NCBI RefSeq assembly: GCF_006345805.1
Contig: NC_043003.1
Location: 110,360,001 to 110,424,000 of the forward strand
Direction of reading: 5' to 3'
DNA from: Octopus sinensis
Lineage: Eukaryota
Length of the DNA stretch: 64,000 nucleotides
Shown one piece after another: positions 1 through 64,000 of this stretch. Position 1 is the stretch's first letter, and every line of letters starts with the position of its first letter. Position numbers and translations under genes: made by a program. The notes below the pieces were generated by a model. It was not told where the DNA came from and did no database searches. It saw only the letters and a program-made list of their open reading frames with translations.

Positions 1-359
1 ATCTAACATTATGTAGTGTATATAAGACCACTTGCCAAAATCAGAACTACTGTGTAAATGTGGTTATCGATGTAAGGCAAATATGTAAAACAAAATCAAT
101 CAGTTATTAATGTTGCCACATGTTTATGTTCAAATGTTAGTAAGAGATTACGAAGAATATATAAAAGTTGTTATTTAATTGAGTTAATGCGTGCATTGAT
201 AATTCTCAATTTAGGTGTAATAGATATAGGTATAATCATAATTGGTAGCGTAGTTAAGTAAACGTTTTGGTAGGAGGGAGTTATATTAGTGTTCATAGTT
301 CATGAATTAAAGAGTTCATAGGAATTTTTCAGTTAGAGGCATAAGTTATAAATCAATTA

Positions 360-2880
360 AATTTAGAAAATACATATTTTCCCGCATGGGTACAAGAAGT
401 ACTTTTCTCTGTTCTTAAGTTAATTAGGGTATTCCTAGAGGAAAAAAAGCCTCCATGATGCAACGATTGCATTTTGTTGCCTTTGATTTGATAAGACGTT
501 GCAGAAGCAAAGATATCACATATGATTTCCAATTCAATGTTATCAATTAATTCCTGTATAAATTGACTTAATCCGGTGGAGTTGATTTTTCTGCTTATTT
601 TTAAAAGAATGGATATGGTTGGCCATGCGAATCTTTATTTTCATTCGAGCCTATATAAAATATTTTTTACCCTGAGCTATAACTGTGCAATGATAGATTA
701 TATTTCTTTTCTTATATGGATTCTTCAATTTACAATTAGTTTTAAATTTACAGTGACAATTTTTATAAATGTTGTTATGTGGGTAACTATTAGAAGAATT
801 GATATGAATGGAGTTAATATGGGTTATTATGGTTCCATTATTATTAGAGTCCATTATTATTAGAGTTATTAAAGTTTGGGAGATTTTCTAGATTTATCGT
901 CATGGGTATTTCTATTGGTGAAGAAATTATTTAATTTCATGTTGTTAATTGATGATATAATTGTAAATAACTTAGGAGTTAGGCTAAAACCAATCCTGAC
1001 ATTATTGTGGTTTATTATTTCAATATATCTATTATCAATGTGAAAATATTTACAAATTTTCGTAATTATAGATTTAACAATATTATTGTAAAGTTCCATT
1101 GCATATGGAATAATTAGCCAAATTTTATTAGATTTATCATAGTGATTATTAGTTATAGGTATTTTGAAATCCCTTTTTAGATTTGTTAGAGGTTATTAAA
1201 TAGGCATTCAGTTTAATATAATTATTCAGAGCATTATATAAATTAGCAGTGGTGCTGGCATTAGAGTAATGATTTTATTATTCATGTCAATATGTTTATA
1301 TAATTGAGGAGATCATTATAATTGTGAACTGATTGTTTATTATTCTTTTTATTTATCTTGGGTTTATGAGATAATTTAATATTGGCAGTTTTTATATTAT
1401 TATATTTGCTATTATGAGGCTGATTTGGAATAATTTTGGGTTTCTTACCATTACCAATAGCTGATTTATATATAGGTGGATTATTGGTTATATTTTCATT
1501 TCCACTTATATTATAGTTATGGTGGTATCAAATGTTTATTGTCATTAATGTTGTTTGGTCGATCGTATTTCCTTTTTCCCCTATATCTAGCGTTTACTAG
1601 GACTGTGTTGTAGTAATCCACGTGACTATCAAATACTTCCTCGTTACAAGATAAATAGGATAGTCTGTTACCAATGTTGGAAGCTAGTGCATATTTAATT
1701 GATCTTGGATGATCACTTTGGAAGTTAATGTAGCTTAAATTAGAATTAGATTTTTGAAAAGGTTCATGCAATCTGGTTGTTAGATTGAAATTAACGTCCA
1801 AAAAGTGAATCGATTATCCTTGTTAATAGAAATAGAAAGACATTGCCTTTTCAAAAATTTGTAAAATCTTTTCGTAAGTAATACTAATTTGGTATCGTAT
1901 GCATTTTTCATGATGAACAGTGCATCATCCCTGTATAACCCACCGCTCATTTCCGGAAATTCATCATGGAGGTCGAACAAAAGATAAATTCCAACAAGAC
2001 CAGTCAATTGGGCAGAGTCTGCGTCACCAATTGTGATATGAAAGCAATTCAGAGTATCCTTTCTTGTCCAAACTTTATTGTCATAATTTACGGGTCGTTG
2101 GGATACCATTAATTTCGTTTCTGCTAAAGTTAATATGTTTCTTTGCAAAAAGAATGACACTATTTAATATGATAAAGTCGATAGAAAAATAATAGTTGCC
2201 AATGTCTATTTTTAAGAATTTATGTTTGCCCTTACTTGGAATTTTAATAAACCAGCTAACCGCATTTTGAGTGATAGATCATAGTTCTTTATAAGTATGG
2301 ATATATTGATCTAGAATTATTACCGAGGTTATATTTATGGTCTTTCAGTGTTATCCGATGTCTGATCCGTACGAATAATTCAGACGCGATATTCAGAATT
2401 TCCCTTTTTGTATCTAAATTAATTGTTTTAAGTATATTTTTGTGAAATATTTTGTATATTTTTGCGATTTCATTTTTCATAGGTCATGATATGTATCTAT
2501 GCTAAGGTATTATTCATTATCAGTTTTATCAGAAGGCGCAATAATTCCATCTTTGGTTTTTAGGTCACGCAGTTTCCTCTGGTATGTATTTCTTCTAAGT
2601 GGGTTTTTGATAAATTAAGTATTTTTGATGATGGTCAAAATTTCTTGCTCAAATGCATCAAGTTGGTAGTTAGTTTGCGGGATTTTCTTGGTTTTCAAGC
2701 TTCTAGATATGTTCCCCATTTCTCTATTGACAGTTAAATTCTGTGTATCTTGTTTATCATCAAAGTACAAAGCTCGCCATCTTTGTCTGTGGAAGAATTC
2801 ATTGTTTTTTTCCCCTCTGAAGATATTATGCTCAGGGCATATGAATTTAATATTCAATTAATTCCATGAGCTTTAATTGA
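360..2880 (-). mobile_element. Decayed Penelope-like retroelement (RT plus C-terminal GIY-YIG endonuclease), possibly Naiad-like
   Basis: Collinear minus-strand ORF fragments give RWRALYF (N-terminus), APSDKT, ITLKDHK, IGDADSAQLTGLVGIYLL..GLYRDD (RT core) and FNLTT..EPFQKSN..YINFQSDHP (thumb). They continue as NCHCKFKTNC..IIYHCTV..KYFI*..RMANHIHSF (GIY-YIG-like) and end in LRTEKSTSCTH. There are multiple stops and frameshifts. Clade assignment is from memory of motif style. Confidence 0.85.
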
Positions 2881-3095
2881 AACAGCTCTAAGTGAGGATG
2901 TTTGATTTGATATTAATAATAAACAATTATTAACCTCCCAATATTCATTTTCTTGTTCTTCTTTTATATAAATATATGGTAATTTTATACATCTATACCT
3001 ATTATTTTAAAGAAATCTATTCCCCCCAAATATTAGGTATTGATCCAGTATTACTTTGGATGACACCATCCCTTCATGAGGCTACATAATCTCTA

Positions 3096-3131
<36 letters not shown>

Positions 3132-3132
<1 letters not shown>

Positions 3133-4004
3133 GTGGTCTGTTCAATAAGTATCCTGACTGTTGTCCTTGTAACAAAGCTAAAACACGCAGAGTAAAGCTG
3201 CTTGGCCTTGATTGAACTTGAAACCTTCTGTGCATGCGCTTACTTCCGCTGTTTACCGTAGTCCTCGGATGGAAAGTGTATAGCGTGTGATCGTTGCATT
3301 GAACATAACAGAGAAATTTGAGCAGAGCGTCTGCATCAAATTTTGACAAAAGCTTGGTGATACCTGTTCATAGACCCATGCAAAATTTTCAAAAGGTTTC
3401 CATCGTTCACGACATAATGAAGGGGATCTTGTGCAACTGAATCCCGAGTGTCTTTTCGGTCAGCTGAAAGCTCTTTTGGCACAAATCTGGCAGACAGTCA
3501 TCTCATACAACAAATTCAATGATAATGGACTGAACTGAACCGTAACTAATCTGCACATCCTCTTATAACTCACGGATGGGGGTTTTAACGATTTTCCCAC
3601 AAGGTTGCGCGCACATTTGCGTTGTTTTTCCTAAGCTCTGATGTTTCCGGGTCTGCCTCAAGGTTATTCAATATTGACATTTTTCTGCCATCTTGGAAAC
3701 ATCTGAATCAGTTGTTCACTTGTGTGTGGCTCATGCACTCCTCTCCATACTCTTTCTGCAACTTTGCCCTGGCATCTGCGTATGTATCGCCATGACAACT
3801 TTCTTCGATATGGTCAATGCGACGATCACATGTTACACACCTTCTTACCATACACCGCTGTAGAAAGAGAAGCGAGCTAAAACGTTAAAACTTAATTCAT
3901 TTGCACATCAGAGTCCGTGGTGAATCTGTTCCAAGTGGCTTCACTCTGTGTGCTTTAGGGTTGTTACTACGGCAACAATGCGGATAATTCTTGATCAGAC
4001 CGCG
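3132..4004. mobile_element. Mariner-derived element made of two inverted 5' ends
   Basis: TA|CGTGGTCTGTTCAATAAGTATCC at left and its related inverse GGATAATTCTTGATCAGACCGCG|TA at right. The plus strand gives TEKFEQSVCIKF..KLG. The minus strand gives KLQKEYGEECMSHTQV..ISYGSVQSII..ARFVPKELS, a mariner transposase N-terminus. Confidence 0.75.
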
Positions 4005-4014
4005 TATACATCCA

Positions 4015-4150
4015 AGAGGTTTCCGTCTACCAAATCTACTCACAAGGCTTTTATCGACCCGAGGCTATAATAGAAGATACTTTCTAAAGGTGGTATGCAG
4101 TGGGAATGGACCCGGAACCATGTGGTGTGGAAGCAATTTCTTACCCCACA
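4015..4150 (-). mobile_element. 5' fragment of tRNA-derived SINE (octopus OK-type)
   Basis: Homologous to the head of the fuller copy at 29296-29710 (TTTCCGTCTACCAAATC.ACTCACAAGGC...ACCCGGAACCATGTGG). Confidence 0.7.
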
Positions 4151-4774
4151 GGTATAGGTACATAGATGTTTTTTTATAATCTATGCGAGTAAAAGCACCA
4201 AGTGTCTATTTTAAACCATTATATTTGAGCTTACTCAGTTGATGTCTCATCGCTGCTCTAGTTTGCCGTGCTTTCTAGTTTCATCATTCGGTGGTGATTT
4301 TGTAATGATAAAATCATTCGTAAAACCCCATCCCAAGAAAAGATGTCACCAATCCATAACCATTTAAAGAGATAGCTCCGATCACATTTTACCTTTACAT
4401 AAATTATGTTAACATGTAAAAGATAGACATAATTTGAATTCGAGTAGTGAAGACTGCCAGATGCTAAAGGCATTTGGGCAAATATCCATTTCATTAGAAG
4501 CATCGAAATTAATGTAACATCTACCTTAATTTTAAATTATAATTCTAAGTACTATAAACGTATATTCTATGTGTGAAATTTGATGATCCTATCCACAGAT
4601 GTGAATATTGGTCTCCGGTGTACCAATTGTATGATTCATACATAAGCAATATAAATGGAAATAGATGTCTTCTTCGTATAGGTAGAATTATAGTCTCAAG
4701 ACACATACAGCATACTTCAATTATGAGTCAGAAGTATCTTAATCCCTACTGCGAATATCACACACACGCACACG

Positions 4775-4807
<33 letters not shown>

Positions 4808-4844
4808 GTATCAACCGATTTGTAGATAGATAAGGCAATTAAAG

Positions 4845-5164
4845 ACTCCGCCGGTTACGAGGACGAGGGTCCCAGCTGATACGATCAACGGAACAGCTTG
4901 CTCGTGAAATTAACGTGCAAATGGCTGAGCATTCCACAGACACGTGTACCCTTAACGTAGTTCTCGGGGATAATCAGCGTGACACAGAGAGTGACAAGGC
5001 TGGCCCTTTGAAATACAAGTACAACTCATTTTTGCCAGCTGAGTGGACTGGAGCAACGTGAAATAAAGTGTCTTGCTCAAGGACACAACGCGTCGCCGGG
5101 AATCGAACTCACAACCTTACGATCATGAGCCGAATGCCCTAACCACTAAGCCACGCGCCCTCAC
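4845..5164 (-). mobile_element. Full-length tRNA-derived SINE with 17-bp target-site duplication
   Basis: The minus-strand head has A-box TGGCTTAGTGG and B-box GAGTTCGATTCC, followed by TTGTGTCCTTGAGCAAGACACT. AGATAAGGCAATTAAAG is repeated at 4828-4844 and 5165-5181. Confidence 0.92.
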
Positions 5165-6099
5165 AGATAAGGCAATTAAAGTAGATATAAATCTTTTCTC
5201 CTTTTCAATGAGATAAAATTTTGAAGTAAAGCGTTACAAAATTATATTATTTTCAGGTTTTGTGCAATCTACAGCTCCAATATTCATTGACAATATATCA
5301 ATGACGAATGCGCTTAATACAGAGAGGAATACGGTTAATACGTAACTAATTTCGAAGTATTTGAAGGTAATTTATTTTGTTTTTGTTTGAGAAACAATGT
5401 AATGTTTCCTCACCCCTATTCAAATTATGCGTTTAGATATCAGAGTTTACATATAAGTTGTAACTATTCCTACAGTCATCCATTGTACAGTTTTACTTCT
5501 CCTGCTATTCTCTATGATACTGAGTCTGTGCTTACTCGTTTATCCTCACTAGCTAATACACTCGTACAGTGGTAGAGAAAGGAAAAGGAAGATACATATT
5601 TTGTACGTGAAATTTTACTGAAGATTTCGTTAATCTTATAAAATTTAAGTTTCTTTATATTTTCTATGGAACGTATATAACTTGCAACAGTTGCATACAT
5701 AGCTTCTGTCTTTTTCTACGACGAATATTTTAACTTGAATGGCAGTAAGATTTGATTTTACTTTTATATTCAAACCGAGATGATGATACATTAGTTTTTA
5801 TGCATGGTGTTGACCCTGAATTACCGAAGCATGTGTATCTGTTTTTAAAAAGAGTTTCCGTTCATGATTAACTTAATGAAAAAGGGAGATGAGCATAACA
5901 GTAAAAGACATTCGTGAACTATTTCTAGCAGTATATATACTGGACGTTTATTAGGTTTTAAGAGCAACACATGTACACACACACACACGCACGTACACAC
6001 ACACAAACACACACACATACACATATGTTTTTCCTAACAACGTTTGGCCCCATATTGCTTAATAATTGTTGAGATATTTCTTCCTCTTAATGAAAACAT

Positions 6100-6835
6100 T
6101 GGTATCTTGTTAAACCACGAATAAACAACATTTCGCACCGAATGCAGTGTTCGGCACTCATTCTCGCACTTCAATAATAATCTATATAAATATATGTACA
6201 AGATGGCCGTCCACTCGTGGCCATGGAAGACCATTGCTGACCTTTAGGAACATTGTGCGCTTTAGAACTAACTTATATTTTGCATTTGCGGCTCTGTTGG
6301 TGGTTCTCGACAATCATACACGACTGCAAACATTTGAAAACCAAGCTTTCCCCATTCACTACGCTAGCACTGCGCTAACGAGAGTAGCACGCTTAAAATC
6401 TTCATGAAGAATACGTGCATTTTCAAAGGTGTCAACATCCTCCTTAACCTGTGATGACAGGTATTGCTCTTCCAGTCGGTTTCCCGCATATAACAGGTCT
6501 TTAATGACTTAACACACTCCTTAAATCGCAGCCTTCGTTTCTGCCGGAGTCCCTTTCCACTAACAAGTTCCCCATATAGCATCTGTTTTGTGATCATACT
6601 ATTCTTCAATCTAATAAGGTGTCAAATTCAACATAACAGGTGCTTGTGCACAATCGCCTCAATTCTCAAGATACTAGGTTTCCTCGAGACCAATGTGTCT
6701 GGTGTTTTTAACGTCCAGTCAACAGTCTCTGATGGTAGCGTTCAAGAACCTTTGCAATGACGTTTGTAAATGGTCCATTTCTCACATGCGTAAAGGAGCG
6801 ATGTCAGTATACATACACGGTGCACAGCAATTATA
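6100..6835 (-). mobile_element. RTE-clade LINE 3' fragment (decayed RT C-terminus)
   Basis: IAVHRVCILTSLLYACEKWTIYKRH and ITKQMLYGELVSGK..RLRFKECVK..L..C match RTE RT C-terminal motifs (LLYG.E.WT; PKQLLYGEL..G.R). Confidence 0.75.
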
Positions 6836-6849
6836 ATATATAATACATA

Positions 6850-7143
6850 AATACGTACATATATACATACATACCTACACACACATATAAATATACGTAT
6901 GTATGTATGTATGTATGTATGTATGTATGTATGTATGTATGTATGTATGTATGCATGCATGCATGTATGTATGTATGTATGTATGTATGTATGTATGTAT
7001 GTATGCTAATATCGAATAGTGAGAATGAGTGTTCAACATTGCAGCGGGGGTTAAACGTTTATTTGTGCGTTATAAGTCTACAAACGCTTTCTTGTTGAGG
7101 AAGAAATATCTCAACAATTATTGAGAATACATACAAACATACA

Positions 7144-7179
<36 letters not shown>

Positions 7180-7195
7180 TGTGTGTATATATACA

Positions 7196-7280
<85 letters not shown>

Positions 7281-7310
7281 GCATGTATGTATTTATGTAT
7301 GTATGTATCA
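6850..7310. repeat. Compound microsatellites (TATG)n, (ACAT)n, (CT)n, (TA)n
   Basis: Directly visible; explains the overlapping YVCM/HTYI pseudo-ORFs. Confidence 0.95.
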
Positions 7311-8547
7311 ATATATATCTTGCTCTCACTCTTTAGTAGCAAATGTATGAACACACACACACATAAAAAAATTGTATATAAATGCACCTATATATTTATC
7401 CATCTGAATGAAGCGTAGAGAGGCCCGTATAAGTTATATGAATCATATAAATTATATTAAGGTCCACAACATGTTAACTGCCCCCCTCTACTTGTATGCT
7501 GTTGTCAAACTTATTCTTCTAATTATTGAAATTACGCTTGCGAAACTATTCGCTCTATTATTCTCTTTGTAAATATCAATTTCCACTTATCTTAGAAAAC
7601 CTTGTTAACTCATGTTCTGTTCATCAGTTCTAAAGTTACATAAATATTCTTTTGCAATCAATCTGTTTTCATCAGGAGACATGATGTTTTCTCCTTTCGC
7701 ATGAAAATTGAATTCAACCTGAAATTAATCGTAATTTCATCGCATTTCGTTTTGATGTTTGTTAATGTTGGCCGCTATATTTTTTTTCTTTTATTGCACT
7801 GCTTAACAATAGAAATTTCCTTGTGTTTAGCTTTGTTTATATACATGATTCAAAATATAAGGAACTACCTGAATTATCAAAGTGTGTGCAATTGCCCAAT
7901 TTCTTTACATTGATACACTGATTGTAGTTATGCAAATTGAAAACCTTCAGGTATAGCACCTAATCAAAAGTTCTTCTCTGAGATGTTATAGAGAAAGACT
8001 CATTGTTTTCCTGAATATGAAAATAATTCTTTTTCTGATTTTAACAAATGAATCTCCTCAACTTTTACCTATCACTTGCCGAGCGATTTATACCATTCAG
8101 CACTTCATCACTTACCTCAAGTAATCAGTATACAAGTTGATACGAATGGAACATTCCACAAAGAATTTTCTCTCTCTTGGCTATAGTTGTAGTTGTTTTA
8201 AACCTAAAATACCCTGATCAAATGTATTCCATGTTGATTATAACGTTTTGTACGGATATCTAAAGACAAAATAATCTAAAATATCACCCTTCATTTATAG
8301 CTTATATGTTTCCATTTGACTGAACTTCTTCTTCGAGCTTTAGTTGCGTTTAACTTGTACTCTAAAGATACAATTACTTCTTGCTTTTTCCTTGTGTTAG
8401 TCATTTAGTATATTTCTGCGTTAAAATGAGGCTGAGCACTTTTGCATCTCCTTTCCTACTCCAACTACAGTAGTGTCACATTGCTCTTGTGAATATTTTC
8501 CACTGCACTCCAATGTAGTTATATATGCATGCAGAAACGGACCTTCA

Positions 8548-8548
<1 letters not shown>

Positions 8549-8596
<48 letters not shown>

Positions 8597-8611
8597 TCAC
8601 ACACACACACA

Positions 8612-8662
<51 letters not shown>
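8549..8662. repeat. (CA)n microsatellite
   Basis: Directly visible. Confidence 0.95.
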
Positions 8663-8667
<5 letters not shown>

Positions 8668-8811
8668 AGAAATTTAGCTAGCCAACTCGATAGCCGTCGG
8701 TGGGCCGATTGTTTGTCATCTTTCAATACTTTTTGTGTTTTTTAATTCAGCACATTGACACTCATCGCAATAATTCTAAGAGAAATGTTTCCCACTCAAC
8801 GTAATAATGGT

Positions 8812-8935
8812 TTCAAATATTGGCACAAGGCCAGCAATTTTAGGTGAGGGGATAAGTCGATTCGACCCCAGTACTCTATGGGCATATAATATGTCGACTC
8901 GAAAGAATGAATGGCAAATAGACCTCCACGGAAAT
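8812..8935 (-). mobile_element. SINE 3' fragment (family of 54908-55141)
   Basis: TGGCACAAGGCCAGCAATTTT..GTCGATT..CGACCCCAGT..CGA..CGAAAGAATGAA is shared with the copies at 16845, 17215 and 43365. Confidence 0.7.
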
Positions 8936-10051
8936 TGTATTTAGGTGGTAGCAATTCTGACATCTCACCTCTTTCCTCCATTCTAAGCAATAATCAAATT
9001 AAATCATATTCGGCTTGATAAGGAGAACGTTTTAAGTTTTAGTACCTCATATCTCTCGTCGTGTTCATATCTTTCCTCTCCTACAATTAATGATTCAGTG
9101 GATCACGCTGAGAATAGTTACTGGTGGCTAGCTATGCTTTAAAGATATGAACATTACGAGGATCGTGTATGTTGATATTGTAATTGCACAGTGTTTACTC
9201 TCTATTGTGACGAGTAACCAATGCTATGTTTTCACATTTAAGGAAACACTTTAGCAGGATTCATCTCGAGGAAACGGCGATAAATATTAGAAGAAAACAT
9301 TTAAAACATATAAATGATGATGGTGATCATGACTAAGATAAGGATTGAGGGTAGGCGGTGGACCTTGAATCATTAAGCAAAACCATCAGCGAAAAATGAT
9401 AGTGAAAATCAGAAATGAAAAATATAAAAATTGTAAGAGGAAGAGATAAAAATGTATTGATTACATTCTTGTGAATGACACGGCAGAAGAGAAATATATC
9501 GTTTTTCTGTGCATACCACTAGTACTACATGACATGTTAGCATATGAAATGGAAGGAGCGAAATATTATACCATTGGCTTTTATAACAAATATCTTCCAT
9601 ACTGAAAAACGATGGGTATTCGTTGTTGGCAAACACAGACTTTATTGAATCCTGTGCCAAGGGAACGAAGTTTCACCATACTAGGCTATTATGTTTTATT
9701 GAATGGAATCGAACGGTTTCAATAACGCATTATGGCAAAATAGAATAATTAAAATAAAAAGAGTACAAATATGTGAATGCATTGCAAAAATATTAACATC
9801 GAAATCATTTTCAGAAAAATTTTATGGACTTGCATTTCCTTTACGGCAAATGGAATCGGATTGACAAATTTTGTAAAATCTCACGAGTCATTGAAGTAAG
9901 AGTGCACCAAACTCACAAACCTGTATTCCTCAACCAAGTAATAAATGGTTGCAAGCAAACACTCACATTTATACATGCGTGAATGAACACACATAGAGTT
10001 ACAATTTAATACATTACCACGGACGCAATTTCAAACATACACATACACGCG

Positions 10052-10100
<49 letters not shown>

Positions 10101-10866
10101 AATACACAAATACACACACATACACATTACTTCTTAATATATTAGATTGAGACACATCACTTATGTGTAATTTTGTATGGGTTCCTGATTTGATGTTAGG
10201 AAAGATTTGGTGAGAAATTGCAGAAATATATAAAATTCAATTTCTAGAGTGAATTACTACCCTGTACATAAGATATGCGTAGCAACAGGCATTCATATAT
10301 ATGCTCAAAAAAGAAAATAAAAACTGTTTCCTGAACATAATGGATATTCAAGAACAATATAGATATTGCTTATAGTTTAATCCGGATGACAGAGGTTTGG
10401 GAAACAGACGATATATCAGAAGCCCTCCACGAGGTACAGATATATTGTTGTTGCGGAGACATATTGAGTTCTTTTGGGATTCAGTGATAAATTGTCTTCC
10501 CTATCAACCAGCCAGAACAAGAAACTGAGCGGGGTTGTGAACACTTCAACCAAGCTACAAATATTTACTGCTACTAAATCGCGAAAACAAAGACCGATGG
10601 AATAAGTACCCAGCCTGAGAAATTATCGAGTAATATTTTACTAGTTTCATCTTGTCTCTTTGTCTTCTCTCCGTGTTGCTATATGGAAAATTAAGGAGGT
10701 TTTAGAGTCAGATAATGATTGCTATTTTCAGCATGGTGGTATCTCGTAGGTACCCTAATTTATAATTTTAATAATTACTAGCAGAGATACCCGGCGTTGC
10801 CCGGTTACATCAATTGAAGAATTATACTTTTCTGTTATATATATATGGATACACACATACGCACAC

Positions 10867-10914
<48 letters not shown>

Positions 10915-11051
10915 TATATATATATGAGTGTGTATATTAATATAAATACATGAAAGTACATAAAGTTTGTTAAAAAAAAGGGGATCATGTATATACCTCC
11001 TGGCTGTTGAGATTATAACACCTCGTTGTAAACAATGTTCCTTGTTTTTCC

Positions 11052-13255
11052 TTATGGAGCATATACAAAAAGGTTTCTTTTGGTTCCTACGCTTGAGCAG
11101 CCAACATACAGTTGCCCATGCGAGAAGCAGGGCTCTTCCAAGAGAAGACCAGCTACAGAGAGGGCTTGACCCTGAGATTTGTTAATGGACATGGCAAAGC
11201 TGACACGAAGGTGGAATTGCAGTCTTCTGAATGTAGATGGAATTTCTGCTCCTGATGGAGTAAGAGGAATTCTTGGAATAAAGACGTCATCACCTTTTCC
11301 ACATCCAGAAAGAATGATCGCCTCGACAACGTGTGACATAACTTTCTTTATCACCAGTCGTGTTCCATTGCAAAGTCTTGTTGGTTCCAGATTGCGGAGT
11401 AGCATTACAGGAGTTCCAACTTTAAGCGCAAATATGTGTGGAGGTGGCCCAGGAGGCTCCAGTGAATTGAGAGATTCAGGAGGATAGTTCACAACTTCAT
11501 TTATATCTGGAATTGTATCAACAGGCTTGTAAGTGTGTATAGTGCCGGGAAGAGAATGCATTAGCTGTTGATTAATTTTGTTAGCAGCGACGTTTTTTGG
11601 AGCTAATATTGCTCTTTCACACAGCCAATTGTGATTTTGGTAGTTTTGTGTGAAGTTGGGAAAGACTTTGTTTTTGAGGTCATCTACAGAGGAAAATGAC
11701 CACACATCCATTTGTCCTGCAGTATCGAGAGGCATCTTGCCTTCACCAAGTGCCAAAATGTCCTGTGCAAACTTTGTGGACATTTCGTCGCCGTGTAGCT
11801 GAGCTCTCATGTTAGTGGTGAGACTGAGGATTGTAACATGATGCCACAAGGTAGAGGACTTTAGGTATGCTTGGACTTCATCTGCTCTAGTGCCTTTCGG
11901 AATGACAGGAAGAGTTTGCCTGAAATCACCTAACAACAGAAGCGTTACACCTCCCATTGGAGCCTGAAAGTCTCGGATGTCTATCAGGGCTCTATCTAAT
12001 GCTTCCAAAGCTCCTTTGTGAGCCATAGTGCACTCATCCCAGACAATTAGATGACACATTTTAAGTACCTGTCCCTGATCTGAGCTTTTGTTGATGTTGC
12101 ATGAAGGCATTTCGGATGCTGCGAAATTGAGAGGGAGTTTAAAAGTTGAGTGTACTGTCCTGCAACCGGGTAACAAAGTAGCTGCAATGCCAGAGGAGGC
12201 TACAGCTACTGCAATATCCTGATGCTGCCTAACTTCTGCAAGGAGGAGCTTTGTAATAAATGTCTTTCCTGTCCCTCCAGGAGCATCGAGGAAGAAGATT
12301 CGTCTCTCGCGTTGGCGTACACTGTTAAGAATAGATCTGTAGGCCTGCAGCTGGTCCGGAAGTAATTTAGGCTAATTTTCAACAATGTTCTTTGAAAGCG
12401 CTTGAGCGTCGTAGGTTGTTTAACGAATGACAGCAGTGGGAAGGCTATTTGACCCTGACCTGAATGTCTGTGCCAGGCCATACGTCGACAATTCATTTCC
12501 ACCAAGTTTAACAAATCTGTCTTCAATGTCAATGAGTGTTTTGTTATTGATTTCATTGCTGATACCCTCCATGTCAGGATAGAGCAGTTGAGCTTGGCGC
12601 TGAAAGTCTTCAGCCAGGTAGTCTCTATATTTGAGCCATAGAGTGGCCGGATCACACAGTTCGCATGCCTGCAGTAATACTGAAAATAGTGCCCTGAGAC
12701 TTTTAGGTGATTGTGATAAAGCAGCCTCTCCTAAAGTTGCATCCCATTGTGCACCATCTTCTAACAGACCTTGTCGATAGCAGGCTTCTCTCTACGTTGT
12801 GCAGACATGTCCATGAACGGTTTTTAGGGCCTGGAAATACGTTGTCATCTGACCTCATGCAGTAGTAGACGAAGGTAGAAGCACTCTTGCTGAGTGGGAT
12901 GCACTGTGTATACTCGCCCAAGGCAAGTGTGAAACTTAATGCCAGGGTATCCATGAACATTTTGACCTGCTTTCCGTGGAGCCCAGTTTTTTCCATTCCA
13001 AGTGTAGTACGATGGAATCTGTGGATACAGCAAGGTTTGAGCGAATGGATCCACTTGACAAAGCTTGAAGTATACAGTGAGTGTGCTATCCCTTGCTTCC
13101 TCTGCCAACAGAGAAGCATTAGCATCGGTGAAGTACACTCTTTAACCATTTTCCAGGTGCATTGAAAGCTGTTGAATGGCGGGGTGTCGTTGGTAAATTG
13201 GAAAGCCAAAGATGCGCCAGAAAGCCTCGTTGCTACTTATGTACCGTCCCACGTA
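11052..13255 (-). pseudogene. Helitron RepHel C-terminal half: PIF1-family SF1 helicase
   Basis: Motifs seen: GRYISSNEAFWRIFGFPI, LGRVYTVHP..ECFYLRLLL, Walker A FFLDAPGGTGKTF, LIVWDECTM, LLGDFRQTLPV, LLRNL..LCNGTRL, FAMSINKSQGQ and HGQLYV. The frame is open from a TAG at 12372-12374 to 11052, with stops and frameshifts upstream. Motif VI reads GCSSV rather than ACSRV, and no HUH Rep motifs are seen. Confidence 0.93.
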
Positions 13256-13289
13256 TGCATATATATATATATATATATTTATGCCTGTA

Positions 13290-13420
13290 TATATGTACAA
13301 AACCCACTGAGAAGGCTTTTGCTAGACTGAGGCTACAGCAGAAGACACACACCAAGTCACCACACAGTGGGACTGAACCCAGGACCATGTGCTTGGAACG
13401 TAGTTTGTTACCACACACCC
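13290..13420 (-). mobile_element. SINE head fragment inserted in the Helitron
   Basis: CAGTGGGACTGAACCCAGGACCATGTG..TTACCACAC matches the 29.3-29.7 kb SINE head. Confidence 0.7.
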
Positions 13421-14027
13421 ACAACTGCCCATATGTATGTGTGTGTGTGTGCGTATGTGTGTATGGGTAGATATATTATGCATGTATATATGTGTATATA
13501 TATGTGTACATATTACATGTACATCTATATACATATATCTACACATAAAATACAAAATACAAAGTTATATCTTGATATCGTTAGTGATAACAATACTGAA
13601 AATATATAACAGACAGGAATTGTAGGCCCGTCTCTTGCAATTTCTATCAACTGGATCTTGTCCTCCCTCTTGTAAAGAAGTGTACGGCTGCAGCGAAATT
13701 CATTAATGGACTTTCTTCTATCGAAGGCATTTTAACAAAAATGCTTCCGTAAAGACGGTGAAAATATTGTCAATTTCCCCAAACAGGGACACAATTCAAT
13801 TTTTAAACAATAACCAAATCCCCTTCTCCGAAAGGGGGAGGGTTACGGTTTACAATTATTTAACAAATGCAACACAACAACGTTTCCCTGACGAAGAACC
13901 AACAAACGTGATTACAATAGTCAAACATTAATAATAATAACAACAAACCTTTTTAATGTATCCCCATTTATGTGAAACCACTTATTCAAGTTCAAGTCAT
14001 TGATGCAATTTTATACGAATTGCTAAT

Positions 14028-14100
<73 letters not shown>

Positions 14101-15627
14101 ATAAGGGTGAAAAATTGAATATCAATTTGATTAATATGAATTAAAAACCAGTGGTGTAGCATATATGACCATAGCGGATCTTCTTCTAGCAAAAAGAAGA
14201 ACCACTATTAATGGCTCATCCCTGTTATATAATACTTTCATTTTAATAGTTTCAGTATTAAAATGAAAGTGTGTGCATTACAATAGAGAGATGTTTTTGT
14301 TTCACTTTTAACACGTAATACTGAAATAGTGGAGAAGATAGGATATTGCTGTGGGGTCACCCTAGGGAAAAAGTTAACATTTCTTTTGCCGATGACACTC
14401 CCCGGACCTTAAGTAAGGCATTTGTAAAATTTGAATGAAATCGGTTGTGTAGTTCTCAGGTTTTAGGGAAACAGACATACAGACAGACATACACACATTC
14501 TCAGTTTGATATATATAAAGATTACCTTCGAAGGTTATTTTTACCATGCTGGCCACCTGATAAAATCGTAATTTCTTTTTATGTGTCTGAGTGCGCTATC
14601 TTCGACATCGGTATCATATTTAATTTTTTATATTATAATGATAAGTTATATATAATCTAAAAATCGTTCTGAAACATACGATTACATTTAAAGTTGTACT
14701 GACTTTTCCACCGTTGTATAGCAAAAAGGTTTCAATATGCAATTATATACTGTGCTTACTATGTTCTCCTCAAAATACACATTTCATTCCTTTTAATCTT
14801 TTACTTGTTTCATTCAATTGACTAAGGCTATGCTGGAGCACCACCTTGGTGTCCAAATTCGCTTCTTCGAAGAGGAACATTTATTCATTTGGTAGTCTCT
14901 ATCAGTGATTGCCAGTAATCACTACATTGGAACACCACTTTTGAAAGACTATAAATTATAGGTTTCGCACATATTTCCGCCCTTGTGACAATTGGATTTC
15001 CATGATCATATTTTGAAAAATAAAAGAAAGTTTTCTAGAATGCACTGCGTGTAATAGCGTTTCAACAGTGAAAATTCCCTTTTTTAGACAGTTAAATTTA
15101 CTATCTGTATATCATATTTTATTATAAAATTCTGGAATAGTATATTTTAATTACTCAAGCTAACAGGCCGACGATCCATTTCAAATGTATTTTGGGGCAG
15201 AAGATTGAACTTTCTTCAGCTAAACCACAATAACAATGCAGTTCATCGGAAGAGTATGTGTCCCTCTATAGTAATTTAAAGGATTACCGAAACAAAAACA
15301 TCAATGCAAGTTAAATTTGTAGATGATTCTTTCTGATGGTTACTGTAAATGTACTTTGTGCTTACATTGTTTTCAACTGAGAAAGAAACGGAATTCCAAA
15401 AACCAATTCACAAAAGGTTAACATTTGTTCTACGTGAACCTCACAAAAACACATACATACAGACATGCATGTATACACATATGCTTACATACATGAAAAA
15501 TACATACATACACACACGTACATACATACATATATACACACACGCATATATATATTTGTATGTATACTTATATATACATGTATTGGTGTGTAAATATAGG
15601 TATATACACACATACAACCAAATACAG

Positions 15628-15661
<34 letters not shown>

Positions 15662-15698
15662 ACACACATACACACACACACATATATATATATATATA

Positions 15699-15779
15699 AA
15701 GTAATCCCTCTCCATATCGCGGTTCACCTCTCGCGGTAGGTTTAGGAATGTGACACCCACGATAGTCGAGGGATTAGTG
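15699..15779. mobile_element. 81-bp Tigger/pogo-like MITE
   Basis: TA|AAGTAATCCCTCTCCATATCGCGG ... CCACGATAGTCGAGGGATTAGTG|TA has imperfect TIRs resembling CAGTAATCCCTCG and lies in a (TA)n tract. Confidence 0.7.
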
Positions 15780-15798
15780 TATATATATATATTATATA

Positions 15799-15842
<44 letters not shown>

Positions 15843-15856
15843 ATATATATATAAAC

Positions 15857-15939
15857 AATTTATAAGTAAGGGCAAAAGACAAAATTTCTAATGCCAAAAT
15901 GACATTAGAATCTTTTTCTTTTTCCCTTACTTATAAATT
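15857..15939. repeat. Short fold-back related to the tail of the 41-kb hammerhead repeat
   Basis: AATTTATAAGTAAGGG..CTAATG / CATTAG..CCCTTACTTATAAATT. The arms resemble 41051-41093 and 41650-41740. Confidence 0.65.
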
Positions 15940-15989
15940 ATGCTGGCCGTTGATATAATTTTTCGAAACATTTTATCCTATATTATATT

Positions 15990-16128
<139 letters not shown>

Positions 16129-16259
16129 ATATATATTTATAGAAGAATAAAAGTATACGTATATCCCTATATTTATACATAGGAAAAAATAAAAATTAAA
16201 AAATGTAAGACGCACGTAACAGGCGACAAAAAAACATCCGGACAGTTAGACGATACAAC

Positions 16260-16839
16260 GAACGACAGGGTTCGCACTTATATATACTGGAAGCTCTGCA
16301 AACACTATGGAATAACAACAGAAAACACATGCCAGAAAAGGTCACAGAAAATGAGAAAGTAATTATACTCTGGGATATACCAATACACACAGATGGAGAC
16401 ATTAAGGCTAGCAGGACGGATATAATTGTCAGAAATCATCAAGAAGAAGTGCTTTCTAATCGCTGTATCAATGCTAAGAGATGACAATATGTATCTAAAA
16501 GAAACAGTGAAACTTTCAAAATACAAATTTCTGCAAATATCGGTAACGCAAATATAGAGACTAAAAAGAGAAACAATTCCTACCATTGTAGGCGCATTAG
16601 GTATGGTAACATAACATCCTGTCACTTGCATTACAAAAACACCAGGATTTACAAGTATCTATCACCTACAAAAAATAGCACTACTACTCACCGTACACAT
16701 CCTACGTAAGACACTTTCAATACAGTAACCATAAGAGAAATCACAACAAACCACAGCACATACCCAAGGCACACTGAGCTGCGCTCGGTAGTGCAATGAA
16801 AGCACGATATAAAAATAAAACTACTAATTAATAATAATC
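16260..16839 (+). mobile_element. R4/Dong-like non-LTR retrotransposon 3' end (restriction-like endonuclease)
   Basis: DRVRTYIYWKLCKHYGI, PEKVTENEKVIILWDIPIHTDGDIKASRTDIIV and ETIPTIVGALG match the RLE domain region of R4/Dong elements. The fragment ends in a short TAA-rich tail. Confidence 0.85.
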
Positions 16840-16844
16840 TTTTA

Positions 16845-17055
16845 TACTAAAGGCACAAAGCCTGAAATTTGGTGAGAGGGGACTAATAGAGTAAATCGAC
16901 CCCAGCGTTTCACTGATATTTAATTTATCGACCCCGAAAGAATGAAAATTAAAGACGACCTTGGTGGAATTTGAACTCAGAACGTAAAGACAGGCGAAAT
17001 TTCTCTAAGCATTCTGTCCGGTTTTCTATCAATTCTGCCAGCTTGCTACTTTAAT
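16845..17055 (-). mobile_element. tRNA-derived SINE (family of 54908-55141)
   Basis: GGCACAAAGCCTGAAATTTGG..GACCCCGAAAGAATGAAA..GGAATTTGAACTCAGAACG..CTGCCAGCT is the reverse complement of the head at 54908. Confidence 0.8.
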
Positions 17056-17082
17056 AATATTAACAATAATAATAACAACAAC

Positions 17083-17141
<59 letters not shown>

Positions 17142-17176
17142 TAATAATAATAGTAATAGTAATAGTAATAGTGATA

Positions 17177-17205
<29 letters not shown>
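17056..17205. repeat. Compound trinucleotide microsatellite (AAT)n-(AGT/AAT)n-(GAT)n
   Basis: Directly visible; source of the poly-Ile, poly-His and poly-Tyr pseudo-ORFs. Confidence 0.95.
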
Positions 17206-17208
<3 letters not shown>

Positions 17209-17374
17209 AATACATTTGGCAGAAGGCCTGAAATTTGAGGGAGTGTGATAGTCGATTACATCGACCATAGTGCTCAACTGATACTTGCTTTATCGACCTC
17301 AAAAGGATGAAAGGCAAAGGCAAACTCGGCAAAGTATAATAAAACATCTACTAAATTATTGAGTACCTCTTTTG

Positions 17375-17757
17375 TATTCTTTTACTTATTTCAGTCATTT
17401 GACAACGGCCATGCTGGATCAGCGCCTTGAAGGGTTTCAGGCAAAAACAAAATTAAACCCAGGACTTATTTTTAAAGCCTTGTACTTATTCTATAGGTTC
17501 CTCTTGTCAAATCTTTAATCTAAGGGGACATAAACACAACATCAGTTGTCAAGCAGTGTTAGGTGGGGGACAAACACAGATACAGAGACACAAACACATA
17601 ATTATACACACACAATCACACAAACACACACACACATACACACATATATACGATGGGATTCTTGCAGTTTCCGTCTACCAAATTAACTACGACGCTTTTT
17701 TCAGCCCGAGTCTATAAGCAGAAGACTCTCCCCCAAGGTGCATGCAATGGGACTGTA
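17375..17757 (-). mobile_element. Diverged OK-type SINE
   Basis: Collinear with 29296-29710 (TTTCAGTCATTTGAC..GCCATGCTGGA..GGGGACATAAACAC..GTTTCCGTCTACCAAAT..CCCAAGGTGC). Confidence 0.8.
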
Positions 17758-19099
17758 ATTATTTTAACTTTATTTCTGTATTACTTAATCTTTCATACTT
17801 ATTTTTACTTTTCAAAACACCTTTCTCTTCCTATATATACAGGAGTCTACGCAGTTCTAGTTCAGCTCTTCCCTCTCAGTAATTTTTTAGTACGCTAAGA
17901 TATAAATTTTGGAACAGATTTGCTATGTTTTTTAATAGTTTTGCACTTGCTAGTTCCATTGTCATGTTTTACATTCTTAATATTAATACGCGTATTCAAT
18001 GCTTTTATTTTCGTAGTTTATATATTGTATGTCTTGCATTGTTTAAATTTATTTTTTGTTTCCTTTAAATTGTGCTATTTTTATATCTGATGTCTTCATG
18101 TATTTGAGGAATATAACCTCTTAAATTAGCAGCTCTATTGGGATCCATATTGAGTTTTAGAGCTCTGTTATTTTCCCCAGATACACCAGACATGAATTTA
18201 GTCGTAGTCTTAACTTTTAGATGAAATGTCACTGTCAGTTATTCATTTGTGTCAAAACATTTTCTTGACATATCCATTTATGATTTGTCTGTTTATTTCC
18301 GAGAGCTGGCGAGCCATTAGATAACAGCTTATTTCTTCCTCCTGAGATGCTGATTGTCCAAACTCCATTTTCTTATATAGTATTCAAATTACGTTTTCCT
18401 CATTTAAATGCAGTCGCCCGATAGTAATTTAATTTAGTGTTTATCATCATTTCTCTGTTGAACGGTATGTTATGGATGGGCAGATGAGGAGGCGTTCATT
18501 AAATTTTGCGAGGATTCCAAAGAAGGAAGAAAAAAGGAGGAAGAAAACACAACTCAGATTGTTAAAAGAAAAAAAAAGAAATTGCGTATACTGTTATCAT
18601 GTTATACGCAGACTGCTGAACGTGACATGCTTACAATTAAATGGATTTTGCTTCAATAAACCAAGGGTCAGATGGTGGGTCTATCAATGAATGATTAATT
18701 CCTTCGCGTAAACGACAGATTCATTTGAAGAAGTGAGTTGAGCCATGGTTCCATGCATTGTTACTTTGAAAGTGTGTCTCCATTTTTATTACTTAAAATA
18801 CATAAATTTAATAATTCTTGGGTTTAATTGAAAACAACGAGATTAAAACTCGAAAATTTAAATAATTTTAATTATTCAAAAATATTTATAATAAATATAT
18901 AATTAGGAAAACAATAATAGTATAATCAGAAGAAAAATTCTAACTTACAGAAAATCAACTAACAGTTTCAATGATGAGCAAAATCTACACAGACAAGGCA
19001 GAAATAAATAGACAACACATAACACATCGTTTTATGTTTATTCTAACTTCTAACGGTTCACATATTTTTTTATTATTTAAATTTTTTTTTTAAATTTCA

Positions 19100-20160
19100 G
19101 GTTCTATATGAGATTTGAATCAGGCCATATACAAAAGAAGCATTGGAACTGTCTGAATTTCAAAGAAATATTGTGGATCATTCTGATCATTCTGGAGCTT
19201 TCTTCAGTTAATAGAATGGGGAAGAAGTCAGAGAGGGGAAGAAGTCCATCACCTCGCCCAGATCGACCAGGGCACTCTGACAGGACTCTTCTCTTTATTA
19301 AAAGAAGTGTGGAGGATAATCCTCGTTGCAAGGCCTTTGACTTGGCAGTACAAGTTAATGTCAGTCCCACCACACTGTCAGGTATCTCCAAAAAATTGGT
19401 TACTATGGCAGAGCAGCAAGAAGGAAGTCACTTTTTGACCAGCCAACATCAAGCAGAGAAAAGGTAGGGCTAGTGAGATATTGGATAGGCCGCTAGTATT
19501 TTGGGACACTGTCATATTCTCTGATGAGTCCAGATTTGCTGTATTTCCTGACAGTGGTTGAGTGTGGGTCTGGAGACTGTGATCACAAATTTGATGTGAA
19601 AAGTTTGCAGCTAACAATGAAATACGGCAGCTATTCTGTGATGGCCTGGGGAGCAATTTGGAGCCATGGTTGACCAAAGCTGTTTGAGTGGGAGGGAAAC
19701 ATAAACTCAGATAAATATGTGTCAGTACACCTGAAAGGATTCCTTCCAATCTTCTCTAGTGGTTAAATGACTAAAGAAGACTCTTTATTCATGGAAAATA
19801 TAGATCTTGGTCACAAGGCTAAAACGACCCAAGATTCTTTGGATGAGAATGGTATTTAAAGAGCTTCCATATCCAAGCCTATCACGAGAGTTGAACACCT
19901 GTAACATAATGGGCAGGACACTTCCTAAAAAGAACAGGAAAGCATATTCAAAGCCAGATCATTTGAAAATTCTACATGAAACTTGGCAAGAAATTCATCT
20001 GATCAGTGGCATGCCTAATTGGATCCTTGCAAATGGCATGCCTGCTAAATATTAAATGTTCAGACGGTAACAATTAATATATAATTTGAATGCATAATTT
20101 CAGATTTAAATAAATTTTAGTGATTGTAAGGGTGTTTATTTACTTCTGTTACGTCCGGTA
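19100..20160 (+). mobile_element. Decayed Tc1-like transposase (DD34E class)
   Basis: Motifs ELSEFQR, GRSPSPRP, WDTVIFSDESRF, MKYGSYSVMAWGAIW, GNINSDKYV and ANGMPAKY* occur with frameshifts. A possible right TIR ends ..TTACTTCTGTTACGTCCGG|TA. The left TIR was not found. Confidence 0.85.
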
Positions 20161-23100
20161 TAGGTAAGGTGGAGAAACATCTCAAAAGTAATCTAAATAT
20201 GTGTGCTACAGAATGCGAGTTATAAGTGAGGAAAAGCTACCACATTTGAAATATATGAAAAGAAACTGAACCTAAGTGAAATTGATTAAATTTAGTGGAA
20301 AAGAAATTATAATTGGTCTTGGTTCATGATAGGTATTTCTTTTATCACGTTCAGGAGGATGGAACGGAAAATCAACCCCAGCAGTATTTGTACCGTGGAT
20401 ATATACGTTTGTAATCGAAGACAAAAATTTCCTCTATTGCAATCTAAATTGTTATTCTACTTCCTTCCCAAAATAGTAACGGTGGCTACATTCAAAACCT
20501 AAATCGCATACATTTTTACAAAGGACATCTTTGTTATATTACTATGCAATTTATAGTGACAACACTTTTGGCTTAACACCATTCAACATTTAAAGAATTT
20601 TGACGTGAACTAAAGTTTAATATACTCCACTGTTCTGATGATGTCTCACTTATCCAAGGGTTTCCATAGTTATATCTTTCCTATAAATTTCAGAACTTAG
20701 TTTCTCTAAGGCTGAAAAATTTTCTGTAATATGAAGTTCGAACTTTTTTCATATTCTCTCTATTTAAATATAGAATCACTCACAAATGCCTCAAGTATTT
20801 ACTTCTATTTTCCCAACTAAATTACAATGAATGCAGAATTCATTGTTTACAGCATTCTGTACATCAATATTAAAATTTTTTCAAATCGATGGCTTTGGCA
20901 CATTTGAACTATTTCCCTTCTCTGAAATCATTATAAAAAAGTCAAGTCCGTTCTACTGACCCTAATCTTCAAGTAATAGATTTATCTTTCGTGTTCTGGG
21001 AAATTGCAACAACAGAATCTCCTTTGGCGGTATATGAAGGGAGAACATAAACGTAAATAACGATTTTATCCGGCTTTCTACAAACACTACCCTAAAAATT
21101 CATCATCATCATCATCATCGTTGTTGTCGTAATCATTATCATCATCATCATCATTATTTGGTCTGCCTGCTGGCAGAATCGTAAGAGCATCAAGAAAAAC
21201 CTTTGTAATATTGTTTACATCTGTGTATGTTCGAAGTTCAGATTGAACCGTCTTCAACTCTGCCGTTCGTCGTTCTGGAATCATTAACGACAGTACAGAT
21301 GAAGCACCGGATTGGAATTGAATAACTATTTGCCAGCGAAATGTATTGTCTTGTGTTTATATCTGTAAGAACTAATATGATTAGATTTTTTAATCTGATA
21401 TTTTTCCGAAATTATTTATATAAGTTTATTTTTGGTATTTAAATTTAGTTTTAGTTAAAACAATTTGTCTTATTCGAATGAGGAATAATATGGATATGAA
21501 GGACAAGAAATTTATAATGAATCTATGAGATAAGTAAGATACCATAAAAGCTATCTCGATGGATTTCATATCAAAACTCATTTAATAACGAGCGATTAGC
21601 CTTCGTTAATTATACATGGTGTGTGAAATTTGTGCGCGGAATAATCTAATTAAAAGAGATATGGAAACATTTTTCAGGACAAATCTATTAGAATATTACC
21701 GATATTATGACAGCAAAAATTTGATTATCTATTAATTATGAAATAGTACGATTAGTAATTTAATAATACATACCGGAATAATTGCTACAAATAAATTGAT
21801 TTTCTGACGTCATAGTTTAAATTTAAGAAGAAATAAACCGCAGCTTACAACGCCCGAGCGTTATTTGCTTCTCGAGTAAAATTCTTCCTTTTCTATATGT
21901 GGGTGTCACACCTAAGTTTAGGTATATATGTACAGAGATGAAGTTATGGATGTATACATTTATATGTAAGTATGAATGAATATGTATACATGGAAATATA
22001 TATAATTGTGTGTGTGTATACGTGCGTGCGTGTTTATGTGTGAATGCACGTAAACGTGTATTCATAAATACATAAATATGTTCACTCACGTAAAGGCGTG
22101 TAGGAGAAAGAGACGGAGAGAGAGATCTGGAGTGATGTGATATAGAATATGTTGCTATTCTGATTCTAGACGGCAAAAAGTAGAAAATATGATAATTATT
22201 TTACAGACCAGTATACTCGGCTATAGGGTATATGGAGTATATTCACATAATACAATATACTAAACTTCTATCACTTTTAATCAACTATTTCACTATAAAA
22301 ATATATTAATAGTATATTTATACCCAATACATTTGGGAAAATAAATATTGGGATCAGCAGCATTAAATTCATATCCGTTAAAGCGAAGATATGGTGGTTC
22401 ATGAAACCTTCTAACACAGCGGTAATGTTTATAAATTGCTCTAACTGATAAAAATGCATCACATATGCCAAATTGTCAGGCCAGTTCATATAAACCCTTG
22501 GTACTACCGGCTACTGAATTAGTGCCTCGGAAAAGAGTTTAAAAGATATCTTTTATCTTTTCCACACACTCCATCGTTCTCACACATTATTTCTCTCAAC
22601 AAAAATGCTTCTACGTTCCATCATTTAAATACATCTTATGACGTCTATTTTGATGCTGTCGCTCCTTTCTCTACCAATAGATATTGTGACGGACATGTAG
22701 ACAGCGATCAACTTCTCTTCAACAACTTTTCCCCTTCCCTTCTAAATACAAGCTATGACATATTTTTATTTCTTCCTTCTTTCTCTCACTCTAGTTCATG
22801 TTGCGACGGACAGGCAGGCGGAGTTCAGCTCCTCTTTATGTTTTATAAAATAAATTAACTGGTCCGGATGCTCTTTCTTCCTCTTTCCAGGGGAATTCTG
22901 GTTTTGTACGTAAAACAACATTTAAACATCGGTCAATAATTGGAGTATTTCATACAGAATTATGATAATTCTCTATACGTATGTTACAGCACCAGAATGA
23001 CATCTTTTAGCGAACACATTCAAACGTTTTCATTTTGAGTATTTCTAAACAGCTATACAAGCTTCAGAACAAAAACGGGCAACGAAAGAAATATAGATGT

Positions 23101-23195
23101 TTAGATCATCATCTAAGATGTTCAAGAAATATGTACTCATTCATTCGTGCATGTGTCTCTCTGTCCTTCTGTCTCTGTCTGTCTGTCTGTATGTC

Positions 23196-23239
<44 letters not shown>

Positions 23240-23245
<6 letters not shown>

Positions 23246-23560
23246 CATGCGTGGCACTGTCGGATGCGACGACGAGGTTTCCAGTTGATCCAATCTACAG
23301 AACAACCTGCTCGTGAAATTAATGTGCAAGTGGTTGAGCATTCCACAGACACGGGGAATTTAACGTGACACAGAGTGTGACAAGGCTGGCCCTTTGAAAC
23401 ACAGGTGGAAGAGAAACAGGAAGAAAGAATGACAGAAAGTTGTACGGCAAGGTTCGCCACTAGCCCCTGCTGGAGGCTCGTGGAACTTTGGGTGTATTTG
23501 CAGAATGCACACTCAAAACGACCGATCTGGGAATCGAAACCGCGATCCAATGACGATGGG
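23240..23560 (-). mobile_element. Chimeric SINE (head like 31691-31998, tail like 4845-5164)
   Basis: 23247-23400 matches the tail of the 4.9-kb SINE (GCTCGTGAAATTAA.GTGCAA..GACAAGGCTGGCCCTTTGAAA). 23420-23560 matches the AGAAAGTTG..GTTCGCCA..GGGAATCGAAACCGCGATC head. Confidence 0.7.
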
Positions 23561-23630
23561 TCCACTGCATACATATATACATACATACATACATACATAC
23601 ATACATACATACACATACATATATATATAT

Positions 23631-23695
<65 letters not shown>

Positions 23696-23697
<2 letters not shown>

Positions 23698-24886
23698 CAC
23701 AAGCCAGCCCCATACTCAACTCGTCCTGTCGAAAGACCCTTGTCCTACGTCCTGGTTTTGTTTTGTTGTTTATTTTTTATTTTTACCGTTATTGTTTTTA
23801 CGTTTTTGTATTCTTATTGGTGTCACGTATTCTGTATTTTTGTTCGTGTACTTCGTTCGTTTTCCGTCCTCGTGTTGTATACATTCGAAGCTTTCTTCCA
23901 GGGGATCTAATGCGCTTGGCTTAGATTTCCCTTGGCGGGCTGGCCATATCGGAGCAATCTCAAGATTAATCAGCCGAAATTGCTAAGATGATCTGGTTCT
24001 TGACTGATGACTGAGGGCTTCGAATGTCCCGTCCTGTGGTTCTTGTGTCGTCCTCTGTGGTGTTTCATGTTCTTGTCCATGTCTGTAATTATTTTTACTG
24101 TTTACCTATATAATCGGCGGCTACGTATCCACAATTGTCCTTATACGATAAGTATATTTTTTCTCTAGCATTGATACGACTCTTAATCTGTCTCTTTCTC
24201 TCTCTCACTCTCCTCCCTTATTCCCCTTCCTTTCTTCCCTCTCCATCCGTCTTCCCCCCCTTCTACGTTTCTCTATCTCTCTCACGTCCAGCCCCCTCGA
24301 TCTGTCTCTTTCTTCTCCTCCCTCGTCCACCTTCTCTCTCTTTTCATCTGTCCCTTTCTCCTGTCTTTTGTTCTCACGTGACCGCTAGCCGCTGTTGAGC
24401 GCTCTTTTCGTTTCAGCAGTCGCAGAAGCAACACGTATTTGTTCGTCTCCCTGCGGCCATTAGGCACAACTTCACAAGCCAGCCCCATACTCAACTCGTC
24501 CTGTCGAAAGACCCTTGTCCTACGTCCTGGTTTTGTTTTGTTGTTTATTTTTTATTTTTACCGTTATTGTTTTTACGTTTTTGTATTCTTTTTGGTGTCA
24601 CGTATTCTGTATTTTTGTTCGTGTACTTCGTTCGTTTTCCGTCCTCGTGCTGTATACATTCGAAGCTTTCTTCCAGGGGATCTAATGCGCTTGGCTTAGA
24701 TTTCCCTTGGCGGGCTGGCCATATCGGAGCAATCTCAAGATTAATCAGCCGAAATTGCTAAGATGATCTGGTTCTTGACTGATGACTGAGGGCTTCGAAT
24801 GTCCCGTCCTGTGGTTCTTGTGTCGTCTCTGTGGTGTTTCATGTTCTTGTCCATGTCTGTAATTATTTTTACTGTTTACCTATATA
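23696..24886. mobile_element. Young non-coding A-B-A element (~417-bp direct terminal repeats, ~358-bp spacer) inserted in (TA)n
   Basis: 23696-24112 and 24471-24886 differ at about 3 positions by eye (2 substitutions, 1 indel). There are no TG..CA termini and no ORF of consequence, and (TA)n lies on both flanks. Confidence 0.9.
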
Positions 24887-24909
24887 TATATATATATATA
24901 TATATATAG

Positions 24910-24943
<34 letters not shown>

Positions 24944-24962
24944 ATATATGAAATATTGAATA

Positions 24963-25121
24963 TTGAATTTCTAAATGTCTCAGAGAGGAAACGTCGATGT
25001 TTCCTAGGGCTAATGGCGGTGAAGCAATTCCCTTACGGAACTCGCACGTTGCCTTGACAGTATACAACCACTATATCGCTCCACCACCGCTCATTTCTCT
25101 CTGAGACATTTAGAAATTCAA
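24963..25121. repeat. MITE-like unit with perfect 25-bp inverted repeat
   Basis: TTGAATTTCTAAATGTCTCAGAGAG (24963-24987) and its exact reverse complement (25097-25121). Confidence 0.8.
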
Positions 25122-25256
25122 GATTTCTAATTTTGATGATCAGTAAATGAATTTACTGAAAATAGGATATATTTGTAGAGAGGTTGCAGTCATCTTACGG
25201 GAATGTCACGTTGAGGTGACAGTACACAACCACTATATATATATATATCTATATAT

Positions 25257-25327
<71 letters not shown>

Positions 25328-25377
25328 GTATACATATATATACCTGTATATACATACATAGATATATATATACATAT

Positions 25378-25408
<31 letters not shown>

Positions 25409-25489
25409 TACATATATATATGTATATATATATATATATGTACATATATATACATGTATATATATGCATATATATACATATATGTATGC

Positions 25490-25534
<45 letters not shown>

Positions 25535-25877
25535 AAAAAGGAGATGTGGAACACGAGTTGTGATATAAAAAAAAAGAAATGAAGAAAATGCTGACAAAAT
25601 AATTTAAGTAAGGGTGAATGTATTTAATTAGGTGAAAGAGGTTACGTGAATGTGGTCATAATTCAGAGGTCACGTAGATGTTTAGAATGAAAGCTGGTGT
25701 GGGTGGTGTATGGAGTTTTCGAAAATAGCGTTGTTGATAATTCTTATTGTTCAGGCTGGTCAGTAGACGTGGATATTTTGAATAGCTTTTTAGCGCGTAG
25801 TTAAGGAGTGTATTTTCCGCTTGACTGAATTTGAGCTGGAAATGTAAGTTCGTTTAGGACAGGAAGAGTTATATGTA

Positions 25878-25908
<31 letters not shown>

Positions 25909-25973
25909 TTATATGTATGTTGGGGCACGCGCGCGTGCCCCAACATACATATAAACACACACACACACACACA

Positions 25974-26011
<38 letters not shown>

Positions 26012-26389
26012 TCCTCTCGTTTTTCTGAAACTTTACTGTTTACTTTTTGATGTGGGCTTCTTGTCTATCGTCACAAAGGAATTTAGTTACAAATGTTTAA
26101 GATATACTACATTGCTTTGAATTTAGCATAACTGGAGAGAAGCCATCAAATCGAATCAAAAGCAATTGTGTAAAACGCATTTATAATTTCTTAAAATTTA
26201 TGTGTTAGAGAGCTTTCTTTTAAGCAGGAGAAAATACCAACCATATTATAAAAACCTATTTTGAAATCAAGAAGCAATACGGAACAATATAGATATAATT
26301 AAGTCCATGTAACTCGCAGCTGCTCTGTAAAATGCCAATGCAATTTATTTCTCAGGCTTTAAAGTGATCCTGTAGGTGTGAATTTGCGA

Positions 26390-26642
<253 letters not shown>

Positions 26643-27605
26643 GCTGAATATTGCGATGTTCAGTCAAGTAACAGCTGAAATTTTCTACGATGATATGCAG
26701 AAATTAAAAGGTGCTCTGGTGACTAATAGTGGCTACTTGATAGATTTAATAGGCCACTTAATTTCCAGGACAATAAACCGTTTGGTAAAAGCTACACAAG
26801 TAGAGTATTATTACTAAATGAGGCTATAAATCTAAATAAATATTCGATATTAAGGAGACAGGGATTTTCAAGACGTGCATGGCCGCTAAGTCATTGACTT
26901 CTTGTTAAGGCAAATTACCAAAGATTATAATCTTTCAAAAATCATCCGACTCTTGTTGAAGAATTAATTCCTCTCGTGCCACGAATTTATACACTACTTG
27001 TATACCACTCACAAAATCTAATGTCTTTGTAGGGCTAAATTAAGTCTTCTGCAACGGTACCTGTAATCTGTCATTAAAATAACCATGCTTGGAACACAGG
27101 AATCGTTTCCCTGATTTAAGATCTTTATTATTGTGTAGAAAAGTACAGCGTGGAAGGTGTAATATATCTGTCCAAACGTTGCTCTCTTTTGACAAGGTAC
27201 CAAGCAAAAAAGAAAACATAAATATACATTGCTGACAATCTGAGTATGAAATGTTTTTCATATAATATAATTTTTATCTCCAACCAATGCCTCTGGACAA
27301 AGTATTTAAATTCCAGTCTTATTATCAGAGAAATGTCTAATGTTTTCAGAAGTAAATCGATTAGGTCTCTAAAATTTGACAGGATTTCTGTATAACATAA
27401 ATACCTGTAGCGATTTCCGAGGTGGATATTAAAGTCTAGTAGTTATAATGGTGTCTATCAGAGAAGGTGATCATGAAGAGTTTGTAATCAATACAGTTAA
27501 AAATCACTCAGTCTATCAGTTGTATACGTATAGGAGTGTTTGTGTATAACCATTCATAATATGAGAATACATACATACATACATATGTATGTTTGTATAT
27601 ATATA

Positions 27606-27697
<92 letters not shown>

Positions 27698-27937
27698 GTA
27701 TGATGATGCGTATGTTAAGTTCTGTTCCTTTAAGTACGCAAATGTGATTTAAAATCATTTTATGACAAAGGATATACTTGTAAGCCGAAATTAGCTCAGC
27801 ATAAAATAATCAAAATTCTTTTAGAAAATACACTCTACAACTTCAAGGCAAATTCTCTAGTAGACTTAACAAGCTCTCCAGTTTATCTATTGTAGTCTAA
27901 TCTGTAGATACAATCAATCAATTCTCTATCAACTTAC

Positions 27938-27969
27938 CTCGACCTTTGTCCGAGCGGACATTCTTATCT
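27938..27969 (-). other. Possible 30/32-nt micro-exon
   Basis: Minus strand: TTGACTATTTGTGTTCAG|AGATAAGAATGTCCGCTCGGACAAAGGTCGAG|GTAAGT. The donor is perfect and two frames are open, but a few such donors are expected by chance in 128 kb of strand. Confidence 0.25.
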
Positions 27970-29295
27970 CTGAACACAAATAGTCAATTTAATATAAAAA
28001 GATCAATAAAGCTCTTACACTGGTTTGTAAAGAGGTATTTTGTTGCTATATCTAACCATTATTATCTATAGGAGTTTCATTTTTTAAAATTTTATTTCAA
28101 GGTACACGAAAGTAAATGAAATCATGGACGTCATTTGGAATTCATTGTCTGAACTCTACTGAACCATGTGGATCAATATATACCAGTAGTTAAAGAATTT
28201 TCTCGTTAGCTATTTTTATTTGGGGCTTTCAATTTCATATGCGGAAATCTGAATGGGGACTTTTACAGATTATTGATGGAACTAGATTAATCTCGGTGTA
28301 ACATGAAAATGAAGACATAGTTTTATATAAAATTTTAGAACAATATATAAAAAATGTAGGATATTTAAAATGATTTCCTCAGAAATACGTTGTTGACAAA
28401 ATTAGTCAATGGTAAATGAAGAAATGTAATTTAGAAAATGAACCTTTGATTTAAATCTTTTTAACTCGGTAATTAAATCCAAAGATTAATACAGAAAATG
28501 AAAGATAACAGCCAGAGGTATAATGGATTCATTATTCCACAAATAATTGCAATGACGTAACTGATAAGTTTCCAGAATGTAATCTTTTATGATTTCGCTT
28601 ATTGAATTTTGTTCTGTACTCCATTGTATGTTTCTGATATGTTTAATGCATTTCGTGCTCCTGATAAGTTGACAAAGTTATTTTCATTATAGCATTGTAT
28701 CAAGTAGTTATATAGCATAGCACTTCGTTAAATATAGATCAATGATGAAGAGCAGTAATGTACCATTTTGTTGCAAGCCCCCAAAGGCAGGTACTAATTG
28801 CAAACGCATCAAAAGGATGGATAGGAACACAAGAGAAATAAACGCTATAGCATTTTATTCTGTAACGATGACGATGAGGCTGAAAGTGTTTACGTGAATG
28901 ACATTTTTTTTTTGCTAGATACGCTTCTCGTTCAAAATAGTGTTAATCAATTAGACGAGATGGGAATATATCGCTTGGAAAAGTTTTTAAATGGAAAGCA
29001 AAAATAAATCAAGTTATACATTGAGAAATTTCCCATCAGGTTATTTTGAGACAACGTTGAAATGACACGTAAGGTAAATGAGCCGAATACTTTTTATTCC
29101 GAACCTTACTAAGGTCACTAAGCATTTAATTCGGTTATTTGTGGCGATCAGACTGTATTGGAAAAAAGTGCAAATTTCTTCCACCGTTATATTGCGAAAT
29201 TAATGAATGAAAATAGAAATCGTTAATTACATAATTAATACTATGAATAACGTAATTCATATAGTGACATTGTCAGTATTCTATATCTAGTTTAC

Positions 29296-29503
29296 TCTTT
29301 TACTTGTTTCAGTCATTTGACTGCGGTTATGCTGGAGCACCGCCTTTAATCGAGCAACTCGACCCCGGGACTTATTCTTTTGTAAGCCAAGTACTTATTC
29401 TATCGGTCTCTTTTGCCGAACCACTAAGTAACGGGGACATAAACACACCAGCATCGGTTGTCAAGCAATGCTAGGGGGAAAAACACAGGCACAAACACAC
29501 ACA

Positions 29504-29545
<42 letters not shown>

Positions 29546-29710
29546 TACGACGGGCTTCTTTCACTTTCCGTCTACCAAATCCACTCACAAGGCTCTGGTC
29601 GGCCCGAGGCTATAGGAGAAGACATTTGCCCAAGGTGCCACGCAGTGGGACTGAACCCGGAACCATGTGGTTCGTTTGGAAGCTACTTACCACAGAGCCA
29701 CTCCTACGCC
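29296..29710 (-). mobile_element. Full-length OK-type tRNA-derived SINE with internal (CA)/(TA) tract
   Basis: Minus-strand head GGAGTGGCTCTGTGGTAAG..GGTTCCGGGTTCAGTCCCAC has A/B-box-like motifs, followed by CCTTGGGCAAATGTCTT. Several homologues occur in this window. Confidence 0.9.
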
Positions 29711-30038
29711 GATATTGTTTGGTAATATATATGACTATTAGTATCACTCTACAACAGAAATATAAACACCATACAGGGATAAATATTATTGGTCGACTGA
29801 TCTCCCTTTTTTTATAAAGAAATGTATTTCTGTCTCTCCATTGTCCTTTCAAGTTTCATTTTGCCTTCTTCCGGTTATTGTATTTTTCTACCTCCATGTA
29901 TTATCCTGCATTAGTTCCGAAATTTACCTAACAAATTTAAATCTTTCATTTTCTAATTATTTTTCTCTCAGTCTGTCTGTCTCTTCCCCTCCCCATCTCC
30001 CTATCTCTGTTTGTCTGTATGTCTCTCTGTCTCTCTCC

Positions 30039-30145
<107 letters not shown>

Positions 30146-30243
30146 ATATATATATATATATACAAATACATATATATATACATACGCACATGTATGTATA
30201 AACATATAAATCTAAATACATACATATATATGTGTGTGTGTGT

Positions 30244-30576
30244 GTGAAGACGCATGGCTCAGTGGTTAGAGCGTCGAGCTTACGATCATGAGGCTGTGAG
30301 TTCGATTCCTGGACTGGGCTACGTGTTGTGTTCGTGAGCAAGACACTTTCTTTCACGCTGCTCCAGTTAACTCAGCTGTAGAAATGAGTTGTGACATCAC
30401 TGGTGCCAAGCTGTTTCTGCCTTTGCCTCGCCCTTGGATAACGTCAGTTGTGGGGAGAGGGGAAGCTGGTATGCATGTGCGATTGCTGGCCTTCCATTAA
30501 CAACCTTGCCGGACTTGTGCCTCGGAGGGTAACTTCTTAGGTGCAATCCCATGGTCATTCATGACCAAAGGGATCC
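30244..30576 (+). mobile_element. tRNA-derived SINE
   Basis: A-box TGGCTCAGTGG, B-box GAGTTCGATTCC, then GTGTTGTGTTCGTGAGCAAGACACT. The tail GTGCCTCGGAGGGTAACTT is shared with 61735-62057. Confidence 0.88.
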
Positions 30577-31690
30577 AAATGTAGGGGCAAGTTAGTTTCA
30601 AGCAATATACGGATAATATATATAAACAATGTGAACAGTATACATTAACGTCGAAAGCTACACACTTTTTTTCCGTATTGATATTAAGAGAAATTTCGAA
30701 AAGCTCTTTTTTTTCTATACAATGCACGACTTAGCAGCGAACGCTAATATTGTTTACAATCTATTTCATAACTCGCTGATTTTTATCATGTAAATCATAA
30801 CGCAATGAATATTACTCGTGAACAAATGTTACATTGTTGCAGTAAAAGAATCTACAAAATAGGTAGCACTATATATATATATATTAGTTTGTGTCGTACG
30901 TATTTTGCCGCTCGCAATATGTCAAACTTCTAAGTTGTGAAATTCAGACCAAGATTTTATTGATGTGTCCAGCACGAAAATATTAACACAGACACCAACA
31001 TGTTTCTATTATAAAGTATAATAAGGCGATTGATCTTTTACTGAATGTCTTCGATATACCACGTATAGACCGCTACCAGTGAAACGTATTAAAATTATAA
31101 TACTTCAAATTTAAATTTTACTTTGAGACCGATACGGAAAAAAACAATGATAAATAACTGAGTGATTCTGTACATCGAAATATTCACAGCTGAAACTACT
31201 CTTGAACCTAACTGGCAACGTTCTTAATGTGTTTGCCTGGTGTATGAGTGAATATTGCATAGCTACATTTTCATACATCATCATAGCCTCTATCAATGTT
31301 GGCGCTACCATTTACCAATCCCGCTATCTGTCTGTCCGTTTCCGTCTTTGTCTAGCTCACTCTGCCACTCTGTGTGTGTGTGTATGCTTCAAGAAGCCAC
31401 ACACTATATTGGTGTGTAATGTACGTAAAAAGAAAATATGTTGTCCTCAATTACAGGTGTCACTTTAAACGTTTATACGATTCAGACAAAAGTATTATGC
31501 CCAAAACATCAAAGAGTTTGAAAGGGTCGTGAGATAAAGGAGAGCCACAGTTTTCTAAATCCCAAACAGAAAGGATTTCGCGGCAGCAGGGACTGCCTAC
31601 CACAAATTTTACATCACATCGATGATGGCCTCAGAGCTTTGGAATCATATATCTCGACTTCAGCTAAACGTTTGACAAAGTCAACCATAT

Positions 31691-31998
31691 GTTGTTGTTT
31701 ATTCCTTCTCGAGCCACGCTTGGCCCATAGGGCCGGTTTCCCGGTTTCCTTGGCGTATAGGTTCCCCCACTTGGACGGGACGCCGGTCCGTCACAGGGAA
31801 GCTGCATGATGCGGGAGGAAAGAGTGAGAGAAAGTTGTGGCGAAAGAGTCAGCAGAAGTTCGCCATTACCTTCTGCCGGAGCTGCGTGGAGCTTAGGTGC
31901 TTCGCTCATAAACACTCTCATCGCCCGGTCTGAGATTCGAACCCGCGATCTCTCGACCGCGAGTCCGCTGCTCTAACCATTATGCCATGTGCCTCCAC
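31691..31998 (-). mobile_element. tRNA-derived SINE with (AAC)n tail
   Basis: Minus-strand head GTGGAGGCACATGGCATAATGGTTAGAGC..GGGTTCGAATCTC. The 3' part is GTGACGGACCGGCGTCCCGTCCAAG..GAAACCGGGAAACCGGCCC and it ends in AACAACAAC. Confidence 0.88.
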
Positions 31999-32039
31999 CT
32001 ACCATAATATACTACTATTAAAATTGCCTAATATTGGAT

Positions 32040-32312
32040 TCCGCAATAAGCTGTTACACTAGATTAAGTATTTCTTGCGATAGGTGGAATCCCCTAAAGT
32101 CTAACAAAATTTACCAATGGTGTCCCGCGGGGAACCATTGCGGGGCACTTCTCTTTATAGTGTATATAAGCGCCATCAAACATAGCAAAATAAAAATATT
32201 CGCAAATGCATCCAAGTTCCAGAAAATCATCAATATCGAAGAAGACCGAACTAAATTCCAGTCAGATGTACACGCTCTAAGCCAATGGGCAGACAAGAAC
32301 ACCTAGACATTG
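32040..32312 (+). mobile_element. CR1/L2-type RT core fragment
   Basis: GGTGTCCCGCGGGGAACC (GVPQG-like), then ALLFIVYI..IKHSKIKIFANA (degraded YADD) and QSDVHALSQWADKN. Confidence 0.75.
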
Positions 32313-33394
32313 ATTTGTTTCATAAATGGACCATGATAGCAGAAAACGTAACTTAAAAATAACTTGACAGCTCCCACGTGTGTGTGCTATGACGTTAGGC
32401 AATGCCTGGATCAATCTTTAGCCGAAACATATTTACCTATGATGCATAGGCACACATATATTTGTTTAAATGTACTTGCATAAATTTAGATACTCACAAA
32501 CATAAATACCCCTAAAATTTACATATCATACATACACTGCATAAATATAGTAAATATAATACACATGCCTGTGCGTGTATACGCGCATATGCGTGCTTGA
32601 ATGCCATTGGAACTGAATACACACACGCGCGCGCGTGCACACACACACAAACGCACGCGCGTATTATATACGTATATTTAATTGTATGTTGTCATTTTAT
32701 GGAAACAGTTGTTTGAAATGTTCATGGAAAACTGTTGAATTTGAAAGAATAAACAATTGGTCAGACTAATATATTTGACTCAACAATGAGGCGGATTGAA
32801 AAAAATATTTGAAATGCAGAATATAGTTCTAGTGTGAAATGATGCATTATACCTATTACTATAAGACATTTTCTTATCAAAGTTTTGTTCTATGTGTGTG
32901 AGTGATGGAGCGTGTGTTTGCGGCTTATTTATAAAGCCAAGGAATTGGTGTAGTTAATCCTGGTGTCCCTTTATGTGCTTTAAGATAGCTGATTCATCAT
33001 CAGTGTAAGTGAATCAATATTTGATTCATCAGACTTCAATAAAATCTAAAATCTAAAGTTATGAACGACTGCAAACCGCTGCTTTAATGATAAGATTGCG
33101 GTATTTCTTCCTGCTTTTTAAGTGCTACTTTCAAATTCAACCGAGGTCAAATTTGCATTTATTCTCTCGTGAGCTGATAACTTAAAAAAGCAATTTACAT
33201 TGTTTGATGTAATCTACTTATTTCCTCACTTCAAGATTTCTGTCCCTCAGACTATTTCAGAAACCTTTGGAATGTGTAAGATTTTTACGTGGTTTAGCAA
33301 AGCCACTGCATGGTTTATCCCTGACTGGTATTGCTCTTTATGTAATTGAATAAAAGCTATTTAAACTTTACATGATATAATTATTGATTTAAAA

Positions 33395-33650
33395 TATTGG
33401 CACATGGCCCGATTACATCGACCCTAATACTCAATTGGTACTTGTTTTATCGTTCCGGAAAGGATGAAAGGCAAAGTCAACCTCGGTAGCATTTGATCAT
33501 AAAAACAAACAAAATGCCGGTAAGTATTTGCTCACCGCCTTAGTCAATGTAATTATTGATTTCAGATTTTGGCACTTAGTTTGGTCCTTATTTTGGTCCT
33601 TATTTTCTCAACCTCGTAAAGGTTGAAACGCCATATCGACCTCGGCACAA
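33395..33650 (-). mobile_element. Two diverged SINE fragments (family of 54908-55141)
   Basis: TTGGCACA..GATTACATCGACCC..GAAAGGATGAAAGGCAAAGTCAACCTCGG, then a second TTGGCAC..AAAGGTTGAAA..CGACCTCGG. Confidence 0.6.
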
Positions 33651-35969
33651 ATGAATAATTAAAAAAATTAATTATTAAAAAAAAAGTTTGCTACTTTTAT
33701 CACTTGTTTTAGATCAATATTTGACGATTATCTCTCAATTATTTCCAATCGATTATATATCCACATACTACGGTTCACATTACCTGAAGTGAGTATATAT
33801 TGCTAGCTAACGTAGCGAACAGTATAGTAATAAAAGGGTGTCCGAAATAGGTATACATGAAGCCGGTTTCATATTTGTAAATGCATTGTACACCCTAAGT
33901 CGTTTGATAGAAAGACGTACGGCAAGGCGGCACGTGCCGATAATGACTAGAGAGAATTCTAGAAAACGGTCATAAGAAATTGTATAACTGTTTCTGATAA
34001 TTTAACCTATTTCATTAAAATATTTCAGTAATGATTTCGTTTACCAGATTTATTTCCTCACATGGAATTATGTTTTATTATTCCAACACTTCTACATTGA
34101 ACCCAAATCTAACTTAGTATAATTTTTGATTAACAATGTACTTGTGCTTTACTCCCTAATGCTTTGGAAAGCCAGCTTGTAGCATGAGTTTATGGCTTGT
34201 GCTAATAAACATTATATTTCGATACTGGATATTTATTGCTAAAAGACACACGATACTAAATACATATAGAAACATGTTGTGTGGACGCCCCCAGACGAGG
34301 AAGTAGGCTAGCCCAATACGTAGATATAGAGGGAGAAGTCTAGACGTCAGCGTTGAGTAGAGGTCATCGGAACGTGCGATATAAGAAAAAGGGAGTAGTA
34401 AAAGAAGGGAAGACAACATTTGAAGGATAGTTATTTTTTATGGGTCATTCTTGGACAAAATTGAAATAGAACAACGATATAATTCAAATCAGAACCTGCC
34501 AAGAAATAACTTAATATTGAATAGATTTTTCCCAGAAACAGTACCACGTCATTCAGACTTTTTTGTCATTTCTTAAATTACGGTATAACTCACACCAGCC
34601 AGAAAGAATATTTTTAAAAAATTAATATAAAATAAATTTGAAAACACTCAAAATTAAAAGACGCATAAAGCTCCGGAAGTTATAGATATGAGAGTATGAG
34701 ATTCCTTATGTCTTTCATGTATTTTAACTGATTTTGATTGTCTTAGTTGCTATTGTTAAACAAGATGTTTTCATTGTAAAACCGAATTAACCTAAAGCCT
34801 TCTAAGAGGTTTATTACTCACATCATGTAGATGAATACCAAATATACGAGATCTGTTGATAATACACAGCCTCCTTATTGTATGAGTAAACACTGCGTAT
34901 AAGGAGTGATGTTTTAATGATAAAATCATTTCACACAATAGAAACAAAAGCAGGAAGGTATCGAGAAAGAAATAGTAAGATTCAAGCGGTAAATAACTAT
35001 TTTTCATTATATATTGATTCTATTATGCTGTCACTGATACCTTTTGATTTATTACACATTTAGTATTTAATTGCTTCTATAAGAAACTGAATATACGATA
35101 GATACATATATTCTTTACGTGAATAGTTGTAACTACATATATAGAGTGATGACGGCTTGTAACCCAAAAGTTGGGAGGTCACAGTTTCGTTTTCCTTGCA
35201 TCAACTAATATGTATTCTAATGAATGCTCCCCGAAATACGAAGAAAACATGATCTACGCAAGTTCACAGCCATCAGGTGGATCTTCATATTAAGATCAGA
35301 ATTCCATTTAAAAAGGAACGCTATCACCTTCAGCTGAATATCACTTCAGGACGTTTGTTTGGATCAGTTCACATGGAAAATGTCGTGAGTGATGGAACCT
35401 TGATGAAACTGCAGCGACTAGGATTCACAATTGCTTACAGAGCAATGTGAAGTCGCTGCAATCGAAACATATGTAGGTCAGTTTTATATATGCTATAGAA
35501 AACATTTTAATAAAAGAAGTTTTGTGTGTGAATAAATCCCCACTCTCCTCTACGTTATTGGCGCTCTTCAGCAAGCACAGAAAAACCCGAAACTATATTT
35601 GAGAAAACACCAGTGCATGGTGGCGTTCGACTAAATAATTCTTTAATGCTAAGAACTTCGTCTATTAGAATAATTCCCGTTTGATAAACAAAATGGTTTA
35701 AATAATTTGTTTACAAAGCTGTAATAACTATTTTACATCCTCCTGCTTAGATATGTAGTAAACTGCTGGATATCTTAACAACTTGCTCAGTGAATTCTGT
35801 CTTATTTATTTTCAAACATATAATTTGTAAACATGTTTAGCTTGTCGATTAGTGAAGGGTGACGTACACACGAACATATACACAAAACAGACACACGAGC
35901 ACGTGCATATATAAATATAAACACGCAAATGTAAATGTGTATGTATGCATATATATATATGTGTATGAG

Positions 35970-36002
<33 letters not shown>

Positions 36003-36066
36003 GCATACATGTGTATATATATATATATATATACATACATTCACATATATCTATATACACACACAC

Positions 36067-36104
<38 letters not shown>

Positions 36105-37132
36105 AACAGAACCAAAACATCAGAGTTCATTTGTGTACCGGAGGATTAAAATGTAGACAAATTAACTCTGACATTTGCCAATTTCTTGAAATTTGCTTTA
36201 GGCCTATACATCGAAAATTTTGATAAACAGCATTGATTCATCAAAATTACTACATATTAAAAGAAAGTTTGTATTATATCTAATAGAAAAAATTCTGTGG
36301 AATTCTCTCCTTTGTTTTCATTTCTGTACAAACCTATTATAAATTCGTACTTAATATTTCTCCCCAATCATTTGTAAAGGTTAATGAAATTGCTCAGGTA
36401 ATGTTTTTAGAATTATACTTTGCTCTAAAATACACGCGTTATATTCGAGCTGTTTAGACAGCGAAAATTTCCAGTCTAAAATATACTTTTACTGAAGCTA
36501 AATTTGGCAATATTACATCTTAAAAGATATCTGATTCTATATATAAAAGAAATATGTGAAAATTGAACAATTTCAGTAATTAATTATGATTTTTTCTAAC
36601 ATATTTTCCTCTCTGGTTCACACATTTATTGCCGCGGTGCTTCCGTTTTTCTAAGTCCTGTAAAAAGTAATGTTGGGACCCCAAGCACCACTTTCGCAGT
36701 ATCCTTAAAGTGACAAACTTGTAATCATACCTGGGTATATATGTATCAAAAGGAAGTGTTATGACACTATTGCAACTTATACAAAAACATCCATACAAAC
36801 AATCCAACATACCTCCATCATCAGCTATCCCACGGATATCATTATGGTTTCGACACCTATGTGTGTGTGTGTGCAAACATCATAAACGATAAATAGATGA
36901 ATAAAAGCAAATCGATACCCATATATTAAAAACTTACAGAAGAAATGTAACCAATCGGTCACAAATGATAATCGATGTTCACGCGCGAATATAACTGGTA
37001 TTCGAGAAACGCGGATTCATAAAAACAGGATGTGCAAATGAAGAACAAAGCACTGACAGAGAAATAATCATTTCCCGTATACGCTATCACTGTCGCTGTA
37101 TTTTAAGAGCCTTTTTTTTCTGTATATATATA

Positions 37133-37248
<116 letters not shown>

Positions 37249-37282
37249 TGTATGTATGTATATATATATATGTATGTATATG

Positions 37283-37333
<51 letters not shown>

Positions 37334-37336
37334 ATA

Positions 37337-37380
<44 letters not shown>

Positions 37381-37403
37381 ATGTATGTATGTATGTATGT
37401 ATA

Positions 37404-37456
<53 letters not shown>

Positions 37457-37783
37457 CATTGTAAGTAGCTTGCTTACCATCCACATGTTTCCGGATTCAG
37501 TACAGATTCAGTTCAACTTCTGTATGCTTATTACATGACGACAATAAGTGAATAGCATGTGTTATTTTATATAACAATACAGTAATGGTACTTATATACA
37601 ATACACAAGTCTTTGGTTGGCACGGAGCTGTAATGAAAGATAATTGGCCAGCGTACCGCAAAGTGGGACTGAACCCAAGGCGACATGGTTGGAAAGCAAG
37701 CTTCTCATCCTCACAACCACGCCTGTAAAGAAGAGATACATTTTGGATAATATACTCCTTGATATAAAATGCTTAACAAAACG

Positions 37784-37785
<2 letters not shown>

Positions 37786-37818
<33 letters not shown>

Positions 37819-38348
37819 ATTTGGCTCAAAAGCAAATAGCAAGGCCATGTAGGGGGACATGGAGTTAAGTACAGGGTGGTGTTCATGTAAAGAGTTCAGG
37901 CCACTTTAGGTCAAGGGAGGCTTTGAACAAAGCGGTCGTCGGCATCTTCACCATCTCGTCTGGCAGCTTGTTCCACGGATTCGCAACCCGGACGGAGAAA
38001 GCTCCTCTCCTTCGATTGAGATGAAATCGTCGCAGGTAGAGCTTTTCGGAATGACCCCGCAGCCGACGCTCTGGAGCAGGAGTGAAGAACAGCTCTTTCG
38101 AGAGGTTACACTTTCCGCTTATGATGTTGTGGGCGAGAATGAGATCACCACGGCGGCGGCGTTTTTCAAGAGAATAAAGGTCGAGCGTCCTTAGCCTTTC
38201 TTCGTAGGACAAATTTTTGAGACCATGAACCATGCGGGTTGCCAGCTTCTGGACTCTTTCGAGATGATGTATGTCTTTGAGGAGATAAGGAGAAGAGGCT
38301 TGAATCCCATACTCCAATATGGGTCTCACCAGCGTGACATAGAATGTC
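37786..38348 (-). mobile_element. 5'-truncated CR1-clade LINE, 3' end with (TAAC)n tail
   Basis: Uninterrupted TLVRPILEYG..SPY..DIHHLERVQKLATRMV.GL..LSYEERL..LDLYSLEKRRRRGDLI..RGHSEKL..FSVRVANPWNKLP, then a short 3' UTR and (GTTA)n on the plus strand. Confidence 0.93.
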
Positions 38349-39739
38349 TACGGCGTGCAATCCTTTCATTCTAATATTTCCTCGAGCAACGCAATAACTA
38401 ACAACACCACACATGCAGGATGTTTCAGAATTAACAAGCTGTTTCAATGAAACTGAGCAAATTTTAAAAACCTGACAGAATTTTATGTTTATTTCCAATA
38501 CAAATAGATTTATAAATCTTATGTCAATCCTTTATTGCAAATTTTCAACATGTCTGTATTCCTGCATACTTCAAATATCTCCTTAGCGTTGTGAAACACA
38601 TTTTGAAGCATTTCAGCTGCTAGTTCCTGCAGTGCTAACTGAATTTTTATTTTTTGAGCTCAGCTAAGTGATTGCTCCATTGTGGGAATGGAGGTAAAGA
38701 AAATGATTGCAGCCAAATTGAAAAAAAAAAAGCTGCCATGTACAAATAAAAGGGGTCAAACAGGAATGAAAATAAAATTATAACCAAAATTCGAAATTTG
38801 TACACTTTTAACACATATTAGACACAATTGAAAGTGAGATTTCTTTTGAAAACTGCACCCGATTTCACTCAAATCCTCATTACTTCTTTGACACCCTGTA
38901 TTTACTCGTACGAATAAACGCAGGAGGGAACACAGTAGCGCGGAACAAAGTGCAGGTGGCGAGGGTAGCCTCCGGAAGTAGTCATGCGGTCAAACTCGGA
39001 TGGCTCTGAGTCAAAACAATCAGTAGTTTTCTGTTTTTTGGTATGAACACTTTACATTATATAGTTTAGACATGGATGACATAGAAAGCAGACGTTCTGC
39101 CGGGCCATGTGCGTTGCGAAGAATTAGAAAACTGAAACATCAACAGGGCACTTCTGGAGAATAGATGAATGGGTTTGATGTGCCTTTACCCAGCCGCACA
39201 CACACGCACATGGCCGGGTGGTGCATGGGAGGGTAACACGAAACATCAACAGGGTGTCAAAAAAACTTTAATGTTCTTTAATTGGACGAAAAAGCTTTAC
39301 CTGAAATATACGTTATTTATAATGGATAAGTGGTGTTGATATTTAATCATGGGAAATGGACTAAAACAAAGATAAAATCTGGTGCAGTATACTCGAAGTC
39401 TGATTAATCTGCTTTTGTTGCAGTGAAGGAGCCAAAGTCGGTGTTGGAAACGTTTTTCTAGTCAACAGTAAATTGAAGAGTATGGTTAATATTTGTTGCT
39501 AATTTGGAGGAAAGCGACTGGATACTCTTCAAATTAAGGGCCTAAACGCTGCTAAAATGCTTAGAAAGTGTGGATTATCTGCCCCTGAGTCCGCATTTGG
39601 CAAGAAGTAAAGAATTTGAAAATGTTTTAAACCCATGACACTCCATGCAGTCTATGTAATGCCTGCGTACAATTTCATTATAATCGGTTGGGTGGATCAC
39701 GAATTTAAATATAACAAACACACAATCTCACATCCTGTG

Positions 39740-39783
<44 letters not shown>

Positions 39784-39799
39784 GATTTCTTCTCTCGGT

Positions 39800-40480
39800 T
39801 TTGCAGTGCTTAGACCCCACTAATGAGGAAGCTTTCATCCTGTTGGGCAAAAAGGCCATCAACAGCATATATGGCGTATTCATCAATGCAATACTGTTTC
39901 CCGGAAATAGGTGATAATCCGATGCGGCCGCCATATCAGGATAAGAAGAACTGCAATCAACCAGTTCAAATTCACATGCACAGACAATAGCCATTGAAAC
40001 CGCTACAAGCAGTTGATGGTGTGGCGCTTTTGATGATAGTTAATAAGCGCAAATGTTTCTTTGTATCCTCAAAATACTGACATCATCACATTCTCTGCAA
40101 ATGATACGAACTTGGCCCTCTACGGAGCAGGTGCAGAGGCGTGTTTCCACTGCTTGGATTGTTCCTGTGTCTCTGGCTCAAAGTGACAAACCCAACACCC
40201 TTCCTGGGCTAGGAAACAGTGTTAGAAGATGAGGAAACCGAGCAGAAAGTGTCTTCAATGCAGAAAAACCTGAACATTCTCAGAGGACATTGACTATTTG
40301 AGTTATAGTTAGTCCTTTGTCATCCATTACCATGTGATGAAAGCGATCAATGTTTACATGTACAAGACTCTCACTGTCCCTCGTAAATTCAGCTGCCTGC
40401 TTTTACGTGGTTGATAAAGCTGGATCATCATTCACCACTCTAGAAACTATGTCAGCGAGAAAGTTCCAGGAAACTAAACC
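39800..40480 (-). mobile_element. Decayed mariner transposase (catalytic domain)
   Basis: WVCHFEPETQEQSKQWKHAS and EFELVD..SYPDMAAASDYHLFP correspond to the GDETWV..YEPE and YSPDLAPSDY motifs. Confidence 0.8.
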
Positions 40481-40642
40481 ATTTCTGTACGTACTTGATT
40501 AAACGACGAGGCGAAATATTATCCATTTTCAGGTGCTACTAGTTACCTTTTCACTGTTCTTTGAATAGTCAGCCATTAGTCTACCTGGAATAAAACAATG
40601 CACCTATTATGGGGAATAAAACAATGCACCCATTATGGATTA

Positions 40643-40702
40643 TCTCTATATTGAATAAATTTCGGGAACTATCCAACGGATTTCCGCCCTCATCAGTAGA
40701 GA
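40643..40702 (-). ncRNA. Type I hammerhead ribozyme motif, copy A
   Basis: Minus strand: TCTCTA CTGATGA GGGCGGAAATCCGTTGGATAGTTCCC GAAA TTTATTCAA TA TAGAGA. It has a 6-bp stem I, an intact core, a G-C-closed stem II, a weak stem III and an AUA triplet. Confidence 0.7.
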
Positions 40703-41210
40703 ATACGATAAGAAATAAATGAAATACTTATATGTACCCATGGAAAAAAGCAGAAGCAAAATTCATGTGTACATACAAGTACCCCAGTAATATGTAAATA
40801 TAAAATTCCTTTGCGAGCCTTAGCACATGTGGGATCCTTCAGGAACCACAACAAAGAGTGGTCACCAGTCTCGAAGTGAATGGTAATAAATTTAAGTTTA
40901 ATATTGGATAACATTTTTTTTTTAAATCATCAAGCAGCCAGCATACCGTTAAAGGTGAAAATTATAAACAATCTCTCTCCCTTTCACTCTATCTATATAA
41001 TTTTAATATAGGATAATTTTTTTTCAAAAATTTCATCAATTATCAAAATTATAAACAATTATAAATAAGGGCAAAAGAAAAAAATTCTCTGCCAATAAGC
41101 CGAGAAAAAGACATTGAATCGTCAATCACCACATGCAATATACGTCACTATTAATACACATCGTGATGAATCGAGGAAAGCAAGCTAACAGAATTTTTTT
41201 TAATGCGTTA

Positions 41211-41268
41211 TCTCTATATTGAATCATTTCAGCATTAATCCAAATGTTTTTCCTCTCATCAGTAGAGA
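41211..41268 (-). ncRNA. Type I hammerhead ribozyme motif, copy B
   Basis: Minus strand: TCTCTA CTGATGA GAGGAAAAACATTTGGATTAATGCT GAAA TGATTCAA TA TAGAGA. The core is intact; stems II and III are degraded. Confidence 0.6.
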
Positions 41269-41460
41269 TTACGATATGAAACAAATAAAATACTTACAAG
41301 CAGCCATGGAGGAAAAACCGAAACAAAAGACATGAATACGTGTGCTGGGACTCGCTCTGGAATTTTATATTCAGATATAACTGGGGTACTTATGTGTACA
41401 CACGACTTTCGCTTCTGCTATCTCTGTGGGTTTTTGTGTTTTATTTATTTCCTATCGTAC

Positions 41461-41519
41461 TCTCTACTGATAAGAGGAAAATCCGTTGGATTATTCCAGA
41501 AATTGATTCAATATAGAGA
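41461..41519 (+). ncRNA. Type I hammerhead ribozyme motif, copy C (core mutated)
   Basis: TCTCTA CTGATAA GAGGAAAATCCGTTGGATTATTCCA GAAA TTGATTCAA TA TAGAGA. It has the best stems II and III, but a G8>A change should inactivate it. Confidence 0.6.
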
Positions 41520-42498
41520 TAAGGCATTTAAAAAAATATTATGTTAGCTTGCTTTACTCGATTTAGCCTGATATTTATTCATAGTGAGGTATACCGTATG
41601 TGCTGATTGACGAATTAAAATCTCTTTCTCAACATTTTCGCATAGATGTTTTTTTTCTCTTGCCCTTCTTTATAATTGTTTATAATTTCCATACTTGATG
41701 AAATTTTTGAAAAGCATTTATCCTATATTAAAAGTATATAGATAGATAGATGGATAGATAGAGTGAAAGGGAGAGAGACTGCAGAGAAGGTAATAATTTT
41801 ACGTCTTATTTTTGTTCGCTAGGTAAACGCTATAGATCTTGAGCTGCTAAATATTTTTTTACATTTTACAATTCCTTAAATGATAGGTATACACATCTAT
41901 ATAACTTCATGTATATGCACACAAAGACACACACATACACATACAGACACATACACTCACACACACACATACATACGTACATAGAGGCTACACATACAGG
42001 TATAAATCTCTATGCATGTCTATATACATCTAAAAATACACATATACACGTAAACATTTTAAAATCACTTTAAAAATTTACGTTACTCGAAAGACAATTT
42101 ACATTTTATATATATCTTTATATTTTACAATTATGCAAAACCATATTCAGAAAGCGGAGTGAGAAATACTTGAAAATATGTTAAAGCTCTCATTTACACT
42201 CATATAAACATAAAATATTCACGAGCACAAATACTCATATGTGCATACATATCTACTAGCACATTCCTTCCCATGGCATAATGTCCCATTCTCACTGATT
42301 ATTTCACCGTAACGACTGTAATACATAATATTGTTTTCTACTATAGTTTATGTTGAACGTAATGTACATGCATTGAATTACAGAAAGATATATAACGACA
42401 TTAAAGATTCATTTCCCCACAATTGCTGTAAATCCATAATTTGAAAGAAACATTAATCTCTAATATTACAAATGCATACACACACATAAAGACACACG

Positions 42499-42563
<65 letters not shown>

Positions 42564-43169
42564 TGTATATGCTGACATTCAAAATTTGGCAAGTAGAATA
42601 TAATTTTCAGCAGCTCGCAAAATATTATAATTTTCACTAACATTTATTACATAACAAACCGCCAAAGCGTTTAATATTTCAGTTACATTTTATACCTTAT
42701 GTATAAGTATATGTCTATATATATACATATATAACTATACATATTTAACTTTGTGTATATAAATTATATGGGCATATGAAGTTAAAGTGTAAAACATCTA
42801 AAAATTGAAAGAGACCTACCGATAAGTTAGCTTCATACGGGGCAAGAATGAAAAATTAGAAATGGCACCTGTTAATTAGGCATCCGGGTTAGTATAAAGC
42901 CTGGCATTCAAACACAGATTCTAAATAAGTGTAAAAAAACATATATAAAGAAAATAAAGTAAAACGAAAAATTAACGAAAAAGGTTAATAAAAAAATAAA
43001 ATTCATGAAATAAAAAATATATCAATACTTTGTTAGTGTAAAACAAAAAGAAAAGAAAAGAAAGAAACAGTGATGAAAACAAAGCAGAATATATATATAC
43101 ATATATATATATACACATTAGGAGCAAAATGACATACCGCGAAACAAAAAATTACTTTCAGTTTTATTT

Positions 43170-43213
43170 TTAGGCAAGAAGAGAGGTGGTCGCATCGAAT
43201 TCATCGTCATGCT
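43170..43213 (-). CDS. Candidate terminal exon of the host gene: (E)HDDEFDATTSLLA*
   Basis: TACTAAC at 43268-43262 and 43238-43232, with the branch A 19 nt from TTATTTCAG|. The phase-1 frame gives an acidic peptide ending in a di-leucine. AATAAA and a long U-rich tract follow on the minus strand. Confidence 0.5.
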
Positions 43214-43364
43214 CTGAAATAAGGAGCAGTTGTTAGTAAACATCTACATAATCATTCCGTTGTTAGTATAAATTCTACATAAAAAAATGGTGTGGTAATT
43301 TCTTCTCAAGACTTTGATCATAAAACAATGAATAATTTTGTTATAAAATTTGTTCGAAATGTTG

Positions 43365-43570
43365 GTACAAGGCCAGTAATCTCGGGGGAGTGTTTTAGTC
43401 GTTTACATCGACCCAAGTGCTCACTTTCATTTATTTTATCGACCTCAATTGGACAAAAAGGATGAAAAATAAATCGTCCCGGCGGAATTTGAACTCAGAA
43501 CTAAAGTCGGACAAAATGCCGCTAAGCATTTTTCCCTCCTTGTTAACGATTCTATAAGCTCACAACCTTA
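43365..43570 (-). mobile_element. tRNA-derived SINE (family of 54908-55141)
   Basis: GGTACAAGGCCAG..CATCGACCCAAGTG..GGCGGAATTTGAACTCAGAAC..GCCGCTAAGCATTT. Confidence 0.8.
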
Positions 43571-43854
43571 ATAACAATAACAACAGAAATATCTATAATA
43601 ATAAAGATGGCTTCCTATCTGCAAATTTGGTTGTGAAGAGAGCTATAAATCATATCTGTATTAGTGCTGACAAGTACCTTATTTCATCCCCAGGTGATAG
43701 GATTCAGAGTGTAAATGGCTGGTAAATCACGCTTGATATTTTCTTACAGAGTGTAACTCACGATTCTCATAAACTACTGTTAAATTTCTAGTTCTTAAAT
43801 TTCCGTTAAATTCCAGCAATATCCCTTGTATATATATATTTGGAGGGGGCGTGC

Positions 43855-43908
<54 letters not shown>

Positions 43909-43964
43909 AAAATAAGACAATGTAGAAAATGCTAGAATTATTTTATCATGATATACATTTTGTT

Positions 43965-44629
43965 CCGGTTTCAGGCTTTTCGACTTTTTCAATTAAGAGG
44001 AAAATTTTAAATGAAAGGATTTGTATATATTTCCATCGTCTTCAAATAGGTTGGACATTTTCTTTTCATTTGTCTCTCGTGTCTTTGTGAAGTTTCTGTA
44101 GGTATCGGCAAATCTAGAAAAATAATGTTTATGGGTGCAGAGAAATATTTGGGTATGAATTTTGATGGTTTAAGCAGCAGCAGCCGATGAAGAAGGAGGA
44201 GGGGAGGAAAAAGAGGAAGAAGACGAAGGAGAAGAGGAGGAAGGAGAAGATGAACAAGAATTCTGACTCTTCTCCTTTTTCATCGTTTTCGTCTTCTTCA
44301 TCTCCCTCTTCTTCTCGTTAATCGTCTTCATCTTCTTTTTTCCCCTCCTCCTTCTTCGCTTCTTCCTTCCTCGGCTGTTGCTGCTTAATCGTACAAACTT
44401 CAGAACCAAATATTTCTCTACTCCCATATACAGTATTTTTTCAGACATGCTGCTACCTACCGAGCCTTCACAACGGAAAAGAGAGAGGCATATGAAAGGA
44501 AAATGTCCTACCTATTTGAAGACTATGGAAATACTTACAAAACATTTGATTTAATTTTCTAATGTAATTGTTTTTCTTCTTAATTGATATTCAACGTTGT
44601 TGAAGAAGTCAAAAATACTGAAATCAGTA
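43965..44629. repeat. ~660-bp imperfect fold-back (inverted arms around a purine/pyrimidine mirror core)
   Basis: 43990-44186 aligns with the reverse complement of 44373-44560 (e.g. TTTCCATCGTCTTCAAATAGGTTGGACATTTTC versus GAAAATGTCCTACCTATTTGAAGACTATGGAAA). A GAA-rich run switches to a TTC-rich run at ~44260. Confidence 0.9.
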
Positions 44630-44695
44630 TTAAACTCTTCAAAATGTATTTCATCATAAAATTAACCAGCATTTTCTACCTTGTCTTATACATAC

Positions 44696-44728
<33 letters not shown>

Positions 44729-46430
44729 CATATGTACAATATGTCTTCTTATTTTAATCTGTAGAGTTGTTTTAAGTGAGTGTAATACATAAACTTGCTT
44801 CTTTATATTAAAGGTTATATATATTACATTTGCGATTGTACACCGTTGTTAAGTTTGTTGAAAGCTTTACATTGTTGTAATATACTGAAGTAGAGTTTTG
44901 CAAATCCATTATCAATGTTCTTGCATAGGCGAGGCAATTTTGCCTCATAATTGAAAGCAATCTACTATGAATACACTGTTTTTAGCAATGCGAAAGATCG
45001 TGTTTATAATAGGTGCCTTGCAAAACAATGTAGCATGGGTAAGTATGACGTTGTGTCTAAAACTAAACACAATCTACAATTTAATTTCTCTTTACGCATT
45101 CGTATTGCGATATTGGTTATACACAATTCCATTCAAACTGTGTCCTTGTGTTTAAAAGTCGATGCGATCAGATTAACTTTATCTTCCCCTAACAGTGTAC
45201 TAAAATGTTTCTATTACATATCATGTATTTTAAGTTGTTCAACAGTCTTCATACCCTTCTCTCTTAAATATGACTAAAACATCAAAAACGTGTGTACAAT
45301 TGCTTCAGCATCACACTAAATTAAAGCATGGGTTACTTATATGATTATCTTTGAGTAAGCTAAAAAATAATAATTAATTGTTAAATTTAATGAAACAATT
45401 AAACTAAATTTGTACGCAGATTTTATTACTTCCGTGAAACCTGCTTTCTCCTCTACCCCATACTTTCCATTATACAAAAGTAGAACAGAATTTAAGATGA
45501 TCTCGCCTTTTGCCTGATATTTCTGTATATGCATCTACAGTAACATTGCTTAAATGTTGTCTACATCAGTATATTTACTTTACTTTTTTATGTGCATAAC
45601 ATTTCTCTTTATAGACATGTTAAAACATTGTACATGGATTTACTTTTTAGGTGTAAAAATGCTGAATTATTTTCTTCAAATTTTTTGTTAATTAAAATGA
45701 CTAGATTGCTCCAATAAATACAGACTCGTTCTTTACTCCTTCAAATTGTCACATTGATATTATCTCTAGTTCGAATGTACTTTTCCACAACTGCAACATA
45801 CATGCAACGTCAAATATTATGTATATTACCAAGGGGGTCAAATATTGTATTCATTTTTAACTAACTAGCGGCTTATAAAATGCATGGAAGTTTTCAGACT
45901 ACAAAATAATAGAAAAAAATAATGAAAGAAAGAAAACCAGTTTAAATTTAGTATAGTGAACTTCCGTCAATTCCAATTTCATGGAATACACTGATGAATG
46001 GTTTCTTTCTGATGAATGGTTTCTCTAAGAGAAAACTTCAGAGAAGTACGTAACAAACAGTGATACACGGTAAAGTCTTTTGGCTTCACATTGTTTCAAA
46101 TCGATGACTTGAGATTGAAATTACCACACAGCGATTCAAACCTGAAAAGAGGGATATGGCAGAATGAATTTAGCTTATGTTTTATTAAAATTGTCCTTCA
46201 TGAAAGGTTATACATTATGGGATATATCTGTATGGTTAAGAAATTCATCAAAAATTATATATATATATATCGCAATACATATATATACACAGACACGTTT
46301 ATGTCATAAAACTCTTTCAGGTTTGAACAACTACTTCTTGTTAGTATATGTAATAAAACAAACCCAAACTTCAGACGCATCATATATAATCATATATAAT
46401 CCTTATTATTCATATTGTTGATATATGTAT

Positions 46431-46523
<93 letters not shown>

Positions 46524-47227
46524 GTATGTATGTATACATTATGTATACCTATTCGCATATTTATATTTATGGCAATATATAAATGAAAAGAAAAATAAAT
46601 GACTTTCAAACTTAAACTTTCCTTTCTATAATGCTATCCAAATGCTGTTTTCCTGTAAATAAAGGCCGAAATCAAATAGAGATATTAAGGCGAATTTACG
46701 GATGGTTTGGTTCATAGCTAAAAGGTTTCTCCATCATTTGTCAAGTAAATATATATTATGATTAATAATGAATATAAATGTAACAAAGTAACGCGATATG
46801 GTTTCTTTGCTTTTGCATTAATAATATTGCAAGGAAATTAGCTTAATCAACTCTAGTGCAAAATATATGATTTCGTAAATATGAGATTAAAGCGTCATAT
46901 ATCACATGTCAATATTTATGGATTTACAAAATTGTCGAGCTTTTCTTTGGCAGCAATTTTTGAAACGACTTACGATGCGAACTCATTGAAAGAAATGATA
47001 GCTGCATCCAAAATATTGGAAAATACGTATCATTATTGTACTGGTATGAATCCGGGCTGATATACAGTCAAATATTTCCACCGTTTCAGTTACAATATAA
47101 GCGACGACATACTCGTCGGCAAAATATGTATAATAGTTTCTAGAAAGGAAAGCCAATCGCTTACATACATACGTTCATACACCCATACATACACGCAAAC
47201 ATATGTGTGCGTGTGCGTATGCATGTG

Positions 47228-47261
<34 letters not shown>

Positions 47262-47380
47262 TCATATTGAGAACGGTTTATTTTCTTGTCGGTGACGCTA
47301 TTGTACGTATCATATTACTGTGCTGTTGATATCTATACATTTAAAGAATTTTCTCTCTAATTAATTAATTCCACGGCATG

Positions 47381-47415
<35 letters not shown>

Positions 47416-47896
47416 CTATCACTATACGTGATAGACAATACATATACTAGCGTATTCCAACTATTGACAAACTATTTCATATGGGTTAATGTTTAATATA
47501 TTCATTAATATGTAATTAAATATTAGAATGTTTCCCATACTTATTACATAAATGCATATTTATTTCCACAGTGGTTAATAGTAATACTGGAGCTTAAAAC
47601 ATATGGAAAATAAGTGTCATTTAGATAGCATTAATGAAACAAAAGCAAATTTGAACTGTAAAATTAATTGAAATGAGACTGATTATATGTAGCGATCTGA
47701 AGAGAGTACGAATATTTGTGCAGAAAGAAAAAAACAGTTTGTTATTTGTTAGTTTAATATAACATGACACAAAAACAATGTTAATTTGTCAAGACGAAAG
47801 TAAGCATGGGCTGCTAAGAATTTGCCATATGTCTCTATATTTTAAATGCTGATTAAATATAGCTTATATCCATCTATTCATAATTATATTTTCATT

Positions 47897-47950
<54 letters not shown>

Positions 47951-50185
47951 CAATATATATATATATATATATGAATGTATTTATATATGCATATATATAT
48001 ATATATATATATATAAATTATGCATATGCCAATATATATAGTCGCACATGCCCCTCATAGACATTTTCACATTAATGGGATTAACGTTTCCTTTAACGTG
48101 TCAAAATGTTTTCCTGGACTTAAATAAAAGTGTCTGTATTTTCAACGTGATATTTTGTGTTAATTGTTTTCAATCCTGGACATATCTTCGATTATAATGG
48201 ACGTTATATAATAGAAATTATAATTTGAAGAATTGTGAATGATTTTGTTAAGTGCTGTTTATGCTCAACAAGGAACGGGTAGATGTTTTCATAAGACTAG
48301 TCATTGTGCTCTGTGTTTTGGTTATTTTACTGTTAAAAACCTCAAGCATATTAATGACTTTGTTCCTGGAACAAGTACAGGTATGGCCTATTCTGTTGGT
48401 TGCATATAAATGTTGCCAGTTTGGAGAATATTAGTTTTGCATGGGGTTTAGTATATTCTTAATAATAAAAGTCGCTTTTGGACTTGGCGACCAGTAAGTG
48501 ATCGCTGCACTAAGGAAGAGAGTGGGTAATCATGTCGAACGTTTGAGTTCACCAGAAATGACGGATTATGAGACAGAATAATATAATCTCATGGGGAGCT
48601 AGATGTTCAAGTGGAACACTGCAGCATTACTTGACGGACAGTTTTGGTAGTATATAACATCCCGAACAAAGACGGTCGCTTTATTAACGTCGGAATTAAC
48701 AACTTTTTTACCAGTAGTGCTTTCGCCAAATGTCTCCAGGTAACAGACACATTAGTAACTGTCGTATAAACATAAACATCCAATAGAGAGGTGTTACATA
48801 TTGTCAAAGAGAGAGGGAAATATTGAGCTTTAATTCCAGATTTTGCATAAAGGCGTTGCAGTGGAGCACACCATTCCCTTGAGTTATTTCATATGAATGC
48901 ATTAATCTTCTCCGTAAAACCTTTAAGAATAAAGGATGACAAATTAAAAAGCAAAACAAAGGGGAGAGTTGAAAACTCTCATGAATATAAAGGCTTCTCC
49001 TAGGTGTAATGTTTAAGAGGAATATTGTCACTCCGGCTCTGGTGTGTGTGTGTGTGGGGGGGGTGCGTATGCATGTATGTATATGTGTAAAAATATATAT
49101 GTGCATATGTACATAAATGTATATACGTATTCCTATATGTATGTATATATATGTGTATATATGTATGATATATATATACATATATATGTATATATATATA
49201 TACATATATGAATAAATATACATTTATGTACATATGCACATACATATGTTTACGTATCTACACACATGCACACATAAACACACACACACCTATATCTTAC
49301 GTACATACATGTGTATATATATATATATATATAAGCATGTATGTATATTACGTATACTCATTGGCAGATAAATGAATAAATATTAGATATTTTGTGAAGA
49401 ATTTAAATTTAAACATTGGAACATTGGGAAAATATTTATTGGATAGTGGATGAATTCGTGGATATGTGGCTACTGATATCTTTTCTTCTACCTTTTATAT
49501 TCATCAACCCTTCATGTATTTATTCATGATATTATGATGTTTTGCTTACTAAAAATATTATTCTTTAATAAAAATATGTGTATTTGTAATTTATCGAAAT
49601 TATCAAATGATTGAACCAATATAAAATTATATCCTTATTTATGTAGTTTTTATACTGTTTTACTATATATTATATTTTGGCTTCGAATCTTATTTAAAGC
49701 ATTACTCGTGAAATTGAAGATATACTGATGTTGGCATTAATTTGACTATGCGTTATTTAGGTACAATGCTAGTCTGGAAATAACCAACGTGTTCTCGGAC
49801 AGCGCTATTCAGGCTATATTTGCTCAATACTGCCCGAGTAAATCTTAATCTACTAGTACATTTCCAAGACCTACTATTTAAATTTAGTGGAAATAAATTT
49901 CAACATCAACATAATTTTGTTAAAATAAAACTAGTTTTGACTTCCTTCATTTCTATAATAACGTGATGTATATAACGGCCCTAAAATTAATGACTTTATT
50001 ACTTAAGATTTAGTTTATACACTGGGTCCATTAATATGACAATAGATTCCATCATGCCATAATATTATATAAACATATAATAATAATAATAATGATAATA
50101 ATTAGTATTATGCACAATGTATATTATATAATTCAATTATGCTTAATTATCAAAAGATATTGAACATTTAAAGTATGTATTATAC

Positions 50186-50217
<32 letters not shown>

Positions 50218-50664
50218 GTATGTATGTATATACATTTGCGTGTGTGTATATGCACATAAACATATGCTTATACACACACTCACAAAAATGTGCATTTTTG
50301 CTTCTATCTATTAATTGCATTTTCAATTCTGTTTCCGCATTTCACATATCTTTTGAATGAAGAGTGAGATACATTTTCTAAGGAATATATTCATGTTTCA
50401 AGTATTCACAAAATAGTGTTTAAATATTATGCGAAGAAAAGAGAAACATATATAAGCAGCAAATTTTCTCAAAGATTTTTGTAAATCTCTGAGAGTTAAT
50501 AGATCTACCATACAGTTTTCATTATTTTTATTACCAATATTTTACAAATATTTATGTGGATGAATTTTGTAAATACTGCATTTATATTGTTTGAAATAAC
50601 AAATATTATATAATGAATTCTTGTCATCGATCAATTCTATAATGATAAAGAACATAAAAAGCCC

Positions 50665-50869
50665 CATGCTGTTAGTAACGCTTAATGTTAATATGGTTAT
50701 TCACAAAGTCATGCAAATGGTTATGGTTTCGAAGCCATCATGCGGTTAGTTTTGGTGAACAGTAATATATGTCTTGTCATGCTGTTAGTAGTTTGTATAG
50801 CAGTAAAGTTACATGATGTTAGTAAATCGTTAACATAATGAAAGATACAAGGCATCCATGCGTGTTAGT
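50665..50869 (-). promoter_or_regulatory. Cluster of five ACUAAC-N1-2-(G)CAUG composite motifs plus one UGCAUG
   Basis: Minus strand: ACTAACACGCATG (50869-57), ACTAACATCATG (50823-12), ACTAACAGCATG (50789-78), ACTAACCGCATG (50750-39), TGCATG (50715-10) and ACTAACAGCATG (50676-65). The spacers are unrelated to each other. Confidence 0.7.
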
Positions 50870-51365
50870 CACGGTGTGTTGGCTGCTACAATTTCCAGGT
50901 AGCCATATTGTCAAATAGGTTTCCAGGAAAATTATCTCTTATTTAATATTTAACCTACATCAAAGGAAGTCGTAATTCGAGCTTCCTAAATACAAAAGAC
51001 ATTGACAGATGGTTTTCAAATATTATCGTGTTCGTTATGCTTCAATAATTAATTCTACAAACATACTTTATGTGCGGTAATATTTCCAATGCCAGCACTT
51101 CAAATTAAATTGCTTATAGAACAGATTAAAAACGTCACTAGTTATTGCAACCCTCATATTTTGCTGTTAGATATTTTTTAAGAAAATAAATATATTATAA
51201 CTCATAAAGATATTTTCTTCAGTGTATTTCACGTAATTTTTTACTAAATTCTTATGCGCAAAATGACTAGTAGATGGCAAGTAAAATGCAGCAGCAATGT
51301 ATATTATCTATATTCATATATTATAATGTAAATGACTCTATAAACGGAATAGAATCTTTTGGAAA

Positions 51366-51391
51366 TTAATAAATGTCTCGTTGTATAACTA
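51366..51391 (-). CDS. Candidate alternative terminal exon: (V)VIQRDIY*
   Basis: Very strong acceptor TGTGTTTTTTTTTCTTTTTTTCATCTCAG|TAG (NAGNAG). The phase-1 frame is compatible with the 57456 donor. The peptide is too short to be evidence by itself. Confidence 0.35.
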
Positions 51392-51689
51392 CTGAGATGA
51401 AAAAAAGAAAAAAAAACACAGGTAATGTTATTTACAGTCAAATATGCAGGTCAGTTTTCAATGTGTGTCACATCAGAGGACGAGGGATTTTATCATGAGA
51501 TATGAGCTAATATTCTATTGCAGACTAGAAGGAAAGGGTAATCATAGTAAATGTTCAGAAAAGAAATGATGCAGCAGTAAATGTTTTAACATATTGTGCA
51601 AGGAAACCAGTGCTTTGTTATTCGTCAACTGTCAAGAATAATAATCCAATATTACAGAGGTACATATAATGTAACTGAATATATGTGTG

Positions 51690-51738
51690 CATGTATATAA
51701 TATATATATATATACATACATACATATATATATATATA

Positions 51739-51769
<31 letters not shown>

Positions 51770-51847
51770 TATATTATATACATATATATATACATATATA
51801 ATATATAAATATATATATATACACACACATATATATATATATATAAA

Positions 51848-51893
<46 letters not shown>

Positions 51894-52364
51894 CATATAT
51901 ATATATATACACACATTTGTATGCATGTACAGAAATACGTACACACATATATAAATATGTGTATATACATATGTACATATAAACACCCATATATTCATAT
52001 ATATGTGTGTGTGTGTGTGAGTATGCATACTTATATTAGAATGGAAGTATACATAGCACCAGCAGAATACCCTCTAATTCTACTGACGCATTTTCTTTGC
52101 GAAAAATAAGCGAATCTAGATTAAAATTCAAATTCAAATCAATATTTGAAAACAATTATAACTTAGTATCATATTATGAATACCAGATTCGTATCTTTAA
52201 ACAGGATATCTTTGTATTTATATTGTATTACATCACGTAATATTATAGTTTATTATACATACATACATACGTGCAAATATATATATATATATATACACAC
52301 AAATGTATACATATATATGTATCTATAGAATCTATAGATGAGTACGTATACATATGTATATGTA

Positions 52365-52408
<44 letters not shown>

Positions 52409-52597
52409 TGTATTGATATTACATAGACATGTAATATATATATATATACATATATATATTTATTTATATATATATACACCTATATGCATATATTTATGTA
52501 TGTATTTCAATTATGAGATGTTCTTACATTAAATTATATTTACACCTCCTTTAGGTAGTTCACACATATATCTAGATATATTTTGTATGTGTGTGCG

Positions 52598-52642
<45 letters not shown>

Positions 52643-52863
52643 TTGTTTGTGTGTGTGTGTGTGCGAGTGTATGTATGTATATCCATATCTATCTATATAT
52701 AAATTTTAAATTAATGTTATATTTGAAGTATTTGCCCTCGCACAAAATATAATCCATAAAATTTTAGCGTGAAATTTCTAGTCACGCAAAACCCATCAAC
52801 TTCTTCACCCGCATTATAAGCTTAGATAAATGCACATTATAAATCAGGTAACACTCACATCTA

Positions 52864-52912
<49 letters not shown>

Positions 52913-52924
52913 TCACATATATAC

Positions 52925-52990
<66 letters not shown>

Positions 52991-53003
52991 CATACATATA
53001 TAT

Positions 53004-53091
<88 letters not shown>

Positions 53092-53100
53092 CATTTATAC
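51690..53100. repeat. Dense degenerate (TA)n/(CA)n/(TATG)n microsatellite field
   Basis: Directly visible; accounts for all YI/IY pseudo-ORFs here. Confidence 0.9.
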
Positions 53101-53404
53101 ACGCATACAAACTGGCCCACACACATATATCATAGTTCCTGTTGAAAAAGCATACTTGAAGAGAATTTTCTGTTAATTAAAGATAGCCGCAAGTTGTTTC
53201 GAAATAAGATGCATCTAATTAGTTTACGGTTGTCATAGTATGGCGTAATTTGCTCCTATTTCTAGTTATGTGTAAGGTTAAAAAAATGAGTTCTGACTAC
53301 TCACTATCCCACAATTGCACACACACAGAACCGTGTAAGTGTGTGGATAAGTGTGTAGACAGCATATGCGTAATATTTGTTGAAATATATAAGTATATGC
53401 ATGA

Positions 53405-53442
<38 letters not shown>

Positions 53443-53443
53443 C

Positions 53444-53479
<36 letters not shown>

Positions 53480-53725
53480 CCTATATAGACATATATAGTA
53501 ATCACATGTAGTCACTTTTACAATGAGTCAGGTGTTTTGTAATGAATGTGCTTACTGGGTTACTCAATATATAATTTCTTAAGAAGTACTGGGCGACGAT
53601 GTTAATCAGTGCTTAAGTTGATATCTCTGTGTTGAATATGAATTTTGGGGTGCGTAATGAGAAACAATTATTTGAATATATGCATGTCCTTGTGTATATC
53701 CGTGTCAGTATGTTTATATTTCTGC

Positions 53726-53784
<59 letters not shown>

Positions 53785-53933
53785 CACAAATATATTTATA
53801 TATGTATATATATTATAAACATACATATATATATACATATATATGTGTGTGTGTGTATGTGTGTAAATATATTTACTTATATATATTCATATATATATAT
53901 ATGTGTGTGTGTGCCTGTGTGTCAGTATGTATA

Positions 53934-53973
<40 letters not shown>

Positions 53974-54214
53974 TGACACGCATGCAAACACAATCCTGTG
54001 TTAAGTGGCTGCTCGTATACGCATGTGTTGATGCTTGTGAACTTATGCTATGGAGTAACTTTGCTAGAGATAGCAGTAGGTATATTTCTTTCGCCTAAAT
54101 CGTGGAACTGGGTTTTTTAAACTTTGAATGAAAAGTTTAGTTCTTTTGCTCGACTACAGTCCGTGTATTATTTTTCGGAGTTTTTATAATAATAATATTA
54201 ATAATATTAATAAT

Positions 54215-54256
<42 letters not shown>

Positions 54257-54907
54257 AATAATCCCGGTACTACATGTTGACACTTCTTTGCACTTGGTTT
54301 ATTTTTATTTGTATTTATGCCGCGTGTAATATCCATTGTTGTTGGATAGAAAAAAACTCCACTTAATGATGATAGAAATATAAAAGTTCATTAATGTTCT
54401 TCCATTAGTTTAGCGTTGTTTTTAATAAAATGCCTGCATTTTATCTATTGGTTTGTTGCATTATATTACTACTAAAATATAGTATGCTTTCCTACTGCAT
54501 TGACTTATCGAAATATTATGCGCATTTTTTTATATACATTCGCAATTCAGAATCTATTATTTATGTTTAATGATTATTTCTTTATTGATTCCAGTATCTA
54601 AATTTAATATAAGCAATGGATTGGAAAAGCCTCCATATATTACTGGCCAACCAGCTATAGATATTTGAAAGAAGAGTGAACGCAAACGGAAGTGAAGGCT
54701 TCTACATATATCTCGTAAGGTTATTTTTGGTCCCTACTGTTTAGATATTACCACTGCTCTAACAGGAACAGGAGTACGTATTACTGTAATTGAGATGGGA
54801 TGCTGTATACTGAATTATGTGTTATATTGCAAAGCATCACTGAATGCGACGAATTGGCAGAATCGTAGTTACGCCAGGTAAAATACTCAGCAGTATTTCG
54901 TCCGTTT

Positions 54908-55141
54908 AAGGCGGCGAGCTGGCAGAAACGTTTGCGCGCCGGGCGAAATGCTTAGCGGTATTTCGTCTGCCGCTACGTTCTGAGTTCAAATTCCACCGAG
55001 GTCGACTTTGCTTTTCCTCCTTTCGGGGTCGATGAAATAAGTACCAGTTACGCACTGGGGTAGATATAATCGGCTTACTCCGTTTGTCTCTCCTTGTTTG
55101 TCCTCTCTGTGTTTAGCCCCCTGTGGGTAGTAAAGAAATAG
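54908..55141 (+). mobile_element. Young tRNA-derived SINE nested in an older related SINE (54846-55290)
   Basis: AAGGCGGCGAGCTGGCAGAAACG..GAGTTCAAATTCC..GTAAAGAAATAG, flanked by GTATTTCGTCCGTTT at 54893-54907 and 55142-55156. Confidence 0.85.
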
Positions 55142-55319
55142 GTATTTCGTCCGTTTTCGCGTTCTGAGTTCAATGTTAATTTTGCCTTTCATTTTTCTGG
55201 ATTCGATAAGTGCCAGTTGAACACTGGGATGGATGTAATCGACTTACCTCCTTCCTCCAAACTGACTCACTTGTGCCAAAAATATTATTTATTATTTCTA
55301 TGACTATAATAGTGTTGAG

Positions 55320-55560
55320 AAGCGCATTGTCAGTGATTCAGAGTATGGCACTCTCCATCACAAGATCGATTCCCGAGCCAGGGAATGCATTGTGTTTGTC
55401 ATCACATTGTTTCATTTCACATTTCTCCACGACATTGTACTGTAATTGAGTTAAGCTACGACGGACTGGCATCCCGTTCAATGATCACGTTTGATCTCGA
55501 TCACCTACCCGCCATAGAAACGGGATAACCGGTCGTATGAATTCTAAGACTTGAGGCAAT
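55320..55560 (+). mobile_element. Old SINE remnant
   Basis: Degraded B-box AAGATCGATTCCC. The tail CGACGGACTGGCATCCCGTTCA..GAAACGGGATAACCGG resembles the tail of 31691-31998. Confidence 0.5.
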
Positions 55561-57320
55561 GATGTCCAGGGAGGCTTTCTTATTAGTGTAGTTACTTTTT
55601 AAGGTACTCTATTCATATTCTTAAAGACATTAGCTAAAAAATGGGCATGTTTTTCCAATCTTATCCCCAGACACACGCCTGAACATCGGATGCTGACAAG
55701 ATACTGCAGCTAAGAAATCTGCTTAGATACATGTTTAGAGAAAATGGAATATAATATGTGGAGCATTATTTTGACACACACTCGATGTTGTTAGAGTGAA
55801 TTAATACAGTAAATTGCACTCTCGTACTATTATCCGGTGAAACATGGCATTTAACTCACGATACCCCATATGTCTAGTAAATATTTCAGCTATAGTAATA
55901 CATTTGTTTACGTCTGCAAATGCAGAAAGCTTCATTTTAGAATAGAAGATATATTCTATTTAGAAAGAATGAGGTATCGTTTTACTAGAAGTCTCATTTT
56001 TGTGTTTGAAAGAAATGGAGTATACACTAAAATTGTCCTCCATGGTTAACAAAACCTAATCAGTAATATTGGTTTTCTATACTGGCCCAAGTGTAAGCAT
56101 TCGTGGTGGATTAATGTAATCACCAGTGGAACTCAGTGTGTGGTTCGTACTCATCTTTTTCATAGGAGGGGGGGGGGAATGAAACCAGCGCATAAATAGC
56201 CAGGGATATATGTTCCGATGCATTTAAACGAGCTATGGAGCATGTGTGGACACTTTTGACGTAATACTTGGTGTTCGTGACACCCTTATAATTCACTTTT
56301 ATCATTTCTGTATCGGTTTTTATTCTATTTTATTTGAAGAAAACTGTAATTATCAATGAAGTTCTTCTTCATATCTCTATTATTATCATCATCATCATCA
56401 TTATCATCATCGTCGTTGTTGTTGCTTTTATAATTGTTGTTGCTCTTGCTATTTTACGAAATATTTCGGTTCAAGCTTATAATAGTTATTGTGTCATGTT
56501 TCCCGAACTTCCGTCCAATTTCAACGACTCCTTTCTCTATTGTCACATGGAATTTAAAGTCGAAAACATAAAATATTTATGCATGTTAGGGACTTTTATT
56601 AGGCCAATTTTCATCTTATTTATTCAGTTTTCTCTAAATCAGTTTAAAGACAATGTGACTGCATCACATTTTGAAAAAGCACGAATGTTACTAGCTGAGA
56701 AAAATGCGTTTACAAAGGAGTTGTCTGTTCACATATGAAACCTAATAATTGCAGAATCATTTTATCAGTAAAAGACAATCTGTATAGTTCTGTTTACTTG
56801 CATAAGATTCTCCACTTTAGTATTCCTCATTTTATGGGTACCTCTCAAATACATATTTGACTAAATTCGTTGTATATTTGGCGGAAGTGTCCGTTAGACT
56901 GATTTCACACAAAATGTATTAAATCAATTATTCTTTCACTCACAATCTAGAAGAATCTTAAATAGAATAAGTAATTCCGAAACTTTAACAGATTTCTAAA
57001 CAGATCATTATCACTTGAAGTATTTAATTGTCTCATAAACATTGTTATTTTAAGATGCAATTTCCGAAAATATTTTTAAATAAAACTTTCCTCTATTCTC
57101 AATTGTCAGTGGAAAATCTATTAAGATGATGAATTATTCATATTATTAATAAGATAATAACTAGTAATTTATATTTTCGAAGTTAATACTACGCATTTTC
57201 AAATATTCACGCCAGTTATGTACCTCTTTAAAATATTGGATATTATACAGACTAAACAATAAAAATGTCAGTCAAATTTGTCATGTCGATATTAAGACTA
57301 GCTCAGATGCATGATTGCCT

Positions 57321-57358
57321 CTATGAATCATGTTGAATATCGTATGTAGTTTTAAAAT
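57321..57358 (-). CDS. Candidate proximal terminal exon: (D)FKTTYDIQHDS*
   Basis: Follows a short GTTTGA..ATTATATTTCAG intron (57455-57359) in phase 1. Confidence 0.35.
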
Positions 57359-57455
57359 CTGAAATATAATAATTTAGAAACGTGTGTTAATATACAAAAT
57401 CAATATCTGCATAGCACTCGAGTAATTCTCAATTGCCATGGAGTTGTTATCAAAC

Positions 57456-57622
57456 CTGGCATGTCACCACTGATAATGCTTCTTTCTTCTTCTTCTTTAT
57501 TTTGGTCTATTGCCAAGGAGTCCGTTGATTCATCGTCGGCCACAGGGCCATCTAAGAAAGTTATGTGGGCATATTTGTGGACTAGAGGATGCTCCTCCTC
57601 TGCTGGCTGAATAATAGGAACT
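57456..57622 (-). CDS. Internal coding exon of an unidentified host gene
   Basis: Strong acceptor ACTTTTATTTCTCTCCAG|, 167 nt, phase 2 to phase 1. It reads VPIIQPAEEEHPLVHKYAHITFLDGPVADDESTDSLAIDQNKEEEERSIISGDMP, with donor AG|GTTTGA (weak; read-through would give GLITTPWQLRITRVLCRY*). Confidence 0.65.
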
Positions 57623-58939
57623 CTGGAGAGAAATAAAAGTTTATATGAATTAATATACGTTTAAGTTTTTAAAAAAATGTTCGAATGGCTTGTGCATATA
57701 AAGGACAATAAATAATATATAAGAACTTTTATAAATATTTAATGTGAATAATGGTAAAAATATACGGACAGAAAATATTATTTCGCAGCAGTATATATGC
57801 ACCAAGAGAAAGAGTGAAGTGACTAAACCTGTCCATGAAGACTCCACAGAAAGACAAAAATAATATAGTACAGTTTAGCAATTATTATGAAGCATAGTAA
57901 AAGTAAGCATAATCTCAAAGAACAGAAATTAAAACTACCAAAATGTTTACGAAAACGAAGCAGAGGGAATAGCACAAAATTGATAGGGATCTCCTGTATA
58001 GCTTCTGAAAGATTTTAGGTCAACTAATGAATGAGAATGGAGGAAAAGATTGTTAGAACCGTTTCATTATCACCTACATTTGAGCGAGATGATATGACAG
58101 CGTTCAACCAAATAAATGAAAATGTTGAGCTTTCCTTAAACGAGCGAATGATTAAGAATCTAAAGATATTTAAAAACAAAACAATAGAAGTGCCAAAAGT
58201 AATTCCACTCGAAAACATGACAACTGATATGGACACCACTGTCAAGTTGTTAATGCCATAGTAAATCGGGGAGGCGTGCAAAATCCACACAGAACAAAAC
58301 AATGGCTTTCTAGCGAGAAAGCCAAAGAGAAGACATCATAAGCAGTACTTCGATACTTAGAGTGAGATCACATTTTTAATGTAGCCATTGAAAATAAATT
58401 ACTGAAAAACTGAAAACGCTCGTTAATAGCGGAACAACGAGGGATTTAGAGTAGGTAAGTTTGTATCAACCTCAAGCAGGCGTTTGAAATTCTGGCATAC
58501 GCCATTCTGTTTCCTTCACAGAGGGGGAACGCTTCTCACAAATTTCACTTCGCTCCATAATCTTGCATCACAAATATGTACAAAATGTGTGCAAAATGAG
58601 CGAAATGATATTCAATAGAAAATATTGGATATATTTTAAGTACGCTGACGTCTCTTGGCTGTGGTGCGTCAAAGTTTGAAAGCCTGAAGAAATGGTACGA
58701 TGAGTAAATGATCATTTACTTGAGAATCTCTACTATTCATATAGCATTTACCTATTATTCCAGAATCTCACAGACATAGAGAAAATAGCGGACATACTAA
58801 CATATATAGCTGTGAAAAGTGAATTTAGAGTGATGTTGGAATGGCAAGGATAATGAATATTCAAAGCCATGGACCTGGTTTTGTCAATCTTAAGAGAGCT
58901 ATGCTGAATAAACTGTAATGTTCCACCCAATTAACATAC

Positions 58940-59029
58940 TTGGCATTTGCAACTGGATTTACGAAGCGAAACTTGGACCGCATAATTAAATCTTCACCAT
59001 TGTAGCACATTTCAGAACAGTAAAAATAA
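58940..59029 (-). CDS. Candidate 90-nt phase-2 exon YFYCSEMCYNGEDLIMRSKFRFVNPVANA
   Basis: Good donor AA|GTATGT in phase with the 57622 exon. It needs the weak acceptor CAAAG| at 59030, because all frames from the stronger TTTTCAG| (exon start 59045) are closed. Confidence 0.45.
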
Positions 59030-60515
59030 CTTTGAACGTGTTAACCTGAAAATTTTAAATAGCATCATTTTTCTTCTTCTATCGTTTTGAAATTTATGAC
59101 AAATGAACGCTCGTAGCATTCATAAGCAGGTGCTGCTGTTATAAGTACCATATACCTGATGTATCCAGAAATTGTGAACAATCTAGACCTTCGTGGATAA
59201 TAAGGAATCTATTGACCAGAATATATAAGAAATGAAGATGCATAGGTTACAATTGAAGTGGAATATTAAGATGTTTAGTTAAAATAAATTGGGTAAAATG
59301 CCCAATTGGGTAAAGTAGCCAATGAAAGTTTGATGGAAATTAGCAGAAATGATTTAAAGAGAACACCGGTAACACAGAATCATGTCAGATAAGAGCGGTT
59401 TTGAGAGACTAATTTAGAAATACTACATTCCACCTGGAATCCAACACACCTTGGTGACAATGATGAATATCATTTCTTATTCCAGTTATCAATACTGGTC
59501 AATGTTGACCAAGTCCACGCTTAATTGTTGCTCAATGGTCCTGCACAATACAAGGAACACATGCTATCAACCATATTTTGTTTTAGCATCCAAGTTGGTT
59601 TAATTCCGACAGCAACGTAATTGTGAAAGTTAAAGCATGACATTAACTATTGTAAAGCAATTAATATTATTTAATATCGCCATTTCATGTCTCTTCCCTT
59701 TATAGTAGATGCATTTTCGCAAAGCGTTATGTACCAGCAATTTTCAGTCTATAAAACTGAAAGCTAAAAGGAAACAAAAAAAGCAACAAATGTACATGAG
59801 TAGTGTATTCAAGCTACTTTTGCGAAAACTATAATTTTTGGCATGGACCCATGGAAGACATTTCTAATTAAATACTCGACTGAGGGCAAAGTAATTATGG
59901 AGAAGCATGACTGTCAATCTTAGTTGGCAACCATAGATAAAGAATAAAATAAACATTTAGTATTTTTACTAAATTTAAAATTGATTTACTTTTGAGATAA
60001 TACAATTTCCTTTCGTGGATAAAAATAGGCTAATTCTTAATTAATGTCTATCTTGATGAAAATAGCAATGTGAGTTGCGAACACAAATACTATATCAGCC
60101 TCTAAAATTTTGTTGATTGAATTTCAAAGAAATGTTGACTTGGTTTTTATTACGATCAAAACTTGATATGCCACGTGAATTGTGAGACTAGCAGATATTA
60201 GACGGATAACGTCAACTTTAAATTTCTACATGAAACCTGAGTTACGATACTACGACCATTCGCAAGTAAGAACATGATATTACACGATTCCTGTATTTGA
60301 CTACAAATTCGTCCAAGATTCGGTAAAACACATAGACATGATTTCATTTTGTTTCAACTGATATGAAAAATCATTTCAATTCTTTCAAGGAAATATGCAT
60401 TCTTCAAACATTATTTGAATTTATTTAGAATTTAAAATGTAACTTACATACAGAAAGATCAATAGAGACCCATTAACGAAAATAATTACGAATTCAAAAA
60501 AACCGTTGAACTTAC

Positions 60516-60662
60516 TCGGCTTGCTCTGTAGAGCTTTGTAAGCTGTGCTTCGACGTGGATTCTGATTTTGTACAATATACTGTCGCATAGGTATCATCAT
60601 AGTGTTCATTTTGGACGAATTCTTCTCTCATTGGCGTCAATTTATTAAAAGTAGGTTTCTTA
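60516..60662 (-). CDS. Internal 147-nt phase-2 coding exon
   Basis: TTATATTTTCAG| ... GA|GTAAGT, with only one frame open: KKPTFNKLTPMREEFVQNEHYDDTYATVYCTKSESTSKHSLQSSTEQA. Confidence 0.7.
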
Positions 60663-61344
60663 CTGAAAATATAAGCGAGAAAGGATTATTGAAGAATATA
60701 TATATACGAATATACATATATATGTTTGTGTTTGTGCGTATGTGTCTCTATGTAGATAGAAACATAAAAATAGATGTAACTCGTAGGCGATTGCGACTTG
60801 ATGTTTTGTACCATAATTTCACTAACGGTTTTCTGTGCATTTGTATGTTCGGTAATACATAGATACACATTTAGACTTCCTACATTTTAAGTATGTTAAA
60901 GATTTAATAAATAAATCTTCAACTTAATAAATAAAGTTGAAGTCGCTGTACCAGCAAATATATTCGTTGAATATCAGTAGTTGAACAACTGCTATAAGTA
61001 AGGATGTAAGTGATCCAGATCAATGTCAGAGGGCACTTGCCTAAGGAAAAGTGAAGGGCTATGGAGCTCGAAGCAATATAAGCTGTGGGAGTAACTTGTC
61101 ACCTACACGCTCGTGAGGTACTAGAATGGCCTCTATTATTTGGAGCTGAGTGGCCCCCTTGGCATTTACATTTATGCGTACCATAATCACTTATATGTCT
61201 TCTCGTCCGGTCGCATATGTTGTGTTAACCTACATCCTGCTCTAAATACGGTAAAGGCATTTTCATCCCCAGAAATTCAACGCCCTGGAATTGTATTGCA
61301 GCAGATATCATTTCTTTTTGCACACAGCCATTGCTTTGCAACAC

Positions 61345-61416
61345 CTGTAGAAGTTAAAATTATCATTTTCAGTGTTGTGGGATCGTGTGCAAACTCCATA
61401 GGCGTTGATTCCCACT
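61345..61416 (-). CDS. Candidate 72-nt phase-2 exon VGINAYGVCTRSHNTENDNFNFY
   Basis: TTTTTATATACGTATTTTCTAG| ... AG|GTGTTG (weak donor). The length is a multiple of 3 and it joins the 60662 exon in frame. Confidence 0.35.
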
Positions 61417-61650
61417 CTAGAAAATACGTATATAAAAATAGACACAAGCAGCATAAGATTAATTATGCCGGAGAAAATCGAAAGTGTAGTGTATAATATA
61501 TATTTAAAAACGTATATTGCAGAAATTAAGAAACAAACAATGAAATTTAGAATCATATAAGAATGGAATTATTGGTGGCGTATATGTATCATTAGGACAA
61601 CTACAAATACGGACATGCTTTTTAAAGGGCATAATAATTTCTCAAAGATT

Positions 61651-61713
<63 letters not shown>

Positions 61714-61734
61714 TACATACGTACATATCAAGAG

Positions 61735-62057
61735 CGAAGTCCGGAACTTCGGACACGAAGAGCCTTGGGATTGCATTGAGAAAGTTCTCCCTCCGAGGCA
61801 CCATCCCTGGCAAAGTATTTTGTAGAACACCAGCAGTCGCCGAGGCATACCAGTCTCCCCACTCCACGCCACCAATGTTGTCCAAGGCAAAGGTCAAAAC
61901 AGATTGATGCTAGTGATATCGTAACTCATTTCTATTGTTTAGCGAACTAGAGTAACGTGAAGTAAAGTGTTTTGTCAAGAAAGAAAAGTGGAATCGAACC
62001 CACAACACTAAGATTGTAAGCCCAATGCCTGTAACCATTGAGTGATGTGCCTTCACA
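61735..62057 (-). mobile_element. tRNA-derived SINE (family of 30244-30576)
   Basis: AAGTTCTCCCTCCGAGGCAC..TTGTCCAAGGCAAAGG..AACTCATTTCTA..GGAATCGAACCCAC..AACCATTGAGTGATGTGCCTTCAC. Confidence 0.8.
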
Positions 62058-63135
62058 CGCACATATATACTTATATGTATGTGTGTATATGTGCAAGTGT
62101 GTATATGTGAAAGTATATAAATGCGTGTGTATAAATATAATAAAGAAGATAGAAGCGTATCCTTGTACGTTTGTATATTTGTTTGTAAAGGACAGTCGAT
62201 AAATTACCCTCCAGAAACTTGGAAAGAAAAAATATCAGAAGCACTAATACATGAAATCAGTTCAAGAAGATTGATATACCTGAACATAGAGAGGAGATTT
62301 TCTTTGCTTTAGTGCTTCTGTTTTGGAGTATTTTGATAAAAAAGGACATAAGAAGCAGACAAATGTCAGTTCAACATAAATATCAACAATTATCACTCAT
62401 ACTGAAATACATAATCATGTATTTCCATATATGTGAGTGGTTTCGTGTGTATGAGTATAAAACTGGAGATGCGCTAACGCTTCCTTCGTATTTGAATCAT
62501 ACGCGCAGGTGCGGCACGTGCAGACACCTACATCTAAGTAGTGACTTTCTGAACTACATATAGATTCGATTGAATCAAAATTTATTCGTTCTAGTCTCAT
62601 AGGTATTAGAATAAATATACTACAAATTATAAATCTAATAATCTTCTATAAACCGCACACACGCACAAAGACTCAGGCTCATACAACTGATATGCATGCG
62701 TGTGCTTGTAAACACTCACTCACATACACACACTCGTCCACATACCTACACACATAACACACAAAAACACGCATGCACTCACACACACATTCACATACAG
62801 AAAATCTGGAAAGGTGCAGTTTTCAAGCTAATATATCTCGGAAGTGAATACATAGATGCCAGATATATCAACATGACAAAAACGCAGAAGAAATTGATTA
62901 GACAGTTGTAATTTAGCAAAGCTATATATAAATATCTTACACTTGGCATAGCTGTGATGAAAAACAGAATTTCGTTTCTTTTGTTCAATATTAGGAAAAT
63001 AATACGAAAGAAAATATTTTTAAATGGATTAACAATACAAAAACTCTGGAGAAAGATTGCAGCGAAATATTATATTAGATTATAGCTACATACAACCCAC
63101 GCACATCTCTCCCTCTTTATCTCTATCTCTCTCTC

Positions 63136-63207
<72 letters not shown>

Positions 63208-63376
63208 CGTGTGCGGGTGTGTGTGTATTTATATCTAGATATCAATATAGTTTTATAAACATATATTCATATATACGTACATATATATGTACACATATAT
63301 AAATATATATATATATACATATATATATATTATATATATATATATTATATATATATATATATATTATATATATATA

Positions 63377-63413
<37 letters not shown>

Positions 63414-64000
63414 GAACGCCTGATTTTTTTCGAATTTCTGTATCAAAAAGGTTGGCTTTATCCAATATTTCTATGCTTTTATTTATTAGTTTATATGTAA
63501 TTCGAGAAACAGTTCCCTCAATAGTCACTCTCCGTTATCTCGGAACTTGATAAATTTTCATGACATCAAATATATATTTATATAAATACGCATACACACA
63601 CGCATGCACACACACACACACACGCATACACACACACACACACACGCAAACACACACACACAAACACTCATACACAAACACACAGGCATATATTAAACAG
63701 ATACATTTTTTTTTAAATGTTACAAATGGATTTTCAGCAAAAGAATCTAGCCTAGTGTCAAAAAAAATAGGACTCTTATTTTCCGGTTTGAAATATTTAT
63801 AATTTTAAAAATTAATGGATTTTGTAACAACACATATATTCACTAACATAAATCAATTTAAGCACGCCTCTAGAAACATAAATGTTTTCGACCTAATTGA
63901 TAATGATGCTTTCCAAAATGGTAATATACAAATTAAGCTTATATATATACGTGTATATTTGTGCGTCCATGCGTATGTGTGTGAATGTGTGTGCGTGAGT

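What the first reader, a model, noticed from the sequence alone, without database searches (positions are those of the whole stretch)
50665..50869. Five-fold ACUAAC + GCAUG composite motif cluster on the host-gene sense strand
Seen: five ACTAAC hexamers lie within ~205 nt, each followed 1-2 nt later by (G)CATG, plus a free TGCATG. The spacers share no similarity, so this is not a tandem duplication; a rough base-composition estimate gives well under one ACTAAC expected in this span. Established: ACUAAY is the STAR-family (QKI/How/GLD-1/ASD-2) element and (U)GCAUG is the RBFOX element. Inference: this is a selected cooperative STAR+RBFOX module with fixed spacing, about 500 nt downstream of the candidate 51391 last exon. 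It could control last-exon choice or act as a 3' UTR localisation or translation element. I do not know a described fixed-spacing composite of this kind in cephalopods.
Basis: partly seen in the sequence, partly recalled or inferred. Interest (0 to 1): 0.78.

Follow-up and report, generated by a model that had tools for sequence, protein, structure and literature searches.

The report
Splicing-motif cluster in octopus receptor intron
Five copies of a 12-letter signal that joins two well-known splicing-protein binding sites lie, far beyond chance, on the transcribed strand of an intron of an octopus GABA-B receptor gene, upstream of where that gene chooses between alternative endings; whether they act there is unproven.

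Summary
On the minus strand, 50665-50869 holds five ACTAAC-N(1-2)-(G)CATG composites plus one free TGCATG. About 0.2 composites are expected per 64 kb. The spacers are no more alike than shuffled sequence, so only the 12-mer is kept.

It is Octopus sinensis LOC115214515, GABA-B receptor subunit 2-like, on the minus strand. Two of its exons (60662-60516 and 57622-57456) match at 100%. The annotated short isoforms X3 and X4 end in two terminal exons at 43213 and 42920. The cluster is therefore sense-strand and intronic, 6.6 kb after exon B and 7.4 kb before those terminal exons.

The last copy, UACUAAC-A-GCAUG, is followed by a pyrimidine tract, an AG, a short ORF, a stop and AAUAAA. This resembles an unannotated terminal exon.

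My best reading (about 0.4) is branch-point/STAR sites, each abutted by an RBFOX core, that gate a proximal 3' splice site. No binding, transcript or close-species conservation data could be obtained. The cuttlefish orthologous intron lacks the cluster. A transposon-derived or DNA-level origin remains open.

The parts
50857..50869 (-). Composite copy 5 (first in the transcript): gACUAAC-AC-GCAUG, with a 2-nt linker
50812..50824 (-). Composite copy 4: UACUAAC-A-UCAUG. The GCAUG core is lost and CAUG is kept. A UAAC half-site lies 7 nt upstream.
50778..50790 (-). Composite copy 3: UACUAAC-A-GCAUG
50739..50750 (-). Composite copy 2: aACUAAC-C-GCAUG
50710..50715 (-). Free canonical UGCAUG, preceded by cAUAACcauu. 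This may be a decayed sixth copy.
50665..50677 (-). Composite copy 1 (last in the transcript): UACUAAC-A-GCAUG. The branch A at 50672 lies 35 nt upstream of the AG at 50638-50637.
50637..50661 (-). Pyrimidine tract cuuuuuauguucuuuaucauuauAG. This is a candidate, unannotated 3' splice site (inference).
   Evidence: pyrimidine fraction 0.75, against 0.73 for the annotated X3 acceptor
50527..50636 (-). Candidate unannotated terminal exon. In the phase left by exon B it reads E-LIDDKNSLYNICYFKQYKCSIYKIHPHKYL-stop (stop 50544-50542), then AAUAAA at 50532-50527 (inference; no transcript evidence).
57456..57622 (-). Exon B of the GABA-B receptor subunit 2-like gene (X2 residues 690-745 plus the first base of the next codon). 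The 5' splice site GT is at 57455-57454.
60516..60662 (-). Exon A of the same gene (X2 residues about 641-689). The 5' splice site is GTAAGT.
43170..43213 (-). Annotated alternative terminal exon of isoform X3 (E-HDDEFDATTSLLA-stop). GCAUG is at 43212-43208 and AAUAAA at 43168-43163.
43232..43268 (-). Two perfect UACUAAC heptamers (43268-43262 and 43238-43232), 49 and 19 nt upstream of the X3 acceptor AG (43215-43214)
42889..42920 (-). Annotated alternative terminal coding exon of isoform X4 (E-SVFECQALY-stop)

Best explanation
The cluster is a cis-element array in the pre-mRNA of an octopus GABA-B receptor subunit 2-like gene. It lies in the intron after the last shared coding exon in the window (exon B). 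In that intron the transcript is spliced either to short proximal terminal exons (X3, X4) or to a distant exon that encodes a tail of about 394 residues.

Each unit is a branch-point-type (U)ACUAAC. This is the site of SF1/BBP and of STAR proteins of the QKI/How/ASD-2 type. One or two nucleotides later comes a (G)CAUG, the RBFOX core.

The two footprints are contiguous. I therefore infer that the proteins compete rather than co-bind. In cells that express RBFOX (or a QKI-like protein), the UACUAAC sites would be hidden from SF1/U2. In other cells they would be free to act as strong branch points.

The most concrete target is the splice-acceptor-like site directly downstream of the last copy. 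That site has a pyrimidine tract, AG at 50638-50637, a 31-codon in-phase ORF, a stop and AAUAAA. It looks like a proximal terminal exon whose use would truncate the receptor's C-terminal tail. A distal effect on the annotated X3/X4 terminal exons, 7.4 kb away, is the alternative target.

Shown: the motifs, their non-random clustering, the sense strand, the intronic position and the alternative terminal exons. Inferred: every binding event, the competition and the candidate exon.
For: 1. Non-random clustering. Five composites occur where 0.23 are expected in the whole window, and 0 of 300 simulations had two within 205 nt.

2. Only the 12-mer is kept. Spacers and flanks are at shuffle level, there is no TRF array, and there is no second copy of 50290-51650 in the window. 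This points to constraint on the motif rather than recent duplication.

3. Variation sits in the linker, in both identity and length (1 or 2 nt). That fits two short sites on a flexible strand better than one rigid 12-bp site.

4. All copies are in one orientation, on the sense strand of a gene shown by two exons with 100% protein identity.

5. The gene has annotated alternative terminal exons in this very intron.

6. The annotated X3 acceptor uses the same vocabulary: two UACUAAC at -19 and -49, and GCAUG at exon positions 2-6. The acceptors of constitutive exons A and B have no ACUAAC.

7. Among 18 sense-strand ACTAAC sites outside the (TAGT)n microsatellite, the geometry 'branch site, pyrimidine fraction at least 0.7, AG within 15-40 nt' occurs only at the annotated X3 acceptor and at cluster copy 1. 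AG is depleted across the cluster, 4 against 9.9 expected.

8. The sense RNA is not more structured than shuffles (z = +1.05), so the sites would be single-stranded.

9. Precedents exist. [quoted passage not shown] QKI competes with SF1 at tandem ACUAAC branch sites of RAI14 exon 11 (PMC13004596). ASD-2 and SUP-12 bind juxtaposed CUAAC repeats and UGUGUG to switch between two sets of 3' exons in unc-60 (PMC3469465).
Against: - There are no transcript, CLIP or lariat data, and the candidate exon at 50636 matches none of the retrieved isoforms.
- The annotated terminal exons are 7.4 kb away.
- None of the five composites has the U of UGCAUG, and copy 4 lacks the G.
- UAAY half-sites lie within 20 nt of only 2 of 5 cores, where about 0.7 per core are expected by chance, so nothing supports dimeric STAR binding.
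- The Sepia pharaonis orthologous locus has no composite and only two sense ACTAAC in 26.6 kb after exon B. That intron is not alignable at all, so this is weak evidence.
- Short motifs match many things. On the opposite strand GUUAGU fits the Musashi consensus (from memory), and TAACNG fits a Myb-type DNA site in 3 of 5 copies.
- Acceptor-like sites and AATAAA are common in 25-30% GC DNA.
Confidence: 0.4

Rival explanations
1. The array is transposon-derived or otherwise non-functional for the host. It would be a set of protein-binding motifs, such as subterminal transposase or accessory-protein sites of a non-autonomous DNA element, or another repeat-internal motif array. The motif was selected in the life of the element, not of the host gene, and the element happened to insert in this intron in this orientation.
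For: - The window is dense with mobile-element remains and microsatellites, including a Helitron PIF1 helicase and nearly 200 TRF rows.
- Clusters of identical 10-12-bp motifs in one orientation with unrelated spacers are typical of transposon subterminal regions (established knowledge: En/Spm, Ac, P, piggyBac).
- Five near-identical 12-mers are tighter than most host regulatory clusters.
- The cluster is absent from cuttlefish.
Against: - There is no convincing terminal inverted repeat or target duplication around it. The best pair is 30 nt at 70% in AT-rich DNA.
- There is no inverted partner cluster and no second copy in 64 kb, so it is not a very abundant family.
- The variable linker length is unusual for a single DNA-binding site.
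Confidence: 0.3
2. The array is a DNA-level homotypic cluster of binding sites for a sequence-specific factor, forming an intronic enhancer or silencer of the GABA-B receptor gene. The factor could be a bipartite or multi-zinc-finger protein, or a Myb-type protein reading TAACNG. The RNA motif matches would then be coincidental.
For: - The conserved unit is a 12-mer with a free central position, as for bipartite DNA binders.
- Three of five copies fit YAACNG on the minus strand (reading; the consensus is from memory).
- The local G+C is slightly raised (0.34 against 0.21-0.28).
- Octopus has a very large C2H2 zinc-finger repertoire (established knowledge).
Against: - No known factor could be assigned.
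- A strict single orientation is not required for DNA sites (about 1/16 by chance).
- The linker length varies between 1 and 2 bp.
- The same 12-mer elsewhere showed no sign of being a general DNA element.
Confidence: 0.15
3. One reading: the cluster lies in the 3' UTR of an unannotated terminal exon that starts at 51391. That site has a strong U-run acceptor; in phase it reads VVIQRDIY-stop. The cluster would act on localisation, stability or translation, and the AAUAAA at 50532-50527 would serve as the poly(A) signal.
For: - The acceptor at 51392/51391 has an excellent pyrimidine tract.
- No AATAAA occurs in the first 250 nt or so after it, and the next good one is downstream of the cluster.
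- STAR and RBFOX proteins also act on 3' UTRs (established knowledge).
Against: - No retrieved isoform ends in the predicted peptide.
- There are no transcript data.
- The acceptor at 50638, with its own UACUAAC, would lie inside that UTR.
Confidence: 0.1
4. The cluster is a chance co-occurrence of short motifs in AT-rich DNA.
For: Neither ACTAAC nor GCATG is enriched in the window overall.
Against: Five composites against 0.23 expected per 64 kb, and no simulation with even two within 205 nt.
Confidence: 0.005

Closest known systems
RBFOX silencer at -34 of calcitonin/CGRP (CALCA) exon 4 (Zhou and Lou, as summarised in PMC2777236)
   Same: A (U)GCAUG lies next to the branch point in the intron upstream of an alternative terminal exon of a neuronally regulated gene. 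Bound RBFOX prevents SF1 from binding the branch point, so neurons skip the proximal terminal exon.
   Different: In CALCA there is one element with a full UGCAUG, at a mapped exon and with biochemical proof. Here there are five copies with a fixed 1-2-nt distance to a consensus UACUAAC and no 5' U. The nearest acceptor is unannotated and nothing has been tested.
Tandem ACUAAC branch sites of RAI14 exon 11, where QKI competes with SF1 (PMC13004596)
   Same: Repeated perfect ACUAAC elements lie in the intron upstream of a regulated acceptor. Either element can serve as the branch point, and a STAR protein can occupy them to repress the acceptor. The annotated X3 acceptor in this window has exactly such a pair, at -19 and -49.
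   Different: RAI14 has two elements 9 nt apart within 45 nt of the acceptor, which fits a QKI dimer. Here the five elements are 34-74 nt apart, spread over 205 nt, and each carries an added GCAUG.
C. elegans juxtaposed composite elements: CUAAC repeats + UGUGUG in unc-60 intron 1A (ASD-2 + SUP-12; PMC3469465) and UGCAUG + GUGUG in egl-15 (FOX-1/ASD-1 + SUP-12; PMC2777236)
   Same: A STAR-protein site or an RBFOX site abuts the site of a second RNA-binding protein, and the two act as one unit near a branch site. In unc-60 the outcome is a switch between two alternative sets of 3' exons.
   Different: The partner there is SUP-12, and binding is cooperative. A STAR-plus-RBFOX composite with fixed spacing, repeated five times, is not among the cases I found. 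Here I infer competition, not cooperation.
Bipartite Quaking response element, ACUAAY-N(1-20)-UAAY
   Same: The core ACUAAC is present in all five copies on the sense strand.
   Different: The half-site is not enriched, and the conserved partner is GCAUG at a fixed distance rather than UAAY at a variable one.

Membership tests
RBFOX-dependent intronic splicing element | (U)GCAUG on the transcribed strand | tested here: met
   GCAUG is present in 4 of 5 composites, plus one free UGCAUG, on the minus strand. The minus strand is sense for the host gene. The 5' U is absent from all five composites.
RBFOX-dependent intronic splicing element | Position within a few hundred nt of a regulated exon | tested here: inconclusive
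   The cluster is 7.4 kb from the annotated X3/X4 terminal exons and 6.6 kb from exon B. It is adjacent only to an unannotated acceptor-like site at 50638.
RBFOX-dependent intronic splicing element | Motif conservation in orthologous introns | tested here: not met
   No composite and no GCATG excess in 26.6 kb after exon B in the Sepia pharaonis locus L059. That intron is not alignable. Closer species could not be reached.
RBFOX-dependent intronic splicing element | Binding by RBFOX and an effect on splicing | not testable with these tools
   Needs EMSA or CLIP and a minigene.
STAR/Quaking response element | Core ACUAAY on the transcript | tested here: met
   Five of five copies.
STAR/Quaking response element | [quoted passage not shown] | tested here: inconclusive
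   Read: a half-site lies within 20 nt of 2 of 5 cores, where about 0.7 per core are expected by chance.
SF1/BBP branch-point sequence | UACUAAC-type sequence | tested here: met
   The full heptamer is present in copies 1, 3 and 4.
SF1/BBP branch-point sequence | 18-40 nt upstream of an acceptor with a pyrimidine tract | tested here: inconclusive
   Met by copy 1 only (35 nt, pyrimidine fraction 0.75), and that acceptor is unannotated.
SF1/BBP branch-point sequence | Use as a branch point (lariat) | not testable with these tools
   Needs lariat sequencing.
Tandem repeat / minisatellite | Whole units alike, with regular period | tested here: not met
   Spacings are 74, 39, 34 and 45-46 nt. Spacers are at shuffle level. 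There is no TRF row for the region.
DNA-transposon subterminal repeat array | Terminal inverted repeats, a target-site duplication and a partner array in inverse orientation | tested here: not met
   Only a 30-nt, 70% inverted pair in AT-rich DNA. No inverse-orientation composite in the window.
DNA-transposon subterminal repeat array | Many copies in the genome | not testable with these tools
   No octopus genome is searchable by DNA here. There is a single copy in the 64-kb window.

The most novel reading that the evidence does not exclude
This is a dedicated composite RNA switch: a consensus branch-point/STAR site fused at fixed distance to an RBFOX core, repeated five times. It lets neuronal RBFOX, or a QKI-like protein, mask a battery of strong branch points. 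That decides whether a cephalopod GABA-B receptor subunit gets a truncated or a long C-terminal tail. It would be a lineage-specific solution, because cuttlefish lack it.
Probability: 0.2. Interest if true: 0.65.

Novelty: new variant of a known kind. Interest (0 to 1): 0.45.

Why it matters
The C-terminal tail of GABA-B receptor subunit 2 carries the coiled coil and the trafficking and signalling determinants. Choosing between a short and a long tail would therefore change receptor behaviour in neurons.

Cephalopod nervous systems are a major case of independent evolution of complexity, and little is known about how their very long neural genes (here 0.7-1.1 Mb) control 3'-end choice.

A fixed-spacing branch-point + RBFOX composite would be a compact, directly testable example of competition between a tissue-specific RNA-binding protein and the core splicing factor SF1. 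It would extend mechanisms known from single sites in CALCA and RAI14.

If the array turns out to be transposon-borne, it would instead illustrate how a mobile element can deliver ready-made splicing signals into an intron.

Tried and rejected
1. **A universal minisatellite core.** A metagenome scan for two copies of CATGCNGTTAGT 20-50 nt apart returned 45 loci, nearly all tandem repeats, in 27 independent groups. I took this for a shared core, perhaps Myb-type. I rejected the idea for two reasons. There is no conservation outside the 11 fixed bases across groups. Three composition-matched control 12-mers gave 7, 3 and 1 hits in viral contigs, against 2 for the real motif. My per-position conservation analysis of those arrays was flawed: spurious copies passed the threshold and the unit edges were biased. 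I do not use it.

2. **A structured RNA.** Folds of both strands are no better than shuffles. There are no Rfam or tRNA hits in the window.

3. **A coding or called ORF over the cluster.** The two ORFs are not on record.

4. **A repeat within the window, or a MITE.** There is no second copy and no credible inverted repeats.

5. **A microRNA site array or hairpin cluster.** The spacing of 34-74 nt is too short for hairpins, and the variable central base does not fit a seed. This was judged by reading only.

6. **Reaching close orthologues.**
   - The word search with the exon B ORF found nothing.
   - The full HMMER search found the gene.
   - The octopus genes span 0.71 and 1.13 Mb, so no DNA is served.
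   - O. bimaculoides proteins have no contigs in the collection.
   - The last protein search returned only the Sepia fragment.

7. **Literature search for the 12-mer itself.** It found only primers.

Full report
**The observation**

Window 50665-50869 carries five copies of CATG[C/A]-N(1-2)-GTTAGT on the + strand, at 50665, 50739, 50778, 50812 and 50857. On the minus strand these read (U)ACUAAC-N(1-2)-(G)CAUG.
- Copy 4 has UCAUG.
- Copy 5 has a 2-nt linker.
- A free UGCAUG lies at 50715-50710, preceded by cAUAAC. It may be a decayed sixth unit.

ACTAAC and GCATG are at expected frequency in the window overall. The composite occurs nowhere else on either strand. First-order Markov simulations give 0.23 composites per 64 kb; the window has five, and none of 300 simulations placed two within 205 nt. 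A motif-blind scan for any 6-mer with at least five same-strand copies in 210 nt returns only microsatellite-type words, one A-rich word, and ACTAAC/GTTAGT here.

The spacers (62, 27, 22 and 33 nt) and the flanks are no more alike than shuffles (p = 0.24-0.5). TRF reports no array.

**Where it lies**

The window is AT-rich (33% G+C) and full of microsatellites and mobile-element remains. An open frame at 57403-57660 on the minus strand, flanked by a pyrimidine tract plus AG and by a GT, looked like an exon. The word-based protein search found nothing for it. A full HMMER search hit a 1140-residue protein at 95% identity over exactly the exon-like part.

That protein is XP_036361026.1, Octopus sinensis LOC115214515. 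Its sister isoforms are named gamma-aminobutyric acid type B receptor subunit 2-like, and the O. vulgaris orthologue is in the same cluster. tblastn places two exons in the window at 100% identity:
- Exon A is at 60662-60516, with 5' splice site GTAAGT.
- Exon B is at 57622-57456, with its 5' splice site at 57455-57454 and one extra base carried into the next codon.

The isoforms diverge right after exon B:
- X1 and X2 continue with a 394-residue tail that is not encoded in the window.
- X3 ends ...GDMP-EHDDEFDATTSLLA.
- X4 ends ...GDMP-ESVFECQALY.

Both short endings are encoded on the minus strand of the window:
- The X3 exon starts at 43213. Its acceptor AG is at 43215-43214, its stop at 43172-43170, and AAUAAA at 43168-43163.
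- The X4 exon starts at 42920, with its stop at 42891-42889.

The cluster is therefore on the sense strand and intronic for every retrieved isoform. It lies 6.6 kb downstream of the exon B donor and 7.4 kb upstream of the annotated alternative terminal exons.

**Local anatomy on the sense strand**

Reading, the last unit is UACUAAC-A-GCAUG at 50677-50665. It is followed by gggcuuuuuauguucuuuaucauuauAG, with the AG at 50638-50637. The branch adenosine would lie 35 nt from that AG, and the pyrimidine fraction is 0.75.

In the phase left by exon B, the sequence after the AG reads E-LIDDKNSLYNICYFKQYKCSIYKIHPHKYL-stop (stop at 50544-50542). AAUAAA follows at 50532-50527, and a GU-rich stretch follows that. 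Both annotated short endings also begin with Glu formed by the carried-over G plus AA or AG.

I surveyed the 18 sense-strand ACTAAC sites outside the (TAGT)n microsatellite. The geometry 'branch site, pyrimidine tract of at least 0.7, AG within 15-40 nt' occurs only at the annotated X3 acceptor and at this copy. AG is scarce across the cluster, 4 against 9.9 expected.

The annotated X3 acceptor has two perfect UACUAAC, 19 and 49 nt upstream of its AG, and GCAUG at exon positions 2-6. The acceptors of constitutive exons A and B have no ACUAAC. This suggests that the UACUAAC/GCAUG vocabulary goes with the alternative terminal exons of this gene. The sample is very small.

Neither strand folds better than shuffles (z = +1.05 for the sense strand and +0.48 for the antisense strand).

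**How it most likely works**

SF1/BBP and the QKI/How/ASD-2 group of STAR proteins recognise (U)ACUAAC, and RBFOX recognises (U)GCAUG (PMC13004596, PMC2777236). With a linker of one or two nucleotides, the seven-nucleotide footprints of a KH-QUA2 domain and of the RBFOX RRM are contiguous. I infer that binding is mutually exclusive.

Known cases show the logic:
- RBFOX at the -34 UGCAUG of calcitonin/CGRP exon 4, itself an alternative terminal exon, stops SF1 from binding the branch point, so neurons skip that exon (PMC2777236).
- QKI competes with SF1 at the tandem ACUAAC branch sites of RAI14 exon 11 (PMC13004596).
- ASD-2 and SUP-12 on juxtaposed CUAAC repeats and UGUGUG switch unc-60 between two sets of 3' exons (PMC3469465).

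My best reading, at a confidence of about 0.4, is that the array is a battery of strong branch points, each guarded by an RBFOX core. It would gate the acceptor at 50638, or more distally the X3/X4 exons, and so influence whether the receptor subunit gets a short or a long tail. Every binding step and the candidate exon are inferences.

**What weakens it**

- No GCAUG in a composite has the 5' U, and copy 4 has lost the G.
- UAAY half-sites are at chance level.
- The candidate exon is unannotated, and acceptor-like sites and AATAAA are frequent in such AT-rich DNA.
- The only orthologous locus I could fetch is Sepia pharaonis L059, with exon A at about 10067-10225, exon B at about 12541-12716 and the next model exon at 29158-29298. 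It has no composite and only two sense ACTAAC in 26.6 kb after exon B. The octopus and cuttlefish introns share nothing but microsatellites, so this excludes only deep conservation.
O. bimaculoides is not held as contigs. The last protein search returned only the Sepia fragment.
I can say only that the segment is single-copy in 64 kb and has no credible inverted termini.

**Rivals**

- A transposon-borne or otherwise host-neutral motif array (0.3) fits the repeat-rich setting and the tightness of the 12-mers.
- A DNA-level site cluster, acting as an intronic enhancer (0.15), cannot be excluded. Three of five copies fit a Myb-type TAACNG on the minus strand.
- Chance is excluded.

**A lead that failed**

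A metagenome scan for two copies of the 12-mer gave 45 loci, almost all tandem repeats with unrelated units. This looked like a shared core. There is no conservation outside the fixed bases, and control 12-mers give similar counts in the viral collection. Any 12-mer therefore turns up in some tandem repeat in collections of this size. The lead says nothing about the octopus cluster.

**Verdict**

The kind of element is known. The fixed-spacing five-fold composite is a new variant if it is real. Interest is 0.45.

Noticed in passing
window 43208-43268, minus strand: The annotated X3 terminal exon has two perfect UACUAAC, 19 and 49 nt upstream of its acceptor, and GCAUG at exon positions 2-6. 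This dual-branch-site layout resembles the QKI-repressed RAI14 exon 11. AAUAAA follows the stop codon after 1 nt.
   Followed up: partly
window 11055-12371, minus strand (and 12209-13236): A Helitron-type PIF1 helicase open frame of 439 codons (Pfam E = 1e-61). The best named relatives are Octopus bimaculoides helicases at 75-81% identity.
   Followed up: partly
window 47698-47753, minus strand: AACUAAC is followed by a pyrimidine-rich stretch and cucuucAG 52 nt later. This is another acceptor-like site in the same intron.
   Followed up: no
In the phase left by exon B it would read VVIQRDIY-stop. None of the retrieved isoforms uses it.
   Followed up: partly
window 23761-23849 and 24536-24624: TRF returns near-identical rows 775 nt apart, and long open frames at 23381-23983 and 24399-24758 share sequence. 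This is a duplicated segment of about 775 bp.
   Followed up: no
window 37785-37818: The (TAGT)8.5 microsatellite accounts for 7 of the 25 minus-strand ACTAAC hits, so raw strand counts of ACTAAC are inflated.
   Followed up: yes
window 37886-38347, minus strand: A 154-codon open frame looks like the C-terminal part of a LINE reverse-transcriptase ORF. It has no Pfam hit.
   Followed up: no
window 28306-28501: Five AAAATGA words lie within 195 nt on the + strand. This is A-rich low-complexity sequence and is not comparable to the 12-mer cluster.
   Followed up: partly
L039 (WLWD01004040.1) 10573-13823 and 3264-4841: An animal contig from a metagenome carries a 3.2-kb satellite of 57-nt units that happen to contain CATGCAGTTAGT. 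Next to it is a 525-residue ORF that by eye begins with a THAP-like zinc-finger motif and resembles Harbinger-type transposases (not searched).
   Followed up: partly
L059 29158-29298 (Sepia pharaonis CAHIKZ030000138.1): The cuttlefish gene model CAE1155047.1 is a 180-residue fragment: exon A, exon B and a third exon 16.4 kb downstream. The peptide of that third exon does not resemble the octopus X3/X4 endings.
   Followed up: partly
window 50665-50869, plus strand: On the antisense strand the same hexamer reads GUUAGU. This fits the Musashi (G/A)U1-3AGU consensus and resembles a weak 5' splice site (both from memory). Short-motif matches are easy to obtain on either strand.
   Followed up: no
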